Positions 1 to 64,000 are shown, counted from the stretch's first letter. The stretch: 64,000 nucleotides of DNA from Flavobacteriales bacterium (GCA_002701365.1 NZUK01000009.1:42503-106502); one strand, 5' to 3'. Program-made: numbers and translations. The notes: generated by a model not told the origin, from the sequence alone.

Positions 1-1135
1 AAGAATATGAGTTTTGTGTATATCCTTCAAAACCATATATAATCTCAACACTAGTTAATGTCTGTGATCCTTGATTTTTTATTTTAACTATTGGATTAGA
101 GCATGAAGGATTAAATCTAAAGTGTTCTTGTTTTGTAGAAGGTGCTATAATATCCTCCATAACAGCGTCTAAAGAGAAATTTGGCTCCTCATATGTGATT
201 AACTGAACATCATATATATAACTAGCTTCTGCGGGATTCCAATTAGATTTATAAATATCAAAATCTAATAAATTATCTTGACCTGTTGTCAAATAAGAAG
301 TTAACTCATGTTTTCTAGTAGTTGCCTTATCCCCTGGACACCAATTAGCTCTATCATAAACCCATGTTCCACCTTGTGGATATAGTGCAACTTCGCCACA
401 ATCATCTCTCCATATTTCCTGAGTATACAGATTATTATTGTCTAATTTAAGATAGTAATTTACTCCATCTGTAAATTCGCCATCTTGGCCGTGACCACTA
501 ATGGTAACACGCATAGCAGAGTTTTTAGCTTCTTGAGGAATAAAAATAGATGTATCTGGTAATACTTCTACCATGCTTGAATAAGAATTACTTCCAGACC
601 ATAGATTTTGAACATTTAATACATTTCTTGGTGGTGTTCCCTCTATAAATTCAAAATTTAATGTAACATTAAATCCTGTTGACCAACCTCCGTAGAAAGC
701 TCTCATTTTGACAGAGTCAACTAATAAATGAGCAAAATCTGTTACATCATAGGTATATCTTTGAACCCAGTTAGGAGAAAACCCCTCTGATCCACTACCT
801 TGCATATATGTCCCATATGGTGTAACAACATTTGCTAATGTTTGATCATTAATAAAAGTTAGATTTCCTTCTTCATCAAGATTATCTTCTTTTAAAATGA
901 TAATTTTTGTTGTATAATCCCAGCCACTACAACCACTTGAAGAACAACGCATATCATAATGCATTAAAATCTTTCTGTAAGATGTTGTGCCATCAGGAAA
1001 AAAGCCCCACGCGTCATAATTTCCATTCCAATCTAAATCAACATAATTATGCGCCTGAACAAATGTTGTGTCCTCTTGAGATATTATTTCTCCAAAAGTG
1101 AAAATTGAAATTAAAATAAGTATATATTTATTCAT
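1..1135 (-). CDS. Secreted peptide-N-glycosidase F (PNGase F)-related protein, N-terminal ~378 aa only (gene continues beyond left edge)
   Basis: Absent from the ORF track because it runs off the window. My reverse-strand translation from ATG at 1135 gives MNKYILILISIFTFGEIISQ (signal peptide), then KILMHYDMRCSSSGCSGWDY, TYDVTDFAHLL, LNFEFIEGTP, MRVTISGHGQDG and WVYDRANWCPGDKATTR. These blocks are colinear with PNGase F blocks as I recall them (TIKMFIKNECPNKTCDEWDRY, EIDVTDFKSLL, VDFDIVYGTP, LRTTISGWGH, APDRAGWCPGMAVPTR). Confidence 0.75.
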   Translation of the reverse strand, partial: MNKYILILISIFTFGEIISQEDTTFVQAHNYVDLDWNGNYDAWGFFPDGTTSYRKILMHYDMRCSSSGCSGWDYTTKIIILKEDNLDEEGNLTFINDQTLANVVTPYGTYMQGSGSEGFSPNWVQRYTYDVTDFAHLLVDSVKMRAFYGGWSTGFNVTLNFEFIEGTPPRNVLNVQNLWSGSNSYSSMVEVLPDTSIFIPQEAKNSAMRVTISGHGQDGEFTDGVNYYLKLDNNNLYTQEIWRDDCGEVALYPQGGTWVYDRANWCPGDKATTRKHELTSYLTTGQDNLLDFDIYKSNWNPAEASYIYDVQLITYEEPNFSLDAVMEDIIAPSTKQEHFRFNPSCSNPIVKIKNQGSQTLTSVEIIYGFEGYTQNSYS

Positions 1136-1213
1136 ATAGAATTATTTAAAGTGATTTAAATGTATTAAATTATATGTTTATGATAAATATAATGGATTAT
1201 AAATTAACAACCC

Positions 1214-2803
1214 ATGTCAAAAAAAATAAATAATTTTTCTGCACTTATTACACTTGTGACCGTATTTTTCTTTTGGGGTTTTATTGCAGCTTCAAATGGT
1301 GTATTTATACCATTTTGCAAAGATTATTTTAGTTTAAATCAATTTCAGTCACAATTAATTGACTCAGCATTTTATGGAGCATATTATATTGGAGGATTCT
1401 TTCTTTTTATGTATTCATCATACCATAAAAAAGACTTAATTAATAATTGGGGATATAAAAAATCTATTATATATGGATTATTAATATCAGTAATTGGGGC
1501 ACTATTAATGATTCCAGCAATTAATATAGGATCTTTTGAATTAATTCTCTTAGCATTATTTATTCTAGCTAGCGGATTTTGCCTACAACAAACGTCCGCA
1601 AATCCATTTACAATTTCACTAGGACCTAAAGAAACTGGTTCTCATAGGTTAAATTTTGCAGGAGGAATAAATTCTCTGGGGACAACAATTGGCCCCATTG
1701 TCCTAAGTTTATTATTATTTGGAGGTATTCATAGCTCAAAGACTGATATTTACAACATTAATTTACTATACCTTTTTGTTGCTATATTATTTATATTGAT
1801 TGCTATTTTTTTGCATTATTCTAAAAACTTACCAAATACAGTGGCAAATAGTCAGGTAGCCAATACTAGCAAAACAAATAAATTATTTATAACACTAACA
1901 TTCTCAATACTAATTTTTACAATTTTAAGTCTAAATAATAATATTAAGAATAGTGATTATTTAAGTACTATTACATTGATTTTAATGTTGTTTTTTATTT
2001 TATACATAATCAGCAAACCTCTTTTTATAAAAAATAAAAATTTGCAAAACTGGGGTGCAATGAAATACCCACAATTAATTCTTGGAATGATTGCAATATT
2101 TTGCTACGTAGGAGTTGAAGTAACTATTCAAAGTAATTTAGGTGCACTATTAAAAACATCCGAATTTGGAAATATAAGTGAATCTAAAAACTCGCACTTT
2201 ATAGCAATGTACTGGGGTAGTTTGATGATTGGAAGATGGCTAGGCGCCATTACAATATTCAATCCCTCAAAGCTTTTTAAAAATATTTTATTTGTAATTA
2301 TTCCTTATATAGCATTTATGATTGTTTTATTTTTTATTGATCTGAGAGGCAGTGAAATAGATTCTTTAAAATTATTTTCAATATGTATTTTAATTCAAAT
2401 TCTTGGTTTCTTACTAGGAAAAGAACAACCAATTAAGACATTGTTAATATTTAGTATACTTGCAATTATTGCTATGCTATATGGTATTTTTACTACAGGA
2501 ATCGTAAGTATTTATGCATTTTTAAGCGGCGGTTTATTTTGCTCAATAATGTGGCCGTGTATATTTTCTTTAAGTATAGCTGGTCTAAAAAATTACACTT
2601 CTCAAGGTTCATCTTTTTTAATTATGATGATTTTAGGGGGAGCAGTTATTCCACCTTTACAGGGAAAAATAGCAGACATATGGAGTATACACAACTCTTA
2701 CATAATCACCGTTTTTTGTTTTCTATATATTGTGTTTTTTGCAATTAAAATCAAATCTGTACTTAAACATCAAGGCATTAATTATGAAATTAAATTAAAT
2801 TAA
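1214..2803 (+). CDS. MFS sugar:H+ symporter, FucP/GluP (fucose or glucose/galactose permease) family, with a central insertion
   Basis: 529-aa polytopic ORF. The N-terminus FFFWGFIAASNGVFIPFCKDYFSLNQFQSQLIDSAFYGAYYIG matches the FucP/GluP signature region. It is about 80-100 aa longer than typical members because of an insert encoded at about 1829-2040. Confidence 0.8.
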   Translation: MSKKINNFSALITLVTVFFFWGFIAASNGVFIPFCKDYFSLNQFQSQLIDSAFYGAYYIGGFFLFMYSSYHKKDLINNWGYKKSIIYGLLISVIGALLMIPAINIGSFELILLALFILASGFCLQQTSANPFTISLGPKETGSHRLNFAGGINSLGTTIGPIVLSLLLFGGIHSSKTDIYNINLLYLFVAILFILIAIFLHYSKNLPNTVANSQVANTSKTNKLFITLTFSILIFTILSLNNNIKNSDYLSTITLILMLFFILYIISKPLFIKNKNLQNWGAMKYPQLILGMIAIFCYVGVEVTIQSNLGALLKTSEFGNISESKNSHFIAMYWGSLMIGRWLGAITIFNPSKLFKNILFVIIPYIAFMIVLFFIDLRGSEIDSLKLFSICILIQILGFLLGKEQPIKTLLIFSILAIIAMLYGIFTTGIVSIYAFLSGGLFCSIMWPCIFSLSIAGLKNYTSQGSSFLIMMILGGAVIPPLQGKIADIWSIHNSYIITVFCFLYIVFFAIKIKSVLKHQGINYEIKLN

Positions 2804-2809
2804 AAAATA

Positions 2810-5242
2810 ATGAAATATATCATTATTATAGTATTTATACCTTACATACTAATTGGACAATTAACAGTGGTCAATCCAGGCTTAGAAGGACCTACAGGCT
2901 GGGGAATTACACCTGAACCATGGCAAAATTGTATGCCATTTGGATTTTTTGTCCCTGGATACGGTGATTATGCCACACCTGATACTCAACCAGGAACCTT
3001 TTATGTAACATTACCACCAAGTGAAGGCAGTAGCTATATAGGTTTTGGACATATCACCCCATATACTAGTCAACCTGGATTAAGTGAATTTCAAGAAGGA
3101 TTTGGACAAGAACTAAGTAGTCCTATGTCTGCAAATGGTTGTCCATACAGTTTTACAATTGACTTAGCAAATGGACTAACTCCTGACATTTGGGCTGACC
3201 CACCACCAATTGAAACAACAATAGGAGAGGTGAAGGTCTTTGGCGGATTTGACCTATGCTCAGAACAAGAATTATTGTGGTCATCAGGCCCTGTCACTAA
3301 TGAGGATTGGGAAACCTACACTGTAGAATTTACACCAAGTGATAATTACTCTCATATTACATTTGCATGTTTTAAAGCAGATGAAGATGCAGAATGTGGA
3401 TATGTTTTAGCAGATAACATAACCCCAATTATAAATTCTGCACCAACCTCTAATGCTGGCGAAAATCAAGAAATATGTGATGATTATACTACATTATCAG
3501 CTAATTCATTACTAGACGGAGAAACAGGAATGTGGTCAATTATATCTGGAAACGGAGATTTTACAGAATTAAATTCTCCAATTACAGAAGTGAATTCATT
3601 AAGTCCTGGAGAAAATATTTTTCAATGGACAGTTTCAGCAATATGCACTGATGAAATTGGGACAAGCCAAGTAATTATCACATTTGAAGAAGAACCATTT
3701 GTTGATGCAGGTAATAATCAATTAGTATGTGAAAATTATACAACTTTAAACAGTAACAACACACAAAATAATGAAACAGGTTTTTGGAGTATCATATCAG
3801 GAGGTGGAATTATCAATAATATTAATGACCCAAATACAATAGTTAGTGACTTAAACGAAGGTGAGAATATTTTTCAATGGACAATATCACCAATCTTATG
3901 CGAAGATGTATCTGATCAAGTTTCTATTAATTACATTAACTCTACCCTTATTTCAAATGCGGGCCAAAACACAGATGTTTGTGAAAATTATTTTGAATTA
4001 AATGGAAATACTCCTAATTACAATGAAACTGGATACTGGAACATTATTACTGGAACTGGTGTATTAGAAGATCCAAGTAATCCGAATACTATAGTCAATA
4101 ATTTAAGTATTGGTTCCAATACAATTGAATGGATAATATCTGATCCATGTGCTGCAGTTTCCAGTTACATTAATATAAACTTTCAAAACCTGGAAGTTAC
4201 AATTAACGATATTTCAAATTATAATGGATATAATTTATCGTGCAATAATGTATATGATGGTTTTATTTCTTTATCTTCATTAGGTGGATATCCTCCATAC
4301 AATTATAATTGGACTGGCCCAAATAACTTTTCTAGTATTAGCGAAGATATCTCCAATTTATCGCCAGGAGAATACGAGTGTATTATCACAGATGGCTTAC
4401 AATGTCAAAATATAATATCCATTATTTTAGAAGAACCTCCTGAAATAAATCTTGAATTCATAAGTTTTAACGACATGGATTGTTTCAATAATGCATATAT
4501 TGATTTTAATGCAGACGGAGGCACAGGAACACTGCAAGGTTTAGTTACAACATCCTGGGGAGAAGTAACATCATTTATATGGAATGAAAATGATCAATGG
4601 TACTTTCAATATGAAAATTTTGAACAATGGGACGGATTAATAACTGTTAGTGCATACGATATTAATGGTTGTGAAATTATTTCAGAAGAAGTTCTAGTAC
4701 AAACCTGGGATGATCCAATTGCTGAATTTGAAACATCAACATATAATACTGAGATACTACAATTAGTTGATTTTACAGATTTTTCAAATTATGAGGCATC
4801 TATAATAAATTGGTATTGGGATTTTGATGATGGCAATATGTCAAATCTTCAAAATCCATCTCACATATACGAACAAGATGGACAATATACTGTCTGTTTA
4901 ACAATAGAAGATAACAACGGATGTACATCTGAAACATGTCAAATAATTCATATTTATAGTAATACTGAAGCCTATATACCTAATATCTTTACTATCAATC
5001 AAGATGATATAAATGAAGTATTTCAGCCTGTTATTAACGGTTTTATTGAAGATTCTTATGAAATGTTAATTTATGATAGATGGGGTAAACTATTGTTTTC
5101 AACAAATGATTATCAAACAGGATGGGATGGAACATATCAAAATAATATAGTTACACAAGATGTTTATTCCTATAGAGTAACATTTTTGACAATAACGGGA
5201 GAATCGAAAGAATATATAGGAAAAGTATCTCTTGTAAAATAA
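2810..5242 (+). CDS. T9SS type B cargo / SprB-like surface adhesin: N-terminal unknown domain, 3 Ig-like repeats, SprB repeat, PKD domain, gliding-motility-associated C-terminal domain
   Basis: 810 aa with a signal peptide. It has three 84-aa repeats (AG.NQ..C..YT.L...ETG.WSIISG...GENIFQWT). The SprB-type repeat is GGYPPYNYNWTGPN. The PKD signature is WDFDDGNMSNLQNPSHIYEQDGQYTVCLTIEDNNGC. The C-terminus IPNIFTINQDDINEVFQPV...YEMLIYDRWGKLLF...GWDGTYQNN...DVYSYRV is typical of the type B T9SS sorting domain. Confidence 0.85.
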   Translation: MKYIIIIVFIPYILIGQLTVVNPGLEGPTGWGITPEPWQNCMPFGFFVPGYGDYATPDTQPGTFYVTLPPSEGSSYIGFGHITPYTSQPGLSEFQEGFGQELSSPMSANGCPYSFTIDLANGLTPDIWADPPPIETTIGEVKVFGGFDLCSEQELLWSSGPVTNEDWETYTVEFTPSDNYSHITFACFKADEDAECGYVLADNITPIINSAPTSNAGENQEICDDYTTLSANSLLDGETGMWSIISGNGDFTELNSPITEVNSLSPGENIFQWTVSAICTDEIGTSQVIITFEEEPFVDAGNNQLVCENYTTLNSNNTQNNETGFWSIISGGGIINNINDPNTIVSDLNEGENIFQWTISPILCEDVSDQVSINYINSTLISNAGQNTDVCENYFELNGNTPNYNETGYWNIITGTGVLEDPSNPNTIVNNLSIGSNTIEWIISDPCAAVSSYININFQNLEVTINDISNYNGYNLSCNNVYDGFISLSSLGGYPPYNYNWTGPNNFSSISEDISNLSPGEYECIITDGLQCQNIISIILEEPPEINLEFISFNDMDCFNNAYIDFNADGGTGTLQGLVTTSWGEVTSFIWNENDQWYFQYENFEQWDGLITVSAYDINGCEIISEEVLVQTWDDPIAEFETSTYNTEILQLVDFTDFSNYEASIINWYWDFDDGNMSNLQNPSHIYEQDGQYTVCLTIEDNNGCTSETCQIIHIYSNTEAYIPNIFTINQDDINEVFQPVINGFIEDSYEMLIYDRWGKLLFSTNDYQTGWDGTYQNNIVTQDVYSYRVTFLTITGESKEYIGKVSLVK
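3449..4204 (+). repeat. Three in-frame tandem repeats of 252 bp (84 aa) inside the adhesin gene
   Basis: Repeat units start at 3449, 3701 and 3953, an exact 252-bp period. DNA-level similarity is visible, e.g. gaaaatatttttcaatggaca (near 3611) versus gagaatatttttcaatggaca (near 3863). Confidence 0.8.
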
Positions 5243-5485
5243 AAACCCACATAAGAGTTTAAAAGAAATTCAAAAAGATACGATAACTCAGTTGTTATAA
5301 TTCAGTAATTCTGCAATCTAAACTAGACCAGACCCGCCTTAGCTATAACAAACAAAAAGTAAATAATATTGGTGTTAATTTCTCAAACATATCCTACGTG
5401 GGCGTCTAAATTTAATAAATTTTAACTAAAAAAACCATAATTATTAAACAAGAAAAATAGTTTTTATATTAGCAAAAAAAAAAAG

Positions 5486-5635
5486 ATGACTGAAAAAGAG
5501 AAAATACAAGAATTAGTAGATTTATTAAAATTCATTAAAGAAAATCTTGATCATCTTTGTTGTCAATCTCTAATGGATGCTGATAGCATATCACAAAAAA
5601 TTGAAGAAAAATTAAATAAAATTCAAGAGAGCTAA
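5486..5635 (+). CDS. Candidate small protein (49 aa), predicted helical, unknown function
   Basis: ATG at 5486, TAA at 5633-5635. Translation: MTEKEKIQELVDLLKFIKENLDHLCCQSLMDADSISQKIEEKLNKIQES. It falls below the 60-aa track cutoff. In this AT-rich DNA a 49-codon open frame is uncommon by chance, and the composition is protein-like rather than low-complexity. Confidence 0.35.
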   Translation: MTEKEKIQELVDLLKFIKENLDHLCCQSLMDADSISQKIEEKLNKIQES

Positions 5636-5637
5636 AT

Positions 5638-6891
5638 TTAATCTTGAGGGCTGTTACCTCCACCTTTTAAGAAAAATTCTTCAACAAAAGTTACTTTTTG
5701 TTCGTCAGATAAACCCATTAATTTTTTCATTGCCATACTTTTTTTATCCATCTCTAACTGATAATAAATCTGCTTCAGTGTTTCAATTATAGATTCGTCA
5801 GTAGGCTGTAAAAAAAGCACTTTTTCTAAATAAGGTAATGCCTTCAATCTAAGTGTCTTTATTTTACTTGACAAACTATTATACTTTTTTGATGAAGCAC
5901 TTAGTGGCAATGCATCTTTTTGTTCTATAAACGTATTAGCTTCCTCAAGGTAGATAGCAGCTATATTGTTGTGTGCATCCACATAATCCGGATCAATTTC
6001 CAGTACTCTCTCGTAAGATAATTTTGCTTTTGTATAGTCTCCCAAACTACTATAAGTCTGACCTAAAACAGCATGAAGAATCGGGTTTTCTGGATCAGAA
6101 TTAACAGCTTTATCCAAACTTTTTAATAAAAGTTCATTATTCTCAATTGAGATATAGTAATTAACTTCTTCTAATATAATATTCTTCGAATTGGGGATAC
6201 TTTTTCTTGCATTATTAATAGCCTCAATTTGACCTTCTATATCACCTTTTTCTTTATATGAAGCAATTAACCTCAAATGATATTTTTCTTCTAAAGGATT
6301 TACAACTATCAGCTTATTAGACCAATTAATACACTTATCAAAATCTTCTGCAAGAAAAGATGTTACAGCAGCATAAAACATATTGAGTGTATCTATTAAG
6401 TTAATAGACAAAGTTGTATTTATACCAACCGCCCTAGCGAATTTATCTTCTGAAGATACATAATTTTTATTTTCATATTCAGAATAGCCTGCATCTTGAT
6501 ATAACAATGCACATCTTTGTAATTTTGAATTGGATTCTTTAGAATTATTTCCTTCATTTTCAATATCCTGAGTAAATGAAATAGATGCAATAGATAAAAA
6601 ATCAAAATCTACAGTGACTCCATCATCAAACCATGTTTTTTCAAATAATGATAAGTAAATACTCCCCCTACTATGAAAATACTTTGATAATTGCTTCGAC
6701 TTTAATACAGCTCCTTTGTCAATTTTTATTGTTGCTTGATCACTTGCTTCACGTGCATTATATAAATCATTCACATCTTGTTTTTTTAAAAAATCTTCAT
6801 AATATAATAATGAGTTAGTAACATCTGTTTTTTGACCAAAAAGACTACAGCAAAACACCATAGTAATTAAGAATACAATATTTTTCATCAT
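5638..6891 (-). CDS. Tetratricopeptide-repeat (TPR) secreted protein
   Basis: 417 aa with signal peptide MMKNIVFLITMVFCCSLFGQ. TPR-like units are present, e.g. AVLGQTYSSLGDYTKAKLSYERVLEIDPDYVDAHNNIAAIY. Confidence 0.7.
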   Translation of the reverse strand: MMKNIVFLITMVFCCSLFGQKTDVTNSLLYYEDFLKKQDVNDLYNAREASDQATIKIDKGAVLKSKQLSKYFHSRGSIYLSLFEKTWFDDGVTVDFDFLSIASISFTQDIENEGNNSKESNSKLQRCALLYQDAGYSEYENKNYVSSEDKFARAVGINTTLSINLIDTLNMFYAAVTSFLAEDFDKCINWSNKLIVVNPLEEKYHLRLIASYKEKGDIEGQIEAINNARKSIPNSKNIILEEVNYYISIENNELLLKSLDKAVNSDPENPILHAVLGQTYSSLGDYTKAKLSYERVLEIDPDYVDAHNNIAAIYLEEANTFIEQKDALPLSASSKKYNSLSSKIKTLRLKALPYLEKVLFLQPTDESIIETLKQIYYQLEMDKKSMAMKKLMGLSDEQKVTFVEEFFLKGGGNSPQD

Positions 6892-6920
6892 AAATAATTT
6901 TAATAAATAAATTTAGTGTT

Positions 6921-9500
6921 CTAATTAACAACATCACCTGCCTGTATATCATCAGAATGATGTGATGAATCAGGGCTATTTTCATCTGATTCATTAGAGG
7001 AATTATTAATTATTTGATTTATATTTTCTTCCTCATTTGAATTAATGTCTTCTGTCTCATCATCACTACTAATCTCAACCTTGGCTACAGATGATATTTG
7101 ATCGGAATCCTTCAAGTTAATTAACTTAACTCCTTGTGTAGCACGCCCCATTACACGCATTGACTCCACCTTCATTCTAATCATTACGCCACTTTTATTA
7201 ATAATCATCAAACCATCTTCGTCAATTACATTTTTTATAGCAATCAACTTCCCTGTTTTAGATGTGATATTAATTGTTTTAACACCTTTTCCTCCTCTAT
7301 TAGTTACTCTATATGAATCTATGTCAGACCTTTTACCATAGCCATTCTCAGACACAACTAATACATGAGACTCTAAATTATTTACACATATCATGCCAAC
7401 GACACTATCTTTATCTGATAACATAATACCTCTTACACCAGATGCACCTCTTCCCATTGATCGAACTTTTGACTCGTGAAATCTAATTGCTTTACCAGAA
7501 TTAGCTGCGATCATTACATCACTATCTCCATTTGTTAATTTTGCTTCTAACAAACTATCACCTTCTCTAATACCAATTGCATTAATTCCATTTTGTCTTG
7601 GTCTAGAATATGCTTCTAAGCATGTTTTCTTAACAATACCCTTAGCAGTACACATAATAACATAATGATTATTCAAATAATCCTGATCTTTAAGATCTTT
7701 CACATTCAAATAAGCCATAACCTTGTCATCAGATGGCAAATTGATTAAGTTTTGAATAGCTCTGCCTTTTGATGTTTTTGATCCTTCTGGTATTTGATAC
7801 ACTCTCATCCAAAAACATTTTCCAGCTTGTGTAAAAAATAACATATAGTTATGATTTGTTGCAACAAAAATGTGTTCAACAAAATCATCATCTCTAGTAG
7901 TAACTCCTCTGTGCCCAACACCTCCTCTATTTTGAATACGATATTCAGACAATGGCGTTCTTTTAACATACCCAAAATGTGAAATAGTAATTACCACTTT
8001 TTCATCAGGAATCATATCTTCTATTGTTAGATCACCACCCGCGTAATCAATAGTTGTTCTTCTATTATCAGCATACTTTTCTTTAACTTCTAATAATTCA
8101 TCTTTAATGATGTTCATCCTCAAAACTTTATCTGATAATAAAGTTTTTAAATCAGAAATTAACTTCATTAATTCTGCATGTTCGTCCTTAAGTTTAGTAA
8201 CTTCTAAACCAGTTAATTTTTGTAATCTTAAATCTAAGATGGCCTTACTCTGAATTTCTGTCAATTCAAATTTTGAGATCAACCCATTTTTTGCCTCTTC
8301 AGGTGTTTTTGAATTTCGAATTAAACTAATAACCTCGTCCAGATTATCCAAAGCAATCAATAGTCCTTCTAAAATATGAGCTCTCTTTTCAGCTTGCTTT
8401 AATTCATACTTTGTCCTTCTAACCACAACATCATGTCTATGTTCAATAAAGTATTCTACTAATTGTTTTACATTTAATAACATTGGTCGTCCCTTTACTA
8501 AGGCAATATTATTGACACTAAAAGAAGTTTGAAGTTGTGTATATTTATATAACTGATTTAAAACAATATTAGGAATAGCATCTCTTTTTAAAACATAAAC
8601 TATTCTCATCCCATTTCGATCAGATTCATCTCTTATATCTGAAATTCCTTCTATTTTTTTTGAGTTAACTAAATCTGCGGTTTTAATTATCATATCTGCC
8701 TTATTAACTTGATAAGGTAGTTCATTCACAATAATTAAATCTTTACCATTTTTTTCTTCGAATGAAACTTTAGCTCTCATGACAACTCTACCCCTACCCG
8801 TTTCTAAAGCATCCTTAACACCCGAATAACCATAAATGATACCTCCAGTTGGGAAGTCAGGAGCCTTAATAAATTGTATTAATTCTGAAATGCTTATCTC
8901 TGGATTATCAATACATGCACATACTCCATCAACCACTTCTGTTAAATTATGAGGAGGCATATTGGTAGCCATCCCAACAGCTATACCAGAAGCACCATTG
9001 ACAAGTAAATTTGGAATTCGAGTTGGTAAAACAGTAGGTTCATTCAAAGTGTCATCAAAATTTAACTGAAAATCAACTGTATCTTTGTCAATATCTGATA
9101 ACATTTCCTCACTCACCTTTCTTAATCTAGCTTCAGTATATCTCATAGCAGCTGGACTATCTCCATCAATGGATCCAAAATTTCCTTGTCCATCAACAAG
9201 CTGATACCTTAATGACCAATCTTGTGCCATACGGACCATTGAATCATAAACAGAAGTGTCACCATGTGGATGATACTTACCTAAAACCTCTCCAACAATT
9301 CTAGCAGATTTTTTATACGAACGATTTGACAAGACCCCTAGCTCATACATTCCAAACAAAACTCTTCTATGAACCGGTTTAAAGCCGTCCCTCACATCAG
9401 GCAAGGCTCTTGACACGATGACACTCATTGAATAGTCAATGTAAGAAGACTTCATTTCATTTTCAATGTTTATTTTGATGATTTTTTCTCTTTCAGACAT
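6921..9500 (-). CDS. gyrA: DNA gyrase subunit A
   Basis: 859 aa. Motifs: [28 protein letters not shown], the [10 protein letters not shown] active-site Tyr region, and a GyrA-box variant [11 protein letters not shown]. There is an acidic low-complexity C-terminal tail. Confidence 0.97.
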
Positions 9501-9628
9501 GTTTTTTTTATGTTTTTTATAGTTAGATACAAGATAATGTTATTCTGAATAATTTTAAACATAAATCATAAACTTTTTTAAAAAAAAATAATGACAATTA
9601 ATGATAAGAATAAAATGTAATATTATCT

Positions 9629-9636
9629 TATATTTG
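9629..9636 (+). promoter_or_regulatory. Candidate Bacteroidota sigma-A -7 box (TAnnTTTG) for clpC
   Basis: Exact match tatatttg 25 nt upstream of the clpC ATG, in the gyrA/clpC divergent spacer. I found no convincing -33 TTTG element. Confidence 0.3.
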
Positions 9637-9661
9637 AAAATAGATGTTATATTAAATTAAT

Positions 9662-12196
9662 ATGGAAGAAAACTTCTCAGCAAATATAAAAGATGTTATT
9701 GGTTTTAGCCGAGATGAAGCTTTACGTTTATCTAATAATTGTATTGGAACAGAACATTTTATTTTAGGTATTATTAGATTAAAAAATTCTAGCGCAATTA
9801 ATTTATTAAACTCACTTGGAGTCAATATAGAAACCTTGCGAACTGAAATTGAAAACTTTGCTGTCAGTAGATCTAGCAATGACACTATTAAAAAAGCTCA
9901 AATTCCACTAAAAAAAGAAGCTGAAAAAGCGTTAAAAACAACGTTTTTAGAAGCTCGAGTCTTCAACTCTGGAATGATTGGAACTACACATCTTTTATTA
10001 TGTATTTTGAGAAACAATGATGATCCAACAACAAAATTTTTAAGAAATTATCATATCACATACGAAAAAATAAAAGAATTATTTATTAATAAATTAGAAG
10101 AAAAAGACGAATCACAAGATAAACACCTTGCTGAAAAACATACAAAAGCTTCGATTTCTGAACATGACAAAGGTGAAGAAATGTCAAAGAGCAGTGAAAA
10201 GTTTTCTGGCAATATTGGTTCTAAAAAAACTAGATCGAACACACCAGTTTTAGATAATTTTGGTAGAGACCTGACACAATATGCTGAAGATGGTAAATTA
10301 GACCCAGTTATAGGCAGAACCAAAGAAATTGAGAGAGTTTCACAGATTCTTTCAAGAAGAAAAAAAAATAACCCTCTACTTATTGGTGAACCTGGTGTAG
10401 GAAAATCCGCAATAGCTGAGGGATTAGCTACTCGAATTATACAGAAAAAAGTGTCACGTGTATTATTTAATAAGCGAGTTATAGCACTTGACCTAGCATC
10501 ATTAGTAGCAGGGACAAAATATAGAGGGCAATTCGAAGAACGAATGAAAGCTGTAATGGGTGAATTAGAAAAAAACCCAAATATTATACTATTTATTGAC
10601 GAAATACATACTATCGTAGGTGCAGGAGGATCTACAGGATCTTTAGATGCTTCTAACATGTTTAAACCTGCTCTAGCGAGAGGTGACCTGCAATGTATTG
10701 GAGCTACAACACTAGATGAATATAGACAACACATTGAAAAAGACGGGGCTCTTGAGAGAAGATTTCAAAAAGTAATAATTGAACCAACATCAATTTCTGA
10801 AACTATACAGATATTAAACAATATCAAAGAAAGATATGAAGATCATCATAATGTGACATATTCTGAAGATGCAATCAATGCATGTGTTGCATTAACAGAT
10901 CGATATATTAGTGATCGTTTTCTACCTGACAAAGCTATTGACGCACTAGACGAAGCAGGCTCTAGAGTTCATATTACCAATATTAATGTTCCTAAAGAAA
11001 TTGTAGAGCTTGAAGATAAATTACAATTGATTCAAGAAGAAAAAAAAGAGGTTGTTAAAAAACAAAAATATGAAGAAGCTGCCAAGTTAAGAGATACAGA
11101 AAAAGAAACAGAATCTATTTTAATTAAAGAACAAATTAAATGGGAAGAAAGCATAAAAGAAAATAGAGAAATTGTTTCAGAAGACAATGTTTCAGAAGTA
11201 ATATCGATGATGACAGGCATTCCGGTTCAAAGAATTGCTCAAACTGAAAGTATGAGATTGTCAAAAATGGAAGACGATTTAAATAATAAAATCATTGGAC
11301 AGGATGAAGCAATCAAAAAAATTGTCACTGCAATTCAAAGAAATCGAGCAGGGCTCAAAGACCCAAATAAACCCATTGGATCATTTATATTTCTTGGGCC
11401 TACTGGTGTAGGAAAAACACAACTTGCCAAAGAATTAGCGAACTATCTATTTGATTCTGAAAACAACTTAATCAGAGTTGACATGAGTGAGTATATGGAG
11501 AAGTTTGCGATATCAAGACTCGTTGGCGCACCTCCGGGTTATGTTGGATACGAAGAAGGGGGACAACTAACAGAAAAGGTGAGAAGAAAACCATATTCAA
11601 TTATTTTATTAGATGAAATTGAAAAAGCTCATCCAGATGTTTTTAATTTATTACTTCAGGTAATGGATGATGGAATCATGACAGATGGACTGGGACGAAA
11701 AATTGATTTTAAAAATACTATTATTATCATGACTTCTAATTTAGGTACTCGAAAATTAAAAACTATTGGCAAAGGATTAGGTTTTAGTACAACAGCACGC
11801 AAAGAAAATCTAGGTCAACAAACTAAAAGTGTAATTGAAAAGTCGTTACAAAAAGCATTTGCACCAGAATTTTTAAACAGATTAGATGATGTGATATTAT
11901 TTAATCATTTAAATCAAAATGACATTAATCAAATTATTGAAATTGAATTAACTAAGGTCATTAATAGGATTAATAAATTAAATTACAAGATTACATTATC
12001 AGCAAAAGCAAAAGAATACCTATCACAAAAGGGATTTGATGAAAAATTTGGAGCTAGACCTCTAAAACGTGTTATACAAAAATATATTGAAGACATTTTA
12101 GCTGAATACATTATTTCTGGAAAAATTAAAGAGGGAGATAAAATAAATATCGACCTGAAAAATGATAAAATAATTATTAAAAAGAAAACAAAATAA
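9662..12196 (+). CDS. clpC: ATP-dependent Clp protease ATP-binding subunit ClpC (class I AAA+ Hsp100)
   Basis: 844 aa. It has two N-terminal Clp_N repeats, Walker A motifs GEPGVGKSA and GPTGVGKT, a UVR-like linker KYEEAAKLRDTEKE, and GARPLKR at the C-terminus. Confidence 0.93.
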   Translation: MEENFSANIKDVIGFSRDEALRLSNNCIGTEHFILGIIRLKNSSAINLLNSLGVNIETLRTEIENFAVSRSSNDTIKKAQIPLKKEAEKALKTTFLEARVFNSGMIGTTHLLLCILRNNDDPTTKFLRNYHITYEKIKELFINKLEEKDESQDKHLAEKHTKASISEHDKGEEMSKSSEKFSGNIGSKKTRSNTPVLDNFGRDLTQYAEDGKLDPVIGRTKEIERVSQILSRRKKNNPLLIGEPGVGKSAIAEGLATRIIQKKVSRVLFNKRVIALDLASLVAGTKYRGQFEERMKAVMGELEKNPNIILFIDEIHTIVGAGGSTGSLDASNMFKPALARGDLQCIGATTLDEYRQHIEKDGALERRFQKVIIEPTSISETIQILNNIKERYEDHHNVTYSEDAINACVALTDRYISDRFLPDKAIDALDEAGSRVHITNINVPKEIVELEDKLQLIQEEKKEVVKKQKYEEAAKLRDTEKETESILIKEQIKWEESIKENREIVSEDNVSEVISMMTGIPVQRIAQTESMRLSKMEDDLNNKIIGQDEAIKKIVTAIQRNRAGLKDPNKPIGSFIFLGPTGVGKTQLAKELANYLFDSENNLIRVDMSEYMEKFAISRLVGAPPGYVGYEEGGQLTEKVRRKPYSIILLDEIEKAHPDVFNLLLQVMDDGIMTDGLGRKIDFKNTIIIMTSNLGTRKLKTIGKGLGFSTTARKENLGQQTKSVIEKSLQKAFAPEFLNRLDDVILFNHLNQNDINQIIEIELTKVINRINKLNYKITLSAKAKEYLSQKGFDEKFGARPLKRVIQKYIEDILAEYIISGKIKEGDKINIDLKNDKIIIKKKTK

Positions 12197-12208
12197 ACTC
12201 TCAGTTAT

Positions 12209-13024
12209 TTATTTCTTTTCCATCATATCTATTATTTCCTGAGAAACACCAGTACTTGAAAAACCACCATCATGAAACAAATTTTGCATGGTAACCATAC
12301 GTGTATAGTCAGAAAATAAAGACACGCAATATTTTGCACAATCCTCTGCACTCGCATTACCCATAGGAGAAATCTTATTAGCATACTCAAAAAAAGCATC
12401 AAAACCTAACACGCCACTTCCTGCAGTTGTTAATGTAGGCGATTGTGAAATGGTATTAACTCGAATATTATGATTCTTACCATAATGATAGCCAAAACTT
12501 CGAGCAACAGATTCTAAATATGATTTATTTTCAGCCATATCATTATAATCTGGAAAAGTTCGCTGAGCAGCAATATATGATAATGCTAAAATTGACCCAT
12601 AATCATTAATTGCATTTAACTTATAGGCTACCTGTAGCATTTTATGAAAAGAAATTGCTGACACATCTAAACCTTTTATTAAAAAATCATAATTCAAATC
12701 AGTATAAGCACGTTTCTTTCGAACATTTACAGACATCCCTATCGAATGTAATACAAAATCAATTTTTCCGTCAAAATCAACCATGGCTGTATTAAATAAG
12801 TTTTCTAAATCATTAATTGAAGTGGCATCAGCAGCAATAACTTTTGAGTTGCATTTTTTTGCTAGTTCATGAATAGACCCCATTCTTAATGCAATTGGAG
12901 CATTTGTTAAAATAATATCAGCTCCATTGCTAACTGCTTCTTCTGCGACCTTCCAAGCAATAGACTTTTCATCTAAAGCCCCAAAAATTATCCCTTTTTT
13001 GCCTTTTAATAAATTATTTCCCAT
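12209..13024 (-). CDS. fabI: Enoyl-[acyl-carrier-protein] reductase (NADH) FabI
   Basis: 271 aa. N-terminus LKGKKGIIFGALDEKSIAWKVA, and the catalytic Tyr-x6-Lys spacing in YNDMAENK. Confidence 0.9.
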   Translation of the reverse strand: MGNNLLKGKKGIIFGALDEKSIAWKVAEEAVSNGADIILTNAPIALRMGSIHELAKKCNSKVIAADATSINDLENLFNTAMVDFDGKIDFVLHSIGMSVNVRKKRAYTDLNYDFLIKGLDVSAISFHKMLQVAYKLNAINDYGSILALSYIAAQRTFPDYNDMAENKSYLESVARSFGYHYGKNHNIRVNTISQSPTLTTAGSGVLGFDAFFEYANKISPMGNASAEDCAKYCVSLFSDYTRMVTMQNLFHDGGFSSTGVSQEIIDMMEKK

Positions 13025-13040
13025 AAGTTTTTAAATTTTA

Positions 13041-14708
13041 TCAAATATCTAGCATTTTTTTGGCATTAGCAATAGCCTCATCATTTACTTCGTCGCCACT
13101 TAACATCCTTGCAATCTCTAAAACTCTATCATGTGACATAATTTCACTAATAATAGTCTGAGAAGAATCATCGTTATCAATTTTAGAAACACGGTAATGA
13201 TATTTGCCAATGGATGCAATTTGAGGCAAATGTGTTATACAAATAACCTGACCATTAATAGCAATATTTTGTAAGATACGTCCCATTTTTCTGCCAATTT
13301 CACCCGAAACACCAGAATCAATTTCATCAAAAATAATAGTTGAAAAAGTATTTATTGAAAAAAGCTGTTTCTTAAGGCATAACATTAAACGAGCAATTTC
13401 TCCGCCAGAAGCAATTTGACCTAATGGTTTTAATGCATAACCTTTATTTGATGAAAACAATATACTTATGTTATCAGAACCGTTAAAGAAGAACTGATCT
13501 CCCCTTGTAATTTCAAATTTAATACTTGGATTTTTTATACCTATCTGAAACAAGTCGTTCTCTATTTTATGAGTTAATTTTGAAGCCGCTTGATTTCTTA
13601 TAGAGTTAATTTGAATAGACAAATCGGACATCTGCGTATGGATAGATTTTTTTTCTGATTGCAACATCTCGATTTCATTCGAAATTTTACCCAATGAAAT
13701 AATCTCATTACTCCAGGAATCTCTTTTATTTAAAATTTCTTTAATACTAAAAACATTTAATTCTTTTTCAAGAGAATTGATACTATTAATTCTATCTTCT
13801 ATGGATTCCATGTTTTCAGAATTAATACTTAACTCCTGATTCAATGAATGAAACTCCATATTGATATCTCTTAAATCAATTTCATTCTGTTTTATTCTAA
13901 CTAACAAATCCTGTAATTTTGAATCATATTGAGTTAATTCTAATAATTTTGAACTAACTAAATTTAGTTGAGTTAAAATAGAAGTTTCTGTGTCATCTAA
14001 TAGTAGAATTATTTCTGAAAAAAACTCTTTAATTTTATGAATATTTTTTATTTTATTATACTGGCTTTCTAATTTACTTTTCTCACCAACTACCAAGTTT
14101 AATTTATTAATTGTATCAATTATTTTTTTCTTATACTCTAAGTCAATACTCTGATTTAAAAGTTTTTCTATTGATTGGATTCTGTTGTTAACGATAATAA
14201 AATCTTGAAATAAATCAGAATAACTTTTTTTAATTGTTTTAAATGCTGGAAAATTTTTAATAGCGTATTGATCAATGAGGTTAATTTGAAACTGATCATT
14301 GTTTATTAATAAATTTTCATGTTGAGAATGAATATCAACTAAATACACACCTATTTTTTTTAGCAAATCTAATTTAACAGGAGAATCATTGACAAATGAC
14401 CTTGACTTTCCATCAGCAGAAAATTCTCTTCTAATAATCAGACTATCATCATAGTCGAGATTATGGTCTTGAAAAAATAATTGAAGATTGAGGTGAGAAA
14501 TATTAAAGATGCCCTCGATAATTGCTTTTTTAGATTTTTCTTTAAAATTAATAGAATCAAACCTATTGCCTAACAACAAGTTCAATGCACCTAAAATAAT
14601 TGACTTACCCGCACCTGTCTCACCAGTAATAATAGTGAAACCTGGTGAAAAATCTACTTCAAGATGATCGATAATTGCATAATTACTAATCAGTATTTTA
14701 TTAATCAT
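13041..14708 (-). CDS. recN: DNA repair protein RecN
   Basis: 555 aa. Walker A GETGAGKSI, a long coiled-coil middle region, signature ASGGEIARLML and Walker B IIFDEIDSGVSG. Confidence 0.93.
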   Translation of the reverse strand: MINKILISNYAIIDHLEVDFSPGFTIITGETGAGKSIILGALNLLLGNRFDSINFKEKSKKAIIEGIFNISHLNLQLFFQDHNLDYDDSLIIRREFSADGKSRSFVNDSPVKLDLLKKIGVYLVDIHSQHENLLINNDQFQINLIDQYAIKNFPAFKTIKKSYSDLFQDFIIVNNRIQSIEKLLNQSIDLEYKKKIIDTINKLNLVVGEKSKLESQYNKIKNIHKIKEFFSEIILLLDDTETSILTQLNLVSSKLLELTQYDSKLQDLLVRIKQNEIDLRDINMEFHSLNQELSINSENMESIEDRINSINSLEKELNVFSIKEILNKRDSWSNEIISLGKISNEIEMLQSEKKSIHTQMSDLSIQINSIRNQAASKLTHKIENDLFQIGIKNPSIKFEITRGDQFFFNGSDNISILFSSNKGYALKPLGQIASGGEIARLMLCLKKQLFSINTFSTIIFDEIDSGVSGEIGRKMGRILQNIAINGQVICITHLPQIASIGKYHYRVSKIDNDDSSQTIISEIMSHDRVLEIARMLSGDEVNDEAIANAKKMLDI

Positions 14709-14711
14709 AAA

Positions 14712-15605
14712 TCACTGTTTACTTAGAATTTTCTGCCATTTATCAGCATTAGTAATTGACATCTGGTTTAATAAAGTTATAAGATCATCTACTTGCATCA
14801 AATTTCCTTGCGAAAAAATATTTACTATTTCATCTGTTTTAGTATCAAAAAAAATCTGTAATAAATATCCCCTAGGTCTTTGATTGTGCACCTCTCTAAG
14901 AGACATTATAGCTTCAGCAATATATTCTCTTACAAAATCTGGTTTTTCTGTAAATTTATCCAAACCCTCTCGATGATACTTATAATTAAATAATCTCATA
15001 TTTGAAAAATCTGAACTTAATAAATTTTCTATCAACCAATATCTGTTAGCTAACCCTTCAAATGACTTCCAACCAGAGGCATTATTGTCAGACTGAGCAT
15101 TTGCAACAATTTTTTCAGCTTTTTTAAAAAAAACATCCCCACCTTTAGATGCAAAGGTATCATAATCTACTCCTATAATTAGGTAAGCATAATATGCTAA
15201 AACAGAAGTTAAATTAGAAAGATGTGTATTCTCATTGAACTCAAGAGTTTCAAATTCTACGTATCTAAATCTAAACTGATTATCTAAAATATTTAACATA
15301 GGACTGTTATAAAGTGTTTTATATACAGGTCTTGATGATTGTATAGACATTGAACCCGAATACTCATCTGTAGATAGTTGCTGATCTATTCTTATTAAAA
15401 TTGTACAATCTATGCGCTCTTCATTATTAAAGTTATCATTAGTCCAGTTTGTATTATTCATAAACTCATATATACTTTGACGCATAGAATTAAACATCTC
15501 TCTATTAGGACTAGGTATAGAAGAATAGTTAATACTAATCTTACAATTTAATTCTTGTGTAAATACTAGTATCGGAAACAAACAAAAAATCACTAAAAAT
15601 CTCAT
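14712..15605 (-). CDS. porD: DUF4835 family protein (T9SS component PorD-like)
   Basis: The position between coaBC and recN matches flavobacterial synteny. I prefer the ATG at 15605 (MRFLVIFCLFPILVFTQ signal peptide) over the track start at 15659, which would overlap coaBC by 50 nt. Confidence 0.7.
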   Translation of the reverse strand: MRFLVIFCLFPILVFTQELNCKISINYSSIPSPNREMFNSMRQSIYEFMNNTNWTNDNFNNEERIDCTILIRIDQQLSTDEYSGSMSIQSSRPVYKTLYNSPMLNILDNQFRFRYVEFETLEFNENTHLSNLTSVLAYYAYLIIGVDYDTFASKGGDVFFKKAEKIVANAQSDNNASGWKSFEGLANRYWLIENLLSSDFSNMRLFNYKYHREGLDKFTEKPDFVREYIAEAIMSLREVHNQRPRGYLLQIFFDTKTDEIVNIFSQGNLMQVDDLITLLNQMSITNADKWQKILSKQ

Positions 15606-15609
15606 AATA

Positions 15610-16848
15610 TTATAATGCATTTGATTGATGAATTTCACTTTTATGAAATAAAACTTCATCTAAAATAACTTTTGCAACTTCACTTTTCTTCATCAATGGA
15701 TATTTTTTAATATTTAAATCATTATCTATGATCGTAATTTTATTTGTATCAAAACCAAAACCTGATTGGTTGTCTCGAAGTGAATTTAAAATAATTAAAT
15801 CCATATTTTTATTCTTCATTTTTTTTACCGCATTAGACTCCTCGTTTTGAGTTTCTAAAGCAAACCCAACTATAAATTGACTTATCTTATCAGATGATAA
15901 TGTTTTTACAATATCAATATTAGGCTCAGTTTCAATAATAATAGATTTTGTATTTATTTTTTCCTTTTTTATAGAACTTGGTTTAAAATCTGAAACAGCA
16001 GATGCAAAAAAAGCAATATCACAATCAATAAATTTAGACTCACATGCTTTGAACATTTGCTGAGCAGTTTGAATATTAAAAATGGTAATTCTGGGATGAC
16101 TTAAACTTTCTGAAGAAGGACCTAGTATCAAGTCAACAGAGGCACCAAGATTAGCAGCTTGTTTGGCTAACTCACAACCCATTTTACCTGAAGAAAAATT
16201 ACCAATAAAACGAACAGGATCGATTTGCTCATATGTTGGTCCCGCTGTAATAAGTATTTTCTTTTCAAAAAGAGGCAATGATTGTAAAAAAAAATTAGCC
16301 ATTTCTAAAAACAAAGAATTAACATCTTTCATTCTTCCTAACCCATGCAAACCACTAGCTAATTCACCTTCATCAACATTAAAAATGTATATGTTACGTT
16401 TTTTTAAAAGACTTAAGTTTTTAGAATTCGCTCTATTTAAATACATGTCTCGATCCATGGCGGGAGAACAAAAAATCGGGCATGTACATGATAAAAATGT
16501 TGCAAGCAAAATATTGTCACACAACCCTGTTGCCATTTTAGACAACGTATTTGCTGTGGCAGGTGCTATTAAAAAAACATCTGCCCATAAACCTAATTCA
16601 ACATGATTATGCCATTCCATTTTGTCCTCAGTAACAAAATCTGAAATCACCTTATTTTTAGAAAGTGTAGATAAAACTAAAGGACTAACAAAACTACAAG
16701 CATCATTTGATAAAATAATTTTCACCTCAGCTCCATTTTTTACAAATAACCTAACCAACTCAGGTATTTTATAGGCTGCAATACTACCCGTGACTCCAAT
16801 CAATATTTTTTTCCCAAAGAAAACAGACTGAGAATCATTTTTTTTCAT
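15610..16848 (-). CDS. coaBC: Bifunctional phosphopantothenoylcysteine decarboxylase / phosphopantothenate-cysteine ligase
   Basis: 412 aa. An N-terminal flavoprotein domain (GVTGSIAAYK, PAMDRDMY) is joined to a C-terminal DFP ligase domain (ITAGPTYEQIDPVRFIGNFSSGKMG). Confidence 0.93.
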   Translation of the reverse strand: MKKNDSQSVFFGKKILIGVTGSIAAYKIPELVRLFVKNGAEVKIILSNDACSFVSPLVLSTLSKNKVISDFVTEDKMEWHNHVELGLWADVFLIAPATANTLSKMATGLCDNILLATFLSCTCPIFCSPAMDRDMYLNRANSKNLSLLKKRNIYIFNVDEGELASGLHGLGRMKDVNSLFLEMANFFLQSLPLFEKKILITAGPTYEQIDPVRFIGNFSSGKMGCELAKQAANLGASVDLILGPSSESLSHPRITIFNIQTAQQMFKACESKFIDCDIAFFASAVSDFKPSSIKKEKINTKSIIIETEPNIDIVKTLSSDKISQFIVGFALETQNEESNAVKKMKNKNMDLIILNSLRDNQSGFGFDTNKITIIDNDLNIKKYPLMKKSEVAKVILDEVLFHKSEIHQSNAL

Positions 16849-16874
16849 AAAATTGAAGAATAAAGTATATAGAT

Positions 16875-17315
16875 TTAGCTATCGGCTTCTTCCGATTTCA
16901 CTGCACTTGAATCTGATTTTTCATCATCAATAACTTCTTGATTTTCATCACTTAAATCTATTAATGAATCTTCAGTATTTAAGTCTAGAGATTCTTTTTT
17001 AACTTTTTCCCTAACATAGATTTGATCATCCATTAATTCTTGAATAGCAATTAAGGTAGCCTTAGGTAATCTTTCATAAAATCTAGAGATTTCCGTTTGT
17101 TCTTGGTTCTCAAAAACTTCCTCTAAAGTATCAGAGTGTGTAGCAAATTCATCAAGCTTTGCAAGTAACTCTTCCTTAATTTCAACTCCAATTTGATTAG
17201 ATCTTTGTTGTAAAATTGATATTAATTCATAAACATTACCGCCAACACTATTAGCTAAATCTTGAAGATCACGAGAAACAGTTGTTCTCGCTGCATTTGT
17301 TTTTTTATAATCCAT
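16875..17315 (-). CDS. rpoZ: DNA-directed RNA polymerase subunit omega (Bacteroidota type) with acidic C-terminal extension
   Basis: 146 aa. GNVYELISILQQRSNQIGVEIKEELLAKLDEFATHSDTLEEVFENQEQTEISRFYERLPK matches the flavobacterial omega pattern. It sits in the conserved position between bamD and coaBC. Confidence 0.75.
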   Translation of the reverse strand: MDYKKTNAARTTVSRDLQDLANSVGGNVYELISILQQRSNQIGVEIKEELLAKLDEFATHSDTLEEVFENQEQTEISRFYERLPKATLIAIQELMDDQIYVREKVKKESLDLNTEDSLIDLSDENQEVIDDEKSDSSAVKSEEADS

Positions 17316-18090
17316 TTTGTATTTCTTTTAATTTTTCATAAATAGACTCTATTTCCTGAGCATAATTCCCCGAAGGAAAAGCTAACAAAAAATTATTACA
17401 TGCAAATATAGCATCTTTTATTCTTTGAGCTTTCTTTTCTTCTACACTATTAACTCCTAATTCATAATAAGATTGTGTTTGAATAAAAAACACATCTTCT
17501 TTATTTAATGTCTCTGGAAAACGATTTAAAAAATCATCAACAGAGGTAATCGAAGCCATATACTTTCCTGTGTCAAAGTATAGTTTTACAATTTCAAACT
17601 CTTTTTTTTCAAGTTTTAAATTTAAATTAATAATAAGTTGTGTTGCATCTTTTATTCTACTACTATTAGGATAACTATCAATGAACGCTTCTAGTTTGAT
17701 TATTGCATCGTATGTATTAGTTTGATCTAAATTATATCTGGGAGCTTGTAGATAGTAGCAGTATGCAGACATATAGGACATTTCTTCTTTTTTAGATGAG
17801 GAAGGAAATTTTAAGGCAAAATTATTAAAATGATATGCCGCAGAAACATAATCTTTGATATAAAAAGTGGCATATATATAATGGTAATAAACTTCTTCTG
17901 ATTTTTGACGATCATTAAAATTAGTCAAAACAGTTTCTAACAATTGTAAAGATTTTAGGTAATCTGCAGTATTATAATATTCTAGCGCCTTAGTATATTT
18001 ATACTCTATATTGTCACTTTTTAAAACTTTTTGATACTCACTACAAGAAAAAAAGAAAAAAATAGATGATATTATGCAAAAAAACCTCAT
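17305..18090 (-). CDS. bamD: Outer membrane protein assembly factor BamD (TPR lipoprotein)
   Basis: TPR-like repeats. I prefer the ATG at 18090 (MRFFCIISSIFFFFSC lipobox) to the track start at 18171. The longer form would cover the promoter box of the divergent gene. Confidence 0.75.
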   Translation of the reverse strand: MRFFCIISSIFFFFSCSEYQKVLKSDNIEYKYTKALEYYNTADYLKSLQLLETVLTNFNDRQKSEEVYYHYIYATFYIKDYVSAAYHFNNFALKFPSSSKKEEMSYMSAYCYYLQAPRYNLDQTNTYDAIIKLEAFIDSYPNSSRIKDATQLIINLNLKLEKKEFEIVKLYFDTGKYMASITSVDDFLNRFPETLNKEDVFFIQTQSYYELGVNSVEEKKAQRIKDAIFACNNFLLAFPSGNYAQEIESIYEKLKEIQNGL

Positions 18091-18152
18091 GAGAGCAAAT
18101 ATAATATAATTAGCTAATACTATTATTAATAACTTAATTATTATTAAAATCG

Positions 18153-18160
18153 TATTTTTG
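18153..18160 (+). promoter_or_regulatory. Candidate -7 box (TAnnTTTG) for the alpha-oxoamine synthase gene
   Basis: Exact match tatttttg 22 nt upstream of the ATG at 18183. Confidence 0.3.
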
Positions 18161-18182
18161 CGATAATTCAATAAAGTTTCTT

Positions 18183-19424
18183 ATGGATTTATTTGAAAAA
18201 ATTAAAAAAAATCGAGGTCCTCTAGGCCAACATGCTAAAGATGCGCATGGCTACTTTACATTTCCAAAACTTGAAGGAGAAATTGCAAGTAAAATGATTT
18301 TCAATAATAAAGAAGTAATTTGCTGGAGCATTAATAATTATCTTGGATTATCAAATCATCCTGAAGTTCGTAAAGCAGATGCCGATGCTGCTAAAAAATT
18401 CGGTCTTGGTACACCAATGGGTTCTCGAATGATGTCTGGTGATTCATTATTTCATGAGCAACTAGAAAAAGAATTAGCTGAGTTCTCTCAAAAAGAAGAT
18501 GCAATATTATTAAATTTTGGTTATCAAGGCATGCACTCTGCGATTGACGCACTCGTTGATAGACAAGATGTAATTGTATATGACTCTGAATCACACGCAT
18601 GCATTTTGGACGGTGTAAGACTACATTTAGGAAAAAGATACCAATATCCCCATAATAATATTGAGAAGCTAAAAAAGCAACTAGAAAGAGCCACTAACAT
18701 CATAAATGAGACAGGTGGATCAATCCTTGTTATTACTGAAGGAGTGTTTGGCATGGCGGGAGACTTAGGAAAATTAAAAGAAATATGTGCGCTTAAACAA
18801 GAATTTTCTTTTAGATTATTTGTTGATGACGCACACGGTGTTGGAACAATGGGACATAACGGTATTGGAACAGGAGAACACTTTGGCGTTCAAGATCAGA
18901 TAGATGTATATTTCGGAACATTTGCAAAAAGCTTTGCTAGTATTGGTGCATTTATTAGCTCTAATAAAGATGTTATTGAATATCTTAAGTATAATACCCG
19001 TTCTCAAATTTTTGCAAAATCACTACCGATGCCAATTGTTGTAGGTGCATTAAAAAGACTAGAAATAATTAGAAGAGATAATAGCTTGAAGAAAAAGCTG
19101 TGGGCTATCACTGATCAACTTCAAAATGGCTTGAGAGAAAATGGATTTAATTTAGGTGACACTCAAAGTTGTGTCACACCAGTATTTTTATCAGGTGGAG
19201 TTGGTGAAGCAACTAATTTAACTGTGGACTTAAGAGAAAATTATGGTATCTTTTGCTCAATAGTGACGTATCCTGTTGTACCAAAAGGAGTAATAATGTT
19301 AAGATTAATTCCAACTGCGACACATACTAATGATGATGTAAAAGTTACAATAAATGCTTTCAAAGAAGTGAAAGAAAAATTGTTTTCTGGGACATATGTA
19401 TCAGATAAGATAGCGCAATTTTAA
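18183..19424 (+). CDS. PLP-dependent alpha-oxoamine synthase family enzyme (KBL / AONS / serine-palmitoyltransferase-like acyltransferase)
   Basis: 413 aa. Motifs include WSINNYLGLSNHPEV, the FVDDAHGVG aspartate/histidine region, and the PLP-lysine context GTFAKSFAS. Substrate cannot be assigned from sequence alone. Confidence 0.85.
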   Translation: MDLFEKIKKNRGPLGQHAKDAHGYFTFPKLEGEIASKMIFNNKEVICWSINNYLGLSNHPEVRKADADAAKKFGLGTPMGSRMMSGDSLFHEQLEKELAEFSQKEDAILLNFGYQGMHSAIDALVDRQDVIVYDSESHACILDGVRLHLGKRYQYPHNNIEKLKKQLERATNIINETGGSILVITEGVFGMAGDLGKLKEICALKQEFSFRLFVDDAHGVGTMGHNGIGTGEHFGVQDQIDVYFGTFAKSFASIGAFISSNKDVIEYLKYNTRSQIFAKSLPMPIVVGALKRLEIIRRDNSLKKKLWAITDQLQNGLRENGFNLGDTQSCVTPVFLSGGVGEATNLTVDLRENYGIFCSIVTYPVVPKGVIMLRLIPTATHTNDDVKVTINAFKEVKEKLFSGTYVSDKIAQF

Positions 19425-20365
19425 AATCTATATTTTTTAATAAATGTTTGGTCACTAAAGATCTGAACACTAAAGCCAGCATGTGAGCTAGATTTAATTT
19501 CTCTGCCATATAAATCGAACTCTTTTATTAAAGATTTTTTCTGTTCATGATCACTTAAATCAGTAGAAAAACAAGAAGATAAGTTAGAGTCAATATCCCA
19601 CGCATCAAATATGACGCTCTCAAGAGACGCAAAACCATTAGTAGTATAAGTACTTGTAAAAGGAGGGTCATTAGACATAACTACTGTTGAATAGTCTGAA
19701 TAAATCGTAGTGAGGCCATTAATACATAAGGCAAAATAATAGGATTCGCCCTCCATGAAACCATCTATCTCAGAAGTTGTTGAATCATCCCCCCACGCAG
19801 CAAGACCAATATTAGCCGAACTGTTCCACTGAGTATAACCAAAAAAGTTATTAGGATTAGAATCAGAAATTACACCAATCCACATTGGACAATCTATTTC
19901 AGTAAGTGGAATTGTTGCAGTTGGAGTTTGAATTACTATATTTTCAAAATTCGATTCTTGAATAGCTATAGTAGCATTACTAGCTGTAAACACTAAATCC
20001 CATTCACAGGGGGGTTGAACAATTATTGTTCCTGTCATGCCATTTATCGCATGACTTCCAACAGAACAATCATAATTATATGTTCCAGGGATCATGAATT
20101 CATGAGTATAAATCACTGCACCTACGGTACTAATTGGTGAAGAATTGAACGATTCAGGGTTATTAAAAGAGACATTATTTACAGAGTTAATATCACCGTT
20201 AACATCGTGCAAACCTCCGTCATTTATCCATTGTACTATATCACCGGCGTTTATAGTAAGTTGGCTAGGGTTGTAGTAATAAGAACCTGCGTTTATAGTG
20301 TGAGTAGTTTGAGAGATTGTTATACTAAAGATATACAGCAATAAGTAAAGTGTGTTTTTTTTCAT
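19421..20365 (-). CDS. T9SS-secreted type-1 copper (cupredoxin / plastocyanin-like) protein with an unknown middle domain
   Basis: 314 aa with a signal peptide. The cupredoxin domain has ligand pattern His (GGLHDVNG) ... Cys-x4-His-x4-Met (YDCSVGSHAINGMTGTIIV). The C-terminus LIKEFDLYGREIKSSSHAGFSVQIFSDQTFIKKYRF resembles a type A T9SS sorting domain. Confidence 0.75.
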   Translation of the reverse strand: MKKNTLYLLLYIFSITISQTTHTINAGSYYYNPSQLTINAGDIVQWINDGGLHDVNGDINSVNNVSFNNPESFNSSPISTVGAVIYTHEFMIPGTYNYDCSVGSHAINGMTGTIIVQPPCEWDLVFTASNATIAIQESNFENIVIQTPTATIPLTEIDCPMWIGVISDSNPNNFFGYTQWNSSANIGLAAWGDDSTTSEIDGFMEGESYYFALCINGLTTIYSDYSTVVMSNDPPFTSTYTTNGFASLESVIFDAWDIDSNLSSCFSTDLSDHEQKKSLIKEFDLYGREIKSSSHAGFSVQIFSDQTFIKKYRF

Positions 20366-20371
20366 TTTAAT

Positions 20372-23300
20372 TTATTCTATAACAAGTTGCTTGACAAATA
20401 ATTGGTCATTTATCATAATATTGACAAAGTAAACACCACTGCCATACGTACTTATATCAATTTCTTTATATAAGTCTTTCATGTAGTCATTCTCTTTCAT
20501 CAAAGATTGACCAAGAACATTATTTATCGAAATTGAGACGTCGGAATTATTATTCAATTCAAGCTTCAAAGCAACCTGGTAAGATGCAGGATTTGGATAC
20601 ATAGCAATAGAAATTCCGTCATAATTAACCACATTTATACCTTGACATGATTCAGTGTCATTAATCATAATAACATTTTCATAATCTTGATTAACAACAT
20701 CAATTATAGATTCAATACAAGTATTTGACTCTATAGATGAGTAATAAATTCTACATAATGGAGCTGGCTCATAATTCTTCATAATTAGTGAATCCTGATA
20801 AGAAATACCCAAAACCATTCCTGCTGGATTAAAATTAATATCAACCTGATAATCAGAAACTAAATTTTCAATAGATGAAATTGAAATATTTCCCATTATA
20901 AATTGATAACCTAAAACTTCATTATTTGGGTTTAAAATATGAATGTCAACGTAGCCATCTTCTAAGTTAAGCTCTCCAATGCTAAAAGTAACAGTATCAT
21001 TTGGATTAGTAATTTCCAATCCAAACTCACATGGTTCTGACTGATTATCTCTTGTAATTTCTTCTGAATTTTCTATACAATTAACAAGTAATGCAACATC
21101 GGTAACAGTTATATTACCATCCATATCTAAATCGTTGCAAGAATTGGCATCTATATCTTCTGCAACAATATTTAAAGAATATTCTTCAAGATCATATATA
21201 TCCAAAGAAGTATCTAAATTTAAATCTCCAGGCATTGATTCGCCTCCACAAATACCGTTACAATCATACTGAGCATTTCCAAATTCGACCCCAAAACAAT
21301 CAGTATACACAGGGCAATCAGATAAACCATACGCTAGGTTGTCCACATCATTTAATAATCCATCACCATCAATATCATCATCAGAACTATTCATAATACC
21401 ATCACCATCCACATCAGGATCATTTATATTAGAAATACCATCACTATCAATATCTATAGCCATATAATAACCTTTAGTTCCATCATCATTTGTAAATACT
21501 CCAATACATGTTTGTTCCCAATTATTTTCATAACTAAGCTCTATGTTTCCTAAAGCATCTGGATCTTGATCCCAATTAGTCCTAACCACAAAAGTATATT
21601 CACCATCAGGCACATTAGTAATATCAATCCACTGACACGAAAGACCAGATCCATAGATATCACCACAACCAGCTGAAATACCCATTATACTACATCCATA
21701 TGTATAATTTCCGGCAGGAACTCCTAATTCTTCATCACCACTACACTCTAAATCCATAACACAAAAACCATTTTTAAACCCAACAGGAAGAATTTGACCA
21801 TCAGAATCAAATAAAACATATTCAGCATATCCTTTGTAATGCCAGTGATTATGACATTCATCCCACTCAAATTGACTAGTTTCTTCATTATCCGAAACAG
21901 AACCAATAAAATAATCTAAATTACCTACGTTTTTAATCCAAGTATCGAATCTAATGATGGACCTATCTCCGTAACCAGTAAGACAACCTTCTTCAATTGC
22001 ACAACCATCTTCGTTACTATAGTTTTGTAAATACATACTATTTTCAAAAGGCATAACAAGAAGATCAGGACCATTTACACAATCAGGATTTCCTGGGTAA
22101 ATACATGAATTATCATCTATCTCTGCAATAGGATTAAAATTACATGCAGATGGATCTATACATCCTGAAACGGGACCTACATAGTTTAACTCCCAATCAA
22201 TATTATTGCAGTCGGCTTTGATTCTAATATAATAAGTTTCACCAGCTGACATTAATGGGAATACCTGAGATTGAACTCCACATAGATCATCGTTATAATA
22301 TATTGTAGCATCATTTGCCTCTGTTGGCAAAAGACCAGTGCAATAATCATATACATATATTATTGTATTGCAATTAGATGAACATGTATTGATATCATAT
22401 TGACCATTAGATTCGGGAGTAAATACATACCAATAATCACTTGTCTCTGTTACATAATTTCCAACGCCTATTTCAATAGCAGTATTACAATCATAACCAG
22501 GTGGACAGTTCATCGTTATAGAACTATTATAATTGAAATTTGGGTTTTCTAAAACAAGATTATCTTGATAAAAAACCTGAGCACCTCCACTAGAAAAAAG
22601 CCCATCGCCATAACTATCATATAAATTAAAAACATAACATCCATCGATTGGTAAACAGTATTGAAAAGGATAAGCAGTGTAAGAATCCTGAAAAACCTCA
22701 TTTTCTGTAGCCCATAATACTCCTTGATTATCATTAATAGTAAACGAGGTTTCATATGGATATGGATCTGTATTAATCAATACATCTATTTGAATTTCAT
22801 CTTCCGAACATTCTAAAGAATATAAGCAAGATCCATCATCAAAAGTAGCTTCAGGGTTAAAGTTAATAACTTCTGAATCAGTACAACCATATAGATCTAA
22901 TTCATCACAAATTCCATTTGCATTTAAATCATTTATACAATTTCCTATGCAATCATAGTATTGAGGAGGATATAAACAATTAGATTCATATTGAGCAGTA
23001 CCATCATAATTACAAGCTGCTTCATCCATACAACCATACAAATCACAATTTTCTGAACCAATAAATATATCTTCTACCTGACCATAACCGCCCGGAGCAG
23101 TTTCATTGTTATTAGCAAGTATTACTCCCCCATCGCACATACTTAACTCATACAAGCCACCATCGTTCCAGCCATCACCATAAGAATCATACGAATTAAA
23201 AGTATATGTATTTTCAAAATCTAAACAAACATAAGTTGTATAAATTTGATAATCTGAATAATATGAATTTAGAGGCGGGCTATTTGCCACCAATTGAGTT

Positions 23301-24034
23301 GTAAGAGAATCAGATGTGTTCAGAATTTCCCATGTTATTTCGCTTGACCAAGAACCAATTATTATGTCAATCATAATTAACTGTTGATCATCATTACAAT
23401 CACTTGGATACTCACATGATTCAGGATCTGAAATATCATTATCTTCACTAAAATTTAAAGCAGCAATATCCATACATCCAGTAGTATATTGGCAAGATTC
23501 ATCATCAAGCAAACAATAATCACAATAATTTTCAGCAGAAGGATCTGTACAACCTTGTATATTACAGTAAAGAGTTAATACAAAATCGCCCTCATAACTT
23601 CCATAGCCACTTACATATATATAATAGTCATAATTTGAACTAGCGTAAAATGAGACTTCAGAATGTAAATAGCTACTTTCATCCTCTTCACACACATATC
23701 CATCATCGTTACCTGTAACGCACGAAATATTAAATCCATCATCTTGAAAAACATGCAGTTTAGTGTCAAAAGAAGATCCACACATACGAAGCACGTAATC
23801 AGCATCATCACCCTCGATATAATACCAAACACCTGCGGAATCGTCAACAGATGTTCCGCAATCATTCACACCCCATTCTGTTAATTGAGTTTGATCTGAA
23901 TTGGCACCAATGGTAGTTGAAGATACCGGAGATTCACAGTTAATTAATAATGCATTTGTTATTTCATCGTTGTTTTGTGCAAAAACACACGAAAATGAGA
24001 AAAAAAATATAGTTAGAAAATAATTTAAATTCAT
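20372..24034 (-). CDS. Large T9SS type A cargo protein containing a lysyl-oxidase-like copper amine oxidase domain, thrombospondin type-3 repeats and a dockerin-like module
   Basis: 1220 aa with signal peptide MNLNYFLTIFFFSFSCVFAQ. The LOX block is FEWDECHNHWHYKGYAEYVLFD...GFKNGFCVMDLEC...GCGDIYGSGLSCQWIDITNVPDGEY. TSP3-like: DIDSDGISNINDPDVDGDGIMNSSDDDIDGDGLLNDVDN. Dockerin-like: GDLNLDTSLDIYDL...DLDMDGNITVTDVALLVNCI. The C-terminus MYPNPASYQVALKL...GVYFVNIMINDQLFVKQLVIE is a type A sorting domain. Confidence 0.88.
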   Translation of the reverse strand: MNLNYFLTIFFFSFSCVFAQNNDEITNALLINCESPVSSTTIGANSDQTQLTEWGVNDCGTSVDDSAGVWYYIEGDDADYVLRMCGSSFDTKLHVFQDDGFNISCVTGNDDGYVCEEDESSYLHSEVSFYASSNYDYYIYVSGYGSYEGDFVLTLYCNIQGCTDPSAENYCDYCLLDDESCQYTTGCMDIAALNFSEDNDISDPESCEYPSDCNDDQQLIMIDIIIGSWSSEITWEILNTSDSLTTQLVANSPPLNSYYSDYQIYTTYVCLDFENTYTFNSYDSYGDGWNDGGLYELSMCDGGVILANNNETAPGGYGQVEDIFIGSENCDLYGCMDEAACNYDGTAQYESNCLYPPQYYDCIGNCINDLNANGICDELDLYGCTDSEVINFNPEATFDDGSCLYSLECSEDEIQIDVLINTDPYPYETSFTINDNQGVLWATENEVFQDSYTAYPFQYCLPIDGCYVFNLYDSYGDGLFSSGGAQVFYQDNLVLENPNFNYNSSITMNCPPGYDCNTAIEIGVGNYVTETSDYWYVFTPESNGQYDINTCSSNCNTIIYVYDYCTGLLPTEANDATIYYNDDLCGVQSQVFPLMSAGETYYIRIKADCNNIDWELNYVGPVSGCIDPSACNFNPIAEIDDNSCIYPGNPDCVNGPDLLVMPFENSMYLQNYSNEDGCAIEEGCLTGYGDRSIIRFDTWIKNVGNLDYFIGSVSDNEETSQFEWDECHNHWHYKGYAEYVLFDSDGQILPVGFKNGFCVMDLECSGDEELGVPAGNYTYGCSIMGISAGCGDIYGSGLSCQWIDITNVPDGEYTFVVRTNWDQDPDALGNIELSYENNWEQTCIGVFTNDDGTKGYYMAIDIDSDGISNINDPDVDGDGIMNSSDDDIDGDGLLNDVDNLAYGLSDCPVYTDCFGVEFGNAQYDCNGICGGESMPGDLNLDTSLDIYDLEEYSLNIVAEDIDANSCNDLDMDGNITVTDVALLVNCIENSEEITRDNQSEPCEFGLEITNPNDTVTFSIGELNLEDGYVDIHILNPNNEVLGYQFIMGNISISSIENLVSDYQVDINFNPAGMVLGISYQDSLIMKNYEPAPLCRIYYSSIESNTCIESIIDVVNQDYENVIMINDTESCQGINVVNYDGISIAMYPNPASYQVALKLELNNNSDVSISINNVLGQSLMKENDYMKDLYKEIDISTYGSGVYFVNIMINDQLFVKQLVIE
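21510..22085 (-). other. Lysyl-oxidase (LOX) catalytic-domain-coding segment within the 1220-aa gene
   Basis: Boundaries are approximate. They run from PDCVNGPDLLVMPFEN (near 22085) to LSYENNWEQTC (near 21515). The His-x-His-x-His codons lie at about 21845-21865. Confidence 0.75.
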
Positions 24035-24165
24035 AAATTTTACGTCAATTAAAAATTAGTATAGTTATATAAATATAATCATATAATGTGATATAATTTT
24101 ATTTGAAATTGGTTTTTAAAAAACACAAAACAAAAAAATATAAAATAGGATTGCATAATTTTTAA

Positions 24166-24173
24166 TAAATTTG
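24166..24173 (+). promoter_or_regulatory. Candidate -7 box (TAnnTTTG)
   Basis: Exact match taaatttg 23 nt upstream of the ATG at 24197. Confidence 0.3.
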
Positions 24174-24196
24174 AAAAAAATGATCAATATTTAAAT

Positions 24197-24700
24197 ATGC
24201 TAAACAGAAGAAATATCTTAATAATTAGTTTTATATTATTAGGTGTTATTACACGTATTATTCCACACCCTCCTAATTTTACTGCGCTAGGTGCTATTGC
24301 GATTTTTGGAGGAGCATTTTTAAAAGATAAAAAACTAGCTATCACAATTCCAATGTGTATTATGTTGATGTCTGACTTAATGTTAGGCTACAGTTTAGTC
24401 CCGTCTGTTTACATAAGTTTTGTAATCATGGTTTTTTTAGGATCTTATTTAAAAGAAAAACAAACTGGATTAAGAATTATCAATATTGCTTTTTTAGGTA
24501 GTTTACTATTTTTTTTAATTACAAATTTTAATGTTTTTCTATTTTCATCTTTATATCCCAAAAATATAATTGGATTAATTGAATGTTACACACTAGCAAT
24601 CCCATTTTTCACCAACACGTTGCTATCAAATATCACATATTCTTTAATTATGTTTTATGGATTTAATGTAATTCATAATAAAATTGCAACTACAACATAG
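24197..24700 (+). CDS. Small polytopic membrane protein, DUF6580-like putative transporter component
   Basis: 167 aa with about 5 TM segments. RIIPHPPNFTALGAIAIFGGAFL ... LFFLITNF ... AIPFFTNTLLSNITYSLIMFYGF resembles the DUF6580 pattern as I recall it. Confidence 0.55.
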   Translation: MLNRRNILIISFILLGVITRIIPHPPNFTALGAIAIFGGAFLKDKKLAITIPMCIMLMSDLMLGYSLVPSVYISFVIMVFLGSYLKEKQTGLRIINIAFLGSLLFFLITNFNVFLFSSLYPKNIIGLIECYTLAIPFFTNTLLSNITYSLIMFYGFNVIHNKIATTT

Positions 24701-24701
24701 C

Positions 24702-25820
24702 ATGAAACAAATCATTATTTTAGGTGGCGGAAGAGTCGGTAGTGCAATGGCGCATGACTTATCTAAGAATTACTCTGTCACTGTAGTCGATATTAATAAA
24801 ATTTTACTACAAAAACTAAAGAAAAAAAATCAACGTCTACAAATTATTACTCAAAACCTATCAGATTTAGAAAAAATACAAAAACTAATCAAACCATATG
24901 ATGTAGTTGTATGCGCTGTACCAGGCTTTATGGGCTTTCAAACTTTAAAAACTATTATACAAGCAAAAAAGCACGTTGTTGACATATCCTTTTTTCCAGA
25001 AAATGCGCTTGAATTAAATGATTTAGCAATTAAAAATAAAGTAACTGCATTGGTAGATTTTGGCGTAGCTCCTGGCTTAGGCAATATCTTATTTGGACAT
25101 TACGATCAAACTATGGATATTGATAGCTATGAATGCTATGTTGGTGGACTACCTAAAAAAAAAGAATTACCATTTGAGTATAAAGCGCCTTTCTCTCCTA
25201 TTGATGTAATTGAAGAATACATTAGACCAGCTAGAATATTTGCAAATAGTAAAATAGTTACTAAAGAAGCACTAACTGAATTAGAAACAATATCCTTTGA
25301 TCAAACAGGCGACTTAGAAGCATTTAACACCGATGGACTGAGAAGTTTATTATACACAATGTCTCATGTGCCAAACATGATAGAAAAAACTCTAAGATAC
25401 CCTGGACATGTGCAAAAAATACAATTACTTAAAGACATAGGGTTCTTTGATCAAAAAATAAGAACAGTGAATAATCAAAACTACACACCTCTTGAAATAA
25501 CTGCTGATATTTTAAAAGAAAAATGGTTTTTAAAAGATAAAGAACAAGAGTTTACTGTGATGCGAATAATAATGAACGATAAAAATAAAAAAGTTCAGAT
25601 TGACCTATATGACGAATACGATCATTCCACTGACACTACATCTATGGCAAGAACTACAGGATACACATGTACAGCTGGAGTTAATCTAGTGATCAATAAT
25701 TTATTTACGGATTATGGCATATTTCCTCCTGAAATTATTGGTCAAAAACATGAGTGCTATAATTTCATTATTCAATATCTAGAAGAACGCAACATTATTT
25801 TAGAAACAAAGACTAATTAA
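24702..25820 (+). CDS. Saccharopine dehydrogenase family oxidoreductase (lysine 6-dehydrogenase-like)
   Basis: I prefer the start at ATG 24702 (MKQIIILGGGRVGSAMAHDL Rossmann motif), 1 nt after the upstream stop. Motifs VDFGVAPGLGN and YVGGLP...PFEYKAPFSP...LEAFNTDGLRSL are typical of the family. Confidence 0.8.
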   Translation: MKQIIILGGGRVGSAMAHDLSKNYSVTVVDINKILLQKLKKKNQRLQIITQNLSDLEKIQKLIKPYDVVVCAVPGFMGFQTLKTIIQAKKHVVDISFFPENALELNDLAIKNKVTALVDFGVAPGLGNILFGHYDQTMDIDSYECYVGGLPKKKELPFEYKAPFSPIDVIEEYIRPARIFANSKIVTKEALTELETISFDQTGDLEAFNTDGLRSLLYTMSHVPNMIEKTLRYPGHVQKIQLLKDIGFFDQKIRTVNNQNYTPLEITADILKEKWFLKDKEQEFTVMRIIMNDKNKKVQIDLYDEYDHSTDTTSMARTTGYTCTAGVNLVINNLFTDYGIFPPEIIGQKHECYNFIIQYLEERNIILETKTN

Positions 25821-25875
25821 AAAGATAAATTTCAAGTATATTTACATTTTTTCTGAATCACTAAATAAATCATTT

Positions 25876-26109
25876 ATGACCAATAACATGCCATTAAATA
25901 ACAATTACTCAGTCCTTGCTTTATGTATATCATTTCTAGTACTTGGTCTATTAATTGGCAACTGGACAGGAAGTTGTTCAAAAAAAAACAATTATAACAA
26001 TATGAAAAAATGCAAGTCTTATAACGTAGATGGAGAAGCTGGCAGTACTTGTACATGGGAAAATAAAAAAAATAGATATAAAAAAGAATGTAAAAAAGAT
26101 TCTTTATAG
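25876..26109 (+). CDS. Candidate small membrane-anchored Lys/Cys-rich protein (77 aa)
   Basis: There is one N-terminal TM helix (YSVLALCISFLVLGLLIGNW) followed by a basic tail with 4 Cys. The competing antisense ORF (25874-26200) is Phe/Tyr/Cys-rich junk-like and overlaps the next gene, so the + frame is more plausible. Confidence 0.3.
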   Translation: MTNNMPLNNNYSVLALCISFLVLGLLIGNWTGSCSKKNNYNNMKKCKSYNVDGEAGSTCTWENKKNRYKKECKKDSL

Positions 26110-26135
26110 TTATATAACTTTTAAAATAATAAAAA

Positions 26136-28190
26136 TTGAAAACACATAAAATACTCATATACTCTCTTACGATGTTATTCTTTTTATCATGCAATAACAT
26201 AAACAGCGAAAAACAAGATAAATTTCAGTATCTAACTGAACAATTTGCGGATTTAAAAATGATTAGGTACAAAGTGCCAGGGTTTGAAAATCTTGAATTA
26301 AGGCAAAAGAAATTAATTTATTTTTTATCACAAGCATCTTTGAGTGGTCGAGATATAATATTTGACCAAAATTACAGACACAATTTAAGAGTTCGAAGAA
26401 CATTGGAAACTATAGTTTCCAATTATCCAGGAGATAGAGAAACTGAAGAATTTAATTATTTTATGGAATATACAAAAAGAGTATGGTTCTCAGGGGGAAT
26501 TCACCACCACTATGCATCTAAAAAAATGGAACCAAAATTTTCATCTGAGTATTTTATTAATGAATTAATTAATGAAACTAACTCATCCCAAGACTATGCC
26601 TTTCCTTTATTAGAAGGCGAAGACAAAATGGATCTTGCGAGAGATTTAGATGATATTATTTTTAATTCCAAAAAAGATTCTAAGAGAGTTAATAGAGACG
26701 CTGGCATAGATATAATACTTAATTCTGCAAATAATTACTACGCTCCTAACATTACTGAAAATGATGTTAACACATTTTATCAAAGAGGGATTGAAGATAG
26801 GGCTCCAGAATATGGTTTGAATTCTAAACTTAATAAAGATAATGAAGGCAATATTTATGAACAAACCTACAAAATAGGTGGCATGTATAGTGATGCTTTA
26901 CAAGAAATGATTTATTGGATTGAAAAAGCGAAAGATGTAGCAGAGAATGAGGAACAAAAAAAATCTTTTGAATTACTAATCGAATACTATACAACTGGAG
27001 ATATAAAAAAATGGGATCAGTACTGTGTGCAATGGGTTAAAACACAAACAGATATAGACTGGATTAATGGTTTTGTAGAAGTATATGGAGATGCTGCAGG
27101 AAGAAAAGGTGCTTATGAGTCAATTGTACAGATTAAAGACATGGAAGCCTCAAAAACAACAGAAGTGATTAATGAATACGTACAGTGGTTTGAAGACAAC
27201 TCTAGTATTATGAATGAACACAAAAAAGAAAATGTGGTTGGAGTAAGTTATAAAGTTGTTACTGTCGCTATGGAATCAGGTGACGCATCACCTTCTTCAC
27301 CAATTGGAGTAAATTTGCCGAACAATAATTGGATTCGGACAGAACAGGGCTCCAAATCTGTAAGTCTGGGAAATTTAATTGCAGCATATAGTGGAGCCGC
27401 TACCGGATCAGGTTTCTTAAATGAATTTTGTTATTCACAGGAAGAAATTGATCGTGCACAAAAATATGGAGAGACTGCTGATAAACTGGGAACACTATTA
27501 CATGAGGTTGTTGGTCATGCTTCAGGAAAAATAAATGAAGGAGTTGGAACACCAAAAGAAACATTAAAAAACTATAAATCAACATTAGAAGAAGCTAGAG
27601 CTGACTTGGTTGCATTATATTATATTATGAATGATAAACTGGTAGAGATTGGATTAATGGAATCTCTAGAATGCGGTAAAGCAGAATATGAATCCTACAT
27701 CCGGAATGGATTAATGCTTCAATTGAGGAGGATTGAAGTAGGGCAAAATATTGAGCAAGACCATATGAGAAACAGACAACTTGTCTCATCCTGGGCTTAT
27801 AAAAAAGGACTATCTGATAATGTCATTGAAAAAAAGACTAAAAATGAAAAAACATTCTTTGTTGTTAATGATTACAAAAAATTGCAAAATATTTTTGGTC
27901 AGTTATTACGAGAAATCCAACGTATTACATCTGAAGGAGATTTTGAAGCAGGACAAGCTTTAGTTGAAGATTATGGTGTACAGGTTGATTTAGACATACA
28001 CAAAGAGGTATTAGAAAGATCTAAGCAATTTAATAGTGCACCATATGGAGGTTTTATTAACCCAAAGTACACTTTAATAACAAATAGCAATGGAGAAATT
28101 AATGATGTAAAAATTAATTACCCTGACGATTTTACAACGCAGATGATGGAATATGCTAAAACATATTCATTCCTGCCCCATGTTAATTAA
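26136..28190 (+). CDS. Peptidase family M49 (dipeptidyl-peptidase III-like) lipoprotein
   Basis: 684 aa. The zinc motifs HEVVGH and EEARAD correspond to the M49 HExxGH / EExRA(E/D) pair. The N-terminus LTMLFFLSCNN is a lipobox. The track start is TTG at 26136, and an in-frame ATG (MLFFLSC) lies 36 nt downstream. Confidence 0.8.
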   Translation: MKTHKILIYSLTMLFFLSCNNINSEKQDKFQYLTEQFADLKMIRYKVPGFENLELRQKKLIYFLSQASLSGRDIIFDQNYRHNLRVRRTLETIVSNYPGDRETEEFNYFMEYTKRVWFSGGIHHHYASKKMEPKFSSEYFINELINETNSSQDYAFPLLEGEDKMDLARDLDDIIFNSKKDSKRVNRDAGIDIILNSANNYYAPNITENDVNTFYQRGIEDRAPEYGLNSKLNKDNEGNIYEQTYKIGGMYSDALQEMIYWIEKAKDVAENEEQKKSFELLIEYYTTGDIKKWDQYCVQWVKTQTDIDWINGFVEVYGDAAGRKGAYESIVQIKDMEASKTTEVINEYVQWFEDNSSIMNEHKKENVVGVSYKVVTVAMESGDASPSSPIGVNLPNNNWIRTEQGSKSVSLGNLIAAYSGAATGSGFLNEFCYSQEEIDRAQKYGETADKLGTLLHEVVGHASGKINEGVGTPKETLKNYKSTLEEARADLVALYYIMNDKLVEIGLMESLECGKAEYESYIRNGLMLQLRRIEVGQNIEQDHMRNRQLVSSWAYKKGLSDNVIEKKTKNEKTFFVVNDYKKLQNIFGQLLREIQRITSEGDFEAGQALVEDYGVQVDLDIHKEVLERSKQFNSAPYGGFINPKYTLITNSNGEINDVKINYPDDFTTQMMEYAKTYSFLPHVN

Positions 28191-29440
28191 CTTTTAATAA
28201 ATTCTATGCCCTCTTTTTCTAAATTTTTTAAAATTGGTTGATAAATTTCTTCATATATAGGTATTCGAACACCTTTTAGAGAAATTTTATCTTCAAGAAT
28301 CAACTTACAAGCAAAAAAAACAGGCAGCCCAACAGTTTTAGCCATACCGGTTTGAATGCTATCATCACCTTGAACGACCATTGATAAATTCATTTTTTTA
28401 TAATTACTATTTATTTCATAACCAAATTGATGCTGCATAACAATCATATCTTTATCATCAGGCTCTAGTGCCCACTTGTCTTTTAAAACAGATAACAAAT
28501 ACTCAGATGGACTATTATAATTAGAAATCTGGCTATTGAATAAGTTTAAATACTCCATTTTAAGATTTAATTCTTTATTACTTAAACCTTTTAGATATTT
28601 TAAAAATTTATCCTTAGAAACAATTTTTGTATTTTTTTCAGATGTCATTCCTAGTTGAACAAATATATTCCAAGCTTGTGAAAATCCTTTTTTTCGCAAT
28701 GTTCCTCTTACAATAGTATCAGCATTTAATAAATTATATTTAGATTGATAGTGTAAGGAATCTCTATTGGCATAAGATTCAAATTCTCCAAAGTGAGGAA
28801 TTCTAACCTTTTCAATATGAGTAAAAACTTCTTTATAGCTTAATTTCTTAATTAACCCATTTTTTAAATAAGTAGCACCCGAAGATCCAGCTAAAATAAC
28901 ATTCTTAGGATTCCATGTAAATTTATAACCCCAAGGGTTATTGTCATATTCTGGAGCTATTAATCCCCCACAGAACGACTTAAAAGTCTTAATTTCAGCA
29001 CCTTCTTTCTTTAATTTGTCGATAACTTCCATAGCAGAAAGATGATCGATACCTGGATCAAGTCCTATTTCGTTTAAAATTAAAATATTAGCTTTTTTGG
29101 CTTCATTATCTAATTGTTGAATTTCATTTGAAACATAAGAGGCGGTAATTAAATTTTTTTTAAAAAAAATACAATCTTTTGCTACCAAAAAGTGAAACTG
29201 AGGAGGTAGCATAGATATTACTAAATCTGATTGAGATATTATATCTCTACGATTTTGATCATTGTTAACATCTAATGAAACAAACGAACAAAGATTCTGG
29301 TCAATAAAAGGAACAATAAAATCATTTTTTTTTTGATCCGCAATAAATATTTGAATATTGAGTTCATTTTGATACTCTACTAAATACTTAATAAGTGTGT
29401 GTGTAGATCTTCCTACACCTAATAATAATACTCTTTTCAT
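28187..29440 (-). CDS. Saccharopine dehydrogenase (NADP+, L-glutamate-forming; LYS9-type saccharopine reductase)
   Basis: GLDPGIDHLSAMEVIDKLKKEGAEIKTFKSFCGGLIAPEYDNNPWGYKFTWNPKNVILAG is colinear with the LYS9 signature region. I prefer the ATG at 29440 (MKRVLLLGVGRS) over the TTG at 29473. Confidence 0.85.
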   Translation of the reverse strand: MKRVLLLGVGRSTHTLIKYLVEYQNELNIQIFIADQKKNDFIVPFIDQNLCSFVSLDVNNDQNRRDIISQSDLVISMLPPQFHFLVAKDCIFFKKNLITASYVSNEIQQLDNEAKKANILILNEIGLDPGIDHLSAMEVIDKLKKEGAEIKTFKSFCGGLIAPEYDNNPWGYKFTWNPKNVILAGSSGATYLKNGLIKKLSYKEVFTHIEKVRIPHFGEFESYANRDSLHYQSKYNLLNADTIVRGTLRKKGFSQAWNIFVQLGMTSEKNTKIVSKDKFLKYLKGLSNKELNLKMEYLNLFNSQISNYNSPSEYLLSVLKDKWALEPDDKDMIVMQHQFGYEINSNYKKMNLSMVVQGDDSIQTGMAKTVGLPVFFACKLILEDKISLKGVRIPIYEEIYQPILKNLEKEGIEFIKS

Positions 29441-29529
29441 AATTTTTAAAAAAATAATAATTTTATTTGACAACTAAATGAAATAATTACATAAATTAGT
29501 TAGATGTTAATTTTTAAATCTTAATCAAG

Positions 29530-29838
29530 ATGAAAAAACTATTGTTATATTTTAGTATTGCACTTTTTATGCCATCTGATATGGTTGCAAATGATTGCAA
29601 CTATGTCATGGACGATTACCAATTGGAGAAAATTATTGAATCTATGAATAATCAATCTGAAGATGAAAAAAAACTAAATATTATAAAAATGTATCTTCAA
29701 AGACTATGCATCAACACAGATCAAATGCTATCTATTAATAAAGTCTTTAAATCAAAAAATATCCAACGTGATTTTTTTATATACTCAGAAGATTATATTA
29801 CTGACTTAGAAAATTACAAAAAAGTAAAAATAAAATAA
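29530..29838 (+). CDS. Small secreted protein, DUF4476-like
   Basis: 102 aa with a signal peptide. The layout (helical, conserved Cys, ...YLQRLCINTDQMLSINKVFKSKNIQRDFFIYSEDYITDLENY) resembles DUF4476 as I recall it. Confidence 0.5.
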   Translation: MKKLLLYFSIALFMPSDMVANDCNYVMDDYQLEKIIESMNNQSEDEKKLNIIKMYLQRLCINTDQMLSINKVFKSKNIQRDFFIYSEDYITDLENYKKVKIK

Positions 29839-29864
29839 TTTAAGATCTAATAATCTTGATAAAC

Positions 29865-31487
29865 ATGAATACAATTGGAACAAAAAAGCCGGTTGACATA
29901 GAAGATTTTTTTCAAAATCATCCTAATATACTTTGGGATCTAAAACCAGAAGAACTTATTAGGGAATCTTTAGACATGAAAATGGGGCATTTATCCAATA
30001 ATAATGTTCTTGCCATTGATACTGGAAAATTTACAGGAAGAGCGCCTAAAGATCGTTTTATTGTAAGAGATTCTATTACTAAAAATACTGTTGATTGGGG
30101 GATTATAAATCAACCAATAGAAAATAAATTTTATCTAAAACTAAAAGAAGGGATAATTGACCACTTAAGTAAAAAAACTATTTTTGGAAGGCATTCTTAT
30201 GCTTGCGCTGACTTAGAATATAAATTAAATATTACACTGATCACTGAATACCCTTGGTCAAGTCTATTTGGTTACAATATGTTTTTAAGGCCAAGTTTAC
30301 AAGAAATAAATAATTTCAAAACAGATTGGACAATATTATGTGCACCAAGTTTTAAAATTAATGAGCCAAAAAAAAACGGTCTAAATAAAGATAATTTTTC
30401 TATCATTAATTTTGAAGACAAAACTATTATAATAGGAGGAACTGGATATACTGGTGAAATAAAAAAAGGTGTTTTTTCAGTTCTAAATTATATTTTACCA
30501 ACAGAAAATTCAGTTTTACCAATGCATTGTTCTGCTAATATTGGACATACAAATGACACCTCTCTTTTTTTTGGCCTTTCAGGTACAGGAAAAACCACTC
30601 TTTCTGCAGACTCAAGCAGAAAACTAATTGGTGATGATGAACACGGATGGGCAAAAAATTCAATATTTAATTTTGAAGGAGGATGTTATGCAAAATGCAT
30701 AAACTTATCTGCAGAAACAGAACCGGATATTTTTGCAGCTATAAAACCTGGAGCTTTATTAGAAAATATTTGTTTCAAAGAGAATAATGAAATAGATTTT
30801 AAAGATTCATCTAAAACACAAAACACTAGAGTTAGCTACCCTATATTTCATATAAAAAATATTGCAGAACCATCGGTTGGAAAATCACCAAAAAATATAT
30901 TTTTCCTAACTGCTGATGCCTTTGGAGTACTACCTCCAATATCTAAATTAACAAACAACCAAGCAATGTACCACTTTATATCCGGATACACATCAAAAGT
31001 AGCTGGAACGGAAGAAGGAATAATAGAGCCTGAAGCAACATTTTCAGCGTGTTTTGGAGCACCATTTATGCCTCTACATCCAACTAAATATGCTAAAATG
31101 CTAGGAGATAAAATCAAAACCGAAAAAGTCAATGTATGGCTTATCAATACAGGTTGGTCTGGTGGATCATATGGAGTTGGTGAAAGAATTCGCTTAAAAT
31201 ACACAAGAGCTATGATTACTGCAGTTATGGAACAAAAACTGACAAACAGTAAATATATCCAACATAGTATTTTTGGATTACACATGTTGACAGAATGCCC
31301 AAATGTTCCTGATGAAATACTTAACCCTATTAACACGTGGGAAAATAAAGATAATTATAACAAAACCGCTCACAAACTAGCTTCACTATTTCATCAAAAT
31401 TTTAATAAAATATCAAAGTCAATCAATGAACACTCAGTGATCCAGAAAGATAATTTAGATAAAATATGCTTAGGTGGACCAAACTAA
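29865..31487 (+). CDS. pckA: Phosphoenolpyruvate carboxykinase (ATP)
   Basis: Motifs: GRAPKDRF, kinase-1a loop FFGLSGTGKTTLS, IGDDEHGW and NTGWSGG. I prefer the ATG at 29865 to the TTG at 29856. Confidence 0.95.
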   Translation: MNTIGTKKPVDIEDFFQNHPNILWDLKPEELIRESLDMKMGHLSNNNVLAIDTGKFTGRAPKDRFIVRDSITKNTVDWGIINQPIENKFYLKLKEGIIDHLSKKTIFGRHSYACADLEYKLNITLITEYPWSSLFGYNMFLRPSLQEINNFKTDWTILCAPSFKINEPKKNGLNKDNFSIINFEDKTIIIGGTGYTGEIKKGVFSVLNYILPTENSVLPMHCSANIGHTNDTSLFFGLSGTGKTTLSADSSRKLIGDDEHGWAKNSIFNFEGGCYAKCINLSAETEPDIFAAIKPGALLENICFKENNEIDFKDSSKTQNTRVSYPIFHIKNIAEPSVGKSPKNIFFLTADAFGVLPPISKLTNNQAMYHFISGYTSKVAGTEEGIIEPEATFSACFGAPFMPLHPTKYAKMLGDKIKTEKVNVWLINTGWSGGSYGVGERIRLKYTRAMITAVMEQKLTNSKYIQHSIFGLHMLTECPNVPDEILNPINTWENKDNYNKTAHKLASLFHQNFNKISKSINEHSVIQKDNLDKICLGGPN

Positions 31488-31506
31488 ATCATATTTCTCT
31501 AATAAA

Positions 31507-32208
31507 ATGAATCTTTTTTATTCAAAAAATATATTTTTAAAACCTCAAAAATTATCTAAAGAAGAAAGCCTACATTGTATTCGTGTTTTAAGGAAAAAAG
31601 AAAATGATGAATTATTTATAACTGAGGGAAAAGGAATCATATACATCGCTAAAATTACTACAATAAAAAATGATTTAGTTAATTACAGTGAACTAACAAT
31701 ACATAGCAAATTTAATCGAAAAACTAATACTCATATTTTTATTTCACTACCAAAAAAAAGATCAAGATTTGAGTGGTTTTTAGAAAAAGTTACAGAAATT
31801 GGAGTTGATACTATTTCTCCATTAGTTTGCAAAAACTCAGAAAGAGAAAAAATTAATTTTAACAGATGTCAAAGAATACTAATTGCAGCAATTAAACAAT
31901 CGAAAAACCATATACTGCCACAATTAACAGAACCTATATTATTTAAAGAAGCTATTAAAAATCAAGTAGGCCACGCTTATTTAGCACATTGTTATTCAAG
32001 TGAAAAAAAAATATTTAAAGAAGTTCTATTGGAATCTAAAAATCCAAAAAAAATTAGTCTTTTTATTGGTCCTGAAGGTGACTTTAGTAAAAAAGAACTT
32101 AATTTTGCTAATGCTGAAAGTATTATTCCCATAAGCTTAGGGCAAAATATTTTAAGAACTGAAACTGCAGGAATAGTTGGTTGTAATATGATTAATTTAT
32201 TAACGTAA
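31507..32208 (+). CDS. rsmE: 16S rRNA (uracil1498-N3)-methyltransferase RsmE
   Basis: MNLFYS start typical of RsmE. The C-terminus FIGPEGDFSKKEL...SLGQNILRTETA is the SPOUT knot motif. I prefer the ATG at 31507 to the GTG at 31474, which overlaps pckA. Confidence 0.85.
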   Translation: MNLFYSKNIFLKPQKLSKEESLHCIRVLRKKENDELFITEGKGIIYIAKITTIKNDLVNYSELTIHSKFNRKTNTHIFISLPKKRSRFEWFLEKVTEIGVDTISPLVCKNSEREKINFNRCQRILIAAIKQSKNHILPQLTEPILFKEAIKNQVGHAYLAHCYSSEKKIFKEVLLESKNPKKISLFIGPEGDFSKKELNFANAESIIPISLGQNILRTETAGIVGCNMINLLT

Positions 32209-32865
32209 ATGAAAACATTAATTTTAATTGTTATTTTGATTTTATCGAATATTGGGTTCTCTCAAAATAGCTATCAATTAGCAGTTTTAAAATACAAAGG
32301 TGGTGGGGATTGGTATGCAAATCCAAGTTCACTAAAAAACTTAGCCAATTTCTGCAACACACACCTAAATACAAATATACAATCGGACTATGCAATTATT
32401 GAAGCAGATAGTCCAAATTTATTTGACTATCCTTTTATACATATGACAGGACACGGCAATGTGCTATTTAGTCAAAGTGAGGCAGAAAATCTTAGAAACT
32501 ACTTAACAGGAGGAGGTTTTTTGCACATTGATGATAATTACGGTATGAATAAATATATACGATTAGAAATAAAAAAAATCTTTCCAGATCTAGATTTTAT
32601 TGAAATACCACATAATCACTATATTTATAATAATATTTATAACTTTGAAAATGGATTGCCAAAAATTCATGAACATGATAATAATCCGCCACAAGGTTTA
32701 GCTTTAATTTACAATGGAAGAATAGTGTGCTTTTACTCATATGAATCAGACCTTGGAGATGGATGGGAAGATTCAAATGTACATAATGATCCTGCACATA
32801 TAAGACAAGAAGCATTAAAAATGGGAGCAAATATTATAGCATACGCAATGAATAAAAAAAGATGA
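32209..32865 (+). CDS. DUF4159 domain-containing protein
   Basis: Motifs: LKYKGGGDWYANPSSLKNL, PFIHMTGHGN, GGFLHIDDNYGM, GLPKIHEHDNNPPQG and DLGDGWED. Confidence 0.75.
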   Translation: MKTLILIVILILSNIGFSQNSYQLAVLKYKGGGDWYANPSSLKNLANFCNTHLNTNIQSDYAIIEADSPNLFDYPFIHMTGHGNVLFSQSEAENLRNYLTGGGFLHIDDNYGMNKYIRLEIKKIFPDLDFIEIPHNHYIYNNIYNFENGLPKIHEHDNNPPQGLALIYNGRIVCFYSYESDLGDGWEDSNVHNDPAHIRQEALKMGANIIAYAMNKKR

Positions 32866-33965
32866 AGAAGTCAATAGGAAATATTATAATTTTAAGTCTA
32901 ATTGTAATGTCACTTTTTCTTATCTCTAAGATACAATTATTAATTATTTATTTATTTATCTCAATAGTACTATCAATTACAATTAATCCCTTGAACAATA
33001 GGTTATGTAATATTAAATTCAAAAATAACAGGTTAAATAAAAATATTGCAGCCTTAATATGTTTAATGACTATTGCATTTTTTACTACAATACTTGGATA
33101 TATTCTATCACCTTTAATAATAGAAGTTAGTTCACTAGATTTAAAAGATACTATATGTATCTTAACAAGAGAAATTAATGACAATTTTAATATTAATATT
33201 GATGCGGCTTTTGGGTCGATACAATGTGACAATTTAAATTCTTATGAAACAACTATTAATCAAATAAATAACAATAAAATAACTTCTTTTAATAGCTTAG
33301 ATAAGATATTTAATTTTTCTTCCTTAAATAATATGTTTCAATCTATGTTTGAAATTCTTGGAAATATGTTATTTGCAATTTTTTCAATCCTGTTTATTTC
33401 TTTTTTCTTAATTAGAGATAAAGATTTATTCAAAATAAAAGCAATCAATACAATCAACTTGTTAATTCCAAATGCAAAACAAAAAATAAATACCATTATT
33501 TATTTTATTAGAAGATACTTTATAGGTTTATGTACTCAAACTCTACTGTTATTTGTATTATTTGGCATTGGAATGTCTATTATAAAAATTCCTCATGCAT
33601 GGACATTAGCAGTATTTGCAGCTGTAATCAATATAATACCTTATTTTGGACCATTAATTGGTTTTGCATTTACCACAACTGTTCTAGGAGCTGTCTGTAG
33701 TAATCAGCCTGAAATGCTTGAATTATTTTTACCGCTAACTATAAAATCTTTTATATTATTTGGAACCGTTCAATCAATCGACAATTTTATTGTACAACCA
33801 TCAATATATTCTAAAGCATTTAATACCCACCCACTGGAAATATTTTTTATTGCCATGACAGCAGGATTAATTGGTGGTATTATGTGGATGATAATAGCAA
33901 TGCCTGTATATACAATTATTAGGGTACTTTTTGCTGAATTAATTACCAATATTCAAAAAACTTAA
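32862..33965 (+). CDS. AI-2E family transporter (PerM/UPF0118)
   Basis: 367 aa, polytopic. The C-terminal region INIIPYFGPLIGF...QSIDNFIVQPSIYSKAFNTHPLEIFF is typical of the family. Confidence 0.8.
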   Translation: MKKSIGNIIILSLIVMSLFLISKIQLLIIYLFISIVLSITINPLNNRLCNIKFKNNRLNKNIAALICLMTIAFFTTILGYILSPLIIEVSSLDLKDTICILTREINDNFNINIDAAFGSIQCDNLNSYETTINQINNNKITSFNSLDKIFNFSSLNNMFQSMFEILGNMLFAIFSILFISFFLIRDKDLFKIKAINTINLLIPNAKQKINTIIYFIRRYFIGLCTQTLLLFVLFGIGMSIIKIPHAWTLAVFAAVINIIPYFGPLIGFAFTTTVLGAVCSNQPEMLELFLPLTIKSFILFGTVQSIDNFIVQPSIYSKAFNTHPLEIFFIAMTAGLIGGIMWMIIAMPVYTIIRVLFAELITNIQKT

Positions 33966-35432
33966 TACATCAAATTCACTTACAAAGCCTCTTATTAAGT
34001 CAATTTCTTTTCGTACAGGATTATCATCTGTTTGATCAAGCTTAGGAAAACAGTTCGCATCTTGCATATGTGACATTAAATGACTTATAGTAACAGAAGT
34101 GTTTTTAAAAGATTTTTTAAAATACATAGCTTGAATAGCGTTAAACAATTCTATTGCCATAATAGTATGAACATTAGTAATCACTTTATATAATTTTGTT
34201 GCGGCATTTGCCCCCATACTTACATGATCTTCTTGCCCATTAGAAGAAACAATACTATCAACAGAAGATGGAGAACAATACTGCTTATTCTGGCTTACAA
34301 TTGATGCAGCAGTATACTGTGTAATCATAGAACCTGATTTTAGACCAGGATTAGACGTTAAGTATAGTGGTAAACCTCGTTCACCAGAAATTAATTTAAA
34401 AATTCTTCTTTCTGAAATACTACCTATTTCAGAAATAGCAATTGCAAGATAATCCATAGCCATAGCCAATGGTTGACCATGAAAATTTCCAGCAGAAAGA
34501 ATACTATCTTCTTCTGAAAACACTAAAGGATTATCCGTGACTGAATCGACTTCAATTTGGAAAATTGACTCTACATGATTAATAACATCTAATGATGCAC
34601 CATGAACTTGAGGAATACATCTAAATGAGTAAGGATCTTGTACATACTCATCATTTGAAAAAAAAGTCTTACTGCCATTAAGAATTCTTAAAATTTCTTC
34701 AGATGTATTTTTTTGACCGAAATGACTTCTAATTTTAGAAACAAGTGGATCAAAAGACTCTTTTCTACAAGAAAAAGATTCTAAAGAAATAGATGCAATT
34801 AAATTTGCCAAGTGATATATTTTACGAGCCTCAACTATACAATATAGTCCATATGCAGACATGAATTGCGTGCCATTTAATAAAGCAAGTCCCTCTTTAA
34901 AAGATAGTTTTAAAGGAGTTTGATGATGCTTAGCATTAAAAGATTTAGAAATTAACATATCAGCAACACTTGCTAATGGAGCAAGGTCACCAGAAGCGCC
35001 TAAGGATCCTTGTTCTTTAATAATTGGCAGTGCATTTTTGTTATAGAATTTAATTAATCTATCAATCACTTCCAATCTAACACCAGAGTAACCAAAACAT
35101 AAAGATCGGATTTTAAGTAACAATATTAATTTAGTAATAAATTCTGGTACTACATCACCTACTCCTGCATTATGTGAATTAACTAAATTCCTCTGTAGCT
35201 CCTCAATTTGATCTTCATTAATTGGAAAAGAACATAGTGATCCAAAGCCTGTATTAACACCATAAATTAATTTATTATTAGATTTGACCTTATGTTCTAA
35301 ATAATTTCGAGATTTATTAATTATATTAATGGATTCCTTAGATATATAAATATCAGAATCACTTTTTGCTATTTTAAAAATTGTTAATAAACTAAGCTTT
35401 GATTGAGCTATATTAATTTTTCTTTTCACCAA
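33939..35432 (-). CDS. hutH: Histidine ammonia-lyase
   Basis: MIO-forming GSLGASGDLAPLA. YGVNTGFG is present. The selectivity pair Ser-His in LVNSHNAGVG favours HAL over TAL/PAL. The start is TTG (35432) or GTG (35429), with no ATG available. Its 3' end overlaps the convergent transporter gene by 27 nt. Confidence 0.9.
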   Translation of the reverse strand: MVKRKINIAQSKLSLLTIFKIAKSDSDIYISKESINIINKSRNYLEHKVKSNNKLIYGVNTGFGSLCSFPINEDQIEELQRNLVNSHNAGVGDVVPEFITKLILLLKIRSLCFGYSGVRLEVIDRLIKFYNKNALPIIKEQGSLGASGDLAPLASVADMLISKSFNAKHHQTPLKLSFKEGLALLNGTQFMSAYGLYCIVEARKIYHLANLIASISLESFSCRKESFDPLVSKIRSHFGQKNTSEEILRILNGSKTFFSNDEYVQDPYSFRCIPQVHGASLDVINHVESIFQIEVDSVTDNPLVFSEEDSILSAGNFHGQPLAMAMDYLAIAISEIGSISERRIFKLISGERGLPLYLTSNPGLKSGSMITQYTAASIVSQNKQYCSPSSVDSIVSSNGQEDHVSMGANAATKLYKVITNVHTIMAIELFNAIQAMYFKKSFKNTSVTISHLMSHMQDANCFPKLDQTDDNPVRKEIDLIRGFVSEFDVLSFLNIGN

Positions 35433-36786
35433 ACTCCATTTTTTTAATTAATGTTTCAAAACTAATTAATTCTTGACTGCCATCTATCATATTCTTAACA
35501 GACAATTGTTGTTTCTTAGCCTCCTCTTCTCCAATCATAATTACAAATTTGACGCCTCTTTTATTCGCATATGATAATTGCTTATTGATTTTTACAGCTT
35601 CTGGATATATTTCGACAGATGCACCAAGCATACGAAGTTTTTGCATATAATACTGCGACAAACTTACTGTTTCTTCTCCAAAATTTATAAACATATAATC
35701 TAATGAAAATGCTATTTTATTAGGAAATAGATTAAATTCATCCAATAAAATACATAAGCGATCAAGACCAAAAGACATACCTACTCCACTGATATTATTT
35801 ATATTAAACTTCTCTGTTAACTGATCATACCTGCCACCACCACATATACTTCCAAAATTATTATCAGAAGAAACTACTTCAAAAATAGAGCCTGTGTAAT
35901 AATCTAAACCTCTTGCTAGTGAAAAATCTAAATTTATGTGAGTTTTTAACTTCAGTGCATCTATTTGAGAAAATATAAATGAAATCTCATCAAACCCTAG
36001 CTTTAAATTTTTATTATTAAAATTAGATAAAACATAAGTTTTCTTGTCCTGATACGTACCTTCAAATGAAAATATATTTTTGATTAATTTTACCTGACTA
36101 ACAGGTAGACCATGAGATGATAACAAGTCACAAACTTTATTTAAACCTATTTTATCTAATTTATCTATTGTCGTAGAGAATTGTGAAAAATTTAAATTAA
36201 TACTCAAAGATTGAAAAATGCCTTCTAAAATTTTTCTATTGCTAATTTTAATAACCATATTATTCAACTTCAAAGAAGTTAAAACCGAATCAATAAGGCT
36301 TATTAAATCTACTTCTAATAATAAAGATTTACTACCAATAATATCAGCGTCACATTGAGTAAATTGACGCAATCGACCTTTTTGCGGTCTGTCTGCTCTA
36401 AAAACAGGACCAATTTCATACCTTCTAAAAGGTAAATTAATATCTGATTGATTTTGAGAAAAGAATCTTGCAAATGAGACTGTCAAGTCGTATCTAAGCG
36501 CCTTGTCACTAATATTTTCAGAAAGCTCATTAGATGTAATCTTTTTTAGGTCACAATTAGTTTTACTAAGATAATCACCGCTTTTTAGTATTTGGAAAAT
36601 TAATTTTTCACCATCTTCACCATAACTACCAAATAAATTCGACCTTTTTTCAATTAATGCTGTAGAGATGGGTGAAAAGCCAAAAGCAATAAAATGTTTT
36701 TTAATTATAGATAAAACATAGTCCCTCTTCTGAATATCAAATGAAGAAAAATCAGGAATGCCACTTAATGAAAAATTTGTTTTCAT
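35413..36786 (-). CDS. hisS: Histidine--tRNA ligase
   Basis: Class II motif 2 is FRRYEIGPVFRADRPQKGRLRQFTQCD. The motif 3 region is GGGRYD...GVGMSFGLDR. A C-terminal anticodon-binding domain is present. Confidence 0.93.
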   Translation of the reverse strand: MKTNFSLSGIPDFSSFDIQKRDYVLSIIKKHFIAFGFSPISTALIEKRSNLFGSYGEDGEKLIFQILKSGDYLSKTNCDLKKITSNELSENISDKALRYDLTVSFARFFSQNQSDINLPFRRYEIGPVFRADRPQKGRLRQFTQCDADIIGSKSLLLEVDLISLIDSVLTSLKLNNMVIKISNRKILEGIFQSLSINLNFSQFSTTIDKLDKIGLNKVCDLLSSHGLPVSQVKLIKNIFSFEGTYQDKKTYVLSNFNNKNLKLGFDEISFIFSQIDALKLKTHINLDFSLARGLDYYTGSIFEVVSSDNNFGSICGGGRYDQLTEKFNINNISGVGMSFGLDRLCILLDEFNLFPNKIAFSLDYMFINFGEETVSLSQYYMQKLRMLGASVEIYPEAVKINKQLSYANKRGVKFVIMIGEEEAKKQQLSVKNMIDGSQELISFETLIKKMEFGEKKN

Positions 36787-36853
36787 GTTTTAAAAATACG
36801 AACAATGCTGCCAAAAAAAAAAGAATCTCTAATAGCAATAGTTATTTATATGT

Positions 36854-36861
36854 TAATTTTG
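36854..36861 (+). promoter_or_regulatory. Candidate -7 box (TAnnTTTG)
   Basis: Exact match taattttg 15 nt upstream of the ATG at 36877. Confidence 0.3.
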
Positions 36862-36876
36862 TAAAAAAAACCAGAA

Positions 36877-37599
36877 ATGCGAAAAATATTTTATCTATTA
36901 TTAATAATGTCTTGTACAATTATATCTGCTCAACAATCTAATATGGAAGCAAAAAATATTGTCAGTGATTACATAGAAAGATTAGGAGGTGAAAAGAAAT
37001 TAAAAAAAATAAAAACTCTCAAAAAAATAATAAACACAACAATTGAAAATGTACCCGACTTCAATATGTTAAACGAAGTGATTTATAAAGAGCCAAATTT
37101 ATATTCATCTGAAGTAACAATTGATAAAATAGGACAAATAGAATTAGTTAAATACGATGGTCAAAATTGTTTTATTATACGTAACCATAATAATGAAAAA
37201 ATTAAAAAGCCAATAGAAGGCGCACTACTTGAAGAAAAAAAAAGAGATTTTGCACCTTTTCCAATATTAAATTTAATAAATCAAGATACCAAATTTGAAT
37301 TGATTGATATAATAGAAATTGACAATAAACCAACCTATAAGATTAAAGTAAAGGATACTAACAAAACATTAGTGTTTTTTTTCGACAAAGAAAATAAATT
37401 ACTAATAAAGAAAAAAATCATAGATATTAAGACAATAAAAACAACCAAGTATTTTGATTATAAAAAAGTTAAAGGTGTCATGTTTCCATTTAAAACAATA
37501 TCAATAACTGAAATGAATAATAAGATTATACAACAAACTACAAGTGAAACTCAAGAAATTATTATTAATTTAAATATCTCAACAAATGATTTTCAATAA
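36877..37599 (+). CDS. Hypothetical secreted protein (possibly LolA-like beta fold; function unknown)
   Basis: 240 aa with signal peptide MRKIFYLLLIMSCTIISAQ. Lys/Ile-rich beta-strand-like periodicity. I recognise no catalytic motif. Confidence 0.6.
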   Translation: MRKIFYLLLIMSCTIISAQQSNMEAKNIVSDYIERLGGEKKLKKIKTLKKIINTTIENVPDFNMLNEVIYKEPNLYSSEVTIDKIGQIELVKYDGQNCFIIRNHNNEKIKKPIEGALLEEKKRDFAPFPILNLINQDTKFELIDIIEIDNKPTYKIKVKDTNKTLVFFFDKENKLLIKKKIIDIKTIKTTKYFDYKKVKGVMFPFKTISITEMNNKIIQQTTSETQEIIINLNISTNDFQ

Positions 37600-37600
37600 A

Positions 37601-37627
37601 AAAAGGGCCATAAATGACCCTTTTTTA
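37601..37627. terminator. Candidate bidirectional intrinsic terminator between convergent genes
   Basis: The stem aaaaggg (37601-37607) pairs with ccctttt (37618-37624) around a 10-nt loop. It is flanked by A-run / T-run, so a U-tract exists on either strand. The stem has only 3 GC pairs, so it is weak. Confidence 0.45.
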
Positions 37628-37646
37628 AAATCAATAAATTTATTAT

Positions 37647-37841
37647 TTATGCTTTTTTTACTAACGGCAATCCCGTTCTAGCGCTTTCAACAACTTGTTT
37701 TCCAGCTGGTAAATCGCATGCATTTGATCTTTGATCTCCTGCAAAATAATAAATTGTTTGAGTTCTGCCACCTCTTAAGGTAACATCTTTTGAGTGTAAC
37801 CAGTAAGTTTTTCCCTTACTATTTTTGTGTGAATAAGCCAT
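37647..37841 (-). CDS. Small conserved-looking protein (64 aa), unknown function
   Basis: MAYSHKNSKGKTYWLHSKDVTLRGGRTQTIYYFAGDQRSNACDLPAGKQVVESARTGLPLVKKA. The protein is Arg/Gly-containing and not low-complexity. I recall the pattern TY.LH...V.LRGG....IY.F......LP.G..V.E...TGLP..KK from small uncharacterised proteins of diverse bacteria. By hand count the gene is about 36% GC, above its surroundings. Confidence 0.6.
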   Translation of the reverse strand: MAYSHKNSKGKTYWLHSKDVTLRGGRTQTIYYFAGDQRSNACDLPAGKQVVESARTGLPLVKKA

Positions 37842-38037
37842 AATACTTAATATTTTGATTAAAAATTCAGACTCAATATAGTAATTATTGTCGAATTCTT
37901 ATCTAAAAAATTGTTTTTTTTTACTACAAAATTTGTTTTTTTTATTAGTTGCATTTTTTTTTTTTTTATTTCTATAAATAATTAAAGAAAAAAAAGTTAA
38001 AAAAACTAAATAATATTACATTGGTATTGAATTATAT

Positions 38038-38778
38038 ATGAAACCTATGAGATTACATGATAAAATGATTAAAAACGGCCACCTCTTATTTAAATACCGA
38101 GGTCAATTTCCATTATTATTACTATTCGCATCGATTATAATTATATACAATACCGATTGTTGCCAAGCACCAGATAACACAAAAATTACAATACAAATTC
38201 TTGCAATAATAATTGCTCTTTTAGGTTTAATTCTAAGATACTTTACGATTGGAACAACACCAGAGGGCACCTCAGGCAGGAACAGAGATGAACAAATTGC
38301 AAAACAATTGAATACAACAGGCATCTATTCAATTGTAAGAAATCCTCTTTACCTTGCAAACTATATTATATGGATAAGTATTGCAATATATTCGTTAAAT
38401 GTAATACTCATGATATTAATATCATTAGTGTTTTTTATTTATTATGAACGTATAATTTTAACTGAAGAAGAATACTTATTGCAGAAATTTAAAAATAAGT
38501 ACATCGCATTTTGCCAAAAAGTACCTGTATTTATACCCTACTTTAAGAATTATCAAAAATCACAACACCCATTGTCTGTCAAGAAAATACTAAAACAAGA
38601 GTACTCAACTACAATAAGTACTATTATTGTGTTCTTATATATTGACGGAGTTATACATTATTTCTGTAATAGCACTATATATATAAAACCTATTTATATT
38701 CAAATTTTAATAATAAGCTTAGGGCTAACAGTATTACTAAAAATCATTAAAACTTATTCAGATATTCTAGAGAATTAA
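38038..38778 (+). CDS. Isoprenylcysteine carboxyl methyltransferase (ICMT/PEMT-like) family membrane methyltransferase
   Basis: 246 aa, polytopic. TTGIYSIVRNPLYLANYIIWISIA matches the ICMT-family SAM-binding region, and EEEYLLQKF follows it. Confidence 0.7.
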   Translation: MKPMRLHDKMIKNGHLLFKYRGQFPLLLLFASIIIIYNTDCCQAPDNTKITIQILAIIIALLGLILRYFTIGTTPEGTSGRNRDEQIAKQLNTTGIYSIVRNPLYLANYIIWISIAIYSLNVILMILISLVFFIYYERIILTEEEYLLQKFKNKYIAFCQKVPVFIPYFKNYQKSQHPLSVKKILKQEYSTTISTIIVFLYIDGVIHYFCNSTIYIKPIYIQILIISLGLTVLLKIIKTYSDILEN

Positions 38779-38794
38779 AATCAAGTTAAACTAT

Positions 38795-40249
38795 CTAATA
38801 AGTAGATTTTTTAGAACTTGAAATCATAAATAATAATCCACATGTTATAATAGCATTGACAATAATTAAATCAGGTCCAAAATTAAATCCATTTAGCATA
38901 TAAGTATCATAAGTATATAATAAATATGATAAACAAGGAGCAACTAAAACGACAATGGGAACAAAACGGTCAATCACTTTCCTTTGAGTAAATAAACCAA
39001 AAACAAATAAACCTAGCAATGGACCATAAGTAAAACTAGCTAGCAAAAATAATGTAGCAATTATACTGTCATTATTTAAATAATTGACAAGTAAAATAAC
39101 TAAAAAAAGCAAAAGAGATATAAGGACATGAACCAAATTTCTTTGAGAAAAAAAATTAGTAGATGTATCCTTTTGTTTCATATCTAAAAAATCTATACAA
39201 AAACAAGTAGTTAAAGAAGTTAATGCAGAATCTGCACTAGAGTAAGCTGCAGACATGAGGCCTAAAAAAAAGAGAACAAATACAAATACACCTAATTCAC
39301 CATATTTAATAATATCAACAAATAAATTATCACCTGATGAAGCTATATTATTGAAGTCTGCATATTGGTATAATAACGCCCCTAGATAAAGAAAAAAAAT
39401 ATTAACAAATACCAAAACTAAACTAAACCAAATCATATTTTTTTGAGCTTCTTTCAAATTTTTACAAGATAAGTTTTTCTGCATCATATCTTGATCCAGT
39501 CCAGTCATAGCAATAGCGATAAACATTCCGGAAAAAAATGAACGAAAAAAATGTGAGCTATTATTAAAATCATCAAAAGAAAAAAGTCTAAATTTTAAAG
39601 TATTATGCTGAAGACTATCACCAATTGATATAAAGTTTAAATCATTATAAATTAAAAAAATACATGTTATAACAGTGACAAGCATAAATGTTGTCTGCAA
39701 TGTGTCAGTCCATATAATTGTCCTAATACCACCTCTGTAAGTATATATCCAAATTAATAAAATTGTAATGCAAGTAGTAATGTAAAAAGGTACACCTATT
39801 TGATCAAACAACAAAGACTGAAGCACTAATGCAACTAGATACAATCTCAAAGAAGCACCCAATAATCTAGAGAGAAAAAAATAAGACGCTCCTGATCTAT
39901 GCGAATAGTATCCAAAACGTTTTTTTAAATACTCATATATTGAATATACATTGAGTTTATAATACATTGGTAAAAGAATATATGCTACAAATAAATAACC
40001 AGGCACATATCCAAAAACCATTTGCATATAAAAAAACTCTGATTCACCAACCCAACCTGGAACAGACAAGAAGGTAATACCAGAAAGTGTTGCTCCAATC
40101 ATTCCATAAGAGACTATATACCAAGGTGATTTTCTTTTACCAATAAAAAATGATTCATTACTTGCATCCCCTCTAGTTTTATAGGCTACAAAAATCAATA
40201 AACCGAAGTATCCAAATAGAATTAAAAATATTAATAATGGTGACAACAT
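38795..40249 (-). CDS. Sodium:solute symporter family (SSF) transporter
   Basis: 484 aa with about 13 TM segments. The N-terminal region SNESFFIGKRKSPWYIVSYGMIGATLSGITFLSVPG is typical of SSF. Confidence 0.8.
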   Translation of the reverse strand: MLSPLLIFLILFGYFGLLIFVAYKTRGDASNESFFIGKRKSPWYIVSYGMIGATLSGITFLSVPGWVGESEFFYMQMVFGYVPGYLFVAYILLPMYYKLNVYSIYEYLKKRFGYYSHRSGASYFFLSRLLGASLRLYLVALVLQSLLFDQIGVPFYITTCITILLIWIYTYRGGIRTIIWTDTLQTTFMLVTVITCIFLIYNDLNFISIGDSLQHNTLKFRLFSFDDFNNSSHFFRSFFSGMFIAIAMTGLDQDMMQKNLSCKNLKEAQKNMIWFSLVLVFVNIFFLYLGALLYQYADFNNIASSGDNLFVDIIKYGELGVFVFVLFFLGLMSAAYSSADSALTSLTTCFCIDFLDMKQKDTSTNFFSQRNLVHVLISLLLFLVILLVNYLNNDSIIATLFLLASFTYGPLLGLFVFGLFTQRKVIDRFVPIVVLVAPCLSYLLYTYDTYMLNGFNFGPDLIIVNAIITCGLLFMISSSKKSTY

Positions 40250-40293
40250 TTAACAAAGAAAAAAAATACTTCATAAAATCTATCATATTTTTC

Positions 40294-40301
40294 TATTTTT
40301 G
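40294..40301 (+). promoter_or_regulatory. Candidate -7 box (TAnnTTTG) immediately upstream of recR
   Basis: Exact match tatttttg ends 4 nt before the GTG start at 40306. This would imply a leaderless or near-leaderless transcript. Confidence 0.25.
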
Positions 40302-40305
40302 ACAT

Positions 40306-40920
40306 GTGAATTTTCCTTCTTCTCTAATAAAAGATGCTGTTGAAGCAATATCAAATTTTCCTGGAATAGGTAAAAAAAGTGCTTTAAGGCTAGCTATTTA
40401 TTTGCTTAAAAATCAAAAACAAGCATATAACATATCTGATTCAATAAAAAAAATGGTCGAATTAACAAAATATTGTCAAAATTGTCACAACATTTCAAAA
40501 AATGAATTATGTGATATATGTAGTAATCACAATAGAACAAAAGAAACTATTTGTATTGTTGAGGACATAAGAGATATTATTGCAATTGAACAGACCATGC
40601 AGTATAAAGGACATTATCACGTTTTAAATGGACTAATATCACCAATTGAAGGAATTGGACCATCAGATTTGAATTTAAATAGCTTAATTCAAAAAATTTC
40701 TAGCAATACTATTAAGGAGATAATTTTTGCATTGTGTGCAAGTATAGAGGGTGAAACAACAAGTTATTTTATTTTTAAAAAAATAAGAGCATTTGATGTT
40801 AAAATAACTACAATCTCAAAAGGAATTTCAATTGGAAGTGAATTAGAGTATACAGATCAAGTAACTTTAGGAAGGGCTTTATTAAACAGATATTCATTTG
40901 AAAAAACTCTGAAACAATGA
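40306..40920 (+). CDS. recR: Recombination protein RecR
   Basis: HhH FPGIGKKSALRLA, C4 zinc finger CQNCHNISKNELCDIC, and a Toprim region ICIVEDIRD. GTG start. Confidence 0.92.
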   Translation: MNFPSSLIKDAVEAISNFPGIGKKSALRLAIYLLKNQKQAYNISDSIKKMVELTKYCQNCHNISKNELCDICSNHNRTKETICIVEDIRDIIAIEQTMQYKGHYHVLNGLISPIEGIGPSDLNLNSLIQKISSNTIKEIIFALCASIEGETTSYFIFKKIRAFDVKITTISKGISIGSELEYTDQVTLGRALLNRYSFEKTLKQ

Positions 40921-42563
40921 CTCTTTCAATAATTATAGTCAATTATAATGTTAAATATTTTTTACACCAATGTTTAAAATCAATACAATCTGCAAAAAAA
41001 AATATTGAATTAGAAGTCATTGTAGTTGACAATAACTCTGTCGACAACTCTATTGATATGTTGAAAAATAATTTTCCTTATGTGAAACTTATTCCAAATA
41101 AAATTAACATCGGATTTTCAAAAGCAAATAATCAAGCAATTAAGATCGCACAAGGCGAATATGTTTTATTACTTAATCCAGACACTGTTATTCAAGAAAA
41201 TACCTTATTGGAATGTATAAGTTTTTTAAAAAACAATAATAACGTTGGCGCATTAGGAGTAAGGATGATTGATGGTAATGGTATATTTTTACCTGAATCA
41301 AAAAGGTCCTTACCAAGCCCAAGTAGTGCTTTTTATAAAATTTTTGGATTAAGTTATTTATTTCCTAAATCAAAGAAATTTGGAGAGTATCACCTCAATT
41401 ATTTACATGAAGATCAAACAAGTGAAGTTGATGTTCTTTCTGGTGCTTTTTTAATGACCAGAAAAAAAGTTTTAGATCAAGTTGGATTATTAGATGAAAA
41501 TTTTTTCATGTATGGAGAAGACATTGATTTGTCTTATAGAATACAAAAAGCAGGCTACCAAAATATGTATTTCCCAAAAACTACTATTATTCACTACAAA
41601 GGAGAAAGTACAAAAAAAACTAGTATCAATTATATAGTCATTTTTTACAAAGCGATGATACTATTTGTCAAAAAACATTACTCAAATAAAAATGCAAAAA
41701 CTCTTATTTTATTAATTAAGCTAGCAATTTTATTTCGCGCCTCTATATCAATAATTAAAAGGATATTTGTAAAAATCATTCAACCTGTTTTCGATTCTTT
41801 CGTTATGTTTTGCGGCATGTTTTTTATAAAAAATTTATGGGAAAAAATTTACTTTTTAAATGACGACTATTTTCCAAATTCATACTTAAACTATATAGTC
41901 CCAATATATATCATATTTTGGCTAATAGGAATCCAAGTAAACCAAGGTTATAAAAGACCATATGAATTAAAAAATGTTCCAAAAGGAGTTCTTGCTGGCA
42001 CAATAGCAATGTTACTTATATATGCATTAATTCCTGAAGAATTACGATTTTCAAGAGCATTAATTATATTAGGTGCTACCTGGAGTATACTTAGCATAGT
42101 TACAACGCGTTATTTACTCAGTTATTCTAAAGTAAATATTTTTAAAATTCTAAAAAATGAAAATAAAAGAATTGCCGTAATATCTGATAATAGTGAATAT
42201 GAACGAATTGGTAAAATAATTAATAAAAATCAATCTAAGATGGGCTTTATTGGTCAAATACACGTGCAAGAACATGCTAACAAATCCCTAGGGCATATTT
42301 CTCAATTTAATGAAATAATTAAAATTTATAAAATAAATGAAATAATATTTTCATCCAAAGACATGCATGCAAATACTATAATAAAAATGATATCAAACAT
42401 AAGCTCTAATATACAAGTCAAGATAGCTCCATCGGAAAGTACATTTATTATTGGCAGTAACTCGAACGTTTATAAAGACGAATTATATAACTTCAATCAT
42501 ATAAAAACTAAAAAGGATGTTATAAAGACTTTTTTTAAAAAATATATAGACTTTTTTAGTTAG
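40917..42563 (+). CDS. Glycosyltransferase family 2 fused to a C-terminal membrane/Rossmann-like region
   Basis: The N-terminus SIIIVNYNVKYFL...VVDNNSVDNS...LLLNPDT...MYGEDIDLSYR is GT2 (GT-A, with DxD-like ED..D). The C-terminal half has about 5 TM segments, then a segment like the N-terminal part of polyprenyl-phosphate sugar transferases. Confidence 0.8.
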   Translation: MTLSIIIVNYNVKYFLHQCLKSIQSAKKNIELEVIVVDNNSVDNSIDMLKNNFPYVKLIPNKINIGFSKANNQAIKIAQGEYVLLLNPDTVIQENTLLECISFLKNNNNVGALGVRMIDGNGIFLPESKRSLPSPSSAFYKIFGLSYLFPKSKKFGEYHLNYLHEDQTSEVDVLSGAFLMTRKKVLDQVGLLDENFFMYGEDIDLSYRIQKAGYQNMYFPKTTIIHYKGESTKKTSINYIVIFYKAMILFVKKHYSNKNAKTLILLIKLAILFRASISIIKRIFVKIIQPVFDSFVMFCGMFFIKNLWEKIYFLNDDYFPNSYLNYIVPIYIIFWLIGIQVNQGYKRPYELKNVPKGVLAGTIAMLLIYALIPEELRFSRALIILGATWSILSIVTTRYLLSYSKVNIFKILKNENKRIAVISDNSEYERIGKIINKNQSKMGFIGQIHVQEHANKSLGHISQFNEIIKIYKINEIIFSSKDMHANTIIKMISNISSNIQVKIAPSESTFIIGSNSNVYKDELYNFNHIKTKKDVIKTFFKKYIDFFS

Positions 42564-42568
42564 ATTTG
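42561..42568 (+). promoter_or_regulatory. Candidate -7 box (TAnnTTTG) for the E2 gene
   Basis: Exact match tagatttg overlaps the GT2 stop codon, 36 nt upstream of the ATG at 42605. Confidence 0.3.
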
Positions 42569-42604
42569 TCAAGTGTAATTTTAGCATATTCAAAATAGAT
42601 TTTT

Positions 42605-43972
42605 ATGGCAAAAGTTAATATCATTATGCCTAAAATGGGTGAAAGTGTTGCTGAAGCAACTATTATTAAGTGGGTTAAAAATACTGGAGATAGTATTGAA
42701 GTCGATGAAACAATAGTAGAAATAGCTACTGATAAGGTTGATTCTGAAATACCTTCAATAACTAAAGGAATTTTACTCGAAAAACTATACCAGGAAGATG
42801 ACGTTGTAAAAGTAGGTGAAATTATCGCAGTTATAGACGATGGTAGTAACGATACCGTTAATGTCAATGATAGTCTCAAAGAAACTCAAAAAAATGAAAC
42901 ACAATCAGACACTATAAATCATCAAACTTCTGAATTAGAGAAAAATGCAAAACATGCCAAAAAATTACAAGAACAAGATTCTCAACTAAATAATTTAACT
43001 ACTCAAAAGACTGATACACATAATACGGAAAATATATTTTTTTCACCACTAGTCAAAAGCATAGCAAAGAAAGAAAACATATCTCAATTAGAATTAGAAA
43101 AAATATCTGGAACTGGGAAGAATGGACGCGTCACAAAAAATGATATTTTAAATTATGTGGAAAATAAAAGAACAACTAAACCCATCCAAAATATTGATAA
43201 AAATTCTATTGATGATCAAAATCGTTTAACAAAATCACAATCAATAAATCCATTAAAATATAAAAATGCTGAAATGGTGGAAATGGATAGAATGAGAATT
43301 CTGATTGCCAAACATATGATCGATAGCAAGGCAACTTCTGCTCACGTCACTTCGTTCGCTGAGGCAGATGTGTCTAAAATTGTAGAATGGAGAAATAGGG
43401 TTAAAAATAAATTTTTTGAGCGTGAAAATCAAAAAATAACATATACTCCAATAATATTTGAGTCCGTCATTAAAGCAATTCAAGATTTTCCACTAATTAA
43501 TATATCTGTTGATGGCAATTATATTGTAAAACATAAAAACATACATTTAGGTATGGCAACTGCCCTACCAACAGGTAACCTGATTGTACCTGTAATTAAA
43601 AACTCTCAAGAAAAAAACATACTAGGATTAACTAATTCTGTAAATGATTTAGCAAAAAGAGCACGTGAAAATAAATTACAGCCCGATGAAATTAGTGGAG
43701 GAACCTTTACAATAACAAATGTTGGGTCATTTGGAAGTGTCATGGGTACGCCAATAATAAATCAACCACAAGTAGCAATACTTGCATTGGGTAAAATTCA
43801 AAAAAAACCAACCGTCATTGAAACAGAATTTGGTGATACGATTGGCATAAGATCAAAAATGTTTTTGTCGCTATCATATGACCACAGAGTTGTTGACGGA
43901 GCATTAGGAGGACAATTTTTGCAACGAATTTGTCACTACATGGAATCATTTGATACTTCTAAAGAAATATGA
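42605..43972 (+). CDS. 2-oxoacid dehydrogenase complex E2 component (dihydrolipoamide acyltransferase)
   Basis: The lipoyl domain has EIATDKV (lipoyl-Lys). A long polar linker follows, then the E3/E1-binding SPLVKSIAKKENI...GTGKNGRVTKNDI, then the catalytic SLSYDHRVVDGA motif. Confidence 0.9.
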   Translation: MAKVNIIMPKMGESVAEATIIKWVKNTGDSIEVDETIVEIATDKVDSEIPSITKGILLEKLYQEDDVVKVGEIIAVIDDGSNDTVNVNDSLKETQKNETQSDTINHQTSELEKNAKHAKKLQEQDSQLNNLTTQKTDTHNTENIFFSPLVKSIAKKENISQLELEKISGTGKNGRVTKNDILNYVENKRTTKPIQNIDKNSIDDQNRLTKSQSINPLKYKNAEMVEMDRMRILIAKHMIDSKATSAHVTSFAEADVSKIVEWRNRVKNKFFERENQKITYTPIIFESVIKAIQDFPLINISVDGNYIVKHKNIHLGMATALPTGNLIVPVIKNSQEKNILGLTNSVNDLAKRARENKLQPDEISGGTFTITNVGSFGSVMGTPIINQPQVAILALGKIQKKPTVIETEFGDTIGIRSKMFLSLSYDHRVVDGALGGQFLQRICHYMESFDTSKEI

Positions 43973-44580
43973 AAATTATTTGTATTGGGCGAAATTATAA
44001 AAATCACATAATGGAATTAAATAGTTCTACCCCAAAAGAAATGATATTTTTCTTAAAACCTGAAACTGCTATTCCCCTGAAAAATCAACCATTTTTTATA
44101 CCTGACTTCTCTGAAGAAATTCATCATGAAATTGAAGTAGTTATAAAAATTTGTAAGACTGGAAAACATATAGAGCCTAAGTTTGCACATACGTATTTTG
44201 ATGAATTTACATTAGGTATTGATTTTACCGCTAGAGATATTCAAAATAATATTAAAAAAAATGGAGAACCATGGGAAAAAGCAAAAGCATTTGATGGTTC
44301 AGCCCCTATAGGATTTTTCTTAAAAAAGAGTTCCGTGAACGATATACAAAATATAAATTTTAAACTTTTTATAAATAAAGCAGAAAAACAATGTGGAAAT
44401 ACTAAAAACATGATTCACAAGATTGATCATATTATATCTTATGTATCTAAATATATTACATTAAAAAAAGGTGATTTAATATTTACTGGAACTCCATCCG
44501 GTGTAAGTAAGGTAATGAAAAATGATTATCTTGAAGGATATATAGAAAATCAACGAATTCTCGACATATTAATAAAGTAA
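43969..44580 (+). CDS. Fumarylacetoacetate hydrolase (FAH) family protein
   Basis: 203 aa. Motifs: MKIICIGRNYKNH, HEIEVV and the C-terminal GDLIFTGTPSGV. Confidence 0.85.
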   Translation: MKIICIGRNYKNHIMELNSSTPKEMIFFLKPETAIPLKNQPFFIPDFSEEIHHEIEVVIKICKTGKHIEPKFAHTYFDEFTLGIDFTARDIQNNIKKNGEPWEKAKAFDGSAPIGFFLKKSSVNDIQNINFKLFINKAEKQCGNTKNMIHKIDHIISYVSKYITLKKGDLIFTGTPSGVSKVMKNDYLEGYIENQRILDILIK

Positions 44581-44582
44581 GA

Positions 44583-45302
44583 TTAAAGTAAATCAAATAA
44601 ATTTCGAGACCCTAGATATCTGTTAGTCAAAAAGCCCTCGGCATAGTCAACAGATATAAAACGCCCCAAGTCAGCACATCTATTTTTAACCAAATCTAAA
44701 AAAGATTTTTTTGAAATTAAAGTATCTGACTCATTTGATTCGGGATTATAAAACTGAGAGGAATAAGATTTTATAACATCCATTTTTAAATTCATAAATT
44801 TTGATATATCAACAACAAAATCAGGCTTTTGGTCATTATATTGAAGATAATTGTACAATGCCTGAGGCCGATGTGGCTTTTGCACTATGTTATTATATGT
44901 TGTCGTAATTTTTTCTAAACCCGATAAAAAACAAGCATCATATATTAAATCCGATGCTCTACCATGATCTGGATGTCTATCAAAATTCGTATTACATAAA
45001 ATAATAGAAGGTTGATAAGCACGAATTTTTGTAATAACGGCTAATTTATTTTGTTCATTATTTTCAAAAAAACCATCTTGAAAACCTAGATTTTCTCTAA
45101 ATATTAGGTTCATTTTATTAGCAGCAATATCGGCTTCTTTTTTTCTAATGAATGTATTTCCTCTAGTACCTAATTCACCTTTAGTTAAATCGATAACACC
45201 TACTTTAGCGCCCAATGAAGTTTGCAATAAAATAGTTCCTGCGCAGCCTAATTCTACATCATCCGGATGAGCTCCAAAAGCTAGTATATCAATTTTACTC
45301 AT
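44583..45302 (-). CDS. bshB1: Bacillithiol biosynthesis deacetylase BshB1 (PIG-L/LmbE family)
   Basis: Motifs: ILAFGAHPDDVELGCAGTIL, LTKGELGTRG and DRHPDHGRAS. I prefer the ATG at 45302 (MSKIDIL) to 45341, which would overlap ccsA. Confidence 0.85.
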   Translation of the reverse strand: MSKIDILAFGAHPDDVELGCAGTILLQTSLGAKVGVIDLTKGELGTRGNTFIRKKEADIAANKMNLIFRENLGFQDGFFENNEQNKLAVITKIRAYQPSIILCNTNFDRHPDHGRASDLIYDACFLSGLEKITTTYNNIVQKPHRPQALYNYLQYNDQKPDFVVDISKFMNLKMDVIKSYSSQFYNPESNESDTLISKKSFLDLVKNRCADLGRFISVDYAEGFLTNRYLGSRNLFDLL

Positions 45303-45306
45303 ATTA

Positions 45307-47001
45307 TTAATTAATCCATTTGTTAAATCTAAAAAACCCAATAAACGAAATAAACATTAAAGTTACAAAAGTAGGAAAAACAAATGAGGGAACCGGGAAG
45401 GCATCACCAGCAGCATATGAATGCAAACCATCCAAATAGTAATTAACACCAAAATATGTCATTAAAATAGCGCTGAAACCAAACAATGCACAAACATTAA
45501 AATAATATGTGTACCTAATAGATTTAAGTAGTCTGATATGAAGAATAATTGCATAAACAATACAACTTACAAGTGCCCAGGTTTCTTTAGGATCCCAACC
45601 CCAATATCTTCCCCAAGATTCATTGGCCCAGACACCACCTAAAAAAGTCCCAACTGTCAATAAAAAAAGACCAATAATCATGGATTGCTCATTAATTATA
45701 GTTAAGTTTTTTACATTTTCTTTAACGATTTGACTATGACCTAAAATAATTAAAAAAATACTCATGAGGCCAAGAAAAGCACATAACCCAAAAAAACCAT
45801 AACTAGAAGTAATAACAGAGACATGAATCATTAGCCAGTACGATTTTAAAACAGGAACTAAATTAGTAATTTCAGGATTTAACCAGTTTAAATTTGCTAC
45901 AAAAAGTAACATTGCCGCGACCAATGAGGCAGCTACAATAGCAAAGTCTGATTTTTTAGAAAATATAATGCCCGCTAACATTGTTGCAAAAGAAATAAAT
46001 ATGACAGATTCATAACCATTGCTCCAAGGAGCATGGCCAGAAATATACCATCTTAAAATCAAAGCAAATAAATGGAATAGAAATCCTGAAACAATAATAG
46101 CATACAATCCTTTGATTAATAATTTAGATACTCTGTTGATATAGAAAATTTGAATCAATAAAAGTACTAGAAAAAATATACCTGAGATTAAATAAAGAGC
46201 AAATAACTTACTCCAACCAAACGGATCTAATTCATTATATAAAATTTCTAAATTAATTTTTAAAGTATTTGGTAAAATTGTCTTAGCATATTCATTTTGA
46301 AAATTAGTAATAAATTGCAATATGGAATTTGCTGGTTCCCAATTATCATTTTCAAATGCAGTAAAAATTAAATCACGATATATATATTTAAAACTCTGCG
46401 TCTTAAGAGAGTCTATCCCAGGAATTTGCATAGAAACATCTGTTGACCAGATATTTTCAATGGATTCTTTTGAAGGAAATATTGAAATAAATTGGTCAGA
46501 AAAAAGCATAGAACAAATATTAACTCGCTCATCTACCGCAATAACTTCTTTATCAAACTTATTTCTATCAATTGGTTTTTTAGAATATGCTGACTCAACA
46601 TAAGGAGTTAATATATATTCATTTTTTTGATTAAAAAATGAAACAAATGCAACATGTAAATCACTTTGTTCTATAAGTTTTAAAATGTCTTCATGAGTAA
46701 CTTTAATAATTGGAGCCATTTGCCATAATAATGGATCTATTGTCATTCCTAAGACAATCTGAACAGGATTTTGACCAAGTAGCTGTTGTTTACGGGAAAT
46801 TTTACGCAATATTTCAGAAGAAACTGTATGAAAAGGTTTTATGCGACCCTGATTATCTTGTGACAAAATTTTTGAAAATGAACTAGCATGATCCTGGTTA
46901 ATAGTTCTAGATTTAAATAAACTATCTAAAGATGGATTAGAGGCCATAGTCAAGTAGTTCAATAAAAGGAACCAAAAAAAGTAAAAAATCTTATGAGTCA
47001 T
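45307..47001 (-). CDS. ccsA: Cytochrome c biogenesis protein CcsA/ResC (System II heme handling)
   Basis: 564 aa. The Trp-rich WWD motif is WGRYWGWDPKETWAL. It has multiple TM segments and a long N-terminal periplasmic extension. Confidence 0.88.
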   Translation of the reverse strand: MTHKIFYFFWFLLLNYLTMASNPSLDSLFKSRTINQDHASSFSKILSQDNQGRIKPFHTVSSEILRKISRKQQLLGQNPVQIVLGMTIDPLLWQMAPIIKVTHEDILKLIEQSDLHVAFVSFFNQKNEYILTPYVESAYSKKPIDRNKFDKEVIAVDERVNICSMLFSDQFISIFPSKESIENIWSTDVSMQIPGIDSLKTQSFKYIYRDLIFTAFENDNWEPANSILQFITNFQNEYAKTILPNTLKINLEILYNELDPFGWSKLFALYLISGIFFLVLLLIQIFYINRVSKLLIKGLYAIIVSGFLFHLFALILRWYISGHAPWSNGYESVIFISFATMLAGIIFSKKSDFAIVAASLVAAMLLFVANLNWLNPEITNLVPVLKSYWLMIHVSVITSSYGFFGLCAFLGLMSIFLIILGHSQIVKENVKNLTIINEQSMIIGLFLLTVGTFLGGVWANESWGRYWGWDPKETWALVSCIVYAIILHIRLLKSIRYTYYFNVCALFGFSAILMTYFGVNYYLDGLHSYAAGDAFPVPSFVFPTFVTLMFISFIGFFRFNKWIN

Positions 47002-47012
47002 CTTAATAATTT

Positions 47013-48404
47013 TTAAGTTCTATGATTATTAATTTTTTTTCCTAATAAATTAATCCTTGAAAACTTAGAAAGAAATACCGCTACCACCGACAAAAGTAAT
47101 GACAAGTACCCTAAATAAGTAATCATTGTACCCCATTTATCTTGATTAACAGAAAGAATAGTGCCTTTTTCATCTTTATCATATGAAGATTGGAAGAATC
47201 TGTATCCCCTGTAGTTTAAAACATTATTCATGAAAATTCTATAGTCAAATGTAGTATCACCATCCATAACCTGAATTTCACTAGCAAAAGATGAGGGACT
47301 ATCTGAACCAGGATAACGTTCTAGCTGAAAATCTTTTAAATAAATAGCAAAGGGTAAAGTATGATTAAGTGCACCGTATGAAAAAGAGAAAAACAAACCA
47401 TTAAAAGTGAAATACTCTTTTGATGCAATGGCACCTCTACCACCATATAAATTAAGGATAGTGTCCTTTTCAGAGATACTAAGTTTCACTTGAAGCAAGT
47501 CAGGCTGTAATTCATCATTTTTAATTGTAGAAGATTTTTTTATGATCCTTGCATTAGAATAGTAATTCTTAAAAACCATACTTTGACCATTTATGGTATA
47601 TAGTGTCTTATGATTTAACCTGTGTTTAGTATTACTATTAAGGATACCCTTTGACTGATCTGACATCCTCATATAATCAACTTCATAAATACTGGAAAAA
47701 TAAAATAAAGAATCGACTTTAAATACCTCAAAATCGGATTGAAACTGATGATCAAATCCGACATTAATACCGTTAATGACACTTTGATTATATCTGTTTA
47801 AATACTTCGAGTCCATTCCTCCTTCTTTTGCAGGAACAATAAATTCTACTATATTTTCACCTTGATCTGTTGTTTCTAATAAGAAATCAACTGGATCTTG
47901 AATAAAATTATGATATTCTATTTGAACATTTTTGTGGTCAAAAGAAATAGGTATTTTAAATTGATTTTTTGAAATTGAAGATAACAATAACTCTTTTTTA
48001 CCATTATATTCGAACTTATTATCATGGATCTTAAACTCCAAAAATAGATTACTGGAAATAAATTGACTATTTAAACTCCCTTCTCTGATTCTCATGACCC
48101 CCTCTTGACCAACATACCTAGTGATTCCAGCGCCAATAATAATTAAAATAAAAGATAGATGCAAAAATAAAATTGGCAGTTTATTTAATGAGTGTAATTT
48201 ATATTTAAATATATTGAAGATAAAAATAGAACATAATACAAAAAGACACAGTTCTAGCCACCAAGAATTAAAAACTACTGCTCTTGCAGCAATTGTCCCA
48301 TAGTCATTTTCTAAAAATGTAGCAAGCCCAATGGAAATAGCAAAAAATAACATTAATAATAATGCTGCAGGAATTGACAATAAATTGTTAAAAAAACGAT
48401 TCAA
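47013..48404 (-). CDS. resB: Cytochrome c biogenesis protein ResB/Ccs1
   Basis: 463 aa. The N-terminus LLSIPAALLLMLFFAISIGLATFLENDYGT matches the ResB start, so the TTG at 48404 is required. It lies directly upstream of ccsA. Confidence 0.85.
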   Translation of the reverse strand: MNRFFNNLLSIPAALLLMLFFAISIGLATFLENDYGTIAARAVVFNSWWLELCLFVLCSIFIFNIFKYKLHSLNKLPILFLHLSFILIIIGAGITRYVGQEGVMRIREGSLNSQFISSNLFLEFKIHDNKFEYNGKKELLLSSISKNQFKIPISFDHKNVQIEYHNFIQDPVDFLLETTDQGENIVEFIVPAKEGGMDSKYLNRYNQSVINGINVGFDHQFQSDFEVFKVDSLFYFSSIYEVDYMRMSDQSKGILNSNTKHRLNHKTLYTINGQSMVFKNYYSNARIIKKSSTIKNDELQPDLLQVKLSISEKDTILNLYGGRGAIASKEYFTFNGLFFSFSYGALNHTLPFAIYLKDFQLERYPGSDSPSSFASEIQVMDGDTTFDYRIFMNNVLNYRGYRFFQSSYDKDEKGTILSVNQDKWGTMITYLGYLSLLLSVVAVFLSKFSRINLLGKKINNHRT

Positions 48405-48464
48405 AATTTAAATTTTATTAATCAAAACAAAAGTATTTATTTTTATGATTATATTAACGTTAAG

Positions 48465-49223
48465 ATGATTAAAAAAATTACAATTATAGGTTCCGGAAAC
48501 GTTGCGACTCAATTATCACTAGCATTTAAAAGATCTAATATAAAGATTGTTCAAATTATTTCAAGGAATAAAAAAGATGGCAATAAACTTGCAAAAAATT
48601 TAAATACATTATACGAAGAAAACATAAAAAAGTTAATTACTACAGATTTAGTCATTGTATGTGTTAATGATGATGAAATCAAGAAAGTTATTAAATTAAT
48701 GCCTGACATAAAGGTAGTGCACACTTCAGGAAGCACTCATATAAATGTATTTAAAAACAAAACAGAATACGGCGTATTTTATCCTATTCAAAGCCTAAAC
48801 AAGGAAATTGAAATTGATTTTCATAATATTCCAATATGTATTGAAGCAAATAATAAAAAATTTGAAAAACAATTAATTAAATTGGCTAATTTAATAGTTA
48901 ATAATGTTATCTCACTAAAATCCAAAAAAAGAAAACATCTACATTTGTCTGCAGTTATAGCATCTAACTTCTCTAATTTTTCTTATTTAATGGCAAAAAA
49001 ACACCTTGATAACAATAATATAGATTTTAAACTACTTAAGCCTCTAATCATACATACAGCGAATAAAATTATCAATAATGAGCCACTATTGATGCAAACT
49101 GGACCAGCTAAAAGAGGGGATAAAAAAATTATCAATGAACATTTATTGATGTTAAAAGATGAAAATTTCAAAAAAATATATAAATTATTATCTAATAGTA
49201 TATCGAAAGAATATGATAAGTGA
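48465..49223 (+). CDS. Rossmann-like / DUF2520 domain protein
   Basis: MIKKITIIGSGNVATQL is a dinucleotide-binding motif. The C-terminal half contains LMQTGPAKRGD. It sits upstream of kdsC, as in other Flavobacteriia. Confidence 0.7.
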   Translation: MIKKITIIGSGNVATQLSLAFKRSNIKIVQIISRNKKDGNKLAKNLNTLYEENIKKLITTDLVIVCVNDDEIKKVIKLMPDIKVVHTSGSTHINVFKNKTEYGVFYPIQSLNKEIEIDFHNIPICIEANNKKFEKQLIKLANLIVNNVISLKSKKRKHLHLSAVIASNFSNFSYLMAKKHLDNNNIDFKLLKPLIIHTANKIINNEPLLMQTGPAKRGDKKIINEHLLMLKDENFKKIYKLLSNSISKEYDK

Positions 49224-49737
49224 ATATAAAGAACAATTATCTCAAATTAAAGCATTTGTTTTAGATGTAGATGGAGTATTAACAAATGGAGGTCTAATAA
49301 TCTATCCAAATGGGAAATTTTTAAGACAAATGAATGCAAAAGATGGATTTGCAATAAAAACAGCAATTAATCAAGGGTATTTATTGTGTATTATAACCGG
49401 TGGTAGAGAACAAAATATAAAAGACAGATTAGAACACCTAGGAGTCAATAAAGTATTTCTAAATGCGCACAATAAATTACCCCTTCTAAAACAATTTATT
49501 AAAGAATATAATCTAAATAAAAAAGAAATTGTTTATATGGGTGATGATATACCAGATATAGATTGTCTCAAATATGTAGGCATAAGTTGCTGTCCATTTG
49601 ACGCAGTCAATGAAGTTAAAGCAACCTGCAATTATATTTCTCATAAAAAAGGTGGAGAGGGCTGCGTAAGAGATATTATCGAACAAACACTTAAAGTTTC
49701 TAAAAAATGGAATTTAGATGGAAAAATTAAATACTAA
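49213..49737 (+). CDS. kdsC: 3-deoxy-D-manno-octulosonate 8-phosphate phosphatase (HAD-IIIA, KdsC family)
   Basis: HAD motif I is FVLDVDGVLTNG. Other motifs: ITGG and GDDIPD. I prefer the ATG at 49213. Confidence 0.85.
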   Translation: MISEYKEQLSQIKAFVLDVDGVLTNGGLIIYPNGKFLRQMNAKDGFAIKTAINQGYLLCIITGGREQNIKDRLEHLGVNKVFLNAHNKLPLLKQFIKEYNLNKKEIVYMGDDIPDIDCLKYVGISCCPFDAVNEVKATCNYISHKKGGEGCVRDIIEQTLKVSKKWNLDGKIKY

Positions 49738-50302
49738 TATTAACATAATCTTAGGCTCTCAATCTCCAAGAAGAAAGGAGTTGTTAAAATTAATGGGGCT
49801 TGATTTTAAAGTCGAAAAAATAAATATTAATGAAGATTTTCCTACACAATTTTCAGCAACCAAAGCTGCGATCTTTTTATCAAAGAAAAAAGCTAATGCA
49901 TACACAATTAGAAAAAATGACTTGTTAATATGTGCTGACACAATAGTATATTCAGATAAAAATATTTTTGGAAAACCTAACACAAAAAAGCAAGCAGCAA
50001 CAATGTTGCAAGCAATTTCTAACAAAAGGCATTTTGTAGTAACAGGAGTTACAATTAAAATGATAAACAAGGAAGTTTCATTTCACGAAAGAAGTATTGT
50101 TTATTTCAACAAATTATCAAAGCAAGAAATAACATTTTATATTGAAAACTATAATGCCTTAGATAAGGCAGGTGGATATGGAATACAAGATTGGATTGGG
50201 ATAATAGGAATAAAAAAAATTTCAGGATGTTATTATAATGTAATGGGCTTACCGACATCATTAGTTTATAATCAAATAATTAAAATGGCAACATGTTTAT
50301 AG
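49718..50302 (+). CDS. maf: Maf-like nucleoside triphosphate pyrophosphatase
   Basis: Motifs: ILGSQSPRRKELL, CADTIV and AGGYGIQD. Confidence 0.9.
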   Translation: MEKLNTNINIILGSQSPRRKELLKLMGLDFKVEKININEDFPTQFSATKAAIFLSKKKANAYTIRKNDLLICADTIVYSDKNIFGKPNTKKQAATMLQAISNKRHFVVTGVTIKMINKEVSFHERSIVYFNKLSKQEITFYIENYNALDKAGGYGIQDWIGIIGIKKISGCYYNVMGLPTSLVYNQIIKMATCL

Positions 50303-51748
50303 ATAAAAAAAATTTTATTATACTTAGTCCTATTATTACACTTGTTTTGATTCTGTGTTGTAATATGATGTTTTTTGAAAATCCAATTAAAGGACCAAAT
50401 CAAATCGCTTTAATAACAGCAGCTCTTATAGGTTCGATAATAGCGCACAAGAAAAAAGTTAGCTTAAAAGATTTGACTACTGGCATCTACGATAGTATCA
50501 AGTCATCATTAAATGCAATAGTTATTCTCTTAATTATAGGAGGACTAACATCAAGTTGGATATTGTCTGGAATAGTACCTGCAATGATTTACTATGGCAT
50601 TGAATTAATTAACCCTCAATTCTTTCTATTAACTTCATGTATTATCTGTGCAATTGTTTCACTTGCAACTGGCAGTTCCTGGACAACAGCAGCTACTGTA
50701 GGTGTAGCATTAATTGGCATTGGCAATCTATTGTCTATAAATATTGGTCTCGTTGCTGGTGCTATTATTTCTGGAGCATATTTTGGCGACAAAATGTCTC
50801 CGTTATCTGAAACAACTAACTTAGCCCCATCAGTTTCAGGAAGTGATTTAATTAGTCACATTAGGTATATGACTTATACAACTATTCCAAGTATAATAAT
50901 TACACTATTATTATTTTTTTTTTATTGGACTTAAAACCGAATCAACTTTAGTTTCATTAGATGAAATTGATATTTTTTTAAGTGCAATTGATAATAACTT
51001 TTTTATTGGATTTGAATTATTTCTTATTCCAGCCCTAATCATTGTATTAATTTATAAAAAAGTTTCTGCCATTAAAACACTATTGGTAGGTTTAATTACA
51101 GGGGCTATTTTTGCTTATATTTTTCAGATGGAATTAATCACTCAAATAATTATCAATTCAAATAACGATTGGACGGCAACTAACACAAGTATTATAGAGA
51201 CAATTATTAAAAATATTTTTTTGGGTACAGAAATAGATTTATATAATACAGAGATAAATAAATTATTAGAAAAAGGTGGGGTTTTTGGTATGTTATGGAT
51301 TGTTCTATTAGTATTAAGTGCGATGGTATTTGGAGGAGTAATGTATGCTGGGGGGTTTTTAAAAGCAATTACCAATCAACTAATTTCCCGATCATCGTCT
51401 AATATAAAACTTATTGGATCTACTGCAGGATCATGTATGTTTTTTAATATTACAACTTGTGATCAGTATTTAGCAATAGTTGTTCCCGGAAGAATGTTTA
51501 AAGAAATTTACAAAGACCACAAGCTAGACCCATGCAACCTAAGCAGAACTATAGAAGATAGTGGAACTGTTACGTCCGTTTTGATTCCCTGGAATACATG
51601 CGCAATATATCACACAGCAACTTTGGGAGTTAACCCCCTCTTGTATGTACCATTCTGTTTTTTTAATATAATATCACCATTTATGACTTTATTTTTTTCA
51701 TACATGGAGATAAAGGTTAAGAAATTGAATCATGATAAAGAAGAATAA
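50293..51748 (+). pseudogene. nhaC: Na+/H+ antiporter NhaC family gene interrupted by a single frameshift in a T10 run
   Basis: The two track ORFs (50293-50934 and 51083-51748) are the N- and C-halves of one NhaC (GSSWTTAATVGVALIGIG, GAYFGDKMSPLSETTNLAP, then IPWNTCAIYH). Removing one T from the run at 50914-50923 gives a continuous reading: ...TLLLFFFIGLKTESTLVSLDEIDIFLSAIDNNFFIGFELFLIPALIIVLIYKKVSAIKTLLVGLITGAIF... Confidence 0.85.
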
Positions 51749-51893
51749 GAAATTCTATTATAATCCTAGGTTTTTAAAAGAAAAAGCATTTTTCTTCAAA
51801 AAAAAGAAAAAGTATAATTCTAGTTTTATGTTAATTATCATCCTAATAATATTATTTTTGCTAGCATATACCATAATTAATTATCCAGTTTGA
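51732..51893 (+). CDS. Candidate small membrane protein (53 aa)
   Basis: ATG at 51732, TGA at 51891-51893. Translation: MIKKNKKFYYNPRFLKEKAFFFKKKKKYNSSFMLIIILIILFLLAYTIINYPV, a basic N-terminus plus one TM helix. It fills the whole nhaC-mutL spacer. Its stop overlaps the mutL TTG start (tTGA). Confidence 0.3.
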   Translation: MIKKNKKFYYNPRFLKEKAFFFKKKKKYNSSFMLIIILIILFLLAYTIINYPV

Positions 51894-53644
51894 ACAGTGT
51901 TATTAATATATTATCACCTGATGTAGTTAATCAAATTGCTGCAGGAGAAGTCATTCAACGGCCTGCTTCAGTAGTTAAAGAACTGCTGGAAAATTCGATA
52001 GATGCTAATAGTGAAAATATTGAAATAAATATAGAAAATAGTGGAAAGACATTAATTCAAATTATTGATGACGGTAAAGGCATGAGCGAACAAGATGCCG
52101 AAATATGTTTTCAGAAACACACCACTTCTAAAATCAAAAAAACTGCAGATATTTTAAAAATCACCACCATGGGATTTAGAGGTGAAGCCCTCTCTTCTAT
52201 TGCTTCAATTGCAGATGTCGAATTATGTACAAAAACAAATCAAGATAAGATAGGAACATTAATTAATATTAATAATTCTAAAATTAGAAATACTCAGAAA
52301 ATTGCAATAAAAAATGGCACATCCATATCTGTTAAAAATCTTTTTTTTAACGTTCCGGCAAGAAAAAACTTTTTAAAATCTGACACGATCGAAATGAAAC
52401 ATATACTGGAAAGTTTTATGCAAGTTGCAATTTCTAATCACAATGTGTCATTCAAATTAAAAAGTAATAATAAAATTATATATAATCTAAATTCAGCAAA
52501 TTTAAAACAACGTATTATTCAATTATTTGGCAAAAGATATAATGAAAAAGTCCTGACGATTAAAGAGGAGACTAGCATAGTTTCAGTCACTGGTTTTTTA
52601 GGAAATCCTATTGATGCAAAAAGGAGTAGAGGTGAGCAATTTTTATTTATCAATAACAGATTTGTGAGGTCACCATACTTAAATCATGCTATTAAATCTG
52701 CGATGGATAGTATTATTACAAAAGAACAACATCCTGCTTATTTTATTTTTCTATCTATCGAACCTAATTTAATAGATATAAATATTCATCCTAGTAAAAT
52801 TGAAGTCAAATTTGAAGACGAAAATTCAATTTATCAAATACTAAAATCAGCATGCAAAAGATCTATTGGGATGCATAATATTATTCCAAGCCTAGATTTT
52901 GAAGTTGAGGAAAGTTTTGAAATTCCAACATATACTAAAAACACTCCACCAAGAGAACCAAAGTTAAAAATTAACACTTCTTTTAATCCATTTAAAAAAC
53001 AAAAAGAGAAAGACCGATTAAACACAGAACACTTTGACGAACTATTTTCTGAAGAAGTAAGTGATAAAATTGAAAATGCAATGAATATTGATGGTAATTA
53101 TGCCACTTTTGTAATTGTAAATAAACAGCAAAAATCCTTTAATATAGTTGATAAAAAAAAAGCTATACAACGTATTCAATATGAAAAAATTAAAAAAAAA
53201 CTGTCCAACAATAAAATAACAGCACAAACACTTATACAACCCCTGGAAATCAAGATCAATCAATTGCACATAAAAACAATTGAAGAAAATCGAGAAATCA
53301 TAGAATTACTAGGTTATTCAATAAAAGAAATAAATAATAATTTTATTACTATCCAAAGTATTCCTGCGGGTTTAGATAATAATAATACTCAAGCAATAAT
53401 TGAATTATTCATAAAAGAATTACAAGCAAACAACAAATCTATTAAGGAAAAAATCATACATGAAACAGCACTTAAAATATCAAAAAACACTAATCTAAAA
53501 GATTTGACTTTAAATATCTCAAGTCATGAAAGTTTAACATTAATGCTTACTAAATTATTAAAGTGTGATGCACCTTTTATTGCGATTGATGGAGCACCTT
53601 GTGTTATAAATATAGAACCTAATCAATTATTCACTAACCTATGA
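51890..53644 (+). CDS. mutL: DNA mismatch repair protein MutL
   Basis: Motifs: VVNQIAAGEVIQRPASVVKELLENS, DDGKGM and GFRGEALSSI. A TTG start is required by the conserved N-terminus. Confidence 0.93.
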   Translation: MNSVINILSPDVVNQIAAGEVIQRPASVVKELLENSIDANSENIEINIENSGKTLIQIIDDGKGMSEQDAEICFQKHTTSKIKKTADILKITTMGFRGEALSSIASIADVELCTKTNQDKIGTLININNSKIRNTQKIAIKNGTSISVKNLFFNVPARKNFLKSDTIEMKHILESFMQVAISNHNVSFKLKSNNKIIYNLNSANLKQRIIQLFGKRYNEKVLTIKEETSIVSVTGFLGNPIDAKRSRGEQFLFINNRFVRSPYLNHAIKSAMDSIITKEQHPAYFIFLSIEPNLIDINIHPSKIEVKFEDENSIYQILKSACKRSIGMHNIIPSLDFEVEESFEIPTYTKNTPPREPKLKINTSFNPFKKQKEKDRLNTEHFDELFSEEVSDKIENAMNIDGNYATFVIVNKQQKSFNIVDKKKAIQRIQYEKIKKKLSNNKITAQTLIQPLEIKINQLHIKTIEENREIIELLGYSIKEINNNFITIQSIPAGLDNNNTQAIIELFIKELQANNKSIKEKIIHETALKISKNTNLKDLTLNISSHESLTLMLTKLLKCDAPFIAIDGAPCVINIEPNQLFTNL

Positions 53645-54294
53645 CCTATTTTCAAACTCAAAAATTTGAAATCTTACCCACAGTTGTCAAAAACATACTG
53701 ATTCTTAACGGATTGTTTTTCCTAGCCACCATAGCACTTAATAGTATGAACCTTGACCTATATGATATATTTGGTTTACATTATTGGACATCTAATAAAT
53801 TTGAAATTTGGCAAATAATTTCCCATATGTTTATGCATGGTGATTTTACTCATTTATTTTTTAACATGTTTGCTGTTTGGATGTTTGGGGCACAATTAGA
53901 AAACTTATGGGGATCAAAAAGATTTTTAAACTACTACCTATTAACTGGTTTAGGAGCTGCATTTTTACAACTTCTAATAGTACACTTTGTTGAGAAACCA
54001 ATACATCCTGAATGGTGGATACAAAACTATACTATGGTTGGAGCCTCCGGTTGTTTATTTGGGTTACTAATTGCATTTGGATTATTATTCCCCAACACTA
54101 GATTGTTTTTTATATTTATTCCTTTCCCTATAAAAGCAAAATATTTTGTCATGATTTATGGATTCGCTGAATTATTTTCTGGTGTTCAAAATGTGGTAGG
54201 AAATAGTGGGGATAACATAGCTCATTTTGCTCACTTAGGAGGAATGATATTTGGGTTTCTGATAATTAAATACTGGGAATATAATAAATACTGA
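53641..54294 (+). CDS. Rhomboid family intramembrane serine protease
   Basis: Motifs: HMFMHGDFTHLFFNM, the catalytic GASGCLFG, and HFAHLGG. Confidence 0.88.
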   Translation: MTYFQTQKFEILPTVVKNILILNGLFFLATIALNSMNLDLYDIFGLHYWTSNKFEIWQIISHMFMHGDFTHLFFNMFAVWMFGAQLENLWGSKRFLNYYLLTGLGAAFLQLLIVHFVEKPIHPEWWIQNYTMVGASGCLFGLLIAFGLLFPNTRLFFIFIPFPIKAKYFVMIYGFAELFSGVQNVVGNSGDNIAHFAHLGGMIFGFLIIKYWEYNKY

Positions 54295-54297
54295 AAA

Positions 54298-55155
54298 TTG
54301 AATTTTATCAAAGACATATTTAAAAGTGATCCATTAACCAGAATTATATCTTTTAATATTTTAATATTTTGTTGCATTCATCTTTTTATAACAATTTTAT
54401 TTCTATTATTATCTAAAACATCTACTGAAAGTCAAATTGTTCTATTACAAAACTTAGGTCTTTCATCAAACATAATAATACTACTACAAAAACCCTGGAC
54501 TATAATAACATACATGTTTACACATTTTGATTTATTTCATGTTATTATTAATCTTTTTTGGTTATACTTTGGAGGTAAAATATTTATAAGCTATATAAAT
54601 AGCAGTAATTTATTGCCAACATATATTATGGGTGGATTTTCAGGGGCAATTATTTACATATTATCCTTCAATTTTCTTCCAGTTTTTGAGAGTGTTAAAG
54701 TCAATTCTATAGCAATAGGCGCATCTGCATCTGTATTAGCAATTTTATTTGCATCTGCTACATATGTTCCTAATTTTTCTGTCAGAACATTATTCATTGG
54801 CAATATAAAATTAAAATACATCGCACTTATTGCATTAATCATTGATATTTTAAGTATACCAAAAGGGAATGCAGGTGGACACATTGCTCATATAGGAGGA
54901 GCATTTTATGGTTATTTATATATTCACATGAAAAATTCGAAAAAAATTAATACTAATTATTTAATCGATCAAATAATACTGATGTTTGCAAAAAAAACAT
55001 CTTATATACCTAAAAAAGAAAATGACTATCAATATAATGCACGTAAAAAAGAAGAACAAAAAGAAATAGATATCATATTAGATAAAATCTCAAGATCTGG
55101 ATACGAAAGTCTTTCAGATCATGAAAAAAAAACACTATTTAATCAGAAGGAATAA
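54298..55155 (+). CDS. Rhomboid family protein (second, divergent paralogue)
   Basis: Motifs: YMFTHFDLFHVIINL, IGASASVLA and HIAHIGGAFYG. TTG start, with no in-frame ATG nearby. Confidence 0.8.
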   Translation: MNFIKDIFKSDPLTRIISFNILIFCCIHLFITILFLLLSKTSTESQIVLLQNLGLSSNIIILLQKPWTIITYMFTHFDLFHVIINLFWLYFGGKIFISYINSSNLLPTYIMGGFSGAIIYILSFNFLPVFESVKVNSIAIGASASVLAILFASATYVPNFSVRTLFIGNIKLKYIALIALIIDILSIPKGNAGGHIAHIGGAFYGYLYIHMKNSKKINTNYLIDQIILMFAKKTSYIPKKENDYQYNARKKEEQKEIDIILDKISRSGYESLSDHEKKTLFNQKE

Positions 55156-56751
55156 CTATTTTTTTTGCACTTTCTTTAGATCTAGAGTATTCATTCCATT
55201 AATAAACATGCCCTCAATATTATTAGAAACTAATCGAACAACATGATCGTAATAAAGAGGAACGACTACAGACTCTTCAAGCAATAATTTTTCCATTTCA
55301 AAAAACAACCTACATCTTTCATCTTCAGTTTGAGAATTGAAAGATTTTTCATACAAATTGTCAAAAGTAGAATTATGAAAATGCGTATAATTTGGTCCAA
55401 AAGGACTTTTATTTTTAGAGTAAAACAATGATAGGAAGTTTTCTGGATCTGGATAATCACCTATCCATGAAGCTCTAAATAAACTAGCACCAGACGAAGA
55501 AAATAATTTTCTATGAACAGCGGGAGATGAGATTTCAATAGAAATTTTAATGCCAAATTTAGACGCACTATGTTGAATAAATTCGCAAACATCTAAATAA
55601 TCTTGTGTTGTATGTAATTTGATTTCTAAGTCCTTATCAGGAATACCATTTAATAAATTTAAAACAGAATCTGGACTATAAAAATAACCTTGAATGTCGT
55701 AACAATTAGAAAGAATAGATGGAACAAAACCATTACTTGCTGGAGTTACCAGATCATTTCTCAAATACTTTGCCATAATATTTCTATCAAAAGAATAATT
55801 CAAAGCTTTTCTGTAATTTTTAAATCTTAAAGGATTCTTTTCCTTTGTTGCTTTAACAATATTAATACCTAGATATTCTGTATTTAGATAAGGTGTAGTC
55901 ATGAGTTTAAATTGATCTTTATAGTTTACTATCAAACGACCCTCCGAGTTTAAAAACTCATCCTTAAAACTATTATCAAGGCCTGACACAAAGTCAAAAT
56001 TGCCTAAAATAAAATTCATAAAAACTGATTCCTTCTGAGTAATAAATGAAATTGCGACACCTTCAAGATAAGGTAGCCTTACATGATCTTCATCATATTC
56101 AAAATAAAGATTATTCTTGCGAAGAATTAATTTTTCATTTTTTATCCATTTTTTAAAAAAAAATGGACCTGATCCAATTGGATTTTGCGAAAAATTTTCT
56201 CCAAAATATTGAACAGCTTCTTTAGGAACAAAGGAAAAATAACTCATGGACAATAGGCCTAATAATCCAGGAAAAGGCTTGTCAAGGTAGACTTCAAGAA
56301 CCGTATCATTTAATGCGTGAGTTTTCTGAGTATTAATATAATCTAAAACCCAAGCCCCTGGAGATAAGTTATTTATATCATTTAACCTGGAAATACTATA
56401 AATAAAATCTTTGGCAATTAATTTTCTTGTTGAATCTATACCAAAGCATGGTGACTCATGATAAAACACATCATCTCGTAAAATAAAAGTATATTTCAAC
56501 CCATCAAAAGATTGATGCCATGATTTTGCAATCGAGGGTTTTATATTTAAATCTTGATCTAAGATAGTTAAAGTGTTAAAAACTTGATTTACAGCCCAAA
56601 TATTCGACTGATTATTTGCAAATATTGGATCTAAAGATGTAATAGAAGAAGTTTCATTATATCTAAAAATATTGTCGTTAAAATCTTGATTAACACAAGA
56701 CAAGAAAACACATATTAAGAATAATATAAATAAAGATTGAAAATACCGCAT
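55156..56751 (-). CDS. ABC transporter substrate-binding lipoprotein, family 5 (peptide/oligosaccharide type)
   Basis: About 531 aa. The preferred ATG at 56751 gives MRYFQSLFILFLICVFLSC, a lipobox. SBP_bac_5-like blocks are present (LTILDQDLNIKPSIAKSW ... GSGPFFFKKW). The track start at 56790 is TTG and would abut the tRNA. Confidence 0.8.
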   Translation of the reverse strand: MRYFQSLFILFLICVFLSCVNQDFNDNIFRYNETSSITSLDPIFANNQSNIWAVNQVFNTLTILDQDLNIKPSIAKSWHQSFDGLKYTFILRDDVFYHESPCFGIDSTRKLIAKDFIYSISRLNDINNLSPGAWVLDYINTQKTHALNDTVLEVYLDKPFPGLLGLLSMSYFSFVPKEAVQYFGENFSQNPIGSGPFFFKKWIKNEKLILRKNNLYFEYDEDHVRLPYLEGVAISFITQKESVFMNFILGNFDFVSGLDNSFKDEFLNSEGRLIVNYKDQFKLMTTPYLNTEYLGINIVKATKEKNPLRFKNYRKALNYSFDRNIMAKYLRNDLVTPASNGFVPSILSNCYDIQGYFYSPDSVLNLLNGIPDKDLEIKLHTTQDYLDVCEFIQHSASKFGIKISIEISSPAVHRKLFSSSGASLFRASWIGDYPDPENFLSLFYSKNKSPFGPNYTHFHNSTFDNLYEKSFNSQTEDERCRLFFEMEKLLLEESVVVPLYYDHVVRLVSNNIEGMFINGMNTLDLKKVQKK

Positions 56752-56794
56752 ACCTAAATATAAAAAATAATTATCTTTGTGCACCAACAAAAAT

Positions 56795-56868
56795 GGCGAG
56801 GTAGCTCAGTTGGTTAGAGCGCAGGATTCATAACCCTGAGGTCGGGAGTTCAAATCTCCCCCTCGCTA
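56795..56868 (+). tRNA. tRNA-Met (anticodon CAU), elongator type; tRNA-Ile2 (lysidine) not formally excluded
   Basis: Hand-folded cloverleaf. Acceptor ggcgagg / cctcgct (G1-U72 wobble). D arm gctc-agttggtta-gagc. Anticodon arm cagga-ttCATaa-ccctg (A31-C39 mismatch). Variable loop aggtc. T arm gggag-ttcaaat-ctccc. Discriminator A. CCA is not encoded. It lacks initiator hallmarks: no 1-72 mismatch of C-A type and no three G-C pairs at the base of the anticodon stem. Confidence 0.85.
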
Positions 56869-58293
56869 CTATTTGACAAGATTCAATAAATCATTAAAAA
56901 GTGATTTATCACTTGGTCTCTTCGCATTATTATCAATTACTTCTCCATCTTTATTAATTAAAATATACCTAGGTATGCTAGATATTTCAAAATACTTACT
57001 AGCACTATTTGATTCATTAGATGGTGAAATAAAATGATGACCTCTCAAACCTAGCAAATTGATACTTTCTTTCCATTTTTCTTTATCATTATCAATAGAA
57101 ATGTAAATAAACTCGAGTTTTTTTAATTGACGTTTAGTGAATTTTCTTTTTAACTTTTCAGCATGTGGAAATTGTTTACGGCAAGGACCACACCAACTAG
57201 CCCAAATATCAACATAGAGAAACTTGCCTTTAAATTGATTTAAACTTGATTGATCACCAGAAATTGACTCCATAAAAAATGGAGAAAAAGTATTTTTTTC
57301 ATTTTCATCATTTTGCACATTTGCTACTTTTTTCCTATCATAAAAATCTTTAAACATTAAATCAGTGATTTCAGATTGAAAACCATGATTATTTAAATAA
57401 CTTGAAAAATAAAAACATGTATGATCATCTAACACATTCCAAAACTTATGCAAATAATAATTAACAAAACCTATCCAAATATCTTTGGGAACATACATGT
57501 TTAAAAAATCTAAAACATGGACACTAAAAGCATGAAAATTCTGATATTCTTGATTAAATTGATATTTTTGATTATATATCGAAAATAAAATAATTGAATT
57601 GTAAATATAATTTTGAAAAACATTTACATTATAAAAACTGGTATTATTGACGGCTTTTTTAAAAATATGTAAATCTAGTAAGTCCGTTTGTATATCTCTA
57701 TAAGAAGGTATGAGAGCATTAGTATCTTTTTGATAATTGATAAGATAATGACCAATTGCATTAAAATACTCAAGTTCTAAAAAATTTTTAAAAAATTTAC
57801 GACAATAAGGTGAGAATTTTTCATAGAATTTATGTGTTTGAAAAAAACTGACAAAATCATTTGAAATCAAGTTGTACAGAGACACTTCAAATAAATCTAA
57901 ATTTGATTGATCAAATAAGGATTTAATTTGATTTTGCATAGCGAAATACTCATTTAAAAAAAAACTAAAATCTGCGTTTTCTCCAGAAAAAAATACTGAG
58001 TCATTATTGATGATAGATAAAGAGAGATTAGTAGCATTATTTAAGTAGAAATAGTGTTTTTTTTTATTATAAATGACATGAAATAAATTAGACAATGTAG
58101 TATCAAAAAATAAATTTGTATCACGAGTCACTATTATCAACTCATTTTCTGTAAGATTTGACTGAAATAAAGTTACAGAATCAACGTTGTTCAAATTGAT
58201 AGAAATATTAAAATCTTGTTGTGAAAAAACACTATTAGAAATAATGAAACACATAATTAAATTTAAATTCCTAAACATATAATTAAGATACAT
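56869..58293 (-). CDS. Thioredoxin-fold thiol:disulfide oxidoreductase (TlpA/AhpC-TSA-like) with a large N-terminal domain
   Basis: The C-terminal domain has FLYVDIWASWCGPCRKQFP (CxxC). It has a signal peptide. An alternative ATG lies at 58278. The stop codon abuts the tRNA 3' end. Confidence 0.8.
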   Translation of the reverse strand: MYLNYMFRNLNLIMCFIISNSVFSQQDFNISINLNNVDSVTLFQSNLTENELIIVTRDTNLFFDTTLSNLFHVIYNKKKHYFYLNNATNLSLSIINNDSVFFSGENADFSFFLNEYFAMQNQIKSLFDQSNLDLFEVSLYNLISNDFVSFFQTHKFYEKFSPYCRKFFKNFLELEYFNAIGHYLINYQKDTNALIPSYRDIQTDLLDLHIFKKAVNNTSFYNVNVFQNYIYNSIILFSIYNQKYQFNQEYQNFHAFSVHVLDFLNMYVPKDIWIGFVNYYLHKFWNVLDDHTCFYFSSYLNNHGFQSEITDLMFKDFYDRKKVANVQNDENEKNTFSPFFMESISGDQSSLNQFKGKFLYVDIWASWCGPCRKQFPHAEKLKRKFTKRQLKKLEFIYISIDNDKEKWKESINLLGLRGHHFISPSNESNSASKYFEISSIPRYILINKDGEVIDNNAKRPSDKSLFNDLLNLVK

Positions 58294-58366
58294 GATTTAT
58301 AATTTCCATATATACAAATAAAATTATAGTAAAAAAATGTATATTGAAAAAAATAATAATTCACAG

Positions 58367-58738
58367 ATGATAAAATACGAATTAGAATTTCAAATTAGGT
58401 CATCAGTTGGTATTCTTTTCAACTGCCTAAGTACCCCAAGCGGACTATCAGAATGGTTTGCTGATGATGTTAATTGTAATCGCACCACATATACGTTTAT
58501 TTGGGGAGAATCTGAACAAGACGCAGAACTAATTACAATATCAAAGAATCATTTTGTCAAATTCCGTTGGACAGACCTTCCTGATAACACGTTTTTTGAA
58601 TTTAGAATTGATGTTGATGGAGTGACAAATGACGTAACACTAAAGGTGATTGACTTTGCAGAAGAAGATGAAGTTGAAGAAGGTAAAGATTTATGGACTA
58701 GCCAAATCAATACATTAATGAAACAACTTGGTTCATAA
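58367..58738 (+). CDS. START-like / SRPBCC (Aha1-like) domain protein
   Basis: MIKYELEFQIRSSVGILFNCLSTPSGLSEWFADDVN...FIWGESEQDAELI...VKFRW matches the flavobacterial START-like family. I prefer the ATG at 58367 to 58337. Confidence 0.7.
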   Translation: MIKYELEFQIRSSVGILFNCLSTPSGLSEWFADDVNCNRTTYTFIWGESEQDAELITISKNHFVKFRWTDLPDNTFFEFRIDVDGVTNDVTLKVIDFAEEDEVEEGKDLWTSQINTLMKQLGS

Positions 58739-58759
58739 TTTTATAATATTGTTTACAAA

Positions 58760-60043
58760 TTGAACATTTTTAAAACATTTATTTTTCGATCTTTTATTAA
58801 ACCTTTTTTTTTAACATTCGCAATAGTTATTGTCATTTTGTTAATGCAATTTCTATGGAAATATATAGATGACTTAATCGGTAAAGGTTTAGAATTAAGT
58901 ATTGTTTTTGAATTATTATGGTACTCTAGTATAACTCTCATTCCACTAGCATTACCATTAGCAGTTCTACTTTCATCTATGATGCTGACTGGACAATTGT
59001 CAGAAAAATCCGAATTAACCGCAATTAACTCTATAGGCAGACCTTTTACTTATATTATGGGACCATTATTATTATTTAGTTTTTTTATTGCCTTATGTTC
59101 TTTTTTAATTTCAAATTATTCTATCCCTTATGCAAATCTAAAAGCAAGTACTTTAATGTATGACATTATGAAAAAAAAATTAAATATTAATATAAAAGAA
59201 AAAGTTTTTTTTTCTGAAATTGAAGGTTATAGCATAAGAGTTAATGAAAAAGAAGGGGATGAAGTTTTAAAAGATATTATCATATATGACTATACACAAA
59301 ATAATGGTGTCAAAAAAGTATTTATTGCTGAAAGTGGCAAAATGTCAATTAATAACGAAAACAATAGATTATTTATCTCACTGTATAATGGACAAAGTTA
59401 TAATGATATCATTAGTGATGATCAAGAGTACAACATAAAAACAAAGTTTTATCAATATAATTTAGCTTTAGACTTATCTGCCTTTAAAATGGAAAGAACA
59501 GATTTAGATAGATTTAGCAATAGAGCTAAAACTATGAACATCTCACAACTAATCAATAATATTGATTCACTCAATAATAATATAACTTACTTACAAAATC
59601 AAATCCTGTTAAACTTCATTGATTATAATCAAATATATTCAAATCAAAAAAAGAATAAAATATCTAACATAAAAGATGTTAAAAAATTAATAAACAATCA
59701 CAATAATCAAGAAAAACTAATTATAAAAAAAATCAACAAGTTTGAGGTAGAAAAACATAGAAAATGGACACTATCTTTGGCATGCTTGATAATGTTGATT
59801 ATAGGTGCTCCTATTGGTGCAATAATTAAGAAAGGTGGATTTGGCTTACCTGTTGTATTTTCGATATTTTTGTTTTTAATATATCACATAATGTCTATTA
59901 CTGGTGAGAAAATGGTAAAAAAAGATGTTATTGAACCAGTTCTAGGGATGTGGACACCCTCTATCATTATGTTGTTTATTGGTCTTTATTTAATTGTTAT
60001 TGTTAATAATAATTACTTTGAAAAAATATGGCTAAAAAGGTAG
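58760..60043 (+). CDS. LptF/LptG family LPS export permease (YjgP/YjgQ)
   Basis: 427 aa. The N-terminus FKTFIFRSFIKPFFLTFAIVIVILLM is followed by three TM segments, a periplasmic beta-jellyroll-like insert and three C-terminal TM segments. TTG start. Confidence 0.8.
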   Translation: MNIFKTFIFRSFIKPFFLTFAIVIVILLMQFLWKYIDDLIGKGLELSIVFELLWYSSITLIPLALPLAVLLSSMMLTGQLSEKSELTAINSIGRPFTYIMGPLLLFSFFIALCSFLISNYSIPYANLKASTLMYDIMKKKLNINIKEKVFFSEIEGYSIRVNEKEGDEVLKDIIIYDYTQNNGVKKVFIAESGKMSINNENNRLFISLYNGQSYNDIISDDQEYNIKTKFYQYNLALDLSAFKMERTDLDRFSNRAKTMNISQLINNIDSLNNNITYLQNQILLNFIDYNQIYSNQKKNKISNIKDVKKLINNHNNQEKLIIKKINKFEVEKHRKWTLSLACLIMLIIGAPIGAIIKKGGFGLPVVFSIFLFLIYHIMSITGEKMVKKDVIEPVLGMWTPSIIMLFIGLYLIVIVNNNYFEKIWLKR

Positions 60044-61197
60044 ATATACTCATTATAACAAATAAGCAAGTGATTCCCGCAACAGATGGTGGGGCATTAG
60101 CAATGAAGAAACTATCATCTATATTAAATGAGAAAAAATACTCTATTAATATGGTCTGTATATCTAAAAACAATAAATCTATAGATATATTAAAAACAAC
60201 ATCTCTGATAAGTGAAACATTCAAACAAGTAGTGTTTCAAAAAAACATGAAATTTAATTTAATAAATTTCATGATTAGTATTATTAAGAATACTTCATAT
60301 CAGGCCAGTAGATTTTATGACTATCAAATACAAAAACATATTCAAGATTCAATTGATAAAAAAAAATATAGAATTATAATATTTGAAAGTATATTTGCGT
60401 GTATATATTTGGAAAAATTAAATATTCCCAGAGATACAAAAACTGTGTTTAGAGCACATAATATTGAACATAAAATATGGACAGACTTAGCTAATAGTAG
60501 TTTTAAAAAAATACTATATAAATTATTAGCCAGGCAAATCAAAAAGATGGAAATGAACGTGCCAAAAAAGATGAACTACATTCTTACCTTGTCTCAAAAT
60601 GATAAAAAATTTTTTTATAATTTATTCCCAAACAAAACATATAATCTCCCTGTTCATTTTACTGTCAAAAATCATAAAACGCAAAAAATAAAAAATAGTA
60701 TATTTCACCTAGGTGCTATGGATTGGAAACCAAATGCAGAAGGTATAAATTGGTTTTTAAATCAAGTTGCACCTTTAGTTCACAAAAAAACACGAATTTA
60801 TATTGCAGGTAAAGGAATAGGTTCAAAATACAATATTTATAAAAAAGATAATATATTAATAGAGGGTAAAATTAAAGATGCTAATGATTATATTGCAAGT
60901 AAAGAAATTTTATTTGTCCCAATATTCTCAGGAAGTGGAATAAGAATAAAAATACTAGAAGCAATGGCAATGGGCATTCCAGTAATTAGCACTAAACATG
61001 GTGCAGTAGGAATTCCATATATTAATGGTTATAATATATTAATTGCCGACACTGTAAAAGATTTTGCGCAAGCAATTAATAAATTAGTGCGAAACAAACA
61101 ACTTGCAAAAAAAATAGGCAATAATGGAAAAAAAATAATTCAAAAACACTTCTCTAAAAATTATGTTAGTTCTAAATGGGAAAAAATCATAAACTAA
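60028..61197 (+). CDS. Glycosyltransferase family 4 (GT-B, RfaB-like)
   Basis: 389 aa. N-terminus VIPATDGGALAM. C-terminus [28 protein letters not shown]. The start overlaps the lptF/G end by 16 nt. Confidence 0.85.
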   Translation: MAKKVDILIITNKQVIPATDGGALAMKKLSSILNEKKYSINMVCISKNNKSIDILKTTSLISETFKQVVFQKNMKFNLINFMISIIKNTSYQASRFYDYQIQKHIQDSIDKKKYRIIIFESIFACIYLEKLNIPRDTKTVFRAHNIEHKIWTDLANSSFKKILYKLLARQIKKMEMNVPKKMNYILTLSQNDKKFFYNLFPNKTYNLPVHFTVKNHKTQKIKNSIFHLGAMDWKPNAEGINWFLNQVAPLVHKKTRIYIAGKGIGSKYNIYKKDNILIEGKIKDANDYIASKEILFVPIFSGSGIRIKILEAMAMGIPVISTKHGAVGIPYINGYNILIADTVKDFAQAINKLVRNKQLAKKIGNNGKKIIQKHFSKNYVSSKWEKIIN

Positions 61198-62364
61198 GTG
61201 AATAGAAAAAAAATTATTATTATAACTTCTAGATTTCCTTTTCCATTGGATAAAGGTGATAAATTAAGAATCTATTATCAAATAAAATACTTATCAAAAC
61301 ATCACAACATATATCTTATTTCATTAAATACTGAAAATAGCATTAACACACATCAAATAAAAGAATTAAAAAAGTATTGTCAAGAAATTTTTGTGATAAA
61401 AATCAGCTTAATTAGCAGAATCTATAATATGTTAAAATCATTAATGATTCAAGAACCTATCCAGGTGGGTTATTTTTACTCGAAAAAAGCACATTTAAAA
61501 GTTGATCAAATAATTAAAAAAATCAATCCTGACTGGTGTTATACGCAACTAATTAGAACTGCAAAATACATCACAAAAACAGAGAACAATGTGATTGATT
61601 ACATGGATGCTTTTTCAAAAGGCATAGAAAGAAGAATTATTGACTTCCCCTTTTTCATCCAACCAATTATTAAAAGAGAATATAGAATCACAAAAGAATT
61701 TGAATGTAGAATTTTTAATAATTTCAAACAACACACTATTATTACAAAAAATGATCAAAATCATATTGTTCACGATAAAAATAAAAGTATTAATATTATT
61801 CCTAATGGTGTTGATACAACATATTTTTATCCGAATAATGAAATTGAAAAAAAATATGACATAGTATTTGTAGGCAACATGAGTTACCCACCAAATATAA
61901 AAGCTGCTATTTACTTGTGTGAAAAAATCGTGCCTATTATTAAGCAAAAACATGCCAACTGTCAAGTATTAATTGCTGGCACTAACCCACATCCAAAAAT
62001 ACAAAAACTTAAGAGTAGTAATATAACCATTTCTGGCTGGGTTGAAGACATTAGAGAAACTTATGCCTCAGGTAAAGTGTTTGTGGCACCAATGTATATT
62101 GGAACTGGGTTGCAAAATAAGTTATTAGAGGCAATGGCCATGGGAATCCCTTGTATTACAACTGAATTAGCTAATAAAGCATTATTAGCTAATGAGAAAC
62201 AAATAAAAATTGCTAAAACACCACTAGATTTTGCGAATAAGTTTATGGAAATTTTAAACAATAAAACAGTAGCAAATAATTTACAAAAAGAAGGACTAAA
62301 ATTTATTGAGAAAAAATATGATTGGAAAAAAATTAATGATAAATTGAGTAAATTATTTAAATAA
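61198..62364 (+). CDS. Glycosyltransferase family 4 (GT-B), paralogue-like neighbour
   Basis: 388 aa. Motifs: [12 protein letters not shown] and [21 protein letters not shown]. The GTG start directly follows the previous stop (taaGTG). Confidence 0.85.
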
Positions 62365-62369
62365 CAAAT

Positions 62370-63572
62370 ATGACTTATCAATTAAATAAAATATCAGACG
62401 CGATTGAAGAAATAAAAAAAGGCAATTTAGTAATAGTTGTCGATGATGAAAATCGTGAAAATGAAGGAGACTTTGTAGCTGCAGCAGAAAAAGCAACACC
62501 TGAAATGATTAATTTTATGGCTACACATGGAAGAGGTTTGATTTGTGTTCCAATACTTCAAGAAAGATGTAATGAACTAGATCTAGATCTAATGGTAGGT
62601 AAAAATACTGATCCAATGAAAACTCAATTTACAGTTTCTGTTGATAAATTAGGAGAAGATTGTACGACCGGTATATCTGCATATGATAGATGCCAAACAG
62701 TAAAAGCACTAGCTGACCCTAAAACTCAGACAGAGGAGTTATCTAGGCCAGGACATATATTCCCATTAAAATCAATGGAGGGCGGAGTTATTAGGAGAGC
62801 GGGACATACTGAAGCAGCAGTCGATTTAGCAAAACTAGCTAAACTCACACCCTGTGGTGTAATTGTTGAGGTCATGAATAAAGATGGAAGCATGGCCAAA
62901 CTTCCTGACCTATTTAAAATAGCAAAGAAGTATAAATTGAAAATTATTTCCATAGAAGATTTAATTGCATACAGATTAAAAAACGAATCTTTAATAAAGA
63001 AGGAAGTTGAAATTGATTTGCCAACTAAATATGGACAGTTTAAATTAATTGCATACAAACAAATTAATACAAATGAAGAACATTTAGCCATAATTAAAGG
63101 CAAATGGAAGAAAGATGAGCCAATTCTTGCCAGAGTGCATTCTTCTTGCTTCACAGGGGATATATTGGGGTCATTAAAATGTGATTGTGGAGATCAATTA
63201 ACATTAGCATTACAGCAAATAGAAAAAGAAGGTAAAGGTATCGTATTATACATGAATCAAGAAGGTAGAGGTATAGGGTTGTTTAATAAACTTAAATCAT
63301 ATCGTCTACAAGAGAAAGGTTTAGATACAGTAGAAGCAAATGTCAAGCTAGGTTTCAAAATAGATCAGAGAGATTACGGTGTTGGGGCACAAATTCTTAG
63401 AGATCTAGGAGCCTCTAAATTAAAATTATTAACTAACAACCCAACTAAAAGAACTGGCCTTAACTCATATGGCATTGAAATTGTTGAAAATGTTCCAATA
63501 ATTACAGAACCAAACAAGCACAATAAACAATATCTTTTAACAAAAAAAAATAAAATGCAACATAAAATTTAA
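62370..63572 (+). CDS. ribBA: Bifunctional 3,4-dihydroxy-2-butanone-4-phosphate synthase / GTP cyclohydrolase II
   Basis: DHBPS motifs: [14 protein letters not shown] and [17 protein letters not shown] zinc motifs: [23 protein letters not shown] and QEGRGIGL. Confidence 0.95.
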
Positions 63573-63589
63573 TATGATTTATTTAAAAT

Positions 63590-64000
63590 CTAAGGAGATT
63601 CATTTTTCTTAAATAATTCTTTGAAACTATTAAATTGTTTTTTAAAAAAAATCCCAAAACCCTGCTCGTAACCTAGAGACTCTGATAGTGGATCATAATC
63701 CTGAGTCCTATTAAACACTTTTAATTTTAATCTACCATCTTTAAAAAAATCATATTCAATATCTAAATCACCAACAATGTTTGCTTCAGTTTGCTCAGGA
63801 GGTGTACCTACATTGCCATTTATAACAACTCTATCGTCTAAGAATTTTTTACTAACTGCTAGTTCAACTTGTTGATAACTTAATGAATCTCCAGTTCCTG
63901 GAATCCACTTAAAACCAAGATCAAAGGCATCAGTAGTCTGAGAAAGCCAATTAGACAATTGATTAGATAATAATTCTGTCCCCGTAGTGGCAAGAGTATT
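63590..64000 (-). CDS. tamB: Translocation/assembly module TamB-like protein, C-terminal fragment (gene start lies beyond right edge)
   Basis: The reverse frame stays open through position 64000: my translation upstream of the track start reads NTLATTGTELLSNQ. The C-terminus ...INGNVGTP...IVGDLDIEYDFFKDGRLKLKVFNRTQDY...GYEQGFGIFFKKQF resembles the DUF490/TamB C-terminus of Flavobacteriia. Confidence 0.6.
   Translation of the reverse strand, partial: NTLATTGTELLSNQLSNWLSQTTDAFDLGFKWIPGTGDSLSYQQVELAVSKKFLDDRVVINGNVGTPPEQTEANIVGDLDIEYDFFKDGRLKLKVFNRTQDYDPLSESLGYEQGFGIFFKKQFNSFKELFKKNESP

What the first reader, a model, noticed from the sequence alone, without database searches (positions are those of the whole stretch)
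19421..24034. Two-gene secreted copper unit: LOX-domain protein followed 6 nt later by a T9SS cupredoxin
The 1220-aa LOX-containing gene ends at 20372. The next gene on the same strand starts at 20365, leaving a 6-nt spacer with no terminator visible, so co-transcription is likely. The second gene encodes a type-1 copper protein with ligands His (GGLHDVNG) and Cys-x4-His-x4-Met (DCSVGSHAINGM). It also has an uncharacterised ~150-aa middle domain and its own T9SS sorting tail. Both products therefore need copper and are both exported to the cell surface or medium by the same pathway. A blue-copper partner for a LOX-type quinone oxidase is not part of the animal paradigm. It could act as an extracellular electron acceptor or as a copper donor or buffer. 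I regard this pair as the best candidate in the window for an undescribed functional system.
Basis: inference. Interest (0 to 1): 0.65.

Follow-up and report, generated by a model that had tools for sequence, protein, structure and literature searches.

The report
Lysyl-oxidase gene pair; cupredoxin recently fused
A marine Flavobacteriales genome really does carry a secreted lysyl-oxidase-type gene followed 6 bases later by a blue-copper gene, but relatives show that the conserved neighbour is a small beta-sandwich protein and that the copper domain was spliced onto it only in this one species, so there is no sign of a conserved lysyl oxidase–blue copper system.

Summary
The two minus-strand genes exist as described: 20372-24034 (1220 aa) and 19421-20365 (314 aa), with a 6-nt spacer. 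The first has a lysyl oxidase (LOX) domain with the three copper histidines and the quinone-cofactor (LTQ) Lys and Tyr conserved, plus a type-A T9SS tail. The second has a cupredoxin domain with all four type-1 copper ligands. Its claimed T9SS tail is not detected.

The LOX–cupredoxin adjacency is not conserved:
- None of 80 related LOX loci from other species has a cupredoxin within ±10 kb.
- In every close relative examined, the gene after LOX encodes a 218-241-aa protein equal to residues ~117-314 of the window protein, with no cupredoxin.
- Only the window's cluster, out of 56 clusters of that family, carries the cupredoxin.
- Against the nearest relative (~91% DNA identity), 365 nt (spacer, signal peptide, cupredoxin) replace 85 nt.

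The "uncharacterised middle domain" is a beta-sandwich repeat with no Pfam model. It also occurs in many copies in giant T9SS/SprB-type surface proteins. The same cupredoxin module is fused elsewhere to fasciclin domains, T9SS tails and proteases, none of them near LOX.

Verdict: this is a narrowly conserved pair of LOX plus a small accessory protein, with a one-species domain shuffle. Functional copper coupling is possible but unsupported. Interest is low to moderate.

The parts
20372..24034 (-). Gene 1: a 1220-aa secreted multi-domain protein. In order it has a hydrophobic N-terminal signal, Cys-rich repeats, two 'DSYGDG' domains, the LOX domain, Asp-rich Ca-type repeats, a dockerin-like segment, an unassigned beta-rich region and a type-A T9SS tail.
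   Evidence: ORF and translation. Pfam and NCBIfam hits. Only sub-threshold hits for GBD_T9SS_assoc, Dockerin_1 and TSP_3. Identical protein MAQ31408.1, 'Flavobacteriales bacterium'.
21512..22042 (-). Lysyl oxidase catalytic domain (aa 665-841). The copper His triad CHNHWH is at 21839-21856. The LTQ lysine in FKNGFC is at 21761-21778. The LTQ tyrosine in GDIYGS is at 21647-21664.
   Evidence: Pfam PF01186, E 9.5e-25. Alignment to human LOXL2 (5ZE3), E 5e-20, with the residues lined up against WHDCHRHYH, GHKASFC and WDMYRH. Coordinates. Residue roles as given in PMC4448552.
20378..20602 (-). Type-A T9SS C-terminal sorting domain of gene 1 (aa 1145-1219).
   Evidence: PF18962 at 50.2 bits (cut-off 27) and TIGR04183 at 41.4 bits (cut-off 23).
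20366..20371 (-). The 6-nt spacer between the stop codon of gene 1 and the ATG of gene 2.
   Evidence: Sequence. Relatives have spacers of 3-13 nt or an 11-nt overlap.
19421..20365 (-). Gene 2: a 314-aa chimeric secreted protein made of a signal peptide, a cupredoxin domain, a beta-sandwich module and a short C-terminal tail.
   Evidence: Identical to MAQ31407.1 / CMD26_01550.
20004..20368 (-). Lineage-specific cassette of 365 nt (spacer, signal peptide and cupredoxin domain). It replaces 85 nt (spacer plus native signal peptide) found in the nearest relative.
   Evidence: blastn of window against L088: 25499-20369 aligns at 91.5% and 20003-17001 at 89.6%, with the segment between them unaligned. 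The relatives' small proteins start with their own signal peptide directly before the C-x-W...NATIAIQ motif.
20015..20302 (-). Type-1 copper (cupredoxin) domain, aa 22-117. The ligands are His53 (within 20195-20218) and Cys100, His105 and Met110 (within 20036-20071).
   Evidence: PF00127 at 32.2 bits. Alignment to plastocyanins 1M9W, 1J5C and 1PCS. Below the equivalog cut-offs for plastocyanin, amicyanin, pseudoazurin and rusticyanin.
19532..20014 (-). Beta-sandwich module (aa 118-278). This is the part that is conserved next to LOX in relatives. It has no Pfam model and bears the conserved motif AWGDDxTTxExDGF.
   Evidence: Family alignments. AF2 model with mean pLDDT 87.6, almost entirely beta-strand. 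No PDB match below E 0.04, TM <= 0.26. The same module is repeated in giant proteins.
19424..19531 (-). Short C-terminal tail (aa 279-314, VDxYGRxI...IxSDxTxxKxYxF), modelled as three beta strands. It is shared with the cupredoxin-fasciclin proteins. It is not a recognisable T9SS sorting domain.
   Evidence: No PF18962 or TIGR04183 hit.

Best explanation
The locus is a probably co-transcribed two-gene unit in a low-GC (29%) marine Flavobacteriales genome.

Gene 1 encodes a Sec- and T9SS-exported multi-domain surface or extracellular protein. Its LOX domain has everything known to be needed for copper- and quinone (LTQ)-dependent oxidation of primary amines or peptidyl-lysine by O2, giving aldehyde, NH3 and H2O2. 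The catalytic residues are shown; the activity is inferred.

Gene 2's conserved core is a small secreted single-copy beta-sandwich module with a short beta tail. The same module builds giant T9SS/SprB-type surface proteins. I therefore infer that it is a structural or binding accessory of the LOX protein rather than a redox or copper-handling factor. It is dispensable for LOX as such, because the sister clade keeps the LOX gene in the same position without it.

On the terminal branch leading to this species, recombination replaced the accessory protein's signal peptide with the signal peptide plus cupredoxin domain of a very abundant, promiscuously shuffled family of secreted cupredoxin modules in marine Flavobacteriales. 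The LOX–cupredoxin juxtaposition is thus a recent, species-restricted domain shuffle and not a conserved 'secreted copper system'. Whether the tethered cupredoxin now interacts with LOX is open.
For: Anatomy and catalytic and ligand residues.

Non-conservation of the cupredoxin:
- A scan of one genome per species with a LOX-domain alignment found at least 539 relatives, and the best 80 loci were fetched.
- tblastn and a cupredoxin HMM built from the cupredoxin hits (E<=1) find no cupredoxin in any of these loci.

Conserved partner:
- In L007, L008, L009, L010 and L016, a 218-241-aa homologue of aa 117-314 follows LOX directly, in full synteny.
- The same holds for P0003, P0179, P0188 and L096.
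- The partner family has 56 clusters among 5.8 billion proteins. All are about 200-250 aa except three divergent members (125-343 aa) and the window's own 314-aa protein, and only the window's cluster has PF00127.

Clean 365-nt for 85-nt replacement within ~90% identical flanks.

Phylogeny: LOX genes with a partner form a clade that is sister to the partner-less L011-L014, and the window is sister to the cupredoxin-less L088.

Promiscuity of the cupredoxin module:
- The nearest relatives (72-78% identity over aa 1-116, signal peptide included) are cupredoxin-fasciclin-tail proteins. Others are cupredoxin plus T9SS tail, double cupredoxins, or cupredoxin inside an M43 protease protein.
- Their genes are not next to LOX.

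Nature of the module: it recurs up to 12 times in proteins of up to 6410 aa that carry Por_Secre_tail, SprB, PKD or Ig-like domains.

Selection: the core of the small gene is under purifying selection, dN/dS 0.23.
Against: - The fusion keeps a signal peptide and all four copper ligands. It is the only version recovered for this species, in at least six assemblies. It may therefore be adaptive, and fusion to a conserved LOX neighbour is itself a weak 'Rosetta-stone' hint of a functional link.
- Only 80 of at least 539 related loci, and only this Bacteroidota LOX subfamily, were inspected.
- No expression, localisation or activity data exist.
- The role of the beta-sandwich partner is inferred only from where else the module occurs.
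- The recovered copies of gene 2 are DNA-identical, so selection on the cupredoxin part cannot be measured.
Confidence: 0.7

Rival explanations
1. The cupredoxin is a dedicated redox or copper partner of the LOX enzyme. It would either accept electrons from the reduced quinone cofactor, as amicyanin does for methylamine dehydrogenase, or buffer or donate copper, with both proteins on the cell surface.
For: - Tight co-oriented gene pair.
- Intact type-1 copper site and intact LOX site.
- The cupredoxin is fused precisely to the protein that is conserved next to LOX.
- Precedent from established knowledge: the TTQ-dependent methylamine and aromatic amine dehydrogenases use amicyanin and azurin.
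Against: - No conservation: 0 of 80 loci, 0 of 9 close relatives and 1 of 56 partner clusters.
- None of the listed LOX homologues has PF00127, and none of the listed cupredoxin homologues has PF01186.
- LOX-family enzymes are oxidases that use O2 directly, and the archaeal homologue releases H2O2 without any partner.
- Type-1 copper sites bind copper tightly and are not known as copper donors (established knowledge).
- No T9SS tail is detected on gene 2, so co-localisation is unproven.
Confidence: 0.12
2. The small beta-sandwich protein, and by extension the giant surface proteins built from the same module, is the substrate of the LOX enzyme. LOX would oxidise its lysines to cross-link or tether surface proteins, giving a bacterial counterpart of matrix cross-linking. 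The cupredoxin would simply be carried along as cargo.
For: - Conserved adjacency of LOX and the module protein across a clade.
- The module is a building block of giant T9SS adhesin-like proteins.
- A nearly invariant Lys lies near the C-terminus of the family (K194 of the alignment).
- Animal LOX acts on structural proteins (PMC4448552).
Against: - Purely inferential.
- The sister clade keeps LOX without the partner.
- No giant module protein was found in the window or in the 80 LOX loci.
- The one characterised prokaryotic LOX has relaxed specificity towards many small amines.
Confidence: 0.1
3. The chimera is a selectively neutral or transient by-product of recombination at a hypervariable slot downstream of LOX. 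The cupredoxin would have no role specific to this locus.
For: - The slot varies between empty, partner, and partner plus cupredoxin.
- The small gene has dS 0.76 against 0.22-0.41 in the flanking genes in the comparison with L088, which suggests allele replacement by recombination.
- The population recovered is essentially clonal.
Against: - The reading frame, signal peptide and ligands are all intact.
- The variant is found in several oceanic samples.
- In a streamlined 29%-GC genome, useless DNA is expected to be lost quickly (inference).
Confidence: 0.15

Closest known systems
Animal lysyl oxidases (LOX/LOXL; structure of human LOXL2, PDB 5ZE3)
   Same: Homologous catalytic domain (E 5e-20). 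The three copper histidines and the LTQ Lys and Tyr are conserved. The protein is secreted.
   Different: It sits in a 1220-aa bacterial T9SS cargo protein with unrelated accessory domains. There are no SRCR domains or propeptide. The first 'talon' histidine is absent, as in other bacterial LOX (PMC4448552). The substrate is unknown.
Prokaryotic LOX homologues (bacterial LOX surveyed in Grau-Bové et al. 2015; Haloterrigena turkmenica HTU-LOX, Pestov et al. 2019)
   Same: Bacteroidetes were already listed as carrying LOX genes. HTU-LOX shows that a prokaryotic LOX domain is an active, copper-dependent, BAPN-sensitive amine oxidase that releases H2O2.
   Different: Those papers describe no T9SS architecture and no conserved neighbour. 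Here, at least 539 Bacteroidota loci were seen, most of the fetched ones encoding 770-1230-aa proteins.
Methylamine dehydrogenase–amicyanin (TTQ quinoprotein plus cupredoxin electron acceptor; my own knowledge, not tested here)
   Same: A protein-derived quinone amine-oxidising enzyme encoded next to a cupredoxin gene.
   Different: There the linkage is conserved and the complex is periplasmic, feeding a cytochrome chain. Here the linkage exists in one species only. The enzyme is an O2-using oxidase fold unrelated to MADH. The cupredoxin scores far below the amicyanin model (16.2 against 110.2 bits).
Secreted cupredoxin fusion proteins of marine Flavobacteriales (cupredoxin-fasciclin-short tail; cupredoxin-T9SS tail)
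   Same: The signal peptide plus cupredoxin module is 65-78% identical, and the cupredoxin-fasciclin proteins carry a similar short C-terminal tail. Gene 2 looks like a cupredoxin-fasciclin-tail protein with the fasciclin swapped for the LOX-associated module.
   Different: Those genes are solitary or lie next to MerR/B12-binding regulators or protease genes, never next to LOX.
Repeat modules of giant T9SS/SprB-type surface proteins in Bacteroidota
   Same: The middle domain of gene 2 matches a module present in 2,633 representative proteins. It occurs in up to 12 copies per protein, together with Por_Secre_tail, SprB, PKD and Ig-like domains.
   Different: Here it is a single copy in a small protein without a recognisable sorting domain. 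The module has no Pfam model and no convincing PDB fold match.

Membership tests
Lysyl oxidase family (Pfam PF01186) | Catalytic-domain match above the curated threshold | tested here: met
   87.9 bits against a cut-off of 20.4, aa 665-841. E 5e-20 to LOXL2 5ZE3.
Lysyl oxidase family (Pfam PF01186) | Three essential copper-binding histidines (C-H-x-H-x-H) | tested here: met
   CHNHWH aligns with CHRHYH of LOXL2. Requirement as stated in PMC4448552.
Lysyl oxidase family (Pfam PF01186) | Lys and Tyr that form the LTQ cofactor | tested here: met
   K in FKNGFC aligns with K in HKASFC. Y in GDIYGS aligns with Y in WDMYRH.
Lysyl oxidase family (Pfam PF01186) | Copper-dependent amine oxidase activity and LTQ formation | not testable with these tools
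   Requires biochemistry. Shown for the archaeal homologue HTU-LOX only.
T9SS type-A cargo (gene 1) | C-terminal sorting domain PF18962/TIGR04183 above threshold | tested here: met
   50.2 bits against 27, and 41.4 bits against 23.
T9SS type-A cargo (gene 1) | N-terminal Sec signal peptide | not testable with these tools
   No signal-peptide predictor was available. By eye, MNLNYFLTIFFFSFSCVFAQ is a typical hydrophobic leader.
T9SS cargo (gene 2) | Recognisable type-A or type-B C-terminal sorting domain | tested here: not met
   No PF18962, TIGR04183 or CHU_C hit at E<=10. hhalign to genuine tails gives 27% probability over 16 columns. The tail is ~36 aa and three strands, whereas the Pfam type-A tail model is 75 positions long.
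Cupredoxin / plastocyanin-azurin family (PF00127) | Domain match above threshold | tested here: met
   32.2 bits against 21.2, profile positions 5-99 of 99.
Cupredoxin / plastocyanin-azurin family (PF00127) | Type-1 copper ligands His, Cys, His, Met | tested here: met
   H53, C100, H105 and M110 align with the plastocyanin ligands in 1PCS and 1M9W, with a 2-residue longer Cys-His loop.
Named cupredoxin subfamilies (plastocyanin, amicyanin, pseudoazurin, rusticyanin, halocyanin) | Score above the NCBIfam equivalog cut-off | tested here: not met
   Plastocyanin 36.9 against 87.85, amicyanin 16.2 against 110.2, pseudoazurin 14.5 against 109.85, rusticyanin 20 against 146.7, halocyanin 26.6 against 93.8.
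Quinoprotein amine-oxidising enzyme plus cupredoxin redox pair (MADH–amicyanin type) | Genetic linkage of enzyme and cupredoxin conserved across species | tested here: not met
   0 of 80 LOX loci and 0 of 9 close relatives have it, and only 1 of 56 partner clusters carries a cupredoxin.
Quinoprotein amine-oxidising enzyme plus cupredoxin redox pair (MADH–amicyanin type) | Electron transfer from the reduced quinone cofactor to the copper protein | not testable with these tools
   Needs purified proteins and stopped-flow or anoxic assays.
Cohesin–dockerin type assembly (considered for LOX protein / partner binding) | Dockerin or cohesin domain above threshold | tested here: not met
   Dockerin_1 scores 15.9 bits against 22.9 (E 0.015) on aa ~968-992. 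No cohesin hit on gene 1 or gene 2. One homologue, P0138, has a precomputed PF00404 hit.

The most novel reading that the evidence does not exclude
The fusion is adaptive and reveals a real functional link. One version: the beta-sandwich partner docks on, or is cross-linked by, the surface LOX enzyme, and in this species it delivers a tethered type-1 copper centre that accepts electrons from the reduced LTQ cofactor, making an O2-sparing, H2O2-free 'dehydrogenase mode' of a lysyl oxidase. A second version: LOX plus the module protein is a bacterial surface-protein cross-linking system analogous to animal matrix cross-linking. Neither version is excluded, because no biochemical or expression evidence exists and the fusion is intact and fixed in the sampled population.
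Probability: 0.1. Interest if true: 0.7.

Novelty: new member of a known kind. Interest (0 to 1): 0.25.

Why it matters
The evidence instead shows a routine outcome of domain shuffling among secreted proteins of streamlined marine Flavobacteriales.

Three by-products are useful:
- T9SS-exported LOX-domain proteins are widespread in Bacteroidota (at least 539 species-level loci), and their function is still unknown.
- A narrow clade has a conserved small partner gene that nobody has described.
- That partner's domain defines a large, unmodelled repeat family of giant surface proteins.

These give concrete handles for asking what bacterial lysyl oxidases do, which the literature still calls enigmatic.

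Tried and rejected
- Sigma-70 promoter and terminator scan of 19000-24800. Counts equal chance (37 against 37.6 promoters; 2 against 2.0 terminators), and Bacteroidota promoters are not covered, so it is uninformative.
- Bacteroidota -7 motif TAnnTTTG. There are 115 matches against 123 expected by chance. None lies on the minus strand within 1.2 kb upstream of gene 2, and none in the LOX upstream spacer. Uninformative.
- Rfam on 18000-25500: nothing.
- The first attempt at a genome scan with a 17-sequence alignment failed for lack of conserved stretches. It was redone with 5 trimmed sequences.
- Is the middle domain a divergent fasciclin domain? This was suggested by 99%-coverage hits to cupredoxin-fasciclin proteins. 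Rejected: similarity is confined to the cupredoxin and the tail, the middle aligns poorly, and there is no PF02469 hit even at E<=10.
- Looking for synonymous variation to test selection on the cupredoxin. All recovered copies of gene 2 are DNA-identical.
- Search for a donor paralogue. No other cupredoxin or module gene is in the 64-kb window, and nothing above 78% identity exists in the 5.8-billion-protein collection.
- Literature: no paper links LOX with a cupredoxin partner or with the T9SS in a relevant way. A preprint on Cys-rich repeats was irrelevant.

Full report
**Observation**

The window holds two ORFs on the minus strand. One is 20372..24034 (1220 aa) and the other is 19421..20365 (314 aa), and 6 nt (20366-20371) separate them. 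The neighbours on both sides are on the other strand: a class-I/II aminotransferase at 18183..19424 that overlaps the stop of gene 2, and a DUF6580 gene from 24197. The pair therefore stands alone.

Pfam and NCBIfam place a lysyl oxidase (LOX) domain at aa 665-841 of the large protein (87.9 bits, cut-off 20.4). They also place a type-A T9SS sorting domain at aa 1145-1219. The small protein has a plastocyanin/azurin-type copper-binding domain at aa 22-117 (32.2 bits, cut-off 21.2).

Aligned to human LOXL2 (5ZE3, E 5e-20), the large protein keeps three features:
- the C-H-x-H-x-H copper triad;
- the Tyr of the LTQ cofactor.

According to Grau-Bové et al. (PMC4448552), these are the features that predict a catalytically competent LOX. 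Aligned to cyanobacterial plastocyanins, His53, Cys100, His105 and Met110 of the small protein sit on the four type-1 copper ligands.

The one element of the observation I could not confirm is the T9SS tail on the small protein. No model detects it, even at E<=10. A profile-profile comparison with genuine tails aligns only 16 columns at 27% probability.

Both proteins are identical to the hypothetical proteins MAQ31408.1 and MAQ31407.1 of a Tara Oceans 'Flavobacteriales bacterium' MAG. The same gene pair is found on contigs from six assemblies, so it is not an assembly chimera. The window is 29% G+C.

**Is the LOX–cupredoxin adjacency conserved?**

A scan of one genome per prokaryotic species with a trimmed LOX-domain alignment found at least 539 relatives. 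By record title most of the 80 fetched loci are Bacteroidota (Flavobacteriales, Saprospiraceae, Sphingobacteriales, Lewinella). These 80 best loci were fetched with up to 10 kb on each side.

Neither tblastn with the cupredoxin domain nor an HMM built from the cupredoxin hits (E<=1) finds a cupredoxin in any of them. Instead, the five closest species have a 218-241-aa gene 10-13 nt after the LOX stop codon, or overlapping it by 11 nt. These are L007, L008, L009, L010 and L016, with LOX domains 88-95% identical and complete synteny. The product of that gene is a signal peptide followed directly by a homologue of residues ~117-314 of the window protein.

A profile search of 5.8 billion proteins finds 56 clusters of this family. 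They are about 200-250 aa long, apart from three divergent members (125-343 aa) and the window's own 314-aa protein, and none has a Pfam domain. The window's own cluster is also the only one with PF00127.

Three members that I traced to contigs each lie directly after the syntenic LOX gene: P0003 (69% identity), P0179, and the divergent P0188 (32%). A fourth close relative, on a 1.74-Mb contig, has a ~665-nt small gene that is too short to hold a cupredoxin.

The next clade out (L011-L014) keeps the LOX gene in the same place but has no small gene at all. There the aminotransferase follows within 13 nt or overlaps. In a neighbour-joining tree of the LOX proteins, the partner-bearing genes form a clade sister to L011-L014. 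The window is sister to the cupredoxin-less L088.

**How the cupredoxin got there**

Window and L088 align at 91.5% DNA identity through the whole LOX gene (25499-20369). They align again at 89.6% from codon ~121 of gene 2 onward (20003-17001). Between these blocks, 365 nt in the window replace 85 nt in L088. The 365 nt comprise the spacer, the signal peptide and the cupredoxin. The 85 nt comprise the spacer and the native signal peptide. This is a clean cassette replacement on a terminal branch.

The cassette's nearest relatives are 72-78% identical over aa 1-116, signal peptide included. They are ~305-aa cupredoxin-fasciclin proteins that end in a short tail similar to that of the partner family.

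Hundreds of further relatives combine the same module with other elements:
- a type-A T9SS tail;
- a second cupredoxin;
- a place inside a 1186-aa M43-protease protein.

The genes of four such proteins have no LOX nearby. Two cupredoxin-fasciclin genes sit next to a MerR/B12-binding regulator. The module is therefore a promiscuous building block, and gene 2 is one more combination of it.

Between window and L088 the conserved part of the small gene has dN/dS 0.23, so it is under purifying selection. Its dS is 0.76, against 0.22-0.41 in the four flanking genes. This suggests the whole small-gene allele was exchanged by recombination at a variable slot.

**What the conserved partner is**

With 54 family members as the alignment, AlphaFold2 gives an almost entirely beta-strand model (mean pLDDT 87.6). 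It has a main sandwich and a three-stranded C-terminal tail. Foldseek finds nothing convincing in the PDB (best E 0.04, TM <= 0.26). The other fold libraries were unavailable.

An exhaustive HMMER search of 1.84 billion representative proteins shows that the sandwich (profile positions ~25-165) is a repeat module. It occurs in 2,633 proteins, in up to 12 copies in proteins of up to 6,410 aa. The sampled members carry Por_Secre_tail, SprB, PKD or HYDIN/ASH-type Ig domains. The module itself has no Pfam model.

The LOX neighbour is thus a single-copy version of a surface-protein or adhesin building block, with an acidic conserved loop (AWGDDxTTxExDGF). This points to a structural or binding accessory rather than a redox or metal-handling protein. 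That step is inference.

**How it most likely works**

- Shown: the gene anatomy, the intact LOX and type-1 copper sites, the T9SS tail on gene 1, the conserved LOX-plus-module pair in one clade, and the species-specific fusion.
- Inferred for LOX: the LOX protein is exported by Sec and the T9SS. It oxidises primary amines or peptidyl-lysine with O2, as the characterised archaeal homologue does with a broad range of amines.
- Inferred for the small protein: it is co-expressed and acts as an accessory. It is dispensable for LOX maturation, because the sister clade lacks it.
- Inferred for the cupredoxin: it is a recent passenger.

I put 0.7 on this reading.

Rivals:
- A true redox or copper partnership, 0.12. 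It is argued against by the lack of conservation, the O2-oxidase chemistry of the family, the tight copper binding of type-1 sites, and the unproven co-localisation.
- The partner as a LOX substrate for surface cross-linking, 0.10.
- A neutral recombination by-product, 0.15.

**Comparison with what is known, and novelty**

Bacterial LOX genes, including those in Bacteroidetes, were reported in 2015, and their function is called unknown. One archaeal enzyme is characterised. I found no paper linking LOX with a cupredoxin or, meaningfully, with the T9SS.

The defining conserved linkage of that system is tested here and not met, and the cupredoxin scores far below the amicyanin model.

The locus is therefore a new member of known kinds: a T9SS LOX-domain cargo protein and a shuffled cupredoxin fusion. 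It comes with a modestly interesting, narrowly conserved, undescribed accessory gene. Interest is 0.25. The most novel reading not excluded is an adaptive LOX–cupredoxin coupling or a LOX-based surface cross-linking system. I give that about 0.1 probability, and it would merit about 0.7 if true.

Noticed in passing
window 22097-23554 (minus strand; aa 161-183, 186-209, 334-355, 383-405, 624-646 of gene 1): There are five copies of a ~23-aa cysteine repeat, GC[TMI]D..A.N[YF]...DD.SC.Y, and two 'DSYGDG' domains (aa ~283 and ~473). Neither has a Pfam hit. The repeat just before the LOX domain is conserved in LOX homologues from other species.
   Followed up: partly
L095 6992-8927; L097 3936-8733: Cupredoxin-fasciclin genes of marine Flavobacteriales sit divergently next to a MerR_1 + B12-binding_2 regulator in two unrelated contigs. 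In L097 a photolyase/cryptochrome-type FAD_binding_7 gene lies downstream. This suggests a light-controlled regulon for these secreted blue-copper proteins.
   Followed up: no
window 19532-20014; proteins P0195-P0333: The middle domain of gene 2 defines a large repeat family with no Pfam model. It comprises 2,633 representative proteins (126 with E<=1e-30), with up to 12 copies per protein, in giant T9SS/SprB/PKD/Ig-domain proteins. The AF2 model is confident, but there is no PDB fold match.
   Followed up: partly
window 19421-20003 vs L088 5219-5804: Between the window and its nearest relative, the small gene has about twice the synonymous divergence of its neighbours (dS 0.76 against 0.22-0.41). 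Across clades the slot is empty, occupied, or occupied by the cupredoxin-carrying version. It looks like a recombination-prone variable slot between conserved housekeeping genes.
   Followed up: partly
L023, L025, L030, L039, L048, L051, L061, L074 (also L020, L024, L028, L031, L033, L053, L055, L073): Many Flavobacteriales carry two ~800-840-aa LOX paralogues about 7 kb apart. A ~775-aa gene recurs upstream; the one checked (L051) is a Peptidase_S46. Other loci have a ~1010-1090-aa protein immediately downstream; the two checked carry a CHU_C T9SS tail, L020 with CotH and lamin-tail domains and L028 with PKD domains. So there are other, different recurring LOX neighbourhoods.
   Followed up: partly
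L017, L028, L073, L082: LOX loci of clear Bacteroidota type sit in MAGs labelled Methanobacteriota archaeon, Comamonadaceae and Bifidobacteriaceae. This is probably mis-binning or mislabelling of contigs in the public records.
   Followed up: no
window 24684-25820 (+), 28187-29473 (-), 26136-28190 (+): Two saccharopine-dehydrogenase-family genes (PF03435/PF16653) and a Peptidase_M49 gene lie just upstream of the LOX unit. They are syntenic in all close relatives. A link with lysine or polyamine metabolism is conceivable, but it may simply be conserved housekeeping synteny.
   Followed up: no
L098 1364-5600: A cupredoxin-T9SS-tail gene (P0044) directly follows a 1186-aa protein that combines Peptidase_M43, GEVED and its own Copper-bind domain. 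This is another example of cupredoxin modules attached to large secreted enzymes.
   Followed up: no
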